Assembly (NCBI GenBank): GCA_045837725.1
Contig: JBEWZL010000036.1
Coordinates: 124,001-188,000 of the forward strand
Length of the DNA: 64,000 nt
Source: Vermamoeba vermiformis
Taxonomy: Eukaryota
Direction: 5' to 3'
The translations under genes were made by a program, and so were the position numbers. The notes under the pieces were generated by a model. It was not told where the DNA came from. It saw nothing but the letters and a program-made list of their open reading frames with translations, and did no database searches. This document shows positions 1 through 64,000 of this stretch, piece after piece (the stretch's first letter is position 1; the number at the start of each line of letters is the position of its first letter).

Positions 1-1864
1 GGCTTATTTGGCTGATTACACCGTTGGTGGCAGCGTTCACTTGGTCGTCAACAATCAATTGGGCTTCACTGCTACTGAGCGTGAAACTCGCTCTGCTCGC
101 TATTGCACGGACATCGCCAAGTTGATCGGTGCTCCAGTCTTCCACGCTAATGCTGACAGACCTGAAGAAGTAGCTGCCGTCACTGAGATTGCAGTGGACT
201 TCCGCAACAAGTTCAAGAAGGACGTGTTCGTCAACGTGATTGGTTACCGCCGCTACGGTCATAATGAAATGGACGAGCCTTCATTCACTCAACCCTCGAT
301 GTACTCCAAGATCAGATCCACTCCTTCCGTCGTGCAATTGTACAAACAAAGCTTGGAAAAGAAGGGCGTAGCTGTCAATGTTGATGCTGAGCTCAGCGAG
401 TTCAGCAAGTACTTGGACGAGCAATTCCAGAAGATCCAAGACTACACTCCTCAATTCCAACACCTCCAAGGCAAGTGGGCTGGATTCAAGCAGTTCTCTA
501 TTGATGAGAGCAACGTGGACTCGTGGAAAGCTGAATGGACTCCCGAGACTGGTTTTGACGTCGAGAAGTTGAGACAAATTGGTCTCACTACTTGCAGTGC
601 TAAGACCATTGAGGTCCACCGCTTGTTGCAGCGATACTTCCAGGGCCGAAAACAAAAGTTGGAGGCTGGCAGCGGCATTGACTGGCCGACAGCTGAGGCT
701 TTGGCTGTTGGATCACTCGTGGTCGAAGGTCACGATGTGCGATTGAGCGGTCAAGACACTGGCCGTGGTACATTCAGTCACCGTCATTGGAAGCTTTGGG
801 ACCAGACTCCCGCTGAATTTGACGGCGAGACAGGCGTTAAGTACGAAATGCCTCTGAACAACTTGCAATCCAAACAAGGTCGCGTCACTTCTGTCAACAG
901 TTTGTTGAGCGAACAGGCTGTCTTGGGCTTCGGTAAGTCCTTCTTGTATTGTTATCACTTATCTAATTAATATCAGAGTACGGCTACAGCTTCGAAGAAC
1001 CGAATGCTTTGACTATCTGGGAGGCTCAATTTGGTGACTTTGCCAACGGAGCACAGATGATTATTGACCAGTTCATCGTGTCAGCTGAAGACAAATGGGC
1101 TCGTCAATCAGGCGTTGTTCTCTTGTTGCCTCACGGTTACGACGGTGCTGGTCCCGAGCACAGCTCAGCACGCATTGAGCGATACTTGCAAGCTGCCAAC
1201 GACGATCAATTCCGTCGAGTTCCTGACTCACGCGACAAATCAATTGTTCCCAACATCAGTGTCATTTACCCCTCAACTCCTGCTAACTACTTCCACGCCT
1301 TGAGACGTCAAATGAAGCGTAACTTCCGCAAGCCGTTGGTTGTGATCGGTCCCAAGACTTTGTTGCGTGATCCCATGGCCTCGTCTAGCCTTGAAGAAAT
1401 GGGCCCTGGCACTCGCTTCCAATCTATCTTCCCCGACAATAATGCAGATTCGATGAGGTACGTAACCAATACAGTCATATTTAACGCGTCCTAACTATTC
1501 GTACAGAGTCCAAAAGGTCGTTTTCTGCTCTGGCAAAATCTTTTACGAATTGTTGAACGAGCGAAAGAAGCGCAATGCTGAAGCAGAAGTCGCCTTGATT
1601 CGCATTGAAGAATTGACGCCGTTCCCTGCTGAAGAACTTGAGCAAGAAATGTTCAAGTACCGTCACGTGATGCAATTCGTGTGGTGTCAAGAAGAGCCTC
1701 AGAACATGGGCGCGTGGTCATTCATTGCCCCTCGCTTCAAGAACTTCTTGAACATTGATTTGCAGCTCGTCAGCCAACCTCCTTTGGGACCCTCCGCTGT
1801 CGGCAACAGTGCTGCTCATCAGTACTGGTCTAAGCACGTCATTAGCTCGTGCTTCGATATTTAA
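1..1864 (+). CDS. DHTKD1: 2-oxoadipate/2-oxoglutarate dehydrogenase E1 component, DHTKD1-like (5' truncated by window; introns 933-976 and 1458-1506)
   Basis: Motifs [83 protein letters not shown] and GYDGAGP fit DHTKD1 better than OGDH. GT-AG introns restore the frame. Confidence 0.85.
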
Positions 1865-1980
1865 ATGAATATCAACACTATTGTGCTATTAATATCTCAA
1901 GTATATTCAATTGGCATTCAAAAAAGTCAACGATACAAATGTAAATAAAAAAATTACAAGCAAACTACCGCGAAGTTTAT

Positions 1981-3091
1981 TTACATAACGTTAGCCAGGA
2001 CTAACATAATTACAGAGACTAACGATAATACTGATACTGTTGACGAGTCATTAGCTAAAATACATAATTAGTAGCGTAATTACGAAATAAAACTCCTTAC
2101 TGTATGACATAAAGATTGTGCCATTGGTTTTGTGAGGCGCAGTGACTTGAAGCCATAAGAGCTTGATATCCGTAGTGTCTAACTGAAACTTCGTTTCTGT
2201 TTGAAGTAAGCCACAGGCATCCAAAAAAATTTTGGACTTCTTACCCTCCCCAGCGATAATATTTTGAGTCATGTACACACCACCGGGTTGCGGTTGAGTT
2301 GGACACGAGTCTTTGCCCCCAACCAGGATGACGCTGCAATTGAACTCGGTGTTCAAGTCGAACGAGAATTCAGCCGAGGGTTCTTTGACTTCAATCACGA
2401 AGTATCTGACGCAATCAATAGTGTAGCCTCTAGAACATAATATTGTATGTTTGGTCTGGTCGGAAAGATGTTTGACAGGAACTGATTGCATAAAAAGTTA
2501 ATTCACAAAATCATCGATCTGGATGCTTCACCTACAGGCGAACAGCTCTACATGAAGCCAGGCCTTCCATCCATCAGAATTAGCTGAAAAATACACAGAA
2601 ACAATATCGTATACAGGTGTTGGCCGAACACAAGGATCTGCAGAACAAAACCACGTCAGTAATCAATTTATTAAAAAGCAATATTAATTACCTAGTATGA
2701 AGCCAACAGAGGAGTCAAATGTTGAAATATTTTCTCTTTGATCTACAATATTCGGAATCTTGAAAAAATTAGCATTTTATCTGATTTGGTATCAAAGAAA
2801 TACATTGATTTTAAGTCAAATTATTATACGTCGACTAATACTTACATTGATAGAATACGAGGGAAATTCTGCGGAGGCAGACAGGTTAAAATACGTTCCC
2901 TGTGTAACATTCCACACAAATCCGTAGGCTATTGAAGCAAGTGATTGAGTGTACGTATCCAAGTCTGACGAGAATGTTCTATTGAAAGAGTTCACCGACA
3001 TTACGCCGGGAGTATCATCCTGAGCGCGGATGTGGCAGATCAAACCACTAATGATTACAAATATTAACACAATACCGAGCACTCGAAACAT
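1981..3091 (-). CDS. Secreted, possibly GPI-anchored protein of unknown function (multi-exon)
   Basis: Signal peptide MFRVLGIVLIFVIISGLICHIRA. Last exon encodes hydrophobic tail DSSTVSVLSLVSVIMLVLANVM-stop at 1981. GT-AG introns join the ORFs. Confidence 0.65.
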
Positions 3092-3514
3092 ATCGAGTTG
3101 TGGTAGTGCTTTCAAATGAATTATACAAAATCGGAACAAATTGCGAGGTAGGTGACAGCTGTCACCGCATGTGTCGACAGTAACAAAGTTTAATCGACAA
3201 GGTAGATAATGAGCAACATATTTTTGTTTGTTTAAGCTAACATGGATTTTTATCAGCTTTTTGTTTATCTCCACCTGAAGTGGTGAAGAGTTGGTCTCCG
3301 CCGGTGGAGTAACGACGAGCCGACGCGTTTATCTTCTATCGTCGGGCAACCGAAGATTAATTTGGTTGCCTGGATGCTCGGTTGTGCGCCACAACAGAGA
3401 ATTCAGCCCAAATTTTTCAGCCCAAAATTTGCCTCGGACGAATTCTTTTTTCGACCAACCAACCACCAAAAACGAATTGCAAAACTGAATCATTTACTGC
3501 CGTTCCACGAAACA

Positions 3515-6500
3515 ATGCACCATCCAACAGTTGTATTTATTGTTACGTTGTGTTTGCTAGCAGGCCAAGCAGTGAGCAACTCTTGCCAAAGCTGCACCGT
3601 ATCTACCGAGTGCCAGCAAGGGTTTTATTGCTGCAATAACACGTGTAATCCATTGCCTAGCTTGGGCGAGGTGTGCCCGTGCTCAGTGTATGTCTCATTA
3701 TTATATCCTGATTTGTTAGTAACGGATTTGTTGCCAGATGTCCTTCCGGTCTGACCTGTCAAGGAGGCGTATGCGTGTTCAATGGTCTCAACTGCCCCTG
3801 TAACGATGTGAGTGATTGCACTCTGGATCTTTTCAATCATGGTGGGCAAGTTGCTACTTGCGTGAACAACACGTGTCGTAAGTGTCAAACAAACAGTTTT
3901 TTTTGCGTTACTTTTTTAAACTGGTTGTAATCAGGACTCACTTCAAGCGTGCCTCCCGTCAGTTACTTCACGCCAGGAGGTCCTTGTGACTCTTCTTGCA
4001 GAGGATACTGCGTCGACAACACGACCTGTGGTTACACACCAGATCGTGAGCTGTGTAACGGCTATACGTTCTATTCTTGTCTGCCTGGTAATGCCACCAG
4101 TGTGTCGTTTATCGATTGCTAACCACTGACAGGTTCTGCCTGTATGCTTAATCTCAACGGTGTCTACATTTGTCAGGCCCGCAACAAGGTGTTAGGCGAG
4201 GAGTGTCTAGGGGCGTATGAGTGTAATGGCAGTACGTGCCGCAACGCTTCAGTTGGAGTTCCTGCCACCTGCATGGCCCCTGGACAGGCTGGTGACTACT
4301 GCACAAGCTACTCGCAATGCAACAACATGAACTGCACTAACAACGCCTGTGAACCTCCTTTAAGAGTAAGTGTCAATCAAGGCCAGTCTAGCTATAACCG
4401 TTAGCTACTACATCCATTGTTAGGGCGAAGCGTGTTTCCTAAGCAGCGTTTGTGCCCCAGGGGATGTTTGCGGCTACAACTCCATCTGTGTGCAACAAGG
4501 CAGCAAAGCGGACTATGAACTTTGCCGTTCAAGTGCCGAATGTCAGTCCTCCATTTGCAATGGACGTTGTTGGCCCCAGTCGCAGATTGGTGGCTCTTGT
4601 AACGTCACTGAACAATGTCCCAACGGTCGCTGCGTTGACAACAAGTGCTACGGCCTCTCATTAACAGGAGAGAAGTGTAATTCGACCTACACCTGCTTTA
4701 ACGCTGCTCGTCCTTGCAAGAATGGCTATTGTCCCGCCTTCTACACTCCGTTGGCAAGTAGACTGATCACGTAACGATCCACAACCGCAGTGTCTAATCG
4801 GTTCTATCAGGGCGACTCATGTACAACCAACGACGAGTGCGCAGTAGGTAGCTGTGCTAGCGGAAAGTGCGACTATCCACTCACCTGCAATGTCACGGCT
4901 GACTGTGGCAAAAATTTGGTTTGCGACTGCGGCCAGTGCAAATTCATGCAAACCTCGAGCACAATCTATTCTTTGACTGGAAGTTACTACGGATTAGAAG
5001 CGTATCAATTTATGTCGAGGAATCCAGAGCGAGCCTGCATTGACAGCCGTACTTTGAATGCTCAGTGCGAGCCTATCATCGCCAAGTACTTCTGTTACAC
5101 GTTCTGCGGTTACAATGCAGCTTTTCCAAACGGTTATCCTGCTACTGTGAAAGTTGATTGTGCTACGTTGGTAAGTCCTCGATGCTCATTCATTCGCTAG
5201 GTACATGCTGACACTCGGCAACAGACAGTGCAGTCCTTCAATGTGACCAAACAACCTTGTTGCTCTGCGACGTCGCAAGGTGACTGCAGCGACGCCGTCT
5301 CTAACTGTCACGTGTTCAATGGTAGGTTGAACTTTGACGAATACGCCATGGCTAACCTCTTCATTAGACAATCAGCTCGGTCCATTTATCACTCGCCCTG
5401 CTCAACCAGTTAGCCTTCCTCCGACCACGACAACTCCAGCGACCAGTGCTCCAGTGCCGACACCTAGTGCTGTCCCACTAGCCTCCTCCCCTTTGCCACC
5501 GACCCCACCGCAATCAGCTCCTATGGCCTCGTCCCCATTGCCATTAAACCCTCCTCAATCCTCCACGCCTACTAGTGCACCACAGGTTGTACCGCCTACT
5601 TCGAATGCTCCAATTACCACTCCGACCTCTCCAAGCTGCAATTGCGCTGCACCAACGCCGTTGTGTGACCAAGGACTGGACAATGTGTGCGTCGGACAAC
5701 GCGTGACACCCATCGTACAATGTGTCGAGCACTCTAACTACCAATACACTGCGTTCATGACTTACAACAATGAACAGTCAACTAATGTCACGCTGAGTGA
5801 TACGATTAACTTTTTGAACGTCAATGTGCAGGCCAAAGTGACTTTGTTCACGCCTGGTCGTCCATTTACTTACCCTCAAAGTGCTTTCACCGTACGAAAC
5901 TTCCAAATTAAAATTGAATTATTATTGATAACGCTTTGACGCAGGTCACGACATCGAGTGCTCAACAAGTCTCGTGGTACCTCGACGGCTTCAGACTCAC
6001 TTTTGACATTGCTGACGACAACCTCCTTTGTCCGCAAGGTAAATCCATCTGGCCCACCTAATGGCCATCGACACGGGGTTTATGACGTTCTAATCATCGA
6101 CATAGATGTGACCTTCCAAATGACATCTTCAGCCACAGTCGAACAACTGATCGCCGTCTCCGACAGTCTCATCGGAAACCTCTCCGATGTGATGCAAGTC
6201 GACAAATCGAGACTAAACGTTACATTCTCTTCCTCAAACAAGCGTCAAACTGCCTCATCAGTGATCACTGTGGTCGTGAAAGCTGATCAAACATCGTCGT
6301 CGTCTTCATCGCAAGTCGTGCTCAACTTTGTCCAAACAGGCTTCAGGACATTCACCTCTCGCGTCCCTACTGCTTCTATCGCCTCTGTGACGACAGTTCC
6401 ACCTCCAAGTACGTACAAATGAATTTAATACTCTATCATGTGTGGTTTGCTAACCCTTTTTTGAACCAGACGAAAAATCGGGCTCCGCGGCAGTCAGCCC

Positions 6501-6622
6501 TCCCACGAACAATCACTCCTTCAACCACCGAATCACGACCGCCAAGAAGCACAGTGAGCGGTGGCGCTCGAGTCCTTGCGAGCTTCGTTTTGTTGTGTTG
6601 TTCCTTTCTTGCTCTAGCTTAA
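3515..6622 (+). CDS. Large cysteine-rich cell-surface protein: signal peptide, many Cys repeats, Pro/Thr/Ser stalk, C-terminal hydrophobic (GPI-like) tail
   Basis: MHHPTVVFIVTLCLLAGQAVS signal; repeated G-x-x-C-x5-C-x3-4-C-x4-C units over several exons; PTS-rich segment ~5400-5635; ends ...SGGARVLASFVLLCCSFLALA-stop. Confidence 0.75.
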
Positions 6623-6740
6623 GTTTTTTCTGAGAGCAAACATAACCATTTGTCAATCAGTTATTAAACACTATGGTTATTCACTATGTAAATGACGATA
6701 GCCGCGTTTGATGTCGTAATAGTGCTGTTTTATTGTGCGA

Positions 6741-8008
6741 TTACACGGAAGTATATCCGCCCTTGTTTCTGCGCGACAACTTGACGGCACCGAAGATGAG
6801 CAAACCGACAACAAGCAGACCACCGAGAGCAATGAGAACATAGGCCCAAGTCGGCAAACCTGAGGGCTTGTCGTTGCTAGGCGTGGCAACAGGTGCTTGG
6901 GGCACATTGGCGACTACGATCGATGCGTTAGCTTTGCCTTAATTAGTCTTAAGTTAAAAGGTTGCGTACCGGTATATGAGAACTTGATAGTTGATCTCTC
7001 AGTGAGGGGAGTGTCGACGGAGTATTGGAGCCAGAATCGCGTTGTCTTGCTCACTTGCGCGTTGACGACAAGAGCTGCAAAGTGTCAGTAAAACACAGAA
7101 CATTTGACACGTGTCTCGGACTCTGGGACTTACGCGAGTCATCGTTGACTTGCTGTTGCACGTGCACGCCTCTGTTGGGTGACCACGCGGTGGGACAGTT
7201 GCCCTCACCACCTGCAAATGTCAAAGTGGCGATGTCACCGTTGACACGTGTCGCGGTAAAGTTCAAAATGTAGTCATCTGCAGGGTTTTCAATGTCGATG
7301 AAAAGAAATCTAGTGCAGCCACCGACACTAGGGCATTGAATCTCTTTTTGATCATTGTTGGTGAGGCGGATCACATCCACTGTCAAAGTGTCAGTTTTGA
7401 AAAGTGCAAGGTTAAGCCAATAAACGCTTACCCAGTCCTACTGTTGTGTAGAGTTGACCATCGAGACTGTCAGTAGTAGCGTTGTAATGAAGACGAACAG
7501 TTTGATTCACTGGAACTGGGAATCTGCACGGATCTAATTTCCATTCAATTAGATCGTTTTCCGCTGAGCAATTATTACTCACCAGAAAAGCCTCCCGTGA
7601 ATCCTTGTAGAGACGAGGTAATATTGGCGTAAAAAGAATGGGGAATAGCCTAATAATAAATAAATAATCATTTATCAATAATATTGTAGTTATTTCTTGA
7701 TTTTAATATCAAAAAGCCAGTGATCGTAGCAGATTGACGATATTCAAAGTACTTACGGAATCAATAGAATCTTCTGAGAATGCAACAGAAACATCTTGGA
7801 AAATAACAAATGAGAACGGGCTTGACACGTTAAAGCCAAGACTATATGCAGCGGATGCAAGTCCTTGGCCCGGCATTAGAGTCGGGAAATCGATTGTTTC
7901 GTTGGATGCGGTGTGGATGCTGCTGAAGGGCACGCCGTAAGTGACAGACATGTCTGCCCAAGCTGCGGTCAAACAGCACAATAATACTACAGCAAGTGTT
8001 GTCTTCAT
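6741..8008 (-). CDS. Type I membrane protein of unknown function with C-terminal GYxxV tail
   Basis: Signal MKTTLAVVLLCCLTAAWA; last exon TM HVLIALGGLLVVGLLIFGAV then KLSRRNKGGYTSV-stop at 6741. Confidence 0.7.
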
Positions 8009-8331
8009 TGTTAGTGCTGAGCGATAAAAATGGACTTGATTTTATTGTTCGGCCAAAAGCGAAATGATTCACCCCATGTATCCGTATTTTAGTTTGCGTA
8101 TTTTGCATTAGCGTTTCTTCATCCAATCACAGAGTAGAAGGGCGATATAGGATATTTTACCTATATGCTAGAACGAATGGACTCGCATGGGCTGGCTTTT
8201 TACGATGACTTTTATGCTGAGCGATTATTAATTCTTTTTAATACCATGCTGTTTTACATTCAGTTACAATAATTACTAGCAGCTAGTCGATGAAATTACA
8301 ACACCAAACACACTCTCTACTGCTACACTGC

Positions 8332-9685
8332 TTAAACAGTGTTGTAAGTGGCACGACGTTTGTTCTTGACGCACATGACAATGACGACGATCAGCAACAC
8401 GCCGATCAACAGACCGAACACGATGAGCAGTGCCGTGGCCCAGCTGGGGAGTTCGTTGTTTTCGTCACCAGCGGGGGTGGTCGAGGGAGTCACGAGGACT
8501 GGCGTGTTGGTGACAGGGCCCTCAGTGATGGGGACTGCTTGGGGCTCTTCAGCACTCGGGGCTGCGGGTTCAGCAGCGACAGGGGCGGTGGGCTCGGCAA
8601 GGGGCTGTTCGGCATTGGGCTCATTCATTGGGGGAGGCACGAGAGCTAAGAGTGACTTGTTAGTTCTCACAAGGTAGGGGAGATGGGTTAGTGTGCTTAC
8701 GAATCCAAGTGAAGGTCAATTGAGGCATAGCCAGAGAAGAGGTGGCATTGACGGCAACCCAAAGTGCGGTGTTGGAGGTGACGTTCGTTAAAAGAGCAGT
8801 CGCTGGACAAATGGTTAGCTTGACTGTAGTGATAGAAATCGTCTGATTCATACGTGTAGTGCTGAGCGTGTGCACGGCATCCGAGGAGGGCAAGTATCAC
8901 CGCCAATAAAGAGAAACTTCAGCGGCGGATGTGGCTTCCGGGCCCATAAATACCAAGTCTCTCCTTCGGTGACATTGACTTGAATAGTGTAGTAGAATAC
9001 GCAAGATACACCGAGAAGAGTTTCGGCACCGCACTTGAAGTCGAAAGCTGTTGCATTTTGGATGGCGGGAATTTCAACTGGGCTGTGGTCAGGTCGCAGC
9101 ATGAGATGATGAAAATTTAACGATCTTACCTGTGCCAGTAGTCAAAGTAGCCTCTCCAGACACACCGTCAGTAGCGGCGTTAAAATTTACAACGACAGGA
9201 GTAGTTTCAGACACGGTAGAAACACAAGGATCTATTGCAAGTTTAAAAGGCTGCTGTATGCTTGATTATAGATAGATAACTTACTAACCACACCACTGGT
9301 CGAGGAGATTGAGGGAGCTGGGGTTTCAGCCGTCTTGGTGTATTTAGCCTGCATCCAAGTCAGGTAAGATATTTTAAATATTTTAAACCTGAATTCCGAT
9401 AATTTTAACCTAATTATAATACATAACACTTACAACGCTTTTAAGCTTCTCGCTGACATAAACATCGACGGTAACATTAACAGAAGTAGCATCTGAAACA
9501 TTCCAAGACACGTAGTAAAACACAGCTTGAGGCAGTCCTTCAGCGGAGGGAGTGAAGGAGGTGTTGGAGTTTATTCCTTGCGTAGCATTCAAGCTTGCAG
9601 TGCCTGTAACAGGTGTTGTTTGACAGGAGATCTGATTCGCCAAAGTCATAAATAAGATGGCAGCAACTACAACGCGAGCCAACAT
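8332..9685 (-). CDS. Type I membrane protein with Pro/Glu/Ala-rich stalk and YxxV tail
   Basis: Signal MLARVVVAAILFMTLANQISC; EP/AP-rich stalk; TM ALLIVFGLLIGVLLIVVIVMCV; tail KNKRRATYNTV-stop. Confidence 0.7.
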
Positions 9686-9874
9686 TTTCGTTTTTGTGTT
9701 GATATGTTGCGGTCTAAAGAATAAATAACGAAAATACACAGAAGCGCTTTAATGCGGCGGGATCACAACGACATCTGCGAAAATTTGAAACGCGGAATAC
9801 CTGGAACAGTCGAAGGAATTGTTTACAAATTTTATCCTTTAAGACTATAAATCCAGTCGACGAAGTTTGCGTCC

Positions 9875-12797
9875 TTATTTGCTGAAGCGAGTGATGAAAG
9901 ACTGGATCATGCCTGAAATTGTTTTGTCAGATCGATCCACAAACCGAACCACAATTCACGTACCTTCATGCGTAGGAGCGAATTCTTTCAAGACGGCCTT
10001 GTCACCTTCAATGTGAGTGTGGGGCTGTACGAAGACACGACGAGGCTTCTTCTTGGCCATGACAATGTCACGCAGTTTGAGCTCCATGTCACTGACACCA
10101 GAGTAGACTACAAAGAAGTTAATATGACAGCTATTGATAGCATTGTGAAGTACGTACGATTGAACATTTGAGTAGCAGACTCGACGTCAGCAAGGGCCTT
10201 GTAGACGTCTGGGAAAGATTAGTAAGACATCTGTACGAATGACACGTGTCAAAGTGTCACTTACTGATCTTCATCAAGAACTTGCCAATGGCTTCTTTGC
10301 CCACTGTTTCAATCTTTGATCGGTCCAATGAGATTTCAAAGTCATCGCCGCTGTGGAGACATTAGCACTAAGACTTTCAGGACCTAGATTTTACTTACGC
10401 GTCGTTGATCTTGATGGACACGAATCCTTGGCCTGCTTCTCGCAACACGCTGAGGATCGAATAACGTGCTTGCATGTGAGCCTGTGTGGTGTTAATAACA
10501 ATGACATCGAAGTGCTGTCGTTACGTACTTGACGCCACTTGGAGGTTTGAGGTGAATAGAACTCAAGGCCCAACACACCAGCGCGGACCATGTTGAGCCA
10601 GTTGATGTACAAAATATCTTCGGCGTCTTGGCCAGAGTAGCCGAACAAGCTCAAGAGCTCTCGGTTCAAGCACAAATAGATACCGCAGCATTCAGCACGG
10701 CATTCTAAGCACGCAGTTATTGCTCTGTCACTCACACATTCATAAGTTTTACGTACCTTCCATCGCAGAGCCCAAGCTCGAGAAGGTCGAGTCGTAGTTA
10801 GTGCCGGGTTTGTACCAAGTGGCTATCGCGGCAGTTAGATTTAAGTTCGTTGAAAGTGCTTAGTAACGTACCGATAGGCTTGCCAGTGACGGGGTTGAGA
10901 GTGTTCTTGTCAAAGTTCAATTGACCCTTCTCGTCTTCAGTGAAAATCTTGCCAGATCCGTGGCCCAACAACTCGTGGATGCCAACTGAACCAGAGATTA
11001 GATGGGGCACAATAAATCTTGCAGTCGATTACCTTGCACTTCAAATGCCTTGTTCAGCAAATTCTTGAATGGCTCTTGATCAGCATCGCCCAAGAAAGTG
11101 ACGCGCTCGTCCATCTTCGAGGCACGCAACACGTTGCCGAGACTGACGTTCTTGAAGCCCAGCACGTGTCTCACGTCGTCGTAGTTAGGCAAGTTACTAA
11201 AAAGGAAAGTGTCAAGATTGAGGACTACACGTTAAGAAATTGTTGCAAAGACTCACATGCCAGCGGGAATGCCGGAAGTGGCAAAAGCAACGACTTCAAG
11301 TGAGGTGAAGTCAGGCTTCATGAAGGTGTCCTTGTGATACTCGCGAGGCCAAGGCATGTCTTGCAAGAACTTCTCTGCGTTGTCAACGAGACGACCAAAC
11401 TTTGCACTCATTTCTTTGTTGACAACCGACACGAAACCTTCCCATTCCGCGCGCACACCTGTAGCATTTACATGTCAATTTACGTGTCATAACCAATCTT
11501 TTTATGGCTGAGACGTACCAAAGGGATCACGATAAGTCTCGATAAAACCAATGTTCGATTCGACGACAGGACCAATGTCTTTGATCCAATGGCGTTGAGC
11601 CTCTTTGTGGTCCTCTGCACCATTGTCAATTAATGCTATTCAGGCAAGGTGTTCTTATTGATCTTACCAACGTCACCGCCTCTGAAGTGCTTCACGTAGT
11701 ACTTCAACATCTCGCGCTCGTGGTCGTTAGCAGCGAATGCAATAGCCTTCTCCAAGTTGTCAGCAACGTTCTTCAAGTACTTTGAGAAGTCTCCGTGCAC
11801 AACGCGAATCTTAATGCCTGCGTGCTCGTGCTCCACTACTGGCTTGGATTCTGCACTCGCAAGACGGAGCTCGTAGACTATATTAGGAAAGAATTTCCAT
11901 ATTAGGCAAGGTCGATCATGACACGTGGTCTAATATACTATAAGTGCCTGCTATTACCTTTATCATCGACTTTGAACAGACGCGTGTTGTAGCCTTCAAT
12001 CTTGTTGGCACTCATCCAGTCTTGCACGACTTGGATCTCAGCGCGAGTGATGCCCTCAGAGTAGAAGCTTGAGACACCCTTGCCATCGAGACCCATCTCT
12101 TTTTCGTTCTCGGCCAGTGAGTAGATTTTATCCGCGCACCTGTAGTTCATTTGTTAGGACATCCGAGCACAAATGAAATTTTAAAATTACTTACTTGTTG
12201 TACAAATCAGTGATTTCCTTCGAGTCCAAAGAGGCGATTAAACTGTTAAATTTCTCTCTGGGCAAACGAGGCTAACAAATAATTTTAATGGAGTTAGTAT
12301 TTGAAAGTTTTTCCGCGAGATCAAATTAGAAAAATCTTACGATGAACTTTTGGTCTCCAAAGCTCTTGTAGTTGCCCATATTTCCGTAGAAATAAGTCAC
12401 ATAGTTCAAAAATTGATTGAACTCATCGTCAGAGAGTGATTGGCACTTGGATCTAAGAGTTTGCAAATTGAAAGAATGGAACACGGCTTGGAACAATTCT
12501 AAAATTGCGAGAGACTCGTTTGAGGTTTGTTCGAAGGTAATATAAGCACCTTCCCATGCAGCTGTAATTTTGAATAATTATTAGTAATTGTTTCTAAATT
12601 AAGAATTCCTCGGTCTTTATACGATATCAGGCGTCGTTGTTGGATATTTCGTTGCTTTAAATATATGGTAGCATATTGTGCGTACCTTTAGCAATGTAAT
12701 GAGCATATTTCTTTTCAGCTTCAGTCAATCTGTTCCAGCTGTCCACGCAATCCAACGTCAAAATTGGAACTTCAGTGGGAGTAAGATGTTCTTCCAT
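9875..12797 (-). CDS. DPP3: Dipeptidyl peptidase III (peptidase M49)
   Basis: [10 protein letters not shown] and EECRAE zinc motifs after splicing; [33 protein letters not shown] also present. Confidence 0.95.
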
Positions 12798-12922
12798 GGT
12801 GGTTATATTGAGTCGTTTGTATTTAACAATATCGACGCGGTCTATTACACCAGAAAATTAGGCGAGCCAAAAATAGAAAATTTTTCAGGTTCTTTGGAAC
12901 TGATAATTTACATTTGACAAAT

Positions 12923-15900
12923 TTAATACAATTGTTTTTGACGCTTAATCTTTTGTTTTTTCCATTCGGGCACTTTCTGTTATTTAAACCAAGTTAGATC
13001 CAACCACAACAATAAATATAATTTAACTTACCGCGAACTCTTCACGACTCATGCCCAACACTTCCTCGAATTCATCGTCTTCCAAATAATTCTCCAAGTT
13101 AGCAACGTCAATGCCAGCAGGGAACTGTCGGTCCACGAGTTCTTGATAAGTGTATTTTCTGTTGTATTGAGCCAGGTACTCGGTCACTGAGCCCAGACCA
13201 TCCTCATCGTGACTCGGCACAGGCGACCAAGCCACAAAGTGCTGTGTGAAGCATCGTGGCTCTTTGCCCTTGCCTCCCTTTAAGTGCAAGACCACTTCTG
13301 AAGCATCGCCTGGTCGCTTGTCGACCGCTTTTATCTTCTCAAAGTAAGCAACTACAATGCATGTGATTAGTATAAATATCAAGTAGGCGATGACTACTAA
13401 TAGTGTATATGATATGAGACTTGCCTGCAAACTCCATGCTGAGTTTCAGTTCGGTGAAGTCATGCGAGCTCTCGTGTTGCCAAACATAGATACGATGATA
13501 AGTGTCCAATACAAAGCAGTCATTTCGCTCTAAATCGTCTTGACAGAACGGCCACACCTCATCGACTTGGAAATCTCCCGAGGCAATAGAACAGCGGAAC
13601 AATCGCGGAATTTGTCGTCGTTGGTAACCTTGCGGGTAACCCATACTCATAATCTTCGTGTCACTAGCAGTAGTCTCCAACAACTTCCAGAACTTGTCGG
13701 CGTGCTTAGACGACTTGCCACTCTCTTCAATCACGTGTGCATCGAGTTTCATGTGCTTGGCGAGGTGTTGCGCGTACTCGAACTCGTAGTCGTGCGACAA
13801 CTTGCCACGCCAAATGAAGAAGTACTTGCTGTTCAACAACACAAAGCACGAGGCACTGGTCAAGGCTCGAGCAGAGCAGTCAACTTCCACTGCGCGCACG
13901 TAGCCTGGTGCACTGCCACTCACTTCGAACAGCTTCGTTTCTATGGTATGACAGCGGTGAGAATTGTGGACTAAAATACAATCATATGGAATGGATTCTT
14001 ACCTTTTTTCTCAGCGGTTTCACGGCCTCGATGGATCAACAATTTGCCGTTAAATGCAGCTAAGAAATGTTTGGGCTCTTGATTCTGCACCACTCGAATT
14101 TCTTTGGCACTGCCTCCCGTTGCCGCTGCATAATAATATTAGCACTAATGGACAATCGGAAGTCAAATAAGTGAATGGTCTTACCTTTCTTCAACTCGTT
14201 GTCCATTTCCATGGTCAGCAAGGCAGAAGTACCACGATCCAAACTGGGCGAGTCTCGGCCTTGCCAGAAATAAATCAAATACGACTCCTTGTTTCGCCAC
14301 ATGTAGCTATAAACAGATGTGTAAATAATATGTATGTAAATAATATGTATGTATGAAAAGGACTGATGATTTTTGTTACCTGTATAAAATCAAGTACGAG
14401 TCGGCGGAATAAAATTGACCGTAATGAGATTTCGGGACCTCAACTTTGGTGAATTCTTCAACGCGCCAAATTTGTAATTTGCCTTCACCGTTGTCGATCA
14501 TGACTTCTTCCTTCAACGGGAAATCTTTGGACAATTTCTCCGCGATAATTTTGATTCGTTCAGATTCGCTGATGGTCGAATTCTTTTTGCCCGCAACGTT
14601 CTTGCCAGACGCGACTTGTTGAATTTGAATCGTGGCGCCAAAGCCCCAATTAGCAAACTTTTCACGGAACAAAACTGTTTCTGCATCGGGCAATTCGCGG
14701 CTGATGGGTGCAGTCCACACCTCTCGACTGGACTTGAGTTCTTGCGCCAACTTCAACGTGTGATTTCTGAGTGGCACTGCTGACTTGCGACCGCTGCAAA
14801 TACAAAATTTATCAATTTATTCTCAGAAAAGTAGTTCATGAAAAGAGAGACTTACCACCACACGAACAGCTCTGAAATGCAGTCCAATACATAGCACGAA
14901 TCTTCTTCCAAAATCTCTTTCTTAATCACGCCTGATGCGACTAAGACGGGTTCAATCTTGTTCTTGACTTGCACGACTTTGAACAGCTGAATGAACTGCG
15001 TGATCATCTTTTCGACCTCCAAGTCATCGCCTCCTTGTTCCTCTGTTAAAATTTCACCGCGAGTACCAATCAAGCGCCAGAACTCTTCAGCTTGCGAGCC
15101 TGAATCTGATGTACCTTGGTCCATCATGACATATCGGGCATTGCCTAAAAAGGAAAGTCAACAACCGGATCTTGGTCATGTATTTGAAGCATGAGTACTT
15201 ACCTCCTTTTTCTTTGCCCTTGATGTTCTTAAGCATATCAAGTGCTTTGCCCTTCTCAATACGATTGGACTTGCGACCGTTCCATTGGAACAAAATATCT
15301 TTGCCGTTATCGAGGATGAACACGTCACCTTCGTTCAGTGAATCACGAGCCATCTCAACTTGACGCACAAAGATTCTTTTGCGACCTTTGATGTGGATCA
15401 ATCTTGGCTGGCCTTTCTCACTCAACACGGGACCAGTTGACTTCAAGTTCTTGCGCTGGAACAACACTTGATCCGCACCAACACTGTACAACAAACTGTG
15501 AAAAAATCAAGTTAGTCTTAGATAGATTAAGCCCTGTGAGTAATATTACCCGTAGCCACCGACTTGAGCAGCAGCGGCGTTGTTTCGTTTAGGCTGTTCA
15601 TTTGCAGCAGCCTCTTCAGTCTTGTCACTCATCGATTGGCTGCTCGTGTCATTTCGCTGGTCACAGTGTTAGTATTAATCAACGAAATAACTTAATTGTA
15701 CTTACAGTGCGCATTGGGTTGCGCGTAGGTGCTCGACCAGGAGCAGCAATACGACGAGGATTGGCCAGTCTGGTCGTTGTTTTAGTGGCACCAAGTGACC
15801 CAATGTCCGCTGCACCTTCTTCAGGTTCTTCGCTGATCGTTTCAGTTGGCGTACGACCACGTGGTGAACCAGGCGCTTGATTGGGCTTGCTAATGAATGC

Positions 15901-18548
15901 ACTCAAGCGGTACTCGAGTGGCAAATCTTTCATCTTGTGTCTGCGCTTTCGACGCAAGACTTGTTCTTGGTTCTCCATAGCGTCTTCAAAGGGCTTCAAT
16001 CTTGCCTTCAAATCAACCGAGGGCAATGACTTGATCTCGGGCATGGCAGGGAACTCTTGACGAGGACTTGAGACCTTTGGTGGCGGTGCTTCGGGCTCTT
16101 CTTCCGATGAGAGGTCTGACACTTGTGACACTTCTGACATTTCCGAACGAGGACTCTCTGACCTAACGGATGACACGTCACTGTCAGCAACGGACACGTC
16201 CTCGCTCGTTGACATGCTGTCAAATTCATCGCCAGAATCTTCAGCAGCAGTGCCGGGAGGAGCAGGTTGAGTTTCAGGTTCTTCAGCAATCGTCTCAGGC
16301 ACATCAGTGGTCTTAGGACTCGGCTCTTCGTTCAAGTTGGACCGAGATCCACTTCGCTCGCGCGTGTAGAACTTGGCTTTGGCAGTGTCCCATGAGTCAT
16401 CCATCCAATCGTAGAACTGTTCCATGAACTCCCACGTCTCGGCACCGTCAATAGTCCAGTTGACATTGCGGTCAGTGCCGTGCGCAGCCAGTTCTTCGGC
16501 TTTGAGTGCAGCCCATGATTTACAGTTCATCGTGGCGTAGAGACCAATCCAGACGTACACATCTGAAATGGAGTCGAGTACGAAGCAGCTGACTGAATCT
16601 AACATTGTTTTGCTGAGTGGTTCGCCTTGCAGCACGACAATGTTCAAGCGGTCGTTCTCGTCTTCGCTGAATCGATACAACTTTGTTTGTGTCAATCGTT
16701 TCATCAAGTACTGATTGTCGGTCTCGGTCGCGTTCTTAATGTACGAGATCTTCTTTGGATTCGCAACACCAAAAGCTTTCCAAAAGTCCGTAGACAAACT
16801 CCTGCTGTACCTCTGTTTGCCTTCCAAGATGATAATATTGGCTCCAAATGCTTCCTCCGTCGTGATCTTTTGTGCAAAATAAATAGCTTTTTCTTTCTCG
16901 CGCTTGTCCGAGTTGTAACCGACCCACACAAACATCGAGTCAAAGTTGTCCAATAAGAACACATCGTCATCCGCGAGATTGGCCATTACACACGGCAACT
17001 TGTCCACGAGCACGATGTTCTGCACGCACTTGAATCGATAAAGTCTTCGCTTGTTCGCGGAAATAACAAAGTCGTTGGACGTGTCGGGTGAAGTAGTCGC
17101 GCTGCCCGGGGTAGTTTGACCCGATTTTTTGCCACTGTCGCTAGGCTTTGGCACGTTCAATATGGGCACTGTTTTAGTAGCCGGGACCTCTGGTGCATTG
17201 GTATTGTTTTGGTTGTTCTCGTCATCGCCCCACGAGCCCAAAACAGCTCGGCGGGGTGCCACTGTCACTTCAGTCGACGGCAATCTGAAGTGTCTCGTGC
17301 GTGGTTTTTTAGGCTGCCACGTCCTTTTGCCTTCTCTAGGTGGCTTGTTCGTGATATATTTGAAAAGTGATGCTGGATCCGGTTGTGAATAGATATTTTT
17401 GTCTTCGAAAAGATTTTCTGCCAGATCCAAAACAGCCAATCGTGTCAATTTTGTGATCGATGGTGGTAGTGTCATAAGCTGATTAGAGTTCAATCCAAGT
17501 TCCTGTTAGCATTGTACTGCGTTAGAATATGTTTTTTGCCATAAAAGGAAATTATTGTTACCTTTAAAGAACAACAGTTTCCAATCGTTGAAGGCAGTTC
17601 AAACATTTCATTATTGTCTAAATATAACTAATACATCGTTAATATATATAATACAACAATTCTTAACGAAAAATTGACTTACTTTTGACAGCGAGGTCAA
17701 TCTGCTGATAGTTTCAGGAATTTCAACAATTTCATTATTGGACAAATTCAATACTACTAAGTGCTCTAACATTCCTATTTCACTTGCAATCGTCTTCAAA
17801 TTATTCTGATGCAACAACAAATGTTGCAAGCCAGCCAATTGCGAAATAGTTGTCGGAATTTCATCGATGAGATTGTACGACAAATTGAGCATTGTTAACT
17901 GTTGCAGTAATTGTACTGTTGGACATATAGTCTTGATATTATTGTTTGATAAATTGAGTTCGCGCAAATTGAACAAATTTCCAAAAAGATCGTCCATTGT
18001 TGTAATGTAATTGTTCGACAGATCCAGCTGAAAATAACGAAATATTAGTACAATAAGAATAATATAACATATTTACTTAATTTTAATAATATTTACGAAT
18101 CTCCAATCGAGATTACGAGAAGATACCGCGGAAAAAAAGATTTTTGTAACGATGTAATGTGAGATGATTATAATAATATAAACATTCGTTATATAATATT
18201 ATAATGTGTTTAATTATTAATATTTACCTTTTGAAGCTGCTTGAGGAAAAATAACTCTTCATCGATGTGTTTCAACAAATTATTTGAAATTGATAGCTCG
18301 CGGATCTTGCTGATTGAAAATATTCCAACGAGAGAAGTCAGCTTATTATTATTTAAATTGACTATCTCCAAGTTTGAATATTTTGTCAGATCTTTTGTCA
18401 GCTCGGTAATATTTTTATCGCTGAGATCTATTTCTGTTTGATTGGGTTGATCTACATTATTGATATTGACATTATTATTATGACTAGGCTTATTAGGATC
18501 GTGTCCGTGGCCTTGTGGCGGCTGAGCTGTGCTGTCACCATTACCCAT
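12923..18548 (-). CDS. LRR + gelsolin-repeat + villin headpiece actin-binding protein (flightless/villin-like)
   Basis: N-terminal LxxLxLxxNxL repeats; gelsolin repeats (DVFLLD..MFVWVG, SLNEGDVFILD, YGQFYSADSY, IYFWQG); headpiece LENYLEDDEFEEVLGMSREEFA|KVPEWKKQKIKRQKQLY-stop. Confidence 0.9.
14320..14355. repeat. Short intronic tandem duplication (TGTAAATAATATGTA x2)
   Basis: Two perfect 15-bp copies followed by TGTATG. Confidence 0.7.
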
Positions 18549-19015
18549 CTTGATCAAAAAAATTTATGAGTTAATAAGCGATGTAAATTATAAATTCGAG
18601 CAATTTCATATTTAATATTCGTTAATAAGTATGATTTAGCAATATGGCGCATTTAGCTAATTATATGAAATTTTTCAAACGGTTATTTTCCCGATCAGTC
18701 AAAAAAATTCAAATAAATGAGATTCTATTGCTTTATGTTATATTTTAATATATACCTTCGCCTATAATATATATTGTTCACCTCTAATTAGCAGACCATT
18801 AATGTATACAAAATTTAGACTTTGATAACGCGGATCAATTACACGCGCCACGAATTGGCACGAAGAGGTCCGCAAAATATGAATAGGGCTTGTTAAATAT
18901 ACAGCCTATTGAGGACTTTACTTGGTTGAGCAACAAAACACATTTCAGGCCAAATTTCATAGTTAAGTTTTTTTGGCCACGTGCTCGATCTCTCTTCAAA
19001 TCTTTTTTGGTTGCA

Positions 19016-21492
19016 ATGAAGCACCACAACACCTTATATATTGTTATTGTATTTATATGTATATTTTTATTAATTAGTCATGTGGAAGCTGGATCAGATC
19101 CCGCTGAAAACAATTACAAATGGCCGTGGCGCACAGTTGTCACAGAAAAATATGTCGTGCCATCAATATGTAATATAGATCATAGTGGTAACGAAGAGGT
19201 GGCTATAATTGATAATGTAAGTAACCTTGGTGTAGATTTTTTTGGATTCGTTTGTGAATATTTGTAAGCTTAGTACTCTGCGTAATAAATAATGTTGCTA
19301 TCTTTAGGTCGATGAAGATATTAAAAGCAAATTATACGGCCTATTTGAGACCGTTTTAGAAATTAAAAGTGATTACAGCCCAACGGATCCAAAAATAATC
19401 GACACGTTAGCTTTTGTTTCTGTAAGTAGTGCTCAAATATATTAGTCATAAATTATTAACATTATTTTGCGATGTAACAGAGTGTTTTTTCGTTATTGAA
19501 CGAAAATACAACGCACGTGTCTCATTTTATCGCACAACAAATAGCAACGCAGTATTTGAAAGTAGAAGATGATATATATGTTAAATATGTGATATATAAT
19601 CATATGGACTATATTGAACGAATGTGCGGCTTTCTTGTCACGTTACAAGAACACATCCAAAACCCGCGCGAAAAAATTATTAGCAAGGCACGATTAGCAT
19701 CTGCTGAATGGCAACCTATTAATATAGTTATGGCTGGTGCAGGTCCTGTTGGATTAATGTCTGCCATAGAAGCCTATTCTCAAGGTAAAATAATCTTTTG
19801 GTTCGAGCTAAAGAAGATCTGACTAGTATTATAGGCGCAAATCCGGAGCTGTTCGAAAAGCGGAACAATTATACTAGGAACACGTGGTTTGATTTAGAAC
19901 CGTTGCCATGGTCAACAACCAAATTAAAATTAAACAAGTGGGGCATCCAGTTCCAAGATCTCGAGCGAGTCTTGCATGACGAGAATGAAGAGGACAGTAG
20001 CAATATTAGAGTCACTATGCGCACATTAACGCTCGAAAAATATTTGAGCAAAGTGGCTGCTATTTTAGGCATCAAAATTAATTTCGGATGGAAATTTATT
20101 TCTGTGTGCGATAACGATAGCGCGTTATTTGTACGCTCAAAAGAGACTCTGGAATCCGGTAAGACAATTTCTATGCACGATTCTTGTTAAAAAGCATTGC
20201 TAAGATTTTCCAATTTTTTTGTAGTGGATCAGCTCTGCAATCAAGTCAATGAAAAAATTGTTAAACAATCATTCAATGTGCTGCTTGGTAGTGAGGGCAC
20301 GCAAAGTAGAGTGCGACAATTAGCAGGCATTGAATGGACCGTCCAAAATACATTCGAGTTTGTACCGTTCAAAATGCCGCACGAACTAGTGCGATCAAAA
20401 CAGGCGCGAGTTGTTTCAGTGAACGATTTGCAGCAAGTATCCGCATTGGTCAATTTCAAACCAATCAACGGAGAATGTCCAAGGCTTAATCAAGGTACTT
20501 AAAAAAATCGGTGATTTTTCTGCCATCTCAAAAATGATTTTATTTTAGCAGTTTTTCCAGTAATTTTTCTAACTTGGTAATATCAGGTCAAAATCAAGAA
20601 CGATTGGACCCTTTATATCCCACGTTTGTGATACCAGGCGTGATTTCAGTATGGAAACGATTTTTCTCTGGTGACGCGTGTCAATTACAACTATTGTTCA
20701 ACAATTCTGTGGGCAGTCAAATCGTAGAACAGTTCAAAAGTCACGCTGCGAGTAAGTACCTTTGACACTTTGACATTTGACACGTGTCATTCGAAACACT
20801 TGTTGACACGATGATTTGTGTAGCAGATGACGAGGCCTATCCATGGTATTATATTCATCAAGTAGTCAACTTGCTGTTTGAAGAGCCAGTGACGTCAATT
20901 GACCAAGTCAAACAACTCATTGCTACAAAAAACAATGCGCAGCTTGGTCGAGAAGTTTTCAGCATTGAAGTTTTGCCTGTCAAAATCTACCGCGCATCAT
21001 CGACACTCCAAACCCTCACTAACAAGCACAACAATATTAAAATTCTCGGTATTGCAGGTGACGCGTCAGTAACGGCTCATTTTAGGTCAGTAGATCTAGC
21101 CATCGTTTTATCAATTTTATTAACAGTTTCATAGACTTGGCGTCGGTATTAATAACGCGTTCCTGGGCCTTCAAGAGTTCTCAGTTATGATGCGACAGTT
21201 GAGTATGTTAGGCGCGAACAAAATGGATGTGGATCATGCATCTGAGCTGACCAAGATCGTCACCGAAAAAGAGACCAGTAGCAATGAAAGATTGAGTAGA
21301 CTAGTACAATTTGAATTATCGACTATGTACTACGAGTCTTATTGCGATTTTGTCCTGTTCTTTGACGACAGCAAGGAAAATTATTGGGAGCGACAGTCGT
21401 TGCACAAACCGAACAGAAAAAAGAATATTTTTGTGCCAGTACTCGATTTGAAGCTGCAAGAGTGCTATGAAAAGGCAATAAAGACCTCCTAA
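19016..21492 (+). CDS. FAD-dependent monooxygenase, MICAL-MO-like, with N-terminal signal/anchor
   Basis: Hydrophobic N-terminus (YIVIVFICIFLLISHVEA); Rossmann IVMAGAGPVGLMSAIEA..FEKR..YTRN; LLGSEG; GDASVTAHFRLGVGINNAF. Confidence 0.7.
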
Positions 21493-21728
21493 CTTAGCAA
21501 CGAAAAATAAGATTAACAACAAGGACTGGCAAAACTTTCTTGTCAGATCTGGTGCTGCTTCGTGCATTTTAATCTTTAATCCACTTGCTCTTATGTCGCA
21601 GCACACTGACGATCTTAATTTAGCGAGGAATCAAGGGTCATTTTACGAAAATGGAGCTGTTGCGCAATTACATTTTAATGAAAATGCAACAGGTGGACGA
21701 TTAACTAGTAGTAACAAATAAGAGGCCA

Positions 21729-22598
21729 ATGTTCAAAAACGTATTTCAAAAGGGTTTTATATCAGTATTCTTCTCGATGGGGTACGGCAACTTTATTATT
21801 GCATGATGTATTGCTTCTTTTGTGCTAATAAAATCTAATTTAAATTGCATTATTAGAAGCAAGCCTTTGCAGCTGTGGGAAAGCAAAAGTAAGCACAAAA
21901 ATGTAGAAGAAATATTTTTTTCAATTAAATTTAATAATCTGCCTTTGCAAATTGGACTATATTATTAAAATATGTATTTATAATAATTTTGCGAATTTTT
22001 AGATCAAGACGGAACCATCGAAGTTGTAACAGACGAGGAGATCGAGTCGAAAGTTTTGGAAATTAGCAACAGCAACATTAGTCAGACGTATATATCATGT
22101 CCACCTGATTTAAGAACACTAGGCATCAAATTGCCATATTTAGTTCTCGTTGTAAAGAACGTAAGTCCTATTAAGCACGATCGCCCCACTCTCAAACAGT
22201 TACTAATTGTTATTTAAGCTCAAAAAATATTTCTCATTCGAAATACATATACTAGATGATAAAGGCACCAAGAGGAGGTTCAGATGCTCGAATTATCAGG
22301 TAAACGGATCTGATAACTTTTTCTCCGTCGAATTTTCGAAATTAAATTATCATTAAAGGCTAAGCCGCGAGTCAAACCATATATATGCACCATGCCGCTA
22401 GTTATGGAAGATGGTTGGAATTATTTGCAATTAGATCTGGCTCACTGGGTCAAAACAGTCTACGGTACAAATTACGCCGAAACACAACGCATCGTAATCA
22501 ATGCTAATTGTTACCTACGGCGCGTGTACTTTGCAGAAAAAATAATGAATGAAGACGAGCTGCCACCTGAGATGCGGATTTACAAGCCGGTTCACTGA
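21729..22598 (+). CDS. CFAP20: Cilia- and flagella-associated protein 20 (BUG22)
   Basis: Spliced product [83 protein letters not shown]. Confidence 0.92.
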
Positions 22599-22835
22599 AG
22601 TCAAATGTACCCCTTCAGATCCATGTAAATAATGTTAAGACTACTGCTGTGTGCTGAATATCTTCCTATTTTCTCAAAGATTCATTAATAGTCATGCTTC
22701 TAATGTCCTTCGGTAGGCTTCGAGAACTTTTTCTGAATTGCCTCCCCGATCCGAAAATTTTTGTCACGAACAAAACTGGGTGAGAAATTTATTGTAAACT
22801 CAACGATCAAGCCTGATCACCACACAGCCTTTATC

Positions 22836-24775
22836 ATGGATGTACGTAATAGCCAAACTTAAGGAAAAATCAGGCAGATCGCGACCGATCACGCCAAATA
22901 TTTTTATCATTTATTCATAATGCAGCGATTCTTCGTGCACTGACGTGAAATATTATATTATGATTTTAATAATTATAATATTTGTAGAATAATAACAACA
23001 AACCCGAAGGAGAGAATCCGATCATGGACCACGAAGAAGAAGAGGACGAGGAGGACGACGATGAAGCATATTTAGAAGAGGGCGATTATCAACAAGTCGT
23101 AGATATTGGTGATGAAGGTATTTAATTTCGATCAGTTGCGATCCATGTCACGAAAAACTAACTAAAATATTCAGAACTTCCTGATGAAGAGGAAGAACCT
23201 GAAGAGGGTGACGAAGAGCCTTTGAATCAACCTCCTACTGAAGATAATTCTATTAAGCAATTCCAAGGCCACACTGGTAAGTCTTGCGATCAAGATCGTT
23301 TTTAAAAAAATTGGAAAAATTCTGAATAACACCAATAAGGTATTAAAATATGCTAATTTGTTATACAATACAGATTCAGTATTTTGCGTGTCGTTCAATC
23401 ATGCCAAGCCCAATATGCTCGCGACTGGAGGCGGTGATGATGTTGCTATTATTTGGAACACTGAATCAAATGATCCCGTGCACACCTTGAAAGGTAATAT
23501 AATCAACGATAACAAAAATAATCAGAATTAGTTACTAATTATTATTTTCAGGTCACGCGGACTCGATTTCGCGATTGGAATTCAGCGTGGACGGAAAATT
23601 ATTGGCCACTGGTGGCATGGAAGGTGTTGTGAAGATTTGGGACGTTGAAACTGGCAATCACGTGGCCGACTTGGAAGGACCTGGCGACAGCATTGAGGTA
23701 CGTACTTTACGCGACATTTTATCACTTAGAATAATATGTATTAACTCGACCGATACTATGTAGTGCTTAGTGTGGCATCCTAAAGGCAATGTACTGCTCG
23801 CCGGATCAATGGACGGCACAGCATTTATGTGGCTGGCAGCTAAAGGCACCTACATGCAATCGTTCAGCGGTCACAAAGGACCCATCACCAGCGCTGTATT
23901 TGGAGCTGATGGCAAGAAATTGATTACAGGCTCAGAAGACGGCACCGTGAAGATTTGGAACCCGAAGACAGGTGTCGCTGAGACCACCATTTCTGGCCAC
24001 AACTTCCACGAGGGACCGATCAACAGACTCGCTATTCACCCGCACAACTTGAACTTGGTATGTACTCTATGCTTACTTACAATCGTATATGAGCTCGCAT
24101 TAACATTAATGTCACTAGCTCGCTACTGCTGGTCGAGATCATCTCGCGTGTGTCGTCAACTTGGTCTCAGGCAAATCACTCGGTGTATTGAAGGGTCACG
24201 AACACTCTGTGGAAGGTGTTGCTTTTGTTGCCAAGTAAGTCCTCGCACTAACACAGTTTCTTACACGCTTCATAGCTGCGTATCGTTTCTGTTGCTAATT
24301 ACTGTTATTCAGCTTGCCTTTGGCCGTTACAGGCTCCCTCGATAAAACAGCTAAAGTTTGGGACTTGGGCACGATGCAATGTCGTGTGAACTTGCCTCAC
24401 GATGTAAGTACCTCGTTGAGAAAGAACCACAAATCATTATGTGCCACCAGTCTTCCTTCGACCCGGAGCTAATACTAGTTGTATGTTAGGACTCTGTTAT
24501 TAAGGTCTTGTGCCACCCTAAAGAACCTATTGTGTTCACATGCAGTTTGGACTATCGAATCAGAGCGTGGGACGTAAGAACTGGTCAACAGATCGGCACT
24601 CCTTTCATGGGCCACAAAGACGCCCTGCTTGACTTTGACATCAATGCGTAAGTTACATGCTATTTAGGTTCTCTGTGAGCATATTTGTTAACATGGCACT
24701 TGTTTTAGTGATGGCACGCTGGTTGCATCCGCATCTGACGATAACACAGCTCGCTTGTACAGTTTTAACCTTTAA
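22836..24775 (+). CDS. WD40-repeat protein, SQT1/AAMP family (uL16 chaperone-like)
   Basis: Acidic N-terminus, then WD repeats with LATGGGDD, LATGGMEG, WHPKGNVLLAGSMDG, ITGSEDGTVKIWNPK. Confidence 0.8.
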
Positions 24776-25085
24776 ACAATAAAATAATGCGTAATAACCC
24801 GTCGTAGTTATGTTATCATTCGTTAGAGAACTGTACCGGTTCTGCGATCGAAGTTGTTTCAGTGGTATTTCCCCAGCCCAAAGGTAAACTCTGGAAGTGC
24901 TCAAGCGTTAATTTTGGTGTTTAGGGATATTGTAGAGTTCCCGAGAATGGATTCCCTGTTGGAAGTTAAGAGAGTCCATTGGTCCTCTTGCTTGGTTAAG
25001 TGTGGAAATGTATGTTTGGCAGCAAGTGTGGGAGGGGGGAGTAGAGGTCCTCTAACAGCAGAACTGCGATCATGGAAGGAATGTT

Positions 25086-25194
25086 GAGAGAGGGGAGGAA
25101 GAGGGGGGGGAGGAGTGCGGGCGAGTGAGCGGGGCTGAGTGGGGAGTGGGGGGGAGGGAGAGTGGGGGGGGGGGGGAGGGGGGGGTGGGAGGAG
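25086..25194 (+). repeat. G-rich low-complexity tract (G-quadruplex-like)
   Basis: Many G runs up to ~13 nt separated by short A/T spacers, about 110 bp upstream of the p23 ATG. Confidence 0.8.
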
Positions 25195-25306
25195 ATCAAC
25201 AGAAGCCATCCAACAGAAATGCCAAAAAAAATGGGCAAAGCAGATCGCTGATTTTGTTGTTGACTTTCGTTTAGAATACACAACAGAACCTCAACACATA
25301 TTAAAC

Positions 25307-26506
25307 ATGAGGTAAGCGTCAGTTGTAGAGCAAGAATCAAGACTCGAACTGCCCGATTCGTTTTCTCAATCTTTTTCAATTCTCCATCTGGGCCTAAATA
25401 TACTAACCGTATTATTATAGCACCACCACACTTATTCCCCCCGTTGTTTGGGCTCAACGAAAGGACAAGCTCTTCGTTGCTTTTCAAGTCCCCGAAATTA
25501 AGGGCGAGAAGGTCGAGCTTACTGAAGACAAGCTTTCTTTCACTGGCTCTGCTAATGGCAAAAATTACCACGTTGACCTCGAGTTTTATGCCCCCGTTAC
25601 TGCTGAGGTAAATAATATTGTGGTTATTTAATAATAATTTTTCTTCGTCACCAAATCCAAACGATTGAACAATGGATAGCGCTAGCTCTTACAATTATTG
25701 ATCGTGGATATATTAAAATTAGGGTAGCAAATGGGCTGTTCACGGTAAAGAAATGCAATTCGTTATCATGAAGAAGGAAGTCAAGAAAGAGCACTGGCCC
25801 AGATTGCTCAAGAACAGCGGCAAATACAACTGGTTGAAGGCTGACTGGAGCAAGTGGGTCGATGAGGACGAAGAAGACGCCAAGCCCGACTTTGATGGCC
25901 TCGGTAAGTAGCCTCGAAAATATTCTTTCAGAACGATCGAGTTGCATCTCGCTTGCAAATTTGCGCCTGGTACTTGCTACTGCTTTTGCTCGATTAATAC
26001 AAGTACTGAGCACGTAATATTATTTTAAATTTGTTAACTGCCGCTCGGTGGTGCCACGTCAGCATGACGCTACATCCACGTACTTCTGAGAACTAACGCT
26101 TACTTACTAATAGACTTTGGTGGTATGGGTGGCTTCCCTGGTATGGGCGGCATGGGTGGCCAATTCGGTGGCATGCCTGGTATGCCTGGTATGCCTGGTA
26201 TGGGCGGCATGGACTTTGGCGGCATGGGCGGCATGGAAGGTGACGACGAAGGTACGTGACGCGATCTGCATCTTTTTTAATGCTAAATGATGCACGAATA
26301 TAACCTAGAGTATAATGAGTGCATGCAATTAATTACGATATCTTACAATAATTGGTTAAAAGCAGCTAATTACTGGTTTTTATTGCGCGTGCACGCTACC
26401 GCTTGACGGTTACTAACTGGACTTTGTATTTGCATTAGATGATGACGATATGCCTCCTATGGAAGATGACGAAGGCGAGGGTGAAAAGAAGCCTGAGACC
26501 ATCTAA
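25307..26506 (+). CDS. Hsp90 co-chaperone p23 (Sba1/PTGES3 family)
   Basis: PPVVWAQRKD, HWPRLLK, WLKADWSKWVDEDEE, then GM-rich GGMGGFPGMGG repeats and an acidic tail. Confidence 0.92.
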
Positions 26507-26756
26507 ATTAGGAACTAGTAGCTTAATGAATTAGATCAGATCTGGGTCCCGTAAATGAAGTAAAATTCAACGAAGAGCGAAATTACTTCCATTTGTTATA
26601 TAATAAAACCAAAACAAAAACTTTAAAAGAATGTATGTGTAGCACTTGCGTGTATAACGTGTCTATTTTCTGAGCTCAAGGTCTCAAACTGGATAGAGGC
26701 GTCTTTTCGTTCATTAATTTTTTTGCTCAAGTCAGAGAACCACTCAAGCACTTATA

Positions 26757-28171
26757 ATGTTGTCGAGATCTTTTGGATTCGCGAAGAACTTGTTGCGCAA
26801 GTCTTCTCGCATGTATTCTACTGCCCCTAGAGTAAGCCTTGCCCGATAACAAACATTTCACGTTCAAAAAATTTTAAAAATTATTTATCAATTACTTTAT
26901 GAATATTTATTGTATAAATAATCGTGATAATATTTATTCTAATTTATCCGCGCAGACTAACATCAAGAAAATCGGTGTTATTGGATCTGGACAGATGGGT
27001 ATTGGTATTTCTCAAGTCGCCAGTCAAATCGCCAAGATCAATGTCGTCGTGGTAGACACTCAAAAAACTATCTTGGACAAGAATATTAGCTTCATGGGTA
27101 CGCTTCTCTACCGCCACATCCGATCGCACCACTCACCCGTTATTAGATTCTATCTTGGCCAAGAATGTTGCTAAGGGCAAGATGACTGAAGAAGAAAGAG
27201 TTCAAGCTCGTTCGCGCATCACTGGCACAACTGACTTGAAGGACTTGAAAGACGTCGATTTTGTTATTGAGGCAAGTCTCGCGATCCGGATCTGCCTTTG
27301 GGCTCGCGCGTTCAACCATATATTAACAAATGCTATTATTATAGGCCGTCAGCGAGAACTTGGACTTGAAGCACAAATTGTTCCGCGAGTTGTCCTCTAT
27401 CACTGCTCCGGATGTGATCCTCGCTAGCAACACTTCTTCGATCTCTATTACTAAGATTGCTGCTGTTACTAACAGACCCGACAAGGTACTACATTAACAT
27501 ATATGAATAATGCGTTAATACCAAGTCTAACTCGGGTCTTGTTCTAGGTTATCGGCATGCACTTCGTAAGCTTTGAAAGATTTAATTATTTGTAGTTCGT
27601 ATCAATTGATATATATATACAGATGAACCCTGTGCCCGTTATGCAATTAGTAGAAATTATTAAGGGCTTGGCTACGAGCACTGAGACCCTCGACACAACC
27701 CTGCAATTGGCTACTGCTATGGGCAAGACTACGACCAAGTCTGAAGATGTTCCGGGCTTCATTGCTAACCGTTTATTGATGCCTTATATCAATGAGGCTA
27801 TTTACGCTCTTTACGAAGTAAGATCTGCACTCCGTTACGCGGGATCGAAAACTCATTTACTAATTTGAGTTTTATTTAGGGAGTTGGTTCTCGCGAAGAC
27901 ATCGACAAGACTATGAAGCTTGGTACTAATATGCCCATGGGTCCTCTTACTCTTGCTGACTTCATTGGTCTCGATACTTGCTTGGCTATTATGAGGTAAG
28001 ATCTGAACTAGAATTCGCTACAGCTATTATAAGGTTACTAATACCTTAATATACAGAGTGCTCCACAATGAGTTGGGTGACTCAAAGTACCGTCCTTGCC
28101 CTCTGCTCGTCAAGTACGTGGATGCTGGCTGGCTCGGCAAGAAGACTGGACGAGGTTTCTACACTTACTAA
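26757..28171 (+). CDS. 3-hydroxybutyryl-CoA / 3-hydroxyacyl-CoA dehydrogenase, mitochondrial
   Basis: Presequence-like first exon; [66 protein letters not shown]. Confidence 0.93.
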
Positions 28172-28393
28172 CGTGTTTAGAAATATAAACATAGCTATTT
28201 ACATTACGCAATCTCAAACATCGGTTGCGCAACCTCCGTTTCAGATCAAGCTGGATCGAGCTTCGCTACGGGTGTACAATACTTGTAACATATCATCAGT
28301 TTTACGAGTTTTATTATTGTCGGTAGTGGCCGCAATCGTATTTGTTAGATTGCTTCGAGTACATGAAACATAATTAACAACAACAGCGAACAG

Positions 28394-30397
28394 ATGACAA
28401 CATTTAAGTTGACCGACGAGCTTCAAAGTCAAATCTCAGAAGAGGTGCGTGAATGGTCCCTCGCGCACGGTCTATTAATGGGTGGTAAAGTCGCACCGGT
28501 CACGCTCTTGCCCACGCAATATCCCAAGCAGTTGTTCCATCAAGCTGAAGCGTTAGCATTGCCATTTAATAGATTGACACATTTAGTGGCATATGATCGC
28601 AAATTTATGAATGAAACGATGAAATAGTAAGTAGAAATCAATTTCAGAAAATAATTCAAAAATAATCGAAAATTCTCCAATAATTTCTGGCGTTGATATT
28701 TTACGACGGCAACCGTCGGTATATAATAAAATACTTATTTGACGGCAGCTTTAATATTAACGGAGCTTTTGATTTAGTGTCCGAGATCCGTTCGCGCAAT
28801 CTCTTCTGAAAATCTACAACACAGTTTTCGACGAAGGCTTGGCCCAAGTAAGCAATAAACTATCATTGTATATCTATATTTACAATCAATTCAGACTAAA
28901 GTGCTCGGCATTCACCGATCAGATTACATGATCCACCAACAGGCCAATAGCAGCGCAGCACCTTCACTGAAACAAGTAGAAATGAACAGAATATCATGTG
29001 CATTTGGAGCACTAAGCAGTTTAACAAGCAAATTACATAAGTAAGCCAAAGACTATTAAATCTACTTGTTACTTATTTTGGATCTGTAGACATGTGATTG
29101 AACAGTTCGAGTTAGAAGAACTTTATTCGACCAATCAGCTACCTCCAAAGAATGACAACATCGAGAATATTCCATTCGCACTGAGTGAGGCACACAGACA
29201 TTACGGCAAGCCTAAGTAAGCCATCTTAAAGATAGCACTGTTCAACGGATCCGTAACCTTCTCGTTCAGTGCTGCAGTTGTGTTTTTAGTCCAGCCTGGT
29301 GAAAAGAATTCGATCGATCAACGGCAATTAGGATATAAATTACAGGAAAAGTACGATCATTTTGATTGGCCACCGACCGAATCCACTAATTTAACTTGCC
29401 TAATATAGTTATGGCATTAAAGTCCTGCGAAGAACTCACCACGATATTTATGAACGCGCCAAGCTCGATGAAAATAACGGCCGTGCATTGTGGATGTAAG
29501 TCAAATAATACTTTTGTCGCAGGTCAGAGTTTGACAGGTGTCATTTTTTTGACAGTGACGGCCATGAGGTGTCAGTCATTTATTTCCGCTCTGGCTACAC
29601 GCCCAAAGACTACCCCACTGAAGCTGAATGGGCTGCCAGACTGACTATTGAACGATCACGTGCCATCAAATGCCCGAACGTAGCGTACCAATTAGCAGGG
29701 CTGAAGAAAGTCCAGCAAGTGCTCGCAGACCCAGGCGTTGTCGAGAAGTTCATGCCCACTGAGGCCGCACAATTGCGAGAAAGTTTTGCTGGTTTGTATT
29801 CACTTGACCCGCCTCAAGTCCAACAAACCATTGCGCGGCTGTTGAACAACATTGATGGTCACGTGATGAAGCCACAACGCGAGGTATGTATTAGAGCTAT
29901 GTCATATGGATAGGAGCTAACGCGTTGATGACACTAGGGCGGAGGTAACTTATTCTACGGCAATGAGATGAAACAACACTTGTTGAAGGCCAAAGAAAAC
30001 AACGATTTCAACGGTAAGTTCAACAGCCTAATACTTCTAAATAATCTTCATCAACTTACGTACGATACAAAGAACTCGCTGATTGGATTGCGATGGAACG
30101 ACTTTACGCCCCTGCAGTTGACAGTAAGTAGCGCAGACTTGCCGATGAGTACGTTATTTATTTATGCTCTCAGGTCTCGTGCTGCGTGACGGTGTTGTGA
30201 CTCCCACACAAGGCGTGCAAGAGCTAGGCATGTTCTCGTGTTGTTTGGCAGACACGACCACGTACAACGGACAGACAGTGGTCGAGTACCACTTGAACAC
30301 GCACAGCGGACACTTGTTGCGCACCAAATCAGCGGACAAAGAAGACGGTGGTGTCGCTGCTGGTGTTGCGGTCCTTGACTCACCGTTCTTAGTTTAA
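28394..30397 (+). CDS. GSS: Glutathione synthetase (eukaryotic type)
   Basis: [81 protein letters not shown]. Confidence 0.95.
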
Positions 30398-30441
30398 TGT
30401 AATGCGAACCATAAATAAAAACTATCTCGTTAAGTATCAAA
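30331..30441 (+). repeat. Direct repeat copy 1 (GSS last codons + 3' UTR)
   Basis: Matches 32781-32893 at offset 2450: 3 substitutions over the first 95 bp, then a small indel. Confidence 0.95.
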
Positions 30442-30648
30442 TGCAGATTGATTACTCGCTGTAGTCGAATAATAATTAAACTTGAGCGATCCCGGATTTC
30501 CAGACGACGCCGTTGGTGCTTGCATCATCTGTAAAAATAAGCCACCCTTGCGATCTATAAGTTGTTTTTAATTACCCGAAACTTGTTCGGCAAACCAAAA
30601 ACGGATCAGTTTTTAATTTTTAACAAGAAACAAACCAAAACGCCACAA

Positions 30649-32539
30649 ATGGACTTATTCGAGGCAAGACGTGAAGGATATATTACAGCATTAAAGGATC
30701 TCCATAAGGACGGCATTCTATCGTTGGAGGAATTCAGAAAGCGAGAAGCAGAGCAGTTGGCGGTAAGGTCCAGCTCAAAAAAATTAGCCCGTTAATTGGA
30801 TTATTCAATTATTAACTATTAGAGCACATTTACATCGTTAAACAGCTTCTTTATTTTTCGTAGTATTATTTCGATTTTAAGTTCGAAATTGCAAATTCTA
30901 ACTCTTATTCAAGAAACAATATACCCGCCCTTTTGCCAGTACTTTATTTGGTGATAGCACCTTATTTGGTGGCCAGGCAAACACTTCTCCCTTTGGTGGC
31001 CCTGGATCTTTTAGTTTCGGATCTACAGCAGAGCCAAGTCCAAATCTCTCAGCATTTGATCTTCGAGCAGAGTCTAATAGTACTCCATTTACCTTTGGCT
31101 TAAGTCCCTCCAAGAGCAATAATGATACCGCGTTTCCAAGTTTCAGCTTCCCTGCATCTGGGTCTGACAAGCTAAACGAACAAGGTAGTGCTTATAATAT
31201 ATAGCGCTAATTGATATGAATTAATTTTAAAAGCGCCGAATTTCAAATTAATTTTTTTTGTTTTAGATGCGGACGATGAAGTCGACGAGTTAGCGGCACA
31301 AATCCAATCGAGCACCTTGCAAGTTCGAGATTTTGTTATCAGAGAAGGCATGTCAGTGCCAGTCTCATCATCAGGCACTATTCCTGCATTCAAAATATGT
31401 ATTGTGGGTGACGGCGGTGTTGGCAAAACATCCTGGCTCAGTCAACTGAAGACCGGCACATTTGACACAAAATACGTTCGTAAGTGTTAATTAGCTTCAT
31501 TAGTAACGCATTTGATAACATTAAACATCGTAAATATAACCACTATTATGCTTATTTGAATTTTATTTGATGTTACTTCGAGCAATCGCAAATTGAATTA
31601 AAGATCCGTTGGATTTAATACTAAATTGTTTACAATCGCTGTTTTGTTAATTAACTTAATTGCAATCACAATTTTAACGATTACTAATGATCCATTCATT
31701 CAATATTAAAGCAACGGTTGGCGTGGAAGTCATGCCTGTCGTCGTGACCACAAACTATGGACCAGTCTGCATCAATGCCTGGGACGTGGCGGGACAAGAA
31801 AAGTTTGGGGGGCTGAGAGACGGTTATTTGTACGTAACGACATAATAATATAGTATTCCTATTTAAGTTAAAAATGTAGTTGCGATGAAAAGTCGGATCC
31901 GGTGTTCGAAATTTCAGCGCAAATCTTTAAAGCAGTCTTACTATATTATACTAACGACAATGTATTTTTAGTACTGGATCTAATGCCTATGTGATTATGT
32001 TTGACGTGACAAGCAGAGTGACGTACAAAAACGTTCCAAATTGGTATCGTGATGTGACCCGAGAAAATTGTGACCGGCCAGTCGTGTTAGTTGGCAACAA
32101 ATGTGAGTTGAAAGAGCGCAAAGTTCGGCCCAAAGAGATAACTTTTCATCGCAAAAAAGTAAGTCAAACTTAAAACTACAATTTTTCGGATCTTTACGAG
32201 CGAGTCCTAGCAACATCTAGTAATTAACTAACACTCATATTGCCTAGGGTTTGCAGTACTATGACATGTCAGTGAAGAGTTGTTATAATATTGAGAAGCC
32301 GTTTTTACATTTATTACGAATGCTGATCCGGTACGTAACACAATCAATTTGCTCGAAAGGAAATTTCGTTATTAATACATTATTTTTCTTTTAGTGATCC
32401 CGATTTACATTTCGTGTCCGCTACTGATGGCACAGCACTACCAGAAGTGCCTATTACAAACCAACAAATTGCGCAGTACGAAGAAGAACTGAAGCGCCTT
32501 GAAACTGCACGTCCTCTTCTTGATGACGATGAAATTTAA
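30649..32539 (+). CDS. Divergent Ran-family GTPase with N-terminal SHOCT-like and FG-rich extension
   Basis: Spliced: [90 protein letters not shown], acidic tail LLDDDEI-stop. Upstream exons join in frame. Confidence 0.88.
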
Positions 32540-32780
32540 ATTTAATAAAACGTTCAAACTCGCAGCTGCGACCAAGTACACAAAATGTCTTGATTCGTTT
32601 TGATCGGATATGCTGTCCCGTTTGACACTTTGACACCAGTGTCATCGCGTGGGACTATGACACGCGATACAAAGAACTAGCTGTGTGGATTGCTATGGAA
32701 CAACTCTACGCTCTTGTGTGGTTGTTGTAAGTAGTTTGTACAACCTTGGTAGTGATAGGACATAATTCCTGATTGTTGTT

Positions 32781-32893
32781 AGCGAACAAAGAAGATGGTG
32801 GTGTCGCTGCTGGTGTTGCAGTCCTTGACTCACCGTTCTTAGTTTAATGTAATGCGAACCATAAATAAAAACTATTACTTGTTAAGTATCAAA
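32781..32893 (+). repeat. Direct repeat copy 2 (orphan duplicate of GSS 3' end)
   Basis: Near-identical to 30331-30441, including codons for [19 protein letters not shown]-stop and AATAAA. Confidence 0.95.
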
Positions 32894-32933
32894 ATTTTAT
32901 AGTACAAAATTTACATACAAATATATATACAAT

Positions 32934-33555
32934 TTACGTCTCTATAGAAGAATAGATGTTGGGCTTTGGAGAAGGAGAAGTTAAAATTGTTTGCAGGTAA
33001 TCGACCATCTTTGTGGCCCTTTTCAGCTTTGTCTCGAGCTTTTCATTTTGGGCCTCGAGTATGGCAACCCTCCTGGAAGCGAGCAAATTAGTACTGCAAT
33101 TACTTGTGATAGGACTGCTTACTGTCTCAGCATTTTGATGCTGCCGCTGCTCTTCTTTTCCAAATCTCGGAGCTTAGTAGTCAGCCCAGTGACTTGGCGT
33201 TGAAGTGCGTCATTGACACTGGTCAGTTCGGTGACTTGGTGTTGAAGCGCGTCATTGGTATTGGTCAAATCGGTGACTTGGCGTTGAAGCTCGTCATTGG
33301 CACTGGTCAAATCGGTGACTTGGCGCTGAAGCCTGTCGTTAGTGTCGCTCAATTGGGCACTCTTCTCATTACAGTCTCGAACTTGACTCTGAAGACGACC
33401 AACTTCGGCGATCAGCACGCCGACCTGATCTGCAAAACCTCTAAGCAATTGAATCAAGTACAACAATTCGACTTACCATCCTCAATTAGGGCAGGCACTT
33501 CCGTTAAGCCGCTGGCTAGGTAGGCAACCGAGGGCTTTAGCACTTCTTGCGACAT
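32934..33555 (-). CDS. Small coiled-coil protein with 14-aa tandem repeats
   Basis: ATG at 33555, two GT-AG introns, repeats NDxLQxQVTxLTxx, stop at 32934. Confidence 0.65.
33189..33346. repeat. 42-bp coding tandem repeat (~3.7 copies)
   Basis: Unit GTGACTTGGYGYTGAAG..CGTCATTG..ACTGGTCA..TCG repeated in tandem. Confidence 0.9.
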
Positions 33556-34179
33556 AAGTACCGGCAATGATGTAACGTGTGGTCTTGACGAGTTAAGTTT
33601 GAAGAAAATGAAATAACTTGACGAAAAATTCTGTTTTATAGTTTTTGGCAGCTAAAAATACCGACCAATCAGAATGCATTAGATTGTTGCATTTCCCGCC
33701 TTGGCTATCACAAAGATAACGGCTATTATCTCAAACGCAAAAAGGGCGGGAACGTTGCTGCTACAATTTCGCGTTCGGAACTTGATCTGAAGGTGAAAGG
33801 CCGCAATTGGGCATTACTTAGTGCATTTAGATTCTCTTATGCTTATATAATCGTTTCTCAATTAATGAGCACGTTTCAGAGAGAAAACAATCAACTTTCA
33901 ATTCGTTGTCGATCTGCTAATGAATTCTTACAAGCCTTTACAGAGTCCAGAAAATGTCAGATGTACTTTATTTATTAAATAATATATTCCCTGGTACCAT
34001 CCAGTTAATTATTATTCTCTATAGTTCCAAGTTTTAAGCTTTCCGAACAATTCAATTAATTTTTTATCGAAAATTAATTAATTATTGAAGCGACTATTGC
34101 GCAGTTTGCAAGAAATAGTACGCACACTATTGCCTAACCAAGAATAACTTGTAACAACTTTGTTTTGAAAACAAACTTA

Positions 34180-35404
34180 TTATAATTCGTCTTTTAGTGT
34201 GTCTTCTGTACCGACTACACTACTGCTACACTTAATATGGCTATCTTGAGCTTCTTGTAGCTCAATAATGGCATCAACGAGTTGAATAGTGACTGCAGGC
34301 AACGGATCGGAATGACAATAGTACCAGTAGTTAACAGCAACGTTGCGTCCTTCGGATACGACTTGGTGCCACCATAGCGATGGTAAATATAATACGTCGC
34401 CTTCTTCTACTGTCGCCTATAGTAATATAAATTAAGTTAAAGAGATCTGGGATCTTACATGCCGTTACACGAGGCTATGTGCACGAGAAAAGTTACGTCC
34501 AATTGATAGTACATAACTATGATATATGATATAAATATGTACCTTAAAGGCCGTAGCTTTCTCGAACAACGGAAATTGCTTCAGATCCGGATGCGTGATG
34601 TTGAGTTTAGTCGTGTAAGTGCGTTGACCAGGAATAGCCATTGAAGGTGGCCTCGGGTAAAGATACCGTGCTTGATGAGGTGGATATACAGTGAAGTGTT
34701 TCTTGCCTGCCAGCATCACCAGTAAGTTCTCGTTGTCGTCGAAATGTAGCGGTGTCAATTGGCCCCCGCTGCCCATCCAGAAGTTGCTCTTTTCATATTC
34801 GAGCATGGCATCGAATCCAAACCGTGAAATATGCTTCTTAATCTCGGGGACTGTAGTATCGATGTCTTGTTGTGCGATATAATATCGTTTGGGACCAGTT
34901 GGATTTGAAAACAGATCGAGGAACTGACTCACGGTCATATCTTCGCTTATCATCTCGCTTTGATAGAAATGAAATACATTGTCGTCCTTAGCGACTTCTA
35001 CTCGCACGCTGAGTATAAGAGAAGCATTGGTAATTTAATCCGGACTTATTCGAACGAATGGTTCATGAACCGGATTTCGTCAAGACTTACCTCTTGTGGC
35101 CTATTAAATTCCTTACAAAATCATTTGTCCAGTCACTAGGCTTCGAGGGCCAGTTCTTCAACGCGCCACGGATCAACACAGGTTGACTCGCTTGTACATA
35201 GTCACGAAAAAATTTTGCTCGCGATAATGACGATGCCTGGATGGTAGGAAGTTGTTCTGGATCTAATTCAAAATTATTAAAAATATTTAGAGCAACCGAA
35301 AGCAGATTTCAAATGACGCCAACAAACTGTTTCTTACCAGGTATGTCTGCAACGGCGAAGCCAATAAAAAATATTATTAATATTAAACCTAATTCATACT
35401 TCAT
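34180..35404 (-). CDS. JmjC/cupin-8 Fe(II)-2OG oxygenase with signal peptide and C-terminal KDEL
   Basis: Signal MKYELGLILIIFFIGFAVA; QPVLIRGA; NFWMG..TPLHFDDNENL..GKKHF; GDVLYLPSLWWHQV; ends TLKDEL-stop. Confidence 0.88.
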
Positions 35405-35539
35405 CAGGTTGTTGTGTTTGCTTCAATGATGGAACATCGTTGACGCGAAAATCTTTTTTGCGCTTTAAACAATATACCCCCTCGCTTTCGTGAATATTAT
35501 TATGGACTAGGATCTTAAGATAAATACCTTCAATGGTTT

Positions 35540-36500
35540 GTTTATTACACGATCAGTGCGATCAGAGAAAGAGCACCGACTGCACAGTGCAGTACTCGCC
35601 TAAAAATCCTGAGTTTGAGATCAGCATCAACCGGGGCATTGCATAACTGTATGGATCCATGATAGCACATCAATATGTATCACAACATGATCCACGCTCT
35701 GTTATGAAGAGAACAGCAAATCAAGTCGTGAGTTGGGATTGAAGACATTGAGCTCCAGTAGCTGATAAATAGTTGCCAAGTTTACTCCATATAAATTTAG
35801 CGCGGTTCTTTGATAGTCAACGAGTTTATCTACAAGCTTAATCGAGGACAGACTTGATCGCATGCGCCAGATGTGCTTTGTGAGCTGTAACGAGCTTGTG
35901 TCGTCTTCTATTCAATATCAATGCAATAGAGTATATGACAGTCGAACATATAGACATCGAGACTAGCGTAATAAACAGACGCATCCATCGTTTGTCCGTT
36001 GATTTTTGTCATCTGACGCGGACCAGTCAATTGAAAATATAAATATGCGTAAGCTACTCCAATGCATATACCATATATCAGTACTATAGTGCTTGCTACA
36101 AATGAGCATTAATATTAATTTGTGAGATTCTGTCAATTAATTCAAAATTATAATCTCCTACCAACCACGCCTTGAAAACTAACTCTAGGCTGTGTAGTAT
36201 TTGAAGCGCGTAGTCCAGCTATCGGTACCATTAATCCGCCAATTATATTGACCACTCCAAGCCAATAAAAGCCGTCCACGAAGAATTGACGATCTGAATA
36301 CTGCCAAGGCTTGCCATGACCAAGAATAAAAGAGCATAATAAAATAGAGCATTTGATCGCTCCAAACGAGTTACTAACACTTGTTGTCGCATTGCTGCTT
36401 CAAAATCATAATTGGCGCCATTTTTCAAATACTTTGCTTGAGATTCTGCATCAAGAAATTCCTCGAAACTATAGTCAGAATATTCTTTACTGTTCTGACA
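35540..36500 (-). pseudogene. Possible decayed or mis-assembled multi-pass membrane protein gene
   Basis: Successive hydrophobic, coding-like segments (ALFYYALLFLVMASLG; STIVLIYGICIGVAYAYLYF; LFITLVSMSICSTVIYSIALIL) lie in different frames with stops; no clear ATG. Confidence 0.35.
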
Positions 36501-36610
36501 CTTTATTCGTCAAAGTTGTTGTCTTTCGTCGCGATCTGATAAAAAAAAAAACGACTTTGTGCCGCGTTTATTTGAAGTCCAAAAAAAAGTAGCAACACAA
36601 ATGAGGTGAA

Positions 36611-38150
36611 ATGAACTTAGAAACATATAATAACGGCCACGGTCATAGTAACGGAAGTTCTAATGGCAAAGCAAACGAGTCGGACACCTTCAGTTTGGCT
36701 TCGATCGGTATCGAAAATTTATTTTCGACTGCCGTGCAACATAATAATAGTAAGTATTTTTATAATTATATACTAAGCCGTATTGTCTTGTAATTGCTTA
36801 AACTGAATTTTTAGCCGAATTCTGACCATTATTTTTTTTTAAGACAATATGCTGCACCAGAATGTTGCAACATTATTGGACTCGGCCATAGTCCCTACAA
36901 GGTAATATAATATGTTTTCGCTAATTTTCAAAAGAAGGCGAAAATTAATTCTTGTTGGTCGCGATCAGATCCATGTTCAATTTAATGACCAAAACAATGC
37001 TCACTGGTGCAGACCTAATGCCACTAACAACGCTGCCTATAATGCAACGCATACTAACAGTAGTACCCACGGATGAATCGATGGGCTGGAGGTAATATCA
37101 TTTTTAAAATTACAATGTTTCGTTTTCCTAATTTAGACAATTACTTAAATAGGCCTGCAGCAGGCAAACCTGAAGATTGGAAGGTCTTATTACAGATGCT
37201 AGAGGCTATTAAGCCAACGAGCACATTAGATGAGGGTCCGATGTTGCTGTTGCAAGAATGGCTGGATGCGTTGGATCAGCTCGAAAAACAAGGCGTTCAG
37301 AAAGAAGAACATCAAATATTTTTAATTATACAGAGCTCGGGCGAAACACATACATCGACAATCGCAAAGCTATTTTCAATCATGTCGGTCTTAATTGAAA
37401 AGACTCAATCTCCAGTACGCGAGATGTGCATCCGCTTCACTGAACACATCTTATTGGCGTTCTTAAGAACTCATCTTCATGAACCTGTTTATTCACGATT
37501 TTACGAGCTATTCAACTCATTCAAAAACAATTCTTACCGACTAAATATTCTCAGGGTACGTATCGATAGCAGATCCATTCCTTATCTATATTAACTCATT
37601 ATGTTGTCATTCCATTATCTATATTCTTAATAACTTATTATTATAATGTTAGACGTTCAAGTACCCGAAGATTATCTACGAAGTGACCACGCACATTCTG
37701 GCGCGCAATTTCGATGCAGGTCTGTTCGACGAATACACGAGCACGCGAGGCTCTAGCACACGACCGACAAAGAGGGCACGCACTGCCACTGACGAGGTCG
37801 ATCGGTCTTTTGCGCCTTCAGCCTCGCTACTTCATCGCTTTGCGCTGCAAGACTTGTTGTACCGGCCATTCAGCAAGGGCAGGACTCCAAAGGCCTCGCC
37901 ACTCATGCTTGTGGCCCTGTTAAATTATTTGTTAATGGCCGTGCTCAGAGAAGAACCAAACACACCGGATCTGCTCAAAGACGACTTCTTGATGTCACAA
38001 TTACACGAGAATATGACGCAACTGAAGAGCGCTATTGATGCGTATACTATTAAGGACTCAAAGGAAGCGGTGCTGCAGATCCACGGCTTGTTGACTTCAA
38101 TGTACGATACTATCGAGTACGAGACTCGCGCACGATATAGTACGAAGTAA
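36611..38150 (+). CDS. Hypothetical protein (largely helical, multi-exon)
   Basis: ATG 36611; GT-AG introns link ORFs 37073-37594 and 37683-38150; no family recognised. Confidence 0.6.
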
Positions 38151-38252
38151 ATGTTAATAATAATCGCTATTCTTGTAAATAAAAAAAGAAAATTACCACT
38201 CAACAAGCAAGCTAGATCTGGATCTTTATAAAACCACTTGTATTTAAAAAAT

Positions 38253-39455
38253 TTACAATTCTAAACCGACAGACACCCAATAATTTCTCAAATTATTTCG
38301 GCGTGCGAAAATTTCCATATATTTGCCACCAGGAACCATCTTTTCGATCAATTCATAAATCTCTTCGGGCTTTTGCGACTGACCTCTTCGTTCACTGAAA
38401 ATAACGTCGCTCGATCGTCTGGTGACTAAATCAGGCAAGTCATCGCCCTATAGACCTCAAGTTAGTATTGCGCGTACTGGCAGTTATTTTCCGAAAGAAT
38501 TTGGCCCAAAATAATTGGCTCAACAAAATTAGCTATAAGACGCACCTTCTTGCCAACAATACAGGTCTCTTTGGCATGTTGCAAGTAGAAGCCGTGACCT
38601 TTAGCCAATCTTCTATTAACAGTTGATTTGACCCAACTAATATCGTCAATAACCCTAAAAAAATGATTTGTAAGCGGATCTCGAATTTGAAATTTCTAAA
38701 AATTGACTTACTTGTAGCCCCATCGCTCCATCATCTCAACGGCGAAACTATATCGAGCGTTGATAACCCAAATAAACAAAAATCCTTTCTTCTGAAGCTT
38801 TGGAATGGGGATCTCTTCGATCGCCTTGTTGCCGAGTTGTTTGTAACCGATGGCAACACCACGAGTTGGCGCAGCACCGGCCAATTGCCATGGCGGGTCC
38901 ATAGTAATAACATCAAAGTTTCCTACTTCAGCAGCAAGTGCCTAATAATTTTAAATTTTTAGCGCCAAGTGCACGCGATCCAGTTTTCCATATTTTAGTA
39001 CTTACGTCCCAATCTAAATATCTAACGTCGCATCTGATGGGAATGCAATATGGTGGAATGGCAAATGTTTCTACTTCGTACTCCTCTGTGATAGAATTAT
39101 TCGAGTTAGATGCAACGGTAATTTACATAAAAAAATCCATATTTAATTTAATTAATGATCTACGCTATTATTTTAATATATAAATAATTATGTATGTAAT
39201 TTTAAATGAATATTTACCTCCGTTAATTAATGGCGCGACCTTTTTGTCGTCCAGCTCAGATTCGAGCTTTGTAATTTCAGAGCGCACTTCATCAATCATT
39301 TGTTTAATTTGCGCAGGGTCTGTGTCTGCTTCAACTTGAAAGCCCTCGTCATAAAGATGCGGTTTGAGCTCCACATCATCAATATTAACTTCACTGTCAG
39401 ATTCGATTTCTTCGACGTTCATGGCGTCATTATTTTTGTTTGTTTTATCGGCCAT
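38253..39455 (-). CDS. AMT1: MT-A70 family methyltransferase, AMT1/MTA1 (DNA N6-adenine) clade
   Basis: Catalytic DPPW in FDVITMDPPWQLAGAAPTRGVAIGY; GFLFIWVINA; WVKSTVNRRLAKGHGFYLQHAKETC; QSQKPEEIY; EIFARRNNLR. RGVAI and AKGHGFYLQHAKE are recalled hallmarks of ciliate MTA1 rather than METTL3. Confidence 0.85.
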
Positions 39456-39787
39456 ATTGATTGTGGTCGATAGTCGTTGGTCAGGAACACGAACTAATCA
39501 ACTGAAAATTTAAAAATTGGTTTGGTTCGGCACGATTTTTGGCGGCAAAATTATTTTTGGACTTATTTATTATACTTCTAGATTGAAACGGTGCAGCAAG
39601 AAAAAAATGTCATTTCTAATTAATCGGGTAAGATTATTATAATAGTGCCACCTTTTCAGGACTCGGATCGAACCTGCTTCCAAATTGCTTGAATTAATTC
39701 TTGCGCACCACTCTATTTCAATTTGAGTATATATTACTGCATTATATGGATAATTCGCATTTATTTAAAACAACAAAAAGACCTCGC

Positions 39788-42142
39788 TTAAAATTTCTTA
39801 GGCGGACCCATTCTTTTCGGAGCAGGAGGCTTGTACGGCGCTTTCAACTTGGCAACGTACAATGAATTCGAGGAACTAGGCGCTACGTCTTCATCGTCGT
39901 CATCTTCCTCAGCAGCCTTCTTGGCTCTCTTTGATTTTTTGTAAATGAGATCGCATCCAACTTGTTGGAAGTGTAACTTCATTCTAAACAAAGATAATCG
40001 ATTAGGATAGTGAACAATTATATGGAATATGATAGTATCATTCGTATTTGATTAAATAAGGGGTCAGATCCTTTTTAAAATCAACGTTTTTTCATACTAC
40101 GCAGATAAGGTTGAAAAGGATTATTTGTAACATCATGTTATACTTATTTAATCAGTATAGTCTATTATATACGCTCTATAGATGATATACGTACTGTTTT
40201 TGAGTCATGCCAATGTCGTCGGCAATCAAATGCACATCCGTTTCAAAGTTGCAGGCGATCAGGGCCAAGACACAAGCGTAGTTGATTAGCTTCAAGCGAA
40301 GAGGTTTAGTCTTTTCGTAACTAATAATATAATTGTTAACATCACGCTATTGAGTTATATGTAAGCGAATATAAAGGTAAATTTTGTACTGCTACAAAAA
40401 GATCTACTTTTAGGACTATAATATTGATAATCTACCATAATAAAAATCGTATAATAACATCGCTATGAATATATACGTACTTTAACTTCTCAACAGACTT
40501 GATCTGGGCAAACTTTTCGACCATCCGCGAGTAAAGTACGCCAGGCAACATTTTCATCTTGGCTGGAGGCACGTCTTTAGGCAAGAAGTTGCCCATAAAT
40601 TTGTGGAACCTCAGCAAGTAATTCAAGTACTGAAGAGCTGCTACTGAGCGTTCTTTTCTAGCTTTCTGGGCTGCATCTGCGGAATCCAACTTCTCGAGCT
40701 CTCTCAGCCTGTTAACCACGAATGAAGAGTACCAGCTAACATTAATTAATATTAGTACTCACTAGATGTAACTATATTCTAATAAGCAATAAAAAGTATT
40801 CGGATTAAAGTCGGATCCGTTACACGTAATTATAACCCATTTGTAAGCTCCTGCAGCCTATTCATATGATGTACTTACTTATCTTCGTGCTCGTTACTCT
40901 TCTTTTTGTTGTCTCCCTCTTCTTTAACGGGCGAGGCAGGCACTGTACTTCGTTTCTTCAACGCATCCGCAACAAAGCCTTTATTGCTCTTCAAAAAGTT
41001 CATTTCGTCCATAGAAATAACTAATTAAAGCATAGATTAAGGAATAATACTATTTGAACTGCTAGGAATAAAAAGAATAATTCCAGTACGTGGATCTCGT
41101 TCGATAAAAATAAAAGCTGGCTAAGCAAGCATTATTAAGATATAAATTTGTAAGATATTAGCTTCATATATAGTAAGAATAATAAGGATACTGTTATTAA
41201 TGTCGAAGATCTTGGCTGGTTTGGTGGCCTCGGGATCGTAAGGCGGAATATTCTCGACAACAGGTGTAGCAGTAGTGTCCTCGCCTTCAGTACGGTTCTC
41301 GTCGTCTTTTTTAATCTTATCAGCGATTAAATCCGCTGCAACTTGATCCACATCCATCGCACTCGTAGGATCGATTTTGTTTGACATTAGCTGGCGGATA
41401 GTAGTTCTTGTGCGCTTAGTGCCGAATGCATCGACCAATATCTTACGTTTTTCTAAGTAAGATAGGTCCTTATACATGTTGTCTACTGTAACTTTTGTTT
41501 CGAGGCCCTTGATGTGCTGATCCATCTTGAAAATGTGCGGCGATTCGACCAATTTAAGCGTCTTAGTCTTCTTATCAAATACACCGATCATATACCTATA
41601 TTAGATATTAATAACACTGCTAATTAAATTCGAATTGTTTTGACTTACTTTGAGAGATCTGTTTTTTGCGAATCTGCTCCAAAATTTGAAGCGCTATATA
41701 TTACTTTGTTAGTCTCTGCTGCTAGCTGTTTGTGCCACAGGAGAGGGGCCTCTTTTGTTTCGCGCTTTAAGCAGACCCATTGCAAACCTCCTTCCTCTTC
41801 GCTTCCGTTGTTTAATACATAAGGAGGTGGTGGACCGTGAGGAAATGACGCTAATGATGTTAAATATGATTAATATTAATGGCATTATAAATATTTTTGT
41901 TGATTGATATTTTGAGCAGCGCGATCCGGATTTTGAAATAAGATCCAACTTTTGTAAACTCGAGTGAAAATTAAATACGCACCTATAAATGGACCACAAT
42001 CTTTATCAGTAGTCTCTACATATTCCAATTTAATTTTTTTCAATTTTTGGCCGTCATCTGAACCGTTCTGATGCGATTCAACGGTTTCGGATGTCGACAT
42101 GGCGTCAGACTTCCTCTTTTTGGATTTCTTATGATCGCTCAT
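39788..42142 (-). CDS. RPA49: RNA polymerase I subunit A49/PAF53-like
   Basis: YMIGVFDKKTKTLKL, LVDAFGTKR, IPPYD..ATKP..IF, KLINYACVLAL, FQQVGC, YVAKLKAP. Confidence 0.82.
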
Positions 42143-42289
42143 TGTATAATGTTACAGTGGCCTATAATATAAATAGCTGCGTGGTCCACCGTAGAATCGT
42201 GAGATCGACAAAAAATAAAAAAATTGAATTTATTATTTCTGTTTATTCTCTCAACTGCTCACCATACGTGTATATATACCCCATATATA

Positions 42290-45217
42290 ATGAGTGCAAA
42301 GAAGAAGTTTGGATCGCCTCCTTCAGGCAAAAAAGCTGCAAAATTCAGCGATCCGATCCAAGATGACGGAAACAGCGTTATTACTGGCAAATCACTTGCT
42401 GCTAAAATTGCTGAATTATCAAACCCTTCACCTAGAGGTATGACATATATTTATTGAATTATAACGAACAGTTAGAAATAATTCGCACGATCCGATCCAA
42501 AGTCTATCAAAATAATAACGCCCAATAACACGATTATACCATGCATTATTAATACGTATCGCATTCTATAAGCGTAAATGATTTTTTCAATTTATTTTGA
42601 GCGATCTGACTAACACGATCGCAGATTTCGATCCCGAAGCACCGACAGACTGGGACAGCTTGCGATTAGAACGATTTGATGTCGAAGAAGGACCCTCAAG
42701 CAAGAAGTAAGTCATTATTACACTGCCTAATTACGTATCTAACCCTTTTTCAGATTTCAAAAAGCTCCTACAAAAGCCGCAATGAAAGCTGAGCCTATTA
42801 TGGGCGAGAAATATAGAGGCAAGAAAGTTAGTCGCAAGGAACTCGAGCAAGATGTAAGTAATAACTATTCACAGCGTTACAGTCGAATTTTTTTGTCGCG
42901 TACTGGATCTAATTCGGATTTAGGACTTCTCTGCTGAAGAAGACGTCATGAGCGAGGGTGATGGTAGTGATGATGGTGAATTCGATGAAGATGGTGATGG
43001 CGGCGATGACTTTGACGTTGTTCTCGATGAAAGTTCAGATGAGGAAGAAGACGACGGAGATCTTGAAGACAAATTCGATTTTGAAGGCGAAGAAGACGAC
43101 GAGTATACTGTAAGCATATAATACGCTAATATGATTATAACGACGTATTAATATCACTCGTAGAGCGGCAATGTCGTTTCAACTTTGAAATCTGTTGAAG
43201 AGGCTTTGAAATTACAAAAACAACTCGAAGAAGAAGAGGAAGAGGATGAGAAGTATGTAGTATAGCAATACCATATATTTTGATGCATAATACTCAAATT
43301 CATGCTATTTATAGGACTCAAATTAAAGCTCTTGCTCGCGATGCTACAGAAGAGTTAAATAAGGCTATGCAAACTAAGAATCAACGTGTAAGTATAATAA
43401 TGTTCATTAATATTATAATGTTATTGATATTAATTGGCTTTCATGTTAGGTTTTATGGGATAACTTGTTGGATGTACGCATGCGCATCCAAAAACTGCTT
43501 ACAAGCACCAACAAACTGCCCCAATACGATGTGTACCCTGAATTCGTTGCTAATATCAAATCTCATGCTGAAGATGAAGACAAGAACCTCTTGAAGAAGA
43601 CAATGGAGAACATTAATGGACTGCTTGGAGATCTGACCAGCTTGAGCAATGTAAGTATAGGATCATAATATTATCGCCATCATACTTGAGAGCAATATAT
43701 GCTATATTTGTACAAAAATTCGCCGTTTTAGCTTTGTTTTTGAGATCGCGTACTGACTTTTGGATGTGCTTAGAATTTGAGACTGCAACACCCTGACCTG
43801 CAATCAGCAGCTTCACCGATGGAAGAAAGTAATGAAGAGCCCTCAGACAATGGCGACGAAGACAACGACAAGCCTAAGCGCGGTGTTAAGCGAAAACGAG
43901 ATGTGGATGAGTGGTGGGAAGAAATTGACCGCAGTTACAAGAAGTAAGTTGATTATATTGCATATTATGCATATATTTCCACTACTATCGTATTGGGACC
44001 ACATTTCCAAGCACACAAATCTTTTCTTTTCCTTTTTTAGAATTATCAGCGAGAAATTTGTACTTGGATCTGTTTCGTGATTCAATATCGCAAAATAGCT
44101 ATATTATAGTGCCCATATTAACAACATGCTATTAGATTCGCTCCCTATCAAAATGAGGTCATTGAAATGTGGCACTCAAAAACGATGATTCAATCCGGCG
44201 TCAATGTCAACAAACTGAAGAATTTGAATCAGGCAAGTAGTTGATATGCATATATGTATCGTATATATACTAATCTTCCATATAATACCATTACAGAGCG
44301 CAGTTAAACAAACAGAAAATATTCTCAAAGCTAATAAAGAAAAAGTCGTTAAGAAGACGCAATTGAAGCGAGAAGACTATAATATTCTTGGAAAGGTATG
44401 TTATAGACCTATATTAACACAATGCTATTACTCATAATTAATTTGAACTATTGCCAAATCATTAAAAATTTTAACGGGATCTCGGCCCGAGACTCGCTGT
44501 AACAAGCGTGTTATAGCGATCAATCATGTCAATTAATATCATTACCTTTATAATATCGGTCTCTCGGATATAAATAGCGCGGCCCATCGTATTAACTGAT
44601 TTTACTTGGTTTTTTGTGCATCCGGTACTAAACTTGTTTCTATGCAGATTACCAAGACAAATAAGCCTGAGAATAAGGAAGTTGTGCTTGGTGATGATGG
44701 AGAGCCTATTATCAACACTGAAAAGCAGCGCAGTGTTCACGCTGAAGATTATGATCCCGAGATCTTCGACGACGGAGACTTTTATCAAATGCTCTTGAAG
44801 GAGTTAATAGAATCAGGCATGAATGATGTTCAAGGTAAGCTATATGCGCATATTTGCTATCGTTTAATAACTATTTGGATCCCGCTCTTTTTTTTCGAGC
44901 TTTACACGACGAATGCGCAGCTTCCATATCAATAATACTAATACTACCGTGTTATTATAGATCCATATGAACTTACTAGGAGGTACTTGATGTTAAACAA
45001 GCTACGCAAGAAGCGACACAGAAATGTGGATCGACGCGCCACAAAAGGTCGCAAGATCAAGTACGTTGTGCACGACAAGCTCGTTAATTACATGGCCCCT
45101 GATACTGGAAGATATCCTATGCTCACTTCACCGACTGTGGGTCAGCTCTTCAGATCTCTCTTCGGTCAAAAGGCGACAATGAATATGACCTCGAACAACA
45201 ATGACGATGACGATTAA
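42290..45217 (+). CDS. AATF: AATF/Bfr2 ribosome-biogenesis protein
   Basis: YRGKKVSRK, acidic tract, WDNLLDVRMRIQK..NKLP, EIFDDGDFYQMLLKELI, VDRRATKGRKIKYVVHDKLVNYMAP. Confidence 0.92.
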
Positions 45218-45557
45218 GACTCGTATTATTGTTAATATTATACTATGATGTAGTGTTGTTACTGTAGTATAAGGTGCTTAATAACACTGCTCGTAATAAA
45301 CACAGAACCAGTCAAAACGACTTATGCACATCCTTTTCACTCAAATGAGAAAATTTATACCTACTACTTCTTATAGTCACACAATCCTATACATAGTACT
45401 AGTCCGAATTGGAGGACCTATATTTGCTTGCCCGTTGATCGCAGTACGTAATATGAGGGAGTACAATTAAGTACTTTCAAAGTTCCGCACCACGATTGTA
45501 CGAGGACACGAACACAGTGAATGCAATGAATGGTATTTATGTACAGGTTAGTTCACA

Positions 45558-47624
45558 TCAGTGTTGATGCGTAGCGTCACTGTGACTCTGTCGCGGAGGT
45601 TTGACGAACCCAAACTCTTCGCGCAGTTCAGCGACAGGGCGGTCCAAAATCTTCTCGTAGTACACGTTCATTAAGAACACACAGCTCTTGCTGCACTCTA
45701 CGGCCCACGGCAAATAGACCCTAGTCAATATCGATTGCTCTTTCAAACTCAATTTGAACGGGAACGCCAGTGTGCTTAATGCTGCCATAGGCAACCCTAT
45801 TAATATGCATTAGTATATTAGTATTAGCGGCTTGAAGTGCGCCAATCACATGGTCAAAAATGCAACACGTGATGCAATAAAATGTTTCACGAACACGAGT
45901 GCCTATTGTATTGATTATATGTCACGTATTTAACATAGTCGTACCTGTTTGCATGAATTCGAACCATTTTAATGCAATTTCGCCAAACACATCCGTTTCA
46001 AGTCCTGACAACACGTGCCAAAAGTCGTGCACTTGTCGGTAGCGCGTCATGACATAGGCCAGTTCAGGGTCATCAATGAACCGCACTGAGGGCCTATTAA
46101 TAGTAATAGAAATGAGGTTAGTATGTGAGTTAACGTGACGCACTAAATTAAGCAGTGCTAATTATAGTCAAGTTTGTACTTGGATTAGTCAATCGCGATG
46201 AGTGATAATCTGGTGATATAAATAGCGGCTATTAAAAGTCGTAGTATTGCTCCGAATCAATTTAATGAATTTCGTGTTGCTAATCATGAAAAGATTCTCG
46301 CACATTGCGCAATCGCGCGAACAAAAAAATCACTGAAAAATTGAAACAAAAAAAAACAAATATTTGCAACGAATTTCTGCAATTTCTTTCACAGATCATA
46401 ATCAAATGCAGTGTAATTGACGAGTAAAGCAAAAATAGCATTTTGACGGATCAGGTGACACGTGTCGAAATTCCATCGATGGTCACCGTTCTTGAAACTA
46501 AGGACGCCATATATAGTAACATTACCGATTATCAGAGCCAAATCCATGCGTGCTCATAAACTCGGCGTATTCCCGGCCCAAAGTACCCGCTGGATATTGC
46601 AACAATTTATCCAAAGGAAGTGTGTCCGGCGTGATTTGTGGCTATTTTTAGAACCGCATTAGTTTCAGTCCGGATGTGAAAAGAACAATGAAATAATGCT
46701 ATGTATAAGTAAAAGATTTAAATACTAGCACTACAGACTTCTATCTTTAGAAAGAATTCAGATCCAGCATCATAATCAGTTTTACGAAGTAATTTCAATG
46801 GATTGGATCAAATTAACACGGAAATAGCAGAGAATATTAAGTAGTGCGTAACAATTTGTTTAGCGGAATTATTAATAAGATTCTAATAGATTTATACAAA
46901 CTTATTTGGTAACTCACTTTTTCCGCCAAGATCTGACGACCAACAGGGTGGTCCAACATCTTCTCGTGCAGATGGCGCAGTGCTAGTGGCCCGGTAGTCT
47001 CGCCTAGTCAATCGAAAGTGAGCTGCTATATTTAGCAACATAACTTAACCGGATGTGGCATACCGATTGTTTCAGACTGTTACATACCCAATGCAGCGAC
47101 CATATCGGTGCGAAGAGGATTATACAATGATACTAGTGCCGATCCTATTGCTAATAGACCCTTTTGAATGGTCGAGGTGGGTACGTGACCCGGATACAGC
47201 GGCTTGTTGTACGATCGAGTGGATTTGGCTTGAGTGTCTTGAAACGTTTGAGATGACGTAGAATCTACGCCTACAATATTTATAAAGTCAATTTTGTGTG
47301 TTATTTTGGGAAACAAGGCAACACAAAGCTCGTGTAACGTCAAATTTGCAATTAAATTCAATTTGAAAAAAAATTGATTTAAAAATTAGAAGAAATTAGA
47401 TTAACGATCATGTGTCATACATCAATAATAGGTACGTTAGAGAAAATTATTGGCGTAAAATTACCTTTATTTAAGTTCGCTGAAGTCGAATATTGTTTGT
47501 AAAAGATCTGATTGCTGCATCCAGTTTGAGCTACATGCTTCTTTGATTTACACGATGCCAATACATTTTTTACACGTGGTCTATTAACAACCCGTGATAT
47601 GGATCGGATCAGTTGTGACTGCAT
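45558..47624 (-). CDS. COQ4: Ubiquinone biosynthesis protein COQ4, mitochondrial
   Basis: [63 protein letters not shown]. Confidence 0.93.
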
Positions 47625-47681
47625 CGTTCTACAGAAAAATAAAATAATCATTCGCTAACTCAGATCTTATCAAAACACAAC

Positions 47682-48612
47682 ATGAAATATATTATTGAAT
47701 CAGTAGCATACGAAAAGATAATATTACACGCATTTAAGTACCCATCACAATCAGTCACTGGTGTATTATTGGGTAAAAAAGATGATGACGAAAAAGTGAA
47801 ACTCATTACAGATGCGATTCCTTTATTCCACGGCAATGTTCTCGCACCTATGTTAGAATTGGCTATGATGCAGGTAATTTATAAGCCATACAGAATTTAT
47901 TGGATATTTTTTGATATTATTTTAAAATAAATTTTTGTCATACCATTATCTTGCTCAATCGTTCACCGACGCCTATTAACTTATTGGAAATTAATTATTT
48001 TGCCACTATATTTTGATTATGAAAGAATCCACTTTCCAAGCAAGTTTTTTAATCTGTCACATTGATCTGATCTCCGCACGCTAACACATTTTAACAATAC
48101 TAGATCGATGAATATGCCGCCAAAGAATCTCTTTATATTGTTGGATGTTATACAGCGCCAGAGCTATTAACTCAACGCTCGTTGGATGCAGTCACGATCC
48201 AGATCGGCGACAAAATCCACAATTACTTCCCTAGCGCTTGTATATTATTGGTATGTCCATAATAATGTCTAATATACCTCTTTTTCGCCTTGCAAAGATT
48301 TAACACCTGTTTTAGGTTGACAATGCAAAGCTCGGACTTCCATTGAGTGAAAATGCCCTACACGTAAGAAAATTTGAACGATAAATCTGTAATTACGTCT
48401 TATTAATTAAAGACAATTTACTATAGATCTGCACTAAAGAAGGAACGTCTTGGAAACAATCGAAACAAGAGTTGGATGTAGCAGGCGAAGAAAAAATGTT
48501 TAAAGAACTGAACCAGTACATTACGCAAGGCAAGCACCATCATTTAGTTGATTTTTCAAATCATTTGGACGATATTACGCTCGATTGGTGTAACAAGAAG
48601 CTCTTGCAGTAA
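47682..48612 (+). CDS. EMC8: ER membrane protein complex subunit 8/9 (MPN-like)
   Basis: AYEKIILHAFKYPSQSVTGVLLG..DAIPLFH..LAPMLELAM; LVDFSNHLDDITLDWCN. Confidence 0.88.
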
Positions 48613-49005
48613 ATCTAGTTTTGTGCAGCAGATTTGCCTTACAAAAAATACTGGGAATGTCAGCGTATTTACGATTTTATTGAATTGTCTATATTTGATA
48701 GCGATCGGAAGCCTCCTGTTTAGTTTCCAGATCTAGAATTTCGTGTGATAGAAATGACATCCAGCCTTAAAAGGCTTTACGAACAAACTCGAAGTCTCAC
48801 AAATGACGTATGCGCATACGTACCCTTTACATAACGCTAAGTAATATTTAATATTGAGAGATTGTAATTAATTTAGAAAACTGAACGATTTTCGTTTGTG
48901 GATCGCGCCGAATAGTTACGCCGAGTCCAAATTAACTGTAATATTGCGACATCAATTAAAATCATTGCAATATTTACATTTAATACATTATGTACAAATA
49001 CGGAG

Positions 49006-49726
49006 CTATATCTCTTTGTAGATCAGCTCGTACTTTGGGATGTGCTCGTGCGGGATGGGGCTGTTGACAATAAACTTGCCTCTATTAGCACCTTTATAAA
49101 TAATTTCGATAAGATCGATAAAATCTTGCTTGTCGAAGAAGCTGCCGATGAATTTTGTGTGATCTGGCGTGCACCTATTATTAAATCCAAAAACAGTCAA
49201 CTGTCATTCTAAAGCGCAAAGGACCGATCCGGATCCAAATAAAGACATCGCACTTACCCGTAGTCTACTTTCATGTGTTGCGCGTTGAAGAAGAATATTG
49301 TGGCGGGAAGTAGCGTAATATCAAAATAAGCGACGTAAACTGGCACCTTGTCTGCATCCACCAAATAGATCTCGGCCATTTTCTCAAGTTTCCGTTGACA
49401 TTTGTGTAACTAAAATTTATGGTAAGGTTAGAATAGGAATTGGGTTCGATACAAAGCCACACATAATTTTTCATTCATTTTCAGATTTGAATTTTCTCTT
49501 CCACAGCAAGTTTCGGTAAAGAACTGAAAATTAACTAATTACACCGACTCTAAAATTAGATTAAATTGGTATTGAATATACGACTAACACTTACAATGTC
49601 ATCCAGCTTCATCGTTTCGGGATCCTCCTCACGTCCAAATCTTAGGACAAGAACTTTATCAAGTGTGTTCTTGATCACATGATCTACTTCCTTTTTCGAC
49701 GTCAAGGTTTGCATAAAGTACGCCAT
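49006..49726 (-). CDS. TXNL4B: Thioredoxin-like protein 4B (Dim2)
   Basis: [70 protein letters not shown]. Confidence 0.88.
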
Positions 49727-50724
49727 GGCTCATGTGGTAGCACGAGCTTGCGTGTAAGGACATCTGACCTAAATTTCAGCCTCATGAACGAAAGAATTTT
49801 TTTCGTGAACTAGTGAGCGATAAAGATATGTGCGCCCGCTAGTCTATATTCAGAAGACCACATAGCATCTTAAATTAATAAGAAGTAAGCAAAATGAACA
49901 GAATTTGTCGTTTTAGTAACCTCCATCCGAGACTTTTGCGGTGATTTGCCGAAAGCCGGGCATCGATATGCGATCTATTTAGGGATACGTAATCGGTTGC
50001 ATCTGACGTAAGATTAAGCGGGATGTTGCTTCTTCAGGGTTGTTTTCGATTTTTCCAAATATAGAAACTTAATGTTTTATTTTGGCGAATCAACGGAATG
50101 AGCCTGAATATCTTTTGTCATGTAGGTCTTTATCACGCCCGAGAGGACGACACTACAGTGCTATTAAGCGGAACTTTAGCGGCAAAAGTATCTAATTCAG
50201 GCGAAAGAATACTAATTAAAAATAGGTTCGGAATAATAGTCAAAAAAGAAATTCTGTAATGCAGCAGAATGGATAAAGTCAAGTTAGTAATTAAAAAAGG
50301 GTGATTGAGTTGTTATGATTGTTCCGCCGCGTGGTTCCGGGTTCGGATCTAAGCGCGTAACGGTAATTTAGCTCGCGCGGGAAATTTGAGGCTGAAAAAA
50401 CCTTTTTTAATCTTTTTTTTTTCATTTTCTGTGCGCGTTTAAAGGAAGAGACAACAGAGCAACTAATAAACGAGGCGTCCAAGGCACTAGAAATCACAAG
50501 CCTAAGCCACGACTCTTTTTGAAAAGAGAAACGGGCCCAAAAAATCAATAAACTCGCAAGACAGCAATATCAATCCCTTGCAACGCTCTACTGATTCAAG
50601 GCCACCTAGCGCAACAATATTTTTTTGGGTTTTATTTATTTTTTTCGACCTTTTTTCCTTTAGCGGATGCAAAAGCTCGAAACAAAAACCCACCAACAAC
50701 ATCAATGATTCAACCATGAAATAG

Positions 50725-51927
50725 ATGGCGATGAGTAAGCGAGACGAGTCCAACAAAGAAAAGACCACCTCATCGTACAATCTTCCATCCACGCCAATCT
50801 CATCAGCAGCTACGATTAATACGTCGCAGCTTGCCTCAACTACCTACCCCACTCAAGCAAACGCATATCAACCACCAATACCATTCCCGAACAACGAAGA
50901 ACCAAGAGCCACGTCACATCAGCCCCACAGTGATCCCCGATCAACGAATCAAGGCAGCAAGCACGATGCACAGGCCGTTGCAGATCTTCTAGCACTTGCC
51001 GATGCCAGTAGCAATAGCCCTCCGTCACATGAGGAGCCTCAGCGTCCTTCGAGCCTCAAGCGGCCCGCATCTGAGTCTCAATCTCCACCAGATGCAGGAA
51101 ACAAGAAGATGAAACTGATGCCACCAATTACTGGCCCGAAGAAACAACAACCACGTCCTCCTGGCGAGCCATATCAATTTGTGCATTATTCACCAAAGCC
51201 TCCACAAACAACAAAGCGAAAAGATGTGATCCCAGATGAACCGACGCACAGCACACCGAGCCCTGGCACAACTGTGTCGCATGTCACGAGACCTAGCACG
51301 AGCCCGACAACTATGACAGCGCCCTCCCAACCTCCACACATGCGCCCTGCTGCGTACACGCAGATCTCGACTATTGCGCCCGGGCCATTTTCGCCGACTG
51401 CTGCGCCACATCTATACGCGCCTCACATCTCCTCGCCAGTAGGATTCACGCAAGTCCCGGCCCCAACGAATATAGTGCCTCCGCCACTTATGATCATGAC
51501 ACCTTGGCCCGCTGTGGGCCCGACAAACTACCAGATCCCGCCGCAGATGCCACCACAACAACAATACTTTGGGCCGCCGCTAAGTCTGGAACAATTAGTA
51601 CATCAAAGACTACAGAATATTAATTATCCATCGGGCACTGAATATCGGCTGATCAAGCGGTGTTTGCCCGATCAGCCTTTGAACTTTTTCAAAACGGATG
51701 TGGTTCCTTCTCAAGCGCCAAGCATACCTGGACCTCACAACATATTACGACCCTTCAAAGAACCCACGAGCGAGGCTGCAGCTGCTCCAATAGAACCTCT
51801 GCCGCATCTGCCTCAGCTCATCCAGACCTTGGAGGTTCCTTTTGAAGCTCAACGAAGCGCTGGAGCTCCACAAGCAGATAATACTCGAGGGCCGCCTAAG
51901 AAGTTACCACTTCATCTCTTGCAATAG
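50725..51927 (+). CDS. Intronless Pro/Ser/Thr-rich, probably disordered protein with NLS-like motif
   Basis: 400-aa uninterrupted ORF; KRP...NKKMK basic clusters; no recognisable domain. Confidence 0.6.
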   Translation: MAMSKRDESNKEKTTSSYNLPSTPISSAATINTSQLASTTYPTQANAYQPPIPFPNNEEPRATSHQPHSDPRSTNQGSKHDAQAVADLLALADASSNSPPSHEEPQRPSSLKRPASESQSPPDAGNKKMKLMPPITGPKKQQPRPPGEPYQFVHYSPKPPQTTKRKDVIPDEPTHSTPSPGTTVSHVTRPSTSPTTMTAPSQPPHMRPAAYTQISTIAPGPFSPTAAPHLYAPHISSPVGFTQVPAPTNIVPPPLMIMTPWPAVGPTNYQIPPQMPPQQQYFGPPLSLEQLVHQRLQNINYPSGTEYRLIKRCLPDQPLNFFKTDVVPSQAPSIPGPHNILRPFKEPTSEAAAAPIEPLPHLPQLIQTLEVPFEAQRSAGAPQADNTRGPPKKLPLHLLQ

Positions 51928-52742
51928 CGGTTAGTTGAACTCGAATCCGGATTCGTTAATTACGGCGATTTTGGAAACGCGTTCCATTAACCTCTTTTGA
52001 TATAATAACACCATAGCAGTATCATATACACTCCATACTCATATCACACGCAATAATTCTTATGATTCGAAGAAGCAAAAGAATAACAATTCAATAATTG
52101 CAATACTGTATTGGAGGATCTGCGTTTGCTGATCGACAAAGATGATGAAACCACTTCATTATCGTCATAATAACAATATGTTATATGCACGAAACAATTT
52201 TGTAATGACCAACAATTTGGTCCCTTTTTCTACCCCTTTGTACCAACCGATCCCTTTTTGTGAATAATAAACCGACGCCAAACCGTTTCCTGTTCGGGAA
52301 ACACTTCAATTCATGCTAGAGCTTAATATGAACCTCTTACTGGCTTGTCTGACAACATCAGTAGCGCAATTTTGGTTTCGAAATTTGATCCGCAACGAGG
52401 ATCTGTATTGTGACTGCCAATTTGGTAGTTGTTACGTCGTTAAGTAATGACATATTAAGTATGATTTCATATTTGCCATTAATGACGTAATTTACGCCTG
52501 GTAATGAAGTAACATTTCGTAATTCTGCCAAATTTAGGAATTTCTGTCGGTACGTACGGAGATTGAGGGTTAATCCGAGGGAGTTTCCGTACAGAACATT
52601 AGATATGCATAATATATGACGTATTGAGGAGCGAACTCATCCATTCTGCGACAATTAAGAAACTAGTTTGAGCGGACTTTGTTGTTGTTTTCATGAACGG
52701 ACTAGATCGCGGTTTTAAATATCAAACATCGAGAATGTTTAT

Positions 52743-55460
52743 TTACTTGGTATTTACGGACAATTCACTATTATTTTCTTCTTCTGCATCGTGTTTCAGC
52801 TTCTTAATGGCTGGATCTGTCCTTCGCTCTTCTTTATGCAAAATCATCAACAGTAATAAGATTGGTAAATAATACAAACTCGCAAAGAATGTTTTTCGAG
52901 CCCAAGTATTTGATTGGCCCATTGTGCTCTTAAGGTCTGTCTTAGGACCGGATGTAGATCCAGCCCCAGATCCGCTCTTGCCCTCACTTCTCGTCTTATG
53001 TTCCTCATTATGACTGCTATTATTCTCAGCATTGAATCGCTCTTGTCGTTCTTGCTGCTTTTGTTCTTTGTATTTGAACGACTGTTTGTAATCTCTGTGA
53101 AACAAGTGCGCGTAGTAAATCATGTAAAGTGCCGGGATCAGCGAGTCCAGTGCAAAGGTCCACGTCGTCACACCAGTCGCAGCACATAGAGCACCCATGG
53201 GCAACAAGTAGTAGCTGTAGCGTAATGTCAACTCTGACACTTTGTGTGGCTGCAAAAAAAAGATATTTTTAGCACATCGTTTTCAACTTGCATTTTTGAA
53301 GTATAATTTCTATAATGTATATTAAGCGCGATACTAAATGCAATGCCCATCAATCGTTAAATAAATTAGAGGGTTCTTATCATAAAATTTCATATGGGTA
53401 GTAAAGAAAGGAAATTTTGACTCGCAAGATCTACTGCAAGTTTTCGGAACTGAAAAATAAAGGATAATTATCCATATTAACTATCATGTCGATAAAGATA
53501 CTATATTAGGCACCTCCTTTCTCGACATAACAAATTTAAGGTCTCAAAGTCATTAGGGACTTACGTGAGTGACCGACAACATGCGGTAACCAGCACGCGC
53601 GTAATCCGTTCTGAGCGGCCAAGACAGCGCAAAAAAGTGCGGCATTTGCCACAAGAACAGCACGGCAAATAGAGCCCACGCACCTGGATCCAACGAGCCT
53701 GTATTCGCGGCCCAGCCTAGTCATCGTAATAATATTAAAATTTTGCCTATTTTTAGGACCGTAGTGTACGACCAAATGTAAAATTTAGCATTTTTTTGCA
53801 ATCTAACAAACATTTCCTTTTATGGTAAATTATCTCTCGCGTGGAGATTTAAGTTACGTACCAATCATCGGCGGAATTGCACCGACCACTGAGCCGATCC
53901 ACGTGTTCAACGGAGTTACTCGCTTGAGCGGCGTGTAGACCAAGGTATACAACAAGATGTTGCTGAACGCCAAGCCCTGGTAGACCATGTACAAATTAGG
54001 AAGGTTGGCTAACAGCTCACAAAACACGTATAACTCCTTATTAAACGAATCAAAAATAGATTAGGAAATGTAAATTTGGCTCCGAGATATTTTTAAGAAA
54101 GAAAGTTTCCTTTTTTGGAAAATTTATCGGCAAGACGAAGCGCCGCAATAATATAAGATATGAAAGCACTTACAGCAGCGAGCATATTCACTTGTGCCGC
54201 TAAAAGTACGCTGCCGAGAATGCCCGTCACCACACCAAAGCCGAGTGCGTGGTTCAACGACATGGCTCCGCTCGGCAACATGCGATTGGCTGTTCTCCGC
54301 ATCTTGAGATCGTTGTCGACCTGTCACGTGATCGTTAGTAATGTTCAGTCACGTGATCGATATTCACTGAACGTTCATGGCATTGCTTAAAGTACCCCAC
54401 TCGCATCCGACAAAAAAAATCTAATACGTGTCCAGAAGATATAAACATCGTATTATATCATATAATATTATAAATTAAATATTATTATTCATATATTTGA
54501 TATTATTGACTGTACCACAGCTTAATTAGAGTGACACCTGATCTGTACAATTTTCTTTGTGCGACAAGTGTCAAATCGATTGAATAGTATGAATGACATT
54601 GATAGTCATATTATATTGTAGTAATATTATGTGGATGAGTGCAACAATTTGTAACAGATCCAGTCACACTCGGACTGAGCTCACTTAAGGAGCGGACTAA
54701 TTGTTCAATAAGGTCTATATTCAATGATTGTACGTACCTCAATATATTGATTAATAGAGTTAGCCGAAGCAATCGCTAATGTCGTGCCCACGGCCGCTGC
54801 TGTCATGACACCCCAGTCGATCGGATCTGGCGCCATAAAATAGCCACCGACCGTAGTAACGATGACTAAGCTGGCTAATCTGAATTTTGATAGTTCAAGG
54901 TACTTTCCAAATAAGGACTTTGGTATTTTGCGTTCTTTTGGTGGAGGTTCTGCAGGATCTGGCGTGATCACGGGTGTCTCTTCATCTTTTGTTATCTACC
55001 GGAATAATTAGCCAATAATATCAATAAAATTATTATAATATTATTTTTTAATTGTAGCAATCTCAAGAGATGAAATTGAAGCTAGATCTTTGACGGCGAA
55101 AAATTGTTTTACCTCCGTATTTTGCGTGCTATATTGTCTAAATATTAGATCCCCGATTTGAAACGTTTTCTGTGTAATTTTAATCTGCCTTGAATTATTT
55201 AAGAGGCTGGATCGAGCTGTTATATTCATGAAATTGTTGCATTTTGTAGTATTCCTTTCAGAAAATAATTGTCTATTTTTCTGGTCATTATATAATGTTC
55301 CTCTATGCGTTACTGTAGTATCTATAATAAAATAATCATTTTTAGATTTTACTGCTAATTTTAAATTCGATTGCTTACTTCTCACGCAAGATCCAGCTGT
55401 TTTAAACAGTGAGTTCCCTCGCAGAGATCTTATTAACGGTCCTAATTGTGATTGCATCAT
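52743..55460 (-). CDS. COX10: Protoheme IX farnesyltransferase (heme O synthase)
   Basis: [90 protein letters not shown]. Confidence 0.95.
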
Positions 55461-55831
55461 AATCTTAAATATACATGTTCTCTTCTTTCTTTAAATCATC
55501 ACAAGACAATGAGCCAGGCGCCGCCGTCAAAAAATAGCCACAAACGATAGATATCGGAGATCATACACTATCTTTCAAATAAAAATGATTAATATTAACG
55601 AAAGCCCAAGCCTAACCGAACGCTGAAGCTTTTGTAAGGCAGCCTACGTCCGTTGAGTTTTGGAGTGCCACAAAAAACTTCTTATAGGAGGTTGGACGCG
55701 TACGATAGTAGGCATATTTAACGAGACACGACCTTGACTTTGCCATAGCACCTCCCTATAATGTATCCGAGCTAGCGTAAGATTGACTGCGGATTCTTTT
55801 TTTATTAGTTTTGTTGTTGTGGAAAACGACC

Positions 55832-57778
55832 ATGGCTCAAGTATCAACAGAAGGATATAACAATATCATTCGCAATTTTCCTGGCCGCCAAGGTCAGATT
55901 GATTTGCTGCTGCGCTTGTTTCGTCGAGTAAGTTTTGTTATTGTCAAATCCGGCCAATAATTACGCGTTAATTTTATTTAATATAATATTTATTGTTACT
56001 CGAAGTGTAGTACATTCCTCTTATGTTCTACTATTAACTAAATTTTTCAGCCGCAAGATCCTGTCCCGTGTTTATTTTTGTATGGCGCAACTGGTAGTGG
56101 CAAAACATTGCTGGCACGAGAAATAATGAAATTAATAGGCGCGAGGTAATTATACGACCTCTAGTTATTTTAATTAATATAGAAATGGATCAACAATTTG
56201 AAAATTGGCGCGTTTTGTTTTGTAGAGATTTTATTAATATATTATTGCAGATATTGTCTAGTTAATTCACTGGAGTGCTATAGTCAGCGATTGTTATTCG
56301 AATCAGCATTAAGTCAGCTCGATCAGGAAGGCATCCTCAAAAACAAAACTTGTGCCGAACTTTCTCGCTTCGTTACGCTATTAGATCAACTACTAGCGAA
56401 AGAATTGAATACTGTATATTTAATCTTTGACAAAGCTGAGCGATTACGAGGAGAATTTCAGTTCATCGTTAATGCTTTGCTCAGATTGACCGAACAGGTA
56501 CTAAAATGGCTACTCGAAGATATTTATATCGTATATACATTATATGTAACTTACTTTATTATTTTAGACCGATAGAAATGTCTGCGTTATATTTTTAAGC
56601 CGAGTATCATTTGATGAATTCCGAGACGACAGTGGATCGCCTGAACCAATCTCAATTCACTTCCCTTCGTATAATAAGGGTAATCTTAAATAATCATGGC
56701 CATTTTTTCATATTCTAACACCAACACCCTCGTATAGACCACATCCAAGAAATTATCCTTCTCGATTCAAAATCAATCTTCAATCACGCAGCCTCGCTCC
56801 TAAACTTGCCAGAAGAGCTCGCTCAGCACTTAGAGAACCTCTTATATAATTTTGTATCGCTAGTGCTCGACGTGTTTTTCAACGCTTGTTCAGATCTCAG
56901 CGAGCTGCATCATATTGTCGAGCTGCTGTTTCCAAAGTACCTACAGCCGATAATAGACGATAAAGGTACGTCATGTACTTACCATATGTTTATTCTAATC
57001 GTCTCATAGTCAAACCAACCGAGATCTTGATCCTGTACAATCGGATCAGGCCTTACTTACAAGACGTCCTCAAGTCTTTATCTCTACGCGAGATCTCGTT
57101 CTCTGATCTCATTAAAAAGACACAAGATGACCCCAATGCCAAGAAGAGTACGTCTATTATACCAATTTGAACTTCTCGTTTAACGTGCTTTCAGATGTGG
57201 TAGATCTGCCGTTATCAGCGAAATATATCCTCATAGCATCTTACCTAGCGTCTTATAACAACCCTAAATACGACAAACAAATCTTCGGTACGTCGCACGT
57301 AGGAAAAGCTACAAAAACTCGTCGAAACAAAAACGCGAAAGAAAAGGTACGGATCTGGTTGCGTACGCGCATCGGTGTCCTTACTCATCTGATACCATAT
57401 ATTATATAGTTGCAGCAACAGTTTGAAGGCCCCAAAGCGTTCCAGTTGAATCGCATGCTCGCCATCTACACCAGCATCGCGAAGGGTGATGAAGACCAAC
57501 AAGACACTATTACAACGCAGTATGTGAGCCCTACAACAGCGCAGATATTCACTCAAGTAAGCTACAATACTTATTAAGTCAATTAGCACCCGTACGTTGA
57601 AACTGATGTTCGTTTCCAGATCTCGTCGCTCGTTGGCTTAAAGTTGCTAGCGCTCGACTCAGCGTCGTCATTCAACCTAGACAAAGCCAAGTACAAGTGC
57701 TGCGTGGACTTGGATTACATTGAAGCTATTGCTAACAGTATCAACTTCAAGCTCTACAATTTCTTGTACAACGAATAA
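55832..57778 (+). CDS. ORC5: Origin recognition complex subunit 5
   Basis: FPGRQGQI, Walker A LYGATGSGKT, YLIFDKAERLR, IHFPSY, DLPLSAKYILIASYLASYN.PKYD..F, GPKAFQLNRMLAIY. Confidence 0.92.
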
Positions 57779-57880
57779 CGCGATCCACGAAAGAATGAAT
57801 AAATTGTACATATTAGTCAAATAATATCGCTATATTTCATGATAATACGGCCTCTTTATTTACATACTCAAGTGCTACTC

Positions 57881-58830
57881 CTATCCTCGTGGATATTGCT
57901 TGCAGTACTCGTACAACGTCATAGCCAGCGCGTGAGACACATTGAAAGAATGAGGCAAGCCATAGACCTGTAAGCAATAAGTATTAGTATTAGTACTGGA
58001 TTCATCGGCCATGGCGCCTGGACGCATGAGACGCTACGCAAAGGCTTACCGGGATCTCCACGCACTCGTCAACCAGGTTCAAGATCTTGTCACTAAGCCC
58101 CAACTTTTCTAACATAAGAACATTAGAGGATATATATTGGATTGGACCACGCGCCAAACTCATATTTGAGCCACTCTTACCGTTTCCAACAATTATGACA
58201 GTTTTCCGATCGAACTTGAAGTCAAATAAGATATGCGACTTGTTTGTTTGTTCTAAAGCTACTAACTTGTAACCCTCGGCCTTGAGCTTCTCTAATTGAG
58301 GCTCGAGCGACCTAACATCTAGCTAAGAAACTAAAATGGATTTCTCGTCTGATTGGCTATCGCCTACCTCCTAACATCAATCTTAATCGTGTCTAGATGG
58401 TAATCACTCTCGTCCTTGCCATCAGTTTCGTCATTTCGCGTTATCTTGGCAACAAGGCTTGGATTTCCGCTGCGGGATGACAAATCAGCAAAAACCACAA
58501 AAAAACAATAACCTACCAAACAATTAATTCTTTGACGCCAAAGCAGCTTGATGTGCGAGCAATAGCGGACTAGTCATACCGTGTAAATATTTAAGGAAAG
58601 CAAAATATTTTTCGTTCTCACCAGATTGACATTGCTTTTCATTGGCGGACACGCGACTACGACACTGCGCGGTCTGTCTAAACCATAATTAATCAGCCAC
58701 CAAATTTTTCGAACGTACCAAGCGCGTAGAAGGGCTTGTGTCGTATCTGATGAACGTCATTGCCAGATGAGGCTCGATCAGACGCCAAGCGCTTCGGCAA
58801 GGAAGAAACCAGACGCACGAGTCGTTGCAT
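57881..58830 (-). CDS. SpoU/TrmH-family RNA 2'-O-methyltransferase (possibly mitochondrial)
   Basis: NVNLSAIARTSSCFG, GYKLVALEQT, VIIVGN, VEIPVYGLPHSFNVSHALAMTLYEY; basic N-terminus MQRLVRLVSSLPKRL. Confidence 0.8.
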
Positions 58831-58945
58831 TCACGAGGTACCTAAATTAAAAAGGGATTTTATTTTACAACAAAAAATAGAGTTTGGCGCGCAAAAAAGT
58901 AGCCGTTTCGGTAGTTCGATCGACGATAAACTTCGTTAAAAGGGT

Positions 58946-58961
58946 GGTGTTAATAAACACC
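58946..58961 (-). terminator. Histone mRNA 3' stem-loop
   Basis: Minus strand GGTGTT-TATT-AACACC (6-bp stem, 4-nt loop) followed by ACCC, 47 nt after the H2B stop. Confidence 0.8.
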
Positions 58962-59008
58962 GTAAGTTAAGTTTCCAAAGTGGAATAAGCAAGTCGATTA
59001 AAACGCGC

Positions 59009-59419
59009 TTATTTCTTGATCTCCTCGGCGAGAGAGGCGTTGTACTTGGTGACGGCCTTGGTACCTTCTGAGACGGCGTGCTTGGCCAATTCACCAGGGA
59101 GCAAGAGGCGAACAGCGGTTTGGATTTCGCGAGAAGTGATGGTCTGTCTCTTGTTGTAACGAGCAAGACGACCGGCTTCTTGGGCAATACGCTCAAAGAT
59201 GTCGTTGACGAAAGAGTTCATGATAGCCATGGCCTTGTTGGAGACACCAGTGTCGGGGTGGACTTGCTTCAACACCTTGTAGATGAAGGTGCTGTAGCTG
59301 TTGTAGTTTCTTCGGCGAGAGTGATCCTCACCCTTTTCACCCTTGGCGGCCTTCTTGACCTTTTGAGTCTTGGGCTTGTCGGCACCCTTTTCGGCTCCTT
59401 CCTTCTTTCCGCGAGGCAT
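59009..59419 (-). CDS. H2B: Histone H2B (intronless)
   Basis: [14 protein letters not shown]-type core ([66 protein letters not shown]). Confidence 0.98.
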
Positions 59420-59500
59420 TTTGTTTTAAACGAGTTGTGTTTGTCGTAAAATGAATTGATTTGAGTAATGAAAAAATTTTGTTTTTGATGTTGTTGCTTC

Positions 59501-59514
59501 TCCGTGATTGGTCA
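59501..59514 (-). promoter_or_regulatory. Putative CCAAT box upstream of H2B
   Basis: Minus strand TGACCAATCACGG about 90 bp upstream of the ATG. Confidence 0.4.
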
Positions 59515-59902
59515 GATTTTTTGTTTTTGGATTTTTAAGATACACTTTACCCAGATTTATCCTGGTGTGAGTGCTTTCACGAAGGAGAAGGCGGGAACCG
59601 ACACCCACGTGTCCTGCGTTTTCTTGGTTTGACGATCCCCAGTTTGCCTCTTCCTTGCACCTTTCTACCACTTGATCTGCTCTTTTATCGATATGCACAT
59701 CCCATGCCTTTAATGGCCCGTAAAAAACCACCAGAATCGCAGTGAAGTACGTAGACGCTTACTGAATCGTACCGAAGGCTCGAATTATTTATTTAAATAT
59801 CCAGTAATTATTTCATTTTGCGGTCGATCGAGGGAAGATTGACGAGCAAGTCTGGTCTTGGCTTACGAGCATAGTCTGACCTCTTATTACTAGCTCCTCC
59901 TG

Positions 59903-62552
59903 ATGAACATCAGAATTGACGAAGGTCACCACGATAAGCGTAGCTGGGAACCTTGGAGTCAAGAGGAAATTAAAGTTTTTTTCGATTCGATCGTAAAATA
60001 CGGCAGAAACTGGGCTCTCATCGCGAAAGAAATTGGAACAAAGCGCCAAGAACAAGTAATTATTATCCCGATAATTATCAAGCCTTAATCAATTAATCAA
60101 TAATTCTATTTTTATTTTGAAAATAATGGCCAATTTAATTTCCAAAACCTCGTTTGCTTTTGCTCAAATCACACTAATATGTGATAAATAATTGATTATG
60201 TAATATTGTTAAATTAATGGCATTATTTAAATTCGTGTGAACGGTCAGCGGCCTCATCTCTTTACTCTCACTTGTGCACGTACTAATAATACTTTCCACT
60301 TCAGGTTAGAACATATTTTTATAGATTACTTAAGAAGGTCACTAAATTGCTCGAGCCACTTCACTTTACTTTCGATTCTCGCGATCGGATGGACACTTTG
60401 ATCGCACTCGTTTGCTATTGGGAAGCTAAGCGCGATCTTAATATACCAGAGGCGCCAAACCCATCTGCAACAGCGAGCTTAGCTAGAGCAGTGCGCGACA
60501 GAATTATTAAGTAAGTTCTAACAATATGGTTGAATTTCGTTTGAAAGTTTAGAGTACTTTGAACTTCCGTAATTAGTAGAAAGTGAAGTTCAAAGTAAGG
60601 AAATATGACCGAAAGAGCAAACAGTATTAATATTTATTTTCTCCAAAGACAACGCAAAGAGCTAGAACTGATGCGGTCGCGACGACTTCCAGCACCCGAG
60701 AAAATTACATTCCAGCTCGTTCCTATAAGCAATGACATGGCGTCTGACTTATCGCAAGCTGGGTGTAACCCGCGATTACAGTAAGCGTCATTTTGGTCTT
60801 CTAAGAAATTAATTCTTGAAATTTACTAGCCGTTACACGAGCTAATTAAATTCGTGCAGGCTCACTGTTAAGTCAAGCAAGCGACTGTCGTCCATCATTC
60901 AGCACTTAATGAGCAAGTGGACACGTCCTGGCAACGAAGGCAAGCGTGTCTCAATTGCCACTGGCCCTATTCGGTTGTTTCCGCACCTAAAAATGGGACA
61001 TCCGGGTTGGGGAGTTGAGGACGAGGAAGTTACAGCGCTGAAGTTGTTTCATGCACTAGGGTGTCCTGAGATATGCAAAGTAGATTATAGTTGGAAGGCT
61101 GTACCAACTCAACCGACGCAACAACAGCATCTGGGATCGGATCTTAGTGCAGCGGAGCTCGAGCAATATTATCAATTATTCAATAATGCAGAAGGAAATG
61201 TTGCAATCAAGAATGAAGGAAGCAATCATAGTGGCGAGAATAGTTATTCACCAGAAGGCCACTATTTTACGCTGGATGATTTTCATCACTCGGATGAGGA
61301 CCACTTTGACGATCTGAACATCAAGTTGTCGTCGAATGATGCCTTTGGATTCGAGTCAGGCGAGAGTCACAGCTACAGCGTCGAAGAAAGACAAGTTATA
61401 CTGCCGGACATTTCCATGAACACGTTAAACAATTTGTTGAACTCCGGTGGAGCGAGCACGAATCAAAGAACAGCTTGAATACCAGTCAAAGCGGACTCAA
61501 TCTATCTCCTGTATCGATCAACAACGCCAGCATCAACAACGTCACTGTTCAACAACAAGAACGAGAGAATGCAAACCAGCGAAGCATGTTGAACGCAAGT
61601 TTTTCCATACTTCACGATGCTTCGTCAATGGGCTTTGATGCGTCTAACGACATGTTTGGCACTGGCTTCAAGCACGCTACGTCATCGTTCTCAACTGCAG
61701 TGAATAACTTGAAGGTCGAGAAGATCCAATCCGATCAGTCGCCGCCACCGTTCCTCGGAACTAACAATGGCACCAATGGGCAAGGCTATCCATCAAGGCC
61801 ATCTCCTGTTACTAACGCTAAGCGAAGGTACGTTGGAAACATAACCACAATTTTTTCGATCGCAAAAGCGGATCAAAAAACCGAATCTGGATGCGCGAGT
61901 TGTTTAACCTCGTTAGATCGGCGCAGGAAGTACTTGTGGGCGTTCTTTGTTAGTGTTCGCAAGTAGTGACCCGAACACGATGTTGCAAAACGTCTCGGGC
62001 ACGACCACACTAACAAGAATGCACCGCTTCCCGTCCGATCAGCGAAGTTAAGCTTGTTCAGGCCTTCTTAGTACTGGGGTAGGAGACTACCTGGGAATCG
62101 GAGGTGTTGTGCTCTTTACTTTTTGCTTTTTTGCTTCGCTGCTTGGCTACCCGTACCCTTATTTCGCGTTATCATTATATCACCGAACATCTTTCGGCCT
62201 CCACATCCAGATTCGAATCCGATTTCACTTTTTTTTGCTTATTGTTTTCAGACGGCATTACTAACGCGCAGTATTTAGATTACAACCGGAGTCCTTATTC
62301 AAAGAGGATTCGCTGGATGTTAGCGAGGTTCCTTTACGCGCATCAGCTGGTTCACGTAACAACGGCCCAAGTACCAACAACAAGACGTCTCTCGGTGTTC
62401 GACTCAACGAAAATGGCAAGCGAGACTTGCAGTCGTTCATTGAGGAGACGTCTTTCGTGCCATTTCGCTCTCAGGTATTCGGATCTGGCAGCACGCAGGA
62501 AGACAACGACGGTTCTGCTGCTAAAAGGCGAAAGCTGGATTCGGTGCCTTGA
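59903..62552 (+). CDS. SANT/Myb protein, Cramped (CRAMP1)/TKI1-like; apparent frameshift near 61465
   Basis: WEPWSQEEIKVFFDSIVKYGRNW..IGTKRQEQVRTYFYR; KITFQLVP..GCNPRLQLTVKSSKRLSSIIQHLMSKW; last exon ends AKRRKLDSVP-stop. Confidence 0.75.
61997..62115 (+). rRNA. 5S rRNA: 5S ribosomal RNA gene (intronic)
   Basis: 119 nt, colinear with eukaryotic 5S: ACGACCAC..GAA..CCCGTCCGATC..GAAGTTAAGC..GGCC..TTAGTACTGG..GGAGAC..CCTGGGAA..GGTGTTGT. 5' GGGCAC pairs with 3' GTGCTC; T-runs follow (Pol III terminator). Confidence 0.95.
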
Positions 62553-62798
62553 GCGAAGCTAGCAATTTAATTTCAGTGTACAATTACTACCCTTTCAACC
62601 GTAGCTTTAGCGAGAAAGCCAACCGATCTTTTCTTGTTTGAAGTTACGGATGGAGCTGTCGTGAGCGAAGAAGTGCAGTCGTTTAATTACAACTGCCTTC
62701 TTTAGCTTAGTTTTAAATCAGAGATATCAAAACAAGCGATAGACTCCTCAATGTAAATAAACGGATCAAATTATTTATTGTAACCCGATCTTCGTTTG

Positions 62799-64000
62799 TT
62801 ACTTTCTCCCGTGTTCCGCGCTAGCATTTTTAGTACCAGAGTTGTTACGTGCGATCCATTCTCTCAGGTCAGTACTGCTAATAATGCGACAGGAGTGCTT
62901 CCAGACAATTGTCAACGATTTCAAATTGAACTTTGATACTCGAAGTCCGTTCACATGATTGATGCCGTTGATGCCTGTAAAAGTCAGTTGTGCATACGTT
63001 ATAATGGTACTAATTACCTTCTTCGTTATTCTCGACAACAGCAGCCTCAATCTCCGGATCATTCATCAGCCTACATCCGTCCGAGTTCGGACACCTCGTT
63101 ACAATTTGAATCTATGCAATAAGTGATTAATCAAATCATTCTCATATGAAAATAAGTCTCTTACATCTTTTTCAGCGATTGTAGTGTCAATAATATCAAG
63201 GAAGTGTTTGACGCCTTCATTACGTGTTTCAATGCTCTCAATCAGCTCTTGATGCTTCTTGCCACCAAGTACAGCTAAAGGAAAATAATTAAGCCGGCAC
63301 TTAGACATAAAGGATATCAAGGCATACTGAGCACAGCTACTACAAGCTTTTTCTTGGCAACCAAAGTACCGAGGGTGATGAGCATTTTATGATCGAAATG
63401 AAGTCTGTCAAACGTTCCTAAGTGTTGAAAATGAGTTTAATTCTTGTAAAATTTGAACATTTTGCTTATTACCTGCTAATGAGACGCAATTGAACGATTT
63501 GTAATTGAATTCGTGAGGCGTGTGATCTGTGGGCAAATTAGCTTCACCCAACGACTTTGATAGTTTGTGAATATGTTCTTCTTCTATTTGTTCTAATAAT
63601 AAACTCGGAAGATTATTTTTCTGCCGCTTTTCATTCCATTGATTAAAAACTTCAGTGCCTAAAGCGAACTAGTTAGATCAGTTATCGTTATATTTCTATC
63701 AATTAACTTACTATATGCAAATACATGCGTAATATCGTAAATTAAATATAGACGCACGCTATTGGGGAGTAAAATCGTTAAGTTTCGCGAGTAATCTTGG
63801 GCTGTTCGCTGGATGGCTGCAAAATGACCGTATACTCGAATCAGCACTTGTTGTGCTTGTTTAATCTATTATATTAGCGCGGGTTAGATGCATGCTACGC
63901 ATTGTACTCTTTAAGTTTCAATACGGCGTGAAAAGGTTGAAATTCGGTTTAAATATTTTAAAAAATACTTAAAAATCATACGTTAATAGGCCACGCCTCT
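62799..64000 (-). CDS. Phosphopantetheine adenylyltransferase-like nucleotidyltransferase (5' end beyond window)
   Basis: Spliced VSLAGTFDRLHFDHKML, KKHQELIESIETR, DPEIEAAVV, NGLR, IISSTDLR. Confidence 0.7.

Follow-up and report, generated by a model that had tools for sequence, protein, structure and literature searches.

A divergent Ran-family GTPase gene with an N-terminal helix pair and an FG-rich arm: structure, transcripts and a tentative role at the nuclear pore

Introduction

Can a Ran GTPase carry within its own polypeptide the FG repeats to which its transport partners bind? Canonical Ran is a stand-alone protein of about 215 residues that ranks among the most conserved proteins of eukaryotes, the FG repeats bound by Ran's partners sit on proteins other than Ran, and we know of no organism for which a Ran wired with its own FG repeats has been reported. 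The question is raised by a gene on the plus strand at 30649-32539 of the window, by which the whole 64-kb stretch of DNA that was analysed is meant, and for which a first-pass annotation had claimed a helix pair, an FG-rich linker and a Ran core in a single product. The analysis presented here confirms that observation and partly supports the interpretation attached to it, pointing to a Ran-family GTPase with an apparently unprecedented front end, described as a case from one organism and with a mechanism that we infer. Three parts are indeed recovered by the gene model, by the alignment with known Rans and by transcript contigs that start before the first ATG, and the gene and its three-part architecture are very probably real.

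Gene structure and transcript evidence

The locus was resolved into seven exons joined in one open frame of 376 codons, which ends with the stop codon TAA at 32537-32539, and all six introns are of the GT..AG type, range from 64 to 232 nt in length and have a G+C content of 23-34%. The features of the transcription unit are as follows.

30636-30648, plus strand: minimal 5' untranslated leader (first base of the X1 contig at 30636; no ATG occurs before 30649)
30649-30762, plus strand: exon 1, start codon and 38-residue helix-loop-helix, SHOCT-like below threshold and modelled as a dimer (Pfam, fold and complex models)
30914-31184, plus strand: exon 2, FG-rich, rich in Ser, Thr, Pro and Gly and of low charge, residues 39-128 (FG statistics)
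31267-31479, plus strand: exon 3, residues 129-156 as an acidic linker, then internal Met157 and the first part of the Ran core, including the P-loop GDGGVGKT (Pfam, alignment)
31712-31829, plus strand: exon 4, both switches (I and II) of the Ran core (Pfam, alignment, contigs)
31972-32158, plus strand: exon 5, middle of the Ran core, with NKCE as the NKxD-type motif and with the HRKK patch (Pfam Ras, E 1.2e-11; alignment)
32248-32330, plus strand: exon 6, SAK-type motif (SVK) and last core helix (alignment, contigs)
32395-32539, plus strand: exon 7, C-terminal extension specific to Ran, with the acidic tail DDDEI and TAA at 32537-32539 (alignment, Gsp1 match)
32544-32549, plus strand: AATAAA, a likely polyadenylation signal 5 nt past the stop (sequence read directly; contigs reach 32465)

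The ATG at 30649 is the first ATG of the X1 contig and is flanked by A at -3 and G at +4, and the genomic frame upstream of it is closed by a stop at 30538-30540. The 156 codons ahead of Met157 hold no in-frame stop, against 4 and 12 stops in the other two frames, and they stay open in only 1 of 20,000 mononucleotide shuffles, so that chance would be very unlikely to leave a leader of 156 codons open in the frame of the core. The translations of exon 1 (30649-30762) and exon 2 (30914-31184) read exactly as the first-pass annotation had quoted them, and its further statement, that canonical introns join these exons in frame to a complete Ran fold with an acidic tail, agrees with the six GT..AG introns and with the spliced contigs described below. 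A scan for sigma-70-type promoters was set aside as irrelevant for a eukaryotic gene.

Sequences matching the locus were found in four runs of one study, which contain 33-48% of the sampled words of 30600-32600, a share close to the exonic fraction of that interval. Two of these runs (X1 and X2) yielded long contigs: the X1 contig, of 1070 nt, spans 30636-32465 with no letter differing from the genome and with its first base 13 nt 5' of the ATG, and the X2 contig, of 967 nt, spans 30644-32158. Both contigs skip exactly 30763-30913, 31185-31266, 31480-31711, 31830-31971 and 32159-32247, and the last intron (32331-32394) is skipped by the X1 contig, with the same joint seen in further X2 contigs. 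Depth is absent or almost absent in the intergenic flank 30440-30585 and in four of the six introns in X1 and X2, so the contigs behave as cDNA and not as genomic DNA; both come from one study, their RNA label is a guess, and contigs of this kind are blind to transcript starts and isoform ratios. The X2 contig differs at 31353 and 31355, which changes Ser158 to Ala, and these differences look like an allele. Two raw-read RNA runs under the same species label (X14 and X16) placed 0 reads, a result with no bearing on expression. The joins 30762/30914 and 31184/31267, on which the proposed fusion depends, are therefore present in both X1 and X2 contigs, and transcripts lacking the upstream exons, which would have spoken against the fusion, do not appear among the contigs seen, while an additional shorter isoform may exist beside the long one.

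The Ran core and its divergence

The family assignment of the C-terminal part is carried by several lines. The Pfam Ras profile matches exons 3, 4 and 5, and for exon 5 the score reaches 44.9 bits against a cut-off of 21.6 (E 1.2e-11). The protein search with exon 5 returned 426 matches at E <= 0.001 among 428 candidates; in the 120 matches listed (of 426), Ras-family Pfam domains are present in all 120, the functional names are almost all Ran or Gsp1 with a few instances of "hypothetical protein", and identity to exon 5 ranges from 62 to 76%. The search found no protein identical or near-identical to the exon 5 product. The whole model aligns end to end with the Rans of Capsaspora, a sponge, a rotifer, a coral and several fungi, in an alignment that runs from the P-loop through both switches and the HRKK patch to the C-terminal helix and the acidic tail DDDEI, and in which the G motifs [18 protein letters not shown] and SVK fall on the corresponding Ran motifs. 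The core has retained its P-loop and NKxE, the Thr of switch I, the stretch [15 protein letters not shown] of switch II, its acidic tail and the HRKK patch. For exon 7, the best match among solved structures is residues 174-216 of yeast Gsp1, which is weak (E 0.019) and falls in the right position.

The degree of divergence was assessed against 68 full-length Rans, namely the matches of 200-250 residues among the 120 listed for exon 5. The core is 48.3-58.9% identical to these 68 Rans (median 53.6%), whereas the median identity among the 68 themselves is 71.8%, and it carries 14 substitutions at columns that are at least 95% conserved in them. With the four weakest-matching of the metagenome loci described below (L018-L021), which are taken to be other small GTPases, the core shares 23-29% identity. 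The NKCE sequence was considered as an abnormal G4 motif and rejected as such, since 18 of the 68 Rans likewise have Glu there, which makes it ordinary. Judged from sequence, the core stands nearest to Ran within the small GTPases and clearly belongs to the Ran family as a divergent member and the product is not a canonical Ran, given its 376 residues and a median identity of 53.6%. The nucleotide-binding and switch motifs and recognisable partner-contact motifs are kept, and for this reason the core would be expected to work as a Ran-type switch still, while the drift at the 14 near-invariant columns may mean that some partner interactions have been lost.

The exon 1 helix pair

The best Pfam match of exon 1 is SHOCT (PF09851), with an E-value of 4.9e-4 and 20.2 bits against a cut-off of 27, in an alignment that places protein residues 13-32 on profile positions 4-23 of 28, and weaker matches are to the SHOCT-like DUF1707 and to EF-hand models. 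An EF-hand identity was rejected, as EF-hand_1 (E 0.1) and EF-hand_6 (E 0.12) both score far under their cut-offs, and, set beside the EF-hand consensus, the loop has His at position 3. Folded alone, the exon 1 peptide forms a helix at 3-20, a Gly-containing loop at 21-25 and a second helix at 26-37, with a pLDDT of 89.6. A fold search with this model gave 0 matches at E <= 0.001 and recovered generic helical hairpins only, and a language-model search for look-alikes of exon 1 gave no usable match.

Self-association was addressed with a two-copy complex model of the exon 1 peptide, which scored 0.81 against 0.03 for the best of three controls, the score being a measure of model confidence for a short helical peptide folded without an alignment. 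Among microbial proteins of solved structure, 21 of 30 same-chain pairs and 0 of 23 single chains attained this mark, and in a eukaryotic benchmark 17 of 29 same-chain pairs and 0 of 30 single chains did so. Contact agreement between runs was 100%, the partner pLDDT was 93, and residues 3, 6, 7, 10, 11, 14 and 18 each contact the same residue of the other copy, which indicates a parallel symmetric dimer. The modelling thus supports association of the exon 1 peptide with itself as a dimer.

In the parts of its published description used here (PMC3581485), SHOCT spans about 30 residues, which form two amphipathic helices and include a conserved Gly and Glu; 89.2% of the domains lie near the C-terminus and N-terminal cases are rare, the distribution is mostly bacterial with 19 eukaryotic species recorded, and the describers' own experiment did not back oligomerisation. 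The resemblance of exon 1 to SHOCT in the profile alignment is real, lies below the level of family membership and carries no known function. Of the two readings in the first-pass annotation that bear on exon 1, the "SHOCT-type" one therefore holds for the helix-loop-helix and fails for membership of the family, with 20.2 bits against 27 and an N-terminal position that is rare in the consulted parts of PMC3581485. The "self-oligomerising" one finds backing in the dimer model and its controls (0.81 against 0.03) and none through SHOCT as such, going by the experiment reported in those same parts.

The exon 2 FG-rich arm

Exon 2 is Ser/Thr/Gly/Pro-rich with five FG dipeptides and FxF motifs, and these features, noticed at the outset, are all present at 30914-31184. 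Its 90 residues include 12 Phe, and 59 of the 90 are Ser, Thr, Gly, Pro, Asn, Gln or Ala with only 12 charged. The five FG compare with a mean of 1.2 in 100,000 composition-preserving shuffles (P = 0.0019), and across the 4712 stop-free 90-residue windows in six frames of the 64 kb, at least four FG occur only in 11 overlapping windows at 30902-30932. Comparison with Pfam gave 0 families at E <= 1, Nucleoporin_FG included, and an exhaustive HMMER scan with exon 2 over 1.84 billion representative proteins found no real relative. Two matches from that scan, a bacterial cadherin-repeat protein and a low-complexity protein, were discarded as unrelated. In a language-model search, the nearest entries were unnamed clusters (0.87-0.89), followed by clusters of Nucleoporin_FG, Nup42 and Nup98 (0.80-0.84), which lie below 0.9 and serve as a lead only. 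A search of 30600-31400 for tandem repeats or an internal tandem duplication found none. The arm is probably disordered, and it is FG-nucleoporin-like by its composition and motif content and not by homology.

Search for the same architecture

Counterparts of the fusion were sought among proteins, metagenome loci and the literature. Exon 3, which holds the linker, found nothing when searched against longer proteins, and among the 120 exon 5 matches listed only one (P0116) exceeds 249 residues. That protein, of 1040 residues and with a BIR domain, was considered as a fused relative and rejected as a probable merged gene call. In the metagenome search, 21 loci with Ran-like exons were recovered, none of which matches the protein before residue 146. 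A further protein (P0004) is a 179-residue hypothetical protein whose single Ran-like exon ends after FHRKK, as exon 5 does, and which shares with the gene product a Glu at a column where 65 of the 68 Rans have Val; it is a possible relative, and the metagenome scan made for it returned the 21 other loci, with its own contig not among them. The literature searched, PMC8311347 included, contained no Ran with an FG or SHOCT extension.

No counterpart that combines the helix pair, the FG arm and Ran was accordingly met in the protein, locus and literature searches made, which is an absence of evidence. A fragment of a DHTKD1-like 2-oxoacid dehydrogenase that neighbours the gene (2-967) has best database matches of only 43-48% identity, so that the lineage is remote from the proteins sampled, and the missing relatives may reflect poor sampling of this lineage.

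Genomic context and origin of the front end

The gene upstream encodes a eukaryotic glutathione synthase, and its 3' end recurs downstream of the Ran-like gene. The main repeat pair is as follows.

30331-30425, plus strand: left direct-repeat copy, 3' end of the glutathione synthase gene, its last 95 nt with the stop and AATAAA (repeat comparison)
32781-32875, plus strand: right direct-repeat copy, a gene fragment 97% identical to the left one (repeat comparison)

A second pair is formed by 30063-30114, which recurs at 32665-32716 with 85% identity, and about 150 nt are absent between the downstream pieces 32665-32716 and 32781-32875, the two of which together copy the glutathione synthase 3' end in truncated form. 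The Ran-like gene and a spacer of about 200 bp upstream of it are hence bracketed by the glutathione synthase 3' end and its truncated copy, and by their arrangement these repeats bear the mark of an insertion or a segmental duplication at the DNA level. Intron 3 was also compared with Rfam at E <= 1, where the only result was a weak minus-strand match to a C/D-box snoRNA (E 0.087, 25.5 bits against 43), and its folding gave a z-score of 0.58.

The position of Met157 bears on how the front end arose. This residue lies 13 residues ahead of the first core strand, which is the usual starting point of a Ran, and its placement there suggests that the 156-residue front end was added later; the front end looks like a later 5' addition made up of two new exons and a recruited leader.

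Proposed mechanism and alternative explanations

The explanation that we prefer is a genuine fused gene, extended later at its 5' side, whose product would be a working Ran switch tethered by the FG arm and the dimer tip; taken as a whole, we consider it about as probable as all its competitors combined. FG repeats bind karyopherins and NTF2, and NTF2 has separate sites for RanGDP and for FG repeats (a 1996 paper by Clarkson et al. whose title points to this is among the references of PMC8311347), so that a Ran with an FG arm of its own could hold such a partner at two points. The core would still cycle as a Ran-type switch; the arm would lend it a built-in affinity for importin-beta-type receptors, for NTF2 and for the FG phase of the pore; and the N-terminal module would dimerise the protein and so double the valency. 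What would result is a Ran variant concentrated at nuclear pores or ferried through them, one that could hold a receptor by the Ran site and the FG site simultaneously. That the gene is a Ran paralogue is likely, and the FG-tethering mechanism is put forward tentatively, with the balance against it. Still a shade more doubtful is its most specific form, a dimeric FG-carrying Ran that would engage importin-beta-type receptors or NTF2 at both sites and would be mobile and nucleoporin-like while dwelling in the FG phase of the pore.

The strongest competitor, to which we assign a substantial though minority chance, is a divergent, lineage-specific Ran paralogue whose extension is a fast-evolving disordered tail with incidental FG and no FG role, the gene being a specialised copy that might, for example, be specific to a life stage. 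The searches with exon 3, exon 2 and the 21 loci detected no conservation of the extension, the Nucleoporin_FG model gives no match, and the arm has only five FG and shows no internal tandem duplication, all of which such an inert tail would explain; yet the FG exceed what composition predicts (P = 0.0019), their spacers are low in charge as in FG domains, the reading frame has stayed open through 156 codons, and the confidently folded module at the tip, modelled as a dimer, would be unexpected on a neutral tail. It is rather improbable that the gene is instead the organism's only Ran, evolving in a fast lineage and with the extension forming part of the essential transport switch. The remoteness of the DHTKD1-like neighbour (43-48% best identity) fits a lineage of this kind, but Ran is extremely conserved, and a median of 53.6% here against 71.8% among the 68 Rans, together with 14 changes at columns at least 95% conserved, speaks against a sole copy.

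The remaining two alternatives concern the product and the record of it. Translation might begin mainly at Met157, giving a Ran of ordinary size, with exons 1 and 2 serving as a translated leader or belonging to a minor isoform, and the normal Ran start point at which Met157 lies would suit this reading, as would contigs that are blind to starts and isoform ratios. Exons 1 and 2 are nevertheless joined in frame in both long contigs, the ATG at 30649 is the first one of the contig and has A at -3 and G at +4, and only 1 of 20,000 shuffles leaves the 156-codon leader open, so we regard a main start at Met157 as unlikely. An artefact of assembly or annotation, such as a chimeric contig or a processed copy at another genomic site, draws what plausibility it has from the guessed RNA status of X1 and X2 and their origin in one study; the same six joints in two independent assemblies, all GT..AG and colinear with the genome, the 0 mismatches of X1 and a depth that vanishes from the flank and most introns, as fits RNA, leave it with hardly any probability. 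The fused, FG-tethered Ran switch stays the preferred explanation on this balance.

Significance and comparison with known systems

The gene is a clear example of a core housekeeping GTPase that gained new exons. If the fusion is functional, it would constitute a natural experiment in which two halves of nuclear transport chemistry are coupled, and it would permit direct tests both of the cooperation of FG and Ran contacts on one receptor and of whether Ran can act within the FG phase of the pore. If the dimeric FG-carrying Ran holds true, it could, for example, unload cargo within the channel or ensure that it is itself imported in spite of its size. If, on the other hand, the arm is inert, the gene would be merely a lineage-specific divergent Ran copy of modest interest.

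The separate parts of the product each have a known counterpart from which they also depart. Exon 1 resembles SHOCT, in the parts of its description used here, in its length of about 30 residues, its two amphipathic helices and its short Gly-containing loop followed by Glu; it differs in a score under the curated cut-off and in a motif placed in the first 38 residues, and SHOCT itself has no established function in those same parts. Exon 2 is like the FG nucleoporins in its FG enrichment and in its low-charge Ser/Thr/Pro/Gly spacers, and unlike them in matching no Pfam model, in having only five FG and in showing no recognised pore-anchoring domain. With Ran/Gsp1 the gene product shares the G motifs, both switches and the HRKK patch as well as the C-terminal extension with its acidic tail, whereas it has 376 residues against about 215, an N-terminal extension of 156 residues and the 14 near-invariant changes.

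As whole systems, the nearest comparisons are with mobile cofactors of the Ran cycle and with additional Ran copies. Nup50/Nup2 and RanBP3/Yrb2 are mobile FG-bearing cofactors of the Ran cycle with a Ran-binding domain, and like them the gene product unites a short FG stretch and a module of the Ran system in one polypeptide, coupling FG and Ran contacts; unlike them, it carries the Ran GTPase itself, and no sequence similarity to them was detected. The Ran-like retrogene of Drosophila is an extra, faster-evolving Ran beside the canonical copy, and the gene described here would likewise be an extra fast-evolving Ran copy if it is a paralogue; it differs from that retrogene in its gained N-terminal module and in its six spliceosomal introns, which imply that the Ran-like gene is not a retrocopy.

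Genomic Context of the Ran-like Gene

The glutathione synthase gene lies upstream of the seven-exon Ran-like gene, and its 3' end is present a second time just downstream of the latter. A direct repeat therefore brackets the Ran-like gene, as two matching pairs show:

30063-30114 (glutathione synthase 3' end) and 32665-32716 (downstream copy), repeat pair 1, 85% identity
30331-30425 (glutathione synthase 3' end) and 32781-32875 (downstream copy), repeat pair 2, 97% identity

Approximately 150 nt are absent between the two pieces of the downstream copy, which we read as out of frame and so as a relic. The gene that follows the Ran-like gene carries repeats of its own:

33175-33342, repeat units, within ORF 33119-33472, minus strand

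These are three 84-nt units (offset 42 nt, identity 80-100%) encoding a repetitive coiled-coil segment, and Pfam returned nothing but generic coiled-coil matches, of which bZIP_2 alone was not below its cut-off.

Transcript Coverage and Sequence Variation

X1 and X2, two public sequencing runs from one study whose assembled contigs match the spliced Ran-like gene, each contributed a 151-nt contig (X2, 31469-31619; X1, 31569-31719) covering parts of intron 3 (31480-31711) together with its exon borders, and these contigs could represent retained or unspliced intron 3. Unlike intron 3, the remaining introns of the gene showed almost no depth. The sole Rfam match in intron 3 was weak, C/D snoRNA-like, on the minus strand and below the cut-off (E 0.087), and a search of this intron for an unusual fold found none. 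The X2 contigs differed from the window at 31353, 31355 and 32425, probably through allelic variation; the changes at 31353 and 31355 convert Ser158, directly after the internal Met, to Ala.

Protein Features and a Possible Relative

The acidic linker of the Ran-like protein contains the hydrophobic pattern LQVRDFVI (residues 146-153, encoded at 31317-31340), a candidate whose spacing we take to fit a class-2 nuclear export signal, and spacings of this kind arise often by chance. Among the database matches, the hypothetical protein P0004 (179 residues) holds one Ran-like exon only, which stops after FHRKK, where exon 5 of the Ran-like gene (31972-32158) also stops, and both proteins have Glu at a column occupied by Val in 65 of 68 full-length Rans. 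P0004 may represent a mis-called orthologue in a different organism.

Other Genes in the Window

61997-62115, plus strand, stand-alone 5S rRNA gene (104.7 bits, E 6.6e-22)
2-1494, plus strand, DHTKD1/2-oxoglutarate-dehydrogenase-E1-like gene
13339-18072, minus strand, adjoining leucine-rich-repeat and gelsolin-repeat ORFs

For the first 322 residues of the DHTKD1-like gene (2-967), the best of 7945 database matches reach only 43-48% identity, and the protein collection therefore lacks a close relative of the source organism. The leucine-rich-repeat and gelsolin-repeat ORFs are accompanied by a long low-complexity insert, and a Flightless-I-like gene likewise has leucine-rich repeats beside gelsolin repeats.

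Follow-up and report, generated by a model that had tools for sequence, protein, structure and literature searches.

Here, we describe a complete 5S rRNA gene nested, on the same strand, within an intron of a cramped/CRAMP1-like gene of Vermamoeba vermiformis, an arrangement confirmed by contigs spliced across that intron, and show that this gene is a member of a large dispersed 5S family, with probably hundreds of near-identical copies across the genome. We consider it likely that the nested gene is an autonomous RNA polymerase III (Pol III) unit that has come to lie in the intron by chance or is tolerated there. It provides a clean, RNA-supported case of a ribosomal RNA gene in a spliced intron, with at least 2–3 further examples in the lineage, and extends to 5S rRNA the intron nesting that is known for tRNA and snRNA genes. 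V. vermiformis is widely used as a host for giant viruses and Legionella, and our analysis offers a first sketch of the organisation of its nuclear 5S genes, namely, very many scattered copies with a common 39-nt upstream unit. The window, i.e., the whole stretch of DNA analysed, comprises 64 kb of contig JBEWZL010000036.1 (assembly GCA_045837725.1), and all coordinates are counted from its first letter. Contigs of a DNA run (X1) and of 2 runs guessed to be RNA (X4 and X8, from different studies) were compared with it.

A cmscan search of the entire window yielded exactly 1 Rfam match at the gathering score, namely, the 5S rRNA model RF00001 at positions 61997–62115 of the forward strand (104.7 bits, gathering score 38, E = 6.6e-22, covering model positions 1–120 of 120 without truncation), and this match was again the sole one in a permissive rescan of positions 59400–63000 (E up to 1). 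The gene and its immediate surroundings can be laid out as follows:

61958–61996, forward strand: conserved upstream unit of the 5S family (17-nt motif, 22-nt spacer, then ...CGTCTC right before +1)
61997–62115, forward strand: full-length 5S rRNA gene of 119 nt (RF00001, three-arm fold, identity to the 5S gene of another locus, L001)
62116–62132, forward strand: 3′ trailer with T runs, a likely Pol III terminator (from the sequence; shared with L001)

The minimum-free-energy (MFE) fold of the gene has the canonical three-arm shape with the closing helix I, as in the cmscan structure line, at −41.6 kcal/mol and with a weak z-score of −1.84. The internal control region of type 1 Pol III genes consists of an A box, an intermediate element and a C box, the positions of which come from the Xenopus literature; with the boxes placed accordingly, the highly conserved positions of model region 50–97 are matched in the cmscan alignment of the window gene. 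Over the whole aligned gene, the window copy and the 5S gene of the public contig L001 agree in all alignment columns, and among the variants listed for X1, none falls inside the gene at 10% or more of the depth. The original prediction of a complete same-strand 5S gene with a closing helix and a T-tract is thus borne out by the full-length RF00001 match, the canonical fold and the T5 and T6 runs downstream.

The host gene occupies the surrounding region on the same strand, and its last intron contains the 5S unit together with a short inverted repeat:

59903–60055, forward strand: exon 1, with the ATG at 59903 and a Myb/SANT domain (Pfam PF00249; N-terminus matching P0122 and P0123)
60305–60510, forward strand: exon 2 (read against P0122/P0123; predicted splice sites)
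60649–60780, forward strand: exon 3 (read against P0122/P0123; predicted splice sites)
60860–61827, forward strand: exon 4, with a frame break near 61450 (open reading frames; RNA and X1 contigs)
61828–62278, forward strand: intron 4, the last, 451 nt (5′ splice site GTACGT, acceptor AG at 62277–62278; spliced contigs and junction peptide)
61882–61893, forward strand: left arm of a perfect 12-nt inverted repeat bracketing the 5S unit (repeat search and MFE fold of the intron)
62204–62215, forward strand: right arm of the same repeat (repeat search and MFE fold of the intron)
62279–62552, forward strand: exon 5, the last, with the stop codon at 62550–62552 (open reading frames, contigs and related proteins)

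The Myb domain (PF00249) is found both on exon 1 of the window and on P0122, a transcriptome ORF that is listed under a Vermamoeba vermiformis EukProt accession and is 92% identical to the host. The assignment of the host to PF27753 (Cramped_PI3K_like) rests on the precomputed annotation of P0122 and P0123, its 90–92% identical relatives, and not on the window sequence; together, the 2 domains uphold the proposed CRAMP1-like identity. P0124 and P0125 come from genomic contigs of 487–521 kb of a roughly 90% identical relative. The frame break at 61450 is resolved by the RNA contigs and the X1 contigs, which carry +1 or −2 nt at this site, either of which gives a single frame, and P0121 spans the site as ...SGGEHESKN.... 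The remaining introns, read against P0122, measure 249, 138 and 79 nt, so that the last intron, originally called unusually long, is indeed longer than the others, but long only in this relative sense.

Removal of the last intron is directly visible in the contigs. The junction 61827/62279 is spanned by 1 contig each in X4 and X8, i.e., in 2 of the 2 RNA-type runs, and by none in X1. The spliced contigs join 61825 to 62277, skipping 451 nt, and a shift of the cut by +2 places GT..AG at the borders of an intron at 61828–62278, exactly the coordinates originally proposed; the shorter side of the joint comprises 255 letters, and the depth on the unique flanks within the intron is zero in both runs. 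A branch-like TACTAAC lies at 62258–62264. Splicing preserves the frame by joining AG and A into an Arg codon, and the joined peptide ...KRR/LQPESLFKED...KRRKLDSVP (junction at the slash) is present in 3 of the 8 related proteins (P0122, P0123 and P0133); 4 others (P0121, P0124, P0125 and P0129) continue past the 5′ splice site, as proteins predicted from genomic sequence do, and P0128 stops before the junction. The host transcript does not end before position 61990, which would have made the 5S gene intergenic, but is spliced across intron 4, and the 5S gene lies wholly between used splice sites.

The 5S gene is the core of a compact unit of ~172–175 bp that consists of the 39-nt upstream piece, the 119-nt gene and a trailer ending in T runs. 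The upstream piece opens with the 17-nt motif CGCAAGTAGTGACCCGA (61958–61974), of which the window and L001 contain one occurrence each, in both cases upstream of the 5S gene (chance expectation, 0.09 and 0.01, respectively). The motif ends 22 nt before the gene in the window as opposed to 65 nt in L001, a difference that sits uneasily with a promoter element whose action depends on distance. Downstream, CTCTTTAC followed by a T run, T8 in the case of L001, is shared by both loci. The window gene is followed by TT (62116–62117), T5 (62120–62124) and T6 (62127–62132), thus displaying the 4 or more T residues that are expected shortly after the 3′ end of a type 1 Pol III gene. Given that Pol III is known to terminate in T runs, these runs are predicted to act as the terminator.

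Evidence that this unit belongs to a large, dispersed family comes primarily from X1, in which the summed depth reaches 115,000–330,000 on the 5S gene compared to 324–350 on the flanks (272 contigs), a ratio of several hundred to about 1000-fold; because contig depths added up in this way do not give a copy number, a family size in the hundreds is an estimate. Similarity among the copies starts 36–39 nt upstream of +1, with a sharp edge at 61959–61961 (36–38 nt upstream) in at least 17 X1 contigs, and in X1 ends at 62117–62131, and from these 2 borders the loose ends of the contigs run into heterogeneous flanks (agreement 0.53–0.62). A sharp 5′ edge of this kind is equally compatible with a promoter and with a DNA unit that is duplicated or mobile. 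Further copies were found in 3 other gene contexts. A scan with a 31-nt 5S pattern detected 1 locus among the metagenome contigs, L001, and no match in the viral_contigs or genome_contigs sets. In L001, the 5S gene lies 256 nt behind a tRNA-Ile gene with its own T run, and both are located downstream of a GTAAGT 5′ splice site in an aminopeptidase-P gene, where this site cuts the Peptidase_M24 domain at profile position 95 of 208. In the predicted protein P0139, which represents a copy from a relative with a 5S-tail peptide 81% identical to that of the window, a PFK exon (profile positions 215–269 of 277) leads through VSV... and the retained upstream motif into the 5S sequence, and P0138 has the same kind of tail, likewise 5S-derived, behind an N-terminal part without assignment. 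The introns of L001 and P0139 are presumed ones, given that the contig or ORF, respectively, ends before any acceptor site. The high depth, the many different flanks and these 3 additional copies agree with the initial proposal of a dispersed 5S set.

Thus, in 4 of the 4 distinct loci with visible context (the window, L001, P0138 and P0139), the 5S gene follows a same-strand coding exon, in a sample that is biased, considering that the window was picked for its intronic 5S gene and that a protein search finds only sense copies near an exon; L001 is the single locus not ascertained by its context and, hence, the only unbiased one. Given a density of about one 5S gene per 64 kb, as in the window, along with many introns and short intergenic spacers, some intronic copies are to be expected, so that an intronic 5S gene represents an expected, even if hitherto undescribed, arrangement, and other copies, too, follow closely behind coding exons.

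The conserved upstream unit and the T-run terminator point to the window gene being a Pol III gene, and the autonomy of such units is suggested by the fact that copies in different hosts have in common both the upstream motif and CTCTTTAC followed by a T run. We propose that the gene would be transcribed independently by Pol III from internal and upstream promoter elements, with Pol III stopping at the T runs; RNA polymerase II (Pol II) would read through the gene, and the spliceosome would remove it with the remainder of the intron. The window copy is presumed to be active. The unit might have arrived by insertion into an older, shorter intron, and indeed, intron 4 without the 172–175-nt unit would measure about 276–279 nt, close to the 249-nt intron of the same host.

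The 5S RNA could instead be cut from the excised intron or the pre-mRNA, in the manner of an intronic snoRNA. The sense orientation in all 4 loci, biased as the sample is, would be compatible with such processing, as would the 12-bp stem that brackets the unit in the intron and a 274-nt contig of X4 (depth 24.8) in which a 5S copy is preceded by 119 nt of unique sequence; provided that X4 is RNA, one or more of the 5S copies would form part of a longer transcript. Nevertheless, this origin of the RNA is very unlikely. Eukaryotic 5S rRNA is a primary Pol III transcript; every copy carries its own T-run terminator and upstream motif regardless of the host; the conserved unit begins 39 nt upstream of the RNA, sequence that processing would not need; and a host expressed as weakly as this one (exon depth, ~10 in X4 and ~8.5 in X8) could not meet the demand for a ribosomal RNA. 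We therefore rejected a snoRNA-like, intron-processed RNA and retain independent Pol III transcription as the preferred reading.

The inverted repeat of the intron was considered separately. Its 2 arms pair with each other in the MFE fold of the intron, and among 1000 shuffled versions of the intron with preserved dinucleotides, only 2 contain a perfect inverted repeat of at least 12 nt. Each arm has the depth of single-copy sequence in X1, so that the repeat is not part of a multicopy element, and this depth, along with the lack of a target-site duplication beside the arms, led us to discard a MITE. Similarly, the 10-nt direct repeat TTACTAACGC (61809 and 62258) was dismissed as a target-site duplication, given that ~0.15 such repeats are expected by chance and that it is not conserved in the P0122/P0123 protein.

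A more ambitious view holds that the unit, from the 17-nt motif to the T run, is a mobile, copy-and-paste cassette that is preferentially inserted or kept in introns in the sense orientation, in which case intronic placement would characterize the family instead of reflecting chance. The sharp 5′ boundary, the shared position downstream of same-strand coding exons, the near-normal size of the intron once the unit is subtracted and the retention of the motif in P0139 are all in line with this view. However, the ascertainment bias noted above weighs on the second of these points; promoter conservation combined with gene conversion would give the same pattern; checks of the window unit revealed neither a target-site duplication nor a terminal repeat, and neither an A tail nor a LINE tail; and the repeat boundary lies upstream of the RNA start, which excludes simple retroposition of 5S RNA. 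A 5S-derived SINE or retro-pseudogene was rejected on similar grounds, namely, the start of similarity 36–39 nt upstream of +1, the 3′ end in a T run and the lack of flanking direct repeats. We accordingly regard a mobile cassette with a preference for introns as unlikely. It is equally improbable that the cassette spreads and settles in sense in introns of expressed genes, where host transcription might keep it accessible and intron stems, such as the 12-bp stem of intron 4, might keep the enlarged introns spliceable. Were it true, it would amount to systematic housing of an rRNA gene family of the Pol III type inside Pol II genes.

A different concern is that the window gene, even if intact, is a silent passenger, untranscribed or repressed by Pol II read-through and making no contribution to ribosomes. 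Because the 5S copies are identical, reads cannot be assigned to one locus; large gene families tolerate inactive members; and at 61990, just upstream of the gene, the window has an A where 26,563 of 34,940 X1 depth units have a G, i.e., it represents the minority form. Conversely, the gene equals the L001 5S gene at every aligned position, its upstream motif and terminator are intact, and host expression is low. Silence of this copy appears quite unlikely, and we favour an active gene.

Dispersed 5S genes have precedents. In Acanthamoeba castellanii, which is an amoebozoan like Vermamoeba, as well as in Neurospora crassa and Schizosaccharomyces pombe, 5S genes are reported as single scattered units, without tandem arrays or linkage to rDNA (PMC1635290, which credits the Acanthamoeba finding to Zwick et al. 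1991), much as observed here; nesting in spliceosomal introns is not mentioned in the portions of that account available to us. Close parallels are also offered by small, independent Pol III genes located wholly inside Pol II introns, such as 264 of the 608 tRNA genes of Caenorhabditis elegans (PMC3342880) or the intronic Pol III units that include the antisense MIR in an intron of Polr3e, for which interference has been described (PMC7328520). The presence of tRNA-Ile and a 5S gene in one presumed intron of L001 is akin to such nested tRNA genes. However, the known nested units are tRNA genes, snRNA-type genes and SINEs with type 2 or type 3 promoters, whereas the nested gene of the window is a 5S rRNA gene, a class assigned to type 1. 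In Yarrowia lipolytica, 5S genes occur at dispersed genomic sites and form dicistronic tRNA–5S genes (PMC2566860), and L001 resembles these in having a tRNA gene upstream of the 5S gene on the same strand; unlike in Yarrowia, the tRNA-Ile of L001 is a neighbour that lies 256 nt away and has its own T run, and not a fusion partner, and no tRNA gene was found in the 64-kb window, so that we rejected a dicistronic gene of this type. Mammals possess dispersed 5S pseudogenes and 5S-derived SINEs, some of them near or in Pol II genes, but these copies are described, in the parts of the source available to us, as degenerate and not folding as 5S (PMC3261910). By contrast, the window gene spans the full 5S length, adopts the correct fold, has an exact match in another copy and is preceded by conserved sequence upstream of the RNA start. 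Our literature search, which took in main texts and a minority of subscription journals, retrieved neither a case of a 5S rRNA gene within a spliceosomal intron nor an account of nuclear 5S genes in Vermamoeba.

If sense intronic placement turns out to be a rule, the genome of this amoeba would offer a natural test bed for interference between Pol II and Pol III. It could also be used to test whether 5S DNA tethers host genes to the nucleolus, considering that mammalian 5S rDNA is able to recruit a locus to the nucleolus and to lower the activity of a Pol II gene linked to it (PMC3261910).

The 5S units also have practical consequences for genomics, in that they break short-read assemblies and mislead gene callers. 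A HMMER search with the 64-aa antisense ORF that overlaps the 5S gene gave 12 matches at E ≤ 0.001, none of them a near-identical copy; these are 28–54% identical, contain 2–11 repeated stretches and look like translated 5S arrays of other organisms. The predicted ‘proteins’ P0121, P0138 and P0139 all terminate in a translation of 5S sequence, and the 17-nt motif is recognizable ahead of their 5S-derived tails as SSDPNT, GSDPNT and SSDPQT, respectively.

The 5S rRNA gene predicted to lie complete, and on the same strand, within an intron of a protein-coding gene does so at base-exact coordinates, as established by a full-length match to RF00001 and by contigs crossing the GT..AG junction. The match spans model positions 1–120 of 120 without truncation and is the only one at Rfam gathering thresholds in all 64,000 bases; a permissive rescan of 59400–63000 returned nothing besides the 5S, and ARAGORN detected no tRNA in the window. 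The predicted RNA fold has the expected three-arm shape, and the gene is followed immediately on its 3′ side by TT, AC, T5, GC and T6.

61997–62115, forward strand: 5S rRNA gene (RF00001), 104.7 bits against a gathering score of 38, E 6.6e-22
59903–60055, 60305–60510, 60649–60780, 60860–61827 and 62279–62552, forward strand: coding sequence of the host gene, read against the homolog P0122
Between these exons, forward strand: introns of 249, 138, 79 and 451 nt, read against P0122
61882–61893 with 62204–62215: perfect 12-nt inverted repeat bracketing the 5S unit in the intron

Open frames ending at 61827 and starting at 62279 join in phase, with AG + A forming an Arg codon, and the intron boundaries read GTACGT ... 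TACTAAC ... AG. We compared four public runs with 61300–62800. X4 and X8, presumably RNA and from different studies, each contain one contig joining 61825 to 62277 with 451 nt skipped; a +2 shift yields GT..AG and hence an intron at 61828–62278, the shorter side of the junction contigs comprising 255 letters. Unique parts of the intron have zero depth in both runs, and the joint is absent from the DNA run X1, in which coverage continues through the intron. Host exon 4, used as a query, retrieved 3 proteins from 585 candidates. P0122 (574 aa, 92% identical) is a complete transcriptome ORF whose EukProt accession belongs to Vermamoeba vermiformis, and P0123 (577 aa, 90% identical) comes from contigs of ~2.0–2.35 kb, which are too short to contain the unspliced form, given that the unspliced gene measures 2.65 kb. 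The predicted junction, at which ...KRR is followed by LQPESLFKED...KRRKLDSVP, is matched exactly by P0122, P0123 and P0133; P0121, P0124, P0125 and P0129 continue past the 5′ splice site (...KRRYV...), the behaviour expected of predictions made from genomic DNA. The protein junctions are independent support for splicing. Thus, the host transcript does not stop before the 5S gene but is spliced across 61827/62279, the junction being present in both X4 and X8 as well as in proteins. The intron, originally described as unusually long, is indeed the longest of the four in the host, by less than an order of magnitude.

The suggestion that this gene belongs to a dispersed 5S set is borne out by the very high depth in X1, the many differing flanks and the copies in other gene contexts. 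Summed X1 contig depth is 324–350 in the flanks and 115,000–330,000 in the 5S bins, from 272 contigs; because summed contig depth is no copy number, these values are read only as "very many" copies. One 5S per 64 kb agrees with a total of several hundred to a thousand copies only for a genome of some tens of megabases, a presumed size. Upstream similarity of the X1 contigs to the window ends sharply at 61959–61961 in at least 17 contigs, and downstream similarity ends at 62117–62131; the loose ends of the 17 upstream contigs agree with one another at only 0.53–0.62, so that the flanks must be many and different. These limits define a common unit of ~172–175 bp, consisting of 36–39 nt of upstream sequence, the gene and a T-run trailer. 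At position 61990 (−7), the window has A, and 26,563 of the 34,940 depth units in X1 carry G.

The unit opens with a 17-mer, CGCAAGTAGTGACCCGA, which has one match in the window (61958–61974) and one in L001, a 3,732-nt metagenome contig with another 5S copy, both upstream of the 5S; with up to 3 mismatches, 0.09 and 0.01 chance matches, respectively, are expected. The motif lies 22 nt from +1 in the window and, judging from peptide length, in the copies represented by P0138 and P0139, and 65 nt from +1 in L001, a variability that argues against a strictly distance-dependent element. The final bases before +1, CGTCTC, are common to the copies. On sequence grounds, the conserved upstream piece fits a promoter element, a homogenised DNA unit, or both. 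Simple retroposition of 5S RNA is ruled out because conservation begins upstream of the RNA start.

L001 was the one locus recovered when metagenome contigs were scanned with a 31-nt 5S pattern.

L001 131–13, minus strand: 5S rRNA gene, 104.7 bits, equal to the window copy
L001 461–388, minus strand: tRNA-Ile(AAT) gene with its own T run, 256 nt upstream of the 5S on the same strand

The aligned columns show no difference between the L001 5S and the window gene, the trailer CTCTTTAC and the T run included. Upstream of the tRNA gene, an aminopeptidase-P-like exon ends at a GTAAGT donor, where the Peptidase_M24 match is cut at profile position 95 of 208, and the contig terminates within the 5S T run. 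The remainder of Peptidase_M24 must lie past the contig end, which would put both the tRNA and the 5S gene, in sense, within an intron no shorter than 569 nt. A single intron of the aminopeptidase-P-like gene probably houses two Pol III genes here, its acceptor presumably lying beyond the contig.

When the translated upstream-plus-5S frame served as a protein query, 24 candidates yielded 2 proteins. P0139 (149 aa, from an 80-kb contig) leads from a phosphofructokinase exon (PF00365, profile 215–269 of 277) through VSV... to ...ASSDPQTKLQCVSGTTTLTRMHRFPSDQRS, and P0138 (124 aa, without a Pfam match) ends in ...GGSDPNTMLQSVSGTTTLTRMHRFPSDQRS. Both tails equal the translated motif, spacer and 5S, and, as read from these peptides, are additional 5S copies located a short way past coding sequence, in the same orientation. 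P0121, the NCBI prediction for the window's own locus in another assembly or allele, ends in ...ASSDPNTKSL, which indicates that the 5S unit is also present in that version of the intron. The C-termini of all three proteins are translations of intron and 5S sequence (...SDPNT...VSGTTTLTRMHRFPSDQRS), which we read as gene-calling artefacts from 5S units directly behind exons. Given that such a search sees only sense copies near exons, and that the window had been flagged as intronic, L001 is the sole unbiased sample; a true preference for sense introns, if genome-wide, would make the arrangement more notable.

A 274-nt X4 contig (depth 24.8) at window positions 61946–62103 joins a further 5S copy to a unique upstream stretch of 119 nt; its 17-nt motif lacks 3 nt, and it differs from the window at 61980, 61981, 61989 and 61990. 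If X4 is RNA, this copy belongs to a longer transcript more abundant than the host mRNA, and some 5S copies are also contained in longer transcripts. In a representative protein library, P0140–P0151 (133–3327 aa) show 2–11 repeated matches to the antisense 5S frame, which is open enough for such "proteins" to occur there; they resemble translations of tandem 5S arrays from other organisms.

The simplest interpretation is an ordinary type 1 Pol III gene whose location in an intron is fortuitous. This copy would be made autonomously by Pol III, given that one upstream unit and one terminator accompany the gene in unrelated hosts; that the gene is intact, matches L001 exactly and has no variant at 10% of depth or more among the X1 variants listed; and that the host is weakly expressed, with exon depths of ~10 (X4) and ~8.5 (X8). 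This particular copy is presumably active, and the unit may have reached the intron by insertion. When the intron was shuffled 1000 times with dinucleotides preserved, just 2 shuffles contained a perfect inverted repeat as long as the one around the unit. The arms of the latter pair in the predicted intron fold (−141 kcal/mol; z-score −3.85, to which the 5S itself contributes). A multicopy transposon is ruled out as its source by the single-copy depth of the arms in X1. Arm pairing would put the 5′ splice site ~98 nt from TACTAAC; the 12-bp stem as a splicing aid is a hypothesis only. The 10-mer TTACTAACGC is present twice, in the exon at 61809–61818, 19 nt ahead of the splice donor, and over the branch site of this intron at 62258–62267; with ~0.15 such repeats expected and no conservation in relatives, we judge it a chance occurrence.

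The 5S-in-intron arrangement is real and recurrent in the Vermamoeba lineage, and is what a very large dispersed 5S family would be expected to produce in a genome that is compact and rich in introns. Within the full-text articles covered by the search, neither a 5S gene housed by a spliceosomal intron nor the organisation of nuclear 5S genes in Vermamoeba turned up as described. Both parent kinds, the dispersed 5S family and the intron-nested Pol III gene, are already known. Scattered 5S genes have been called rare and cited for Neurospora, S. pombe and Acanthamoeba (PMC1635290), and intron nesting of Pol III genes is frequent among the tRNA genes of C. elegans, at 264 of 608 (PMC3342880). 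In Yarrowia, the scattered 5S genes are fused to tRNA genes in about half of the cases (PMC2566860); the tRNA of L001 is a separate gene. Pol III units in introns are able to interfere with Pol II (PMC7328520). In mouse cells, 5S rDNA is capable of anchoring a locus at the nucleolus and of lowering the output of a linked Pol II reporter (PMC3261910).

As for the host, the CRAMP1-like assignment stands as a fair name, given the Myb/SANT domain encoded by exon 1, the precomputed PF27753 (Cramped_PI3K_like) on P0122 and P0123, and the nearest named cluster, "Protein cramped-like" (score 0.85, a lead only). The host frame changes at window 61440–61460. At 61450, X1 contigs either lack 2 nt (depth 291.8) or contain an additional T (132.6), and the RNA-type contigs of X4 and X8 have one extra base; the window's own form is spanned by none of the compared contigs. 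With either change the frame becomes continuous, and the P0121 sequence passes through the site as ...SGGEHESKN.... The break probably arose as an artefact in assembly or in the merging of haplotypes rather than in a pseudogene. The 92% identity of the Vermamoeba vermiformis transcriptome protein P0122 assigns the window to that species complex or to a near relative (Amoebozoa). Elsewhere, a 2-oxoglutarate-dehydrogenase-like fragment has no close relative in the protein collection (best identity 48%). Head-to-head with the cramped-like gene, the start codons 477 nt apart, lies an intronless H2B-type histone gene with a lysine-rich N-terminal tail.

59009–59425, minus strand: H2B-type histone gene (Pfam Histone, 82 bits)
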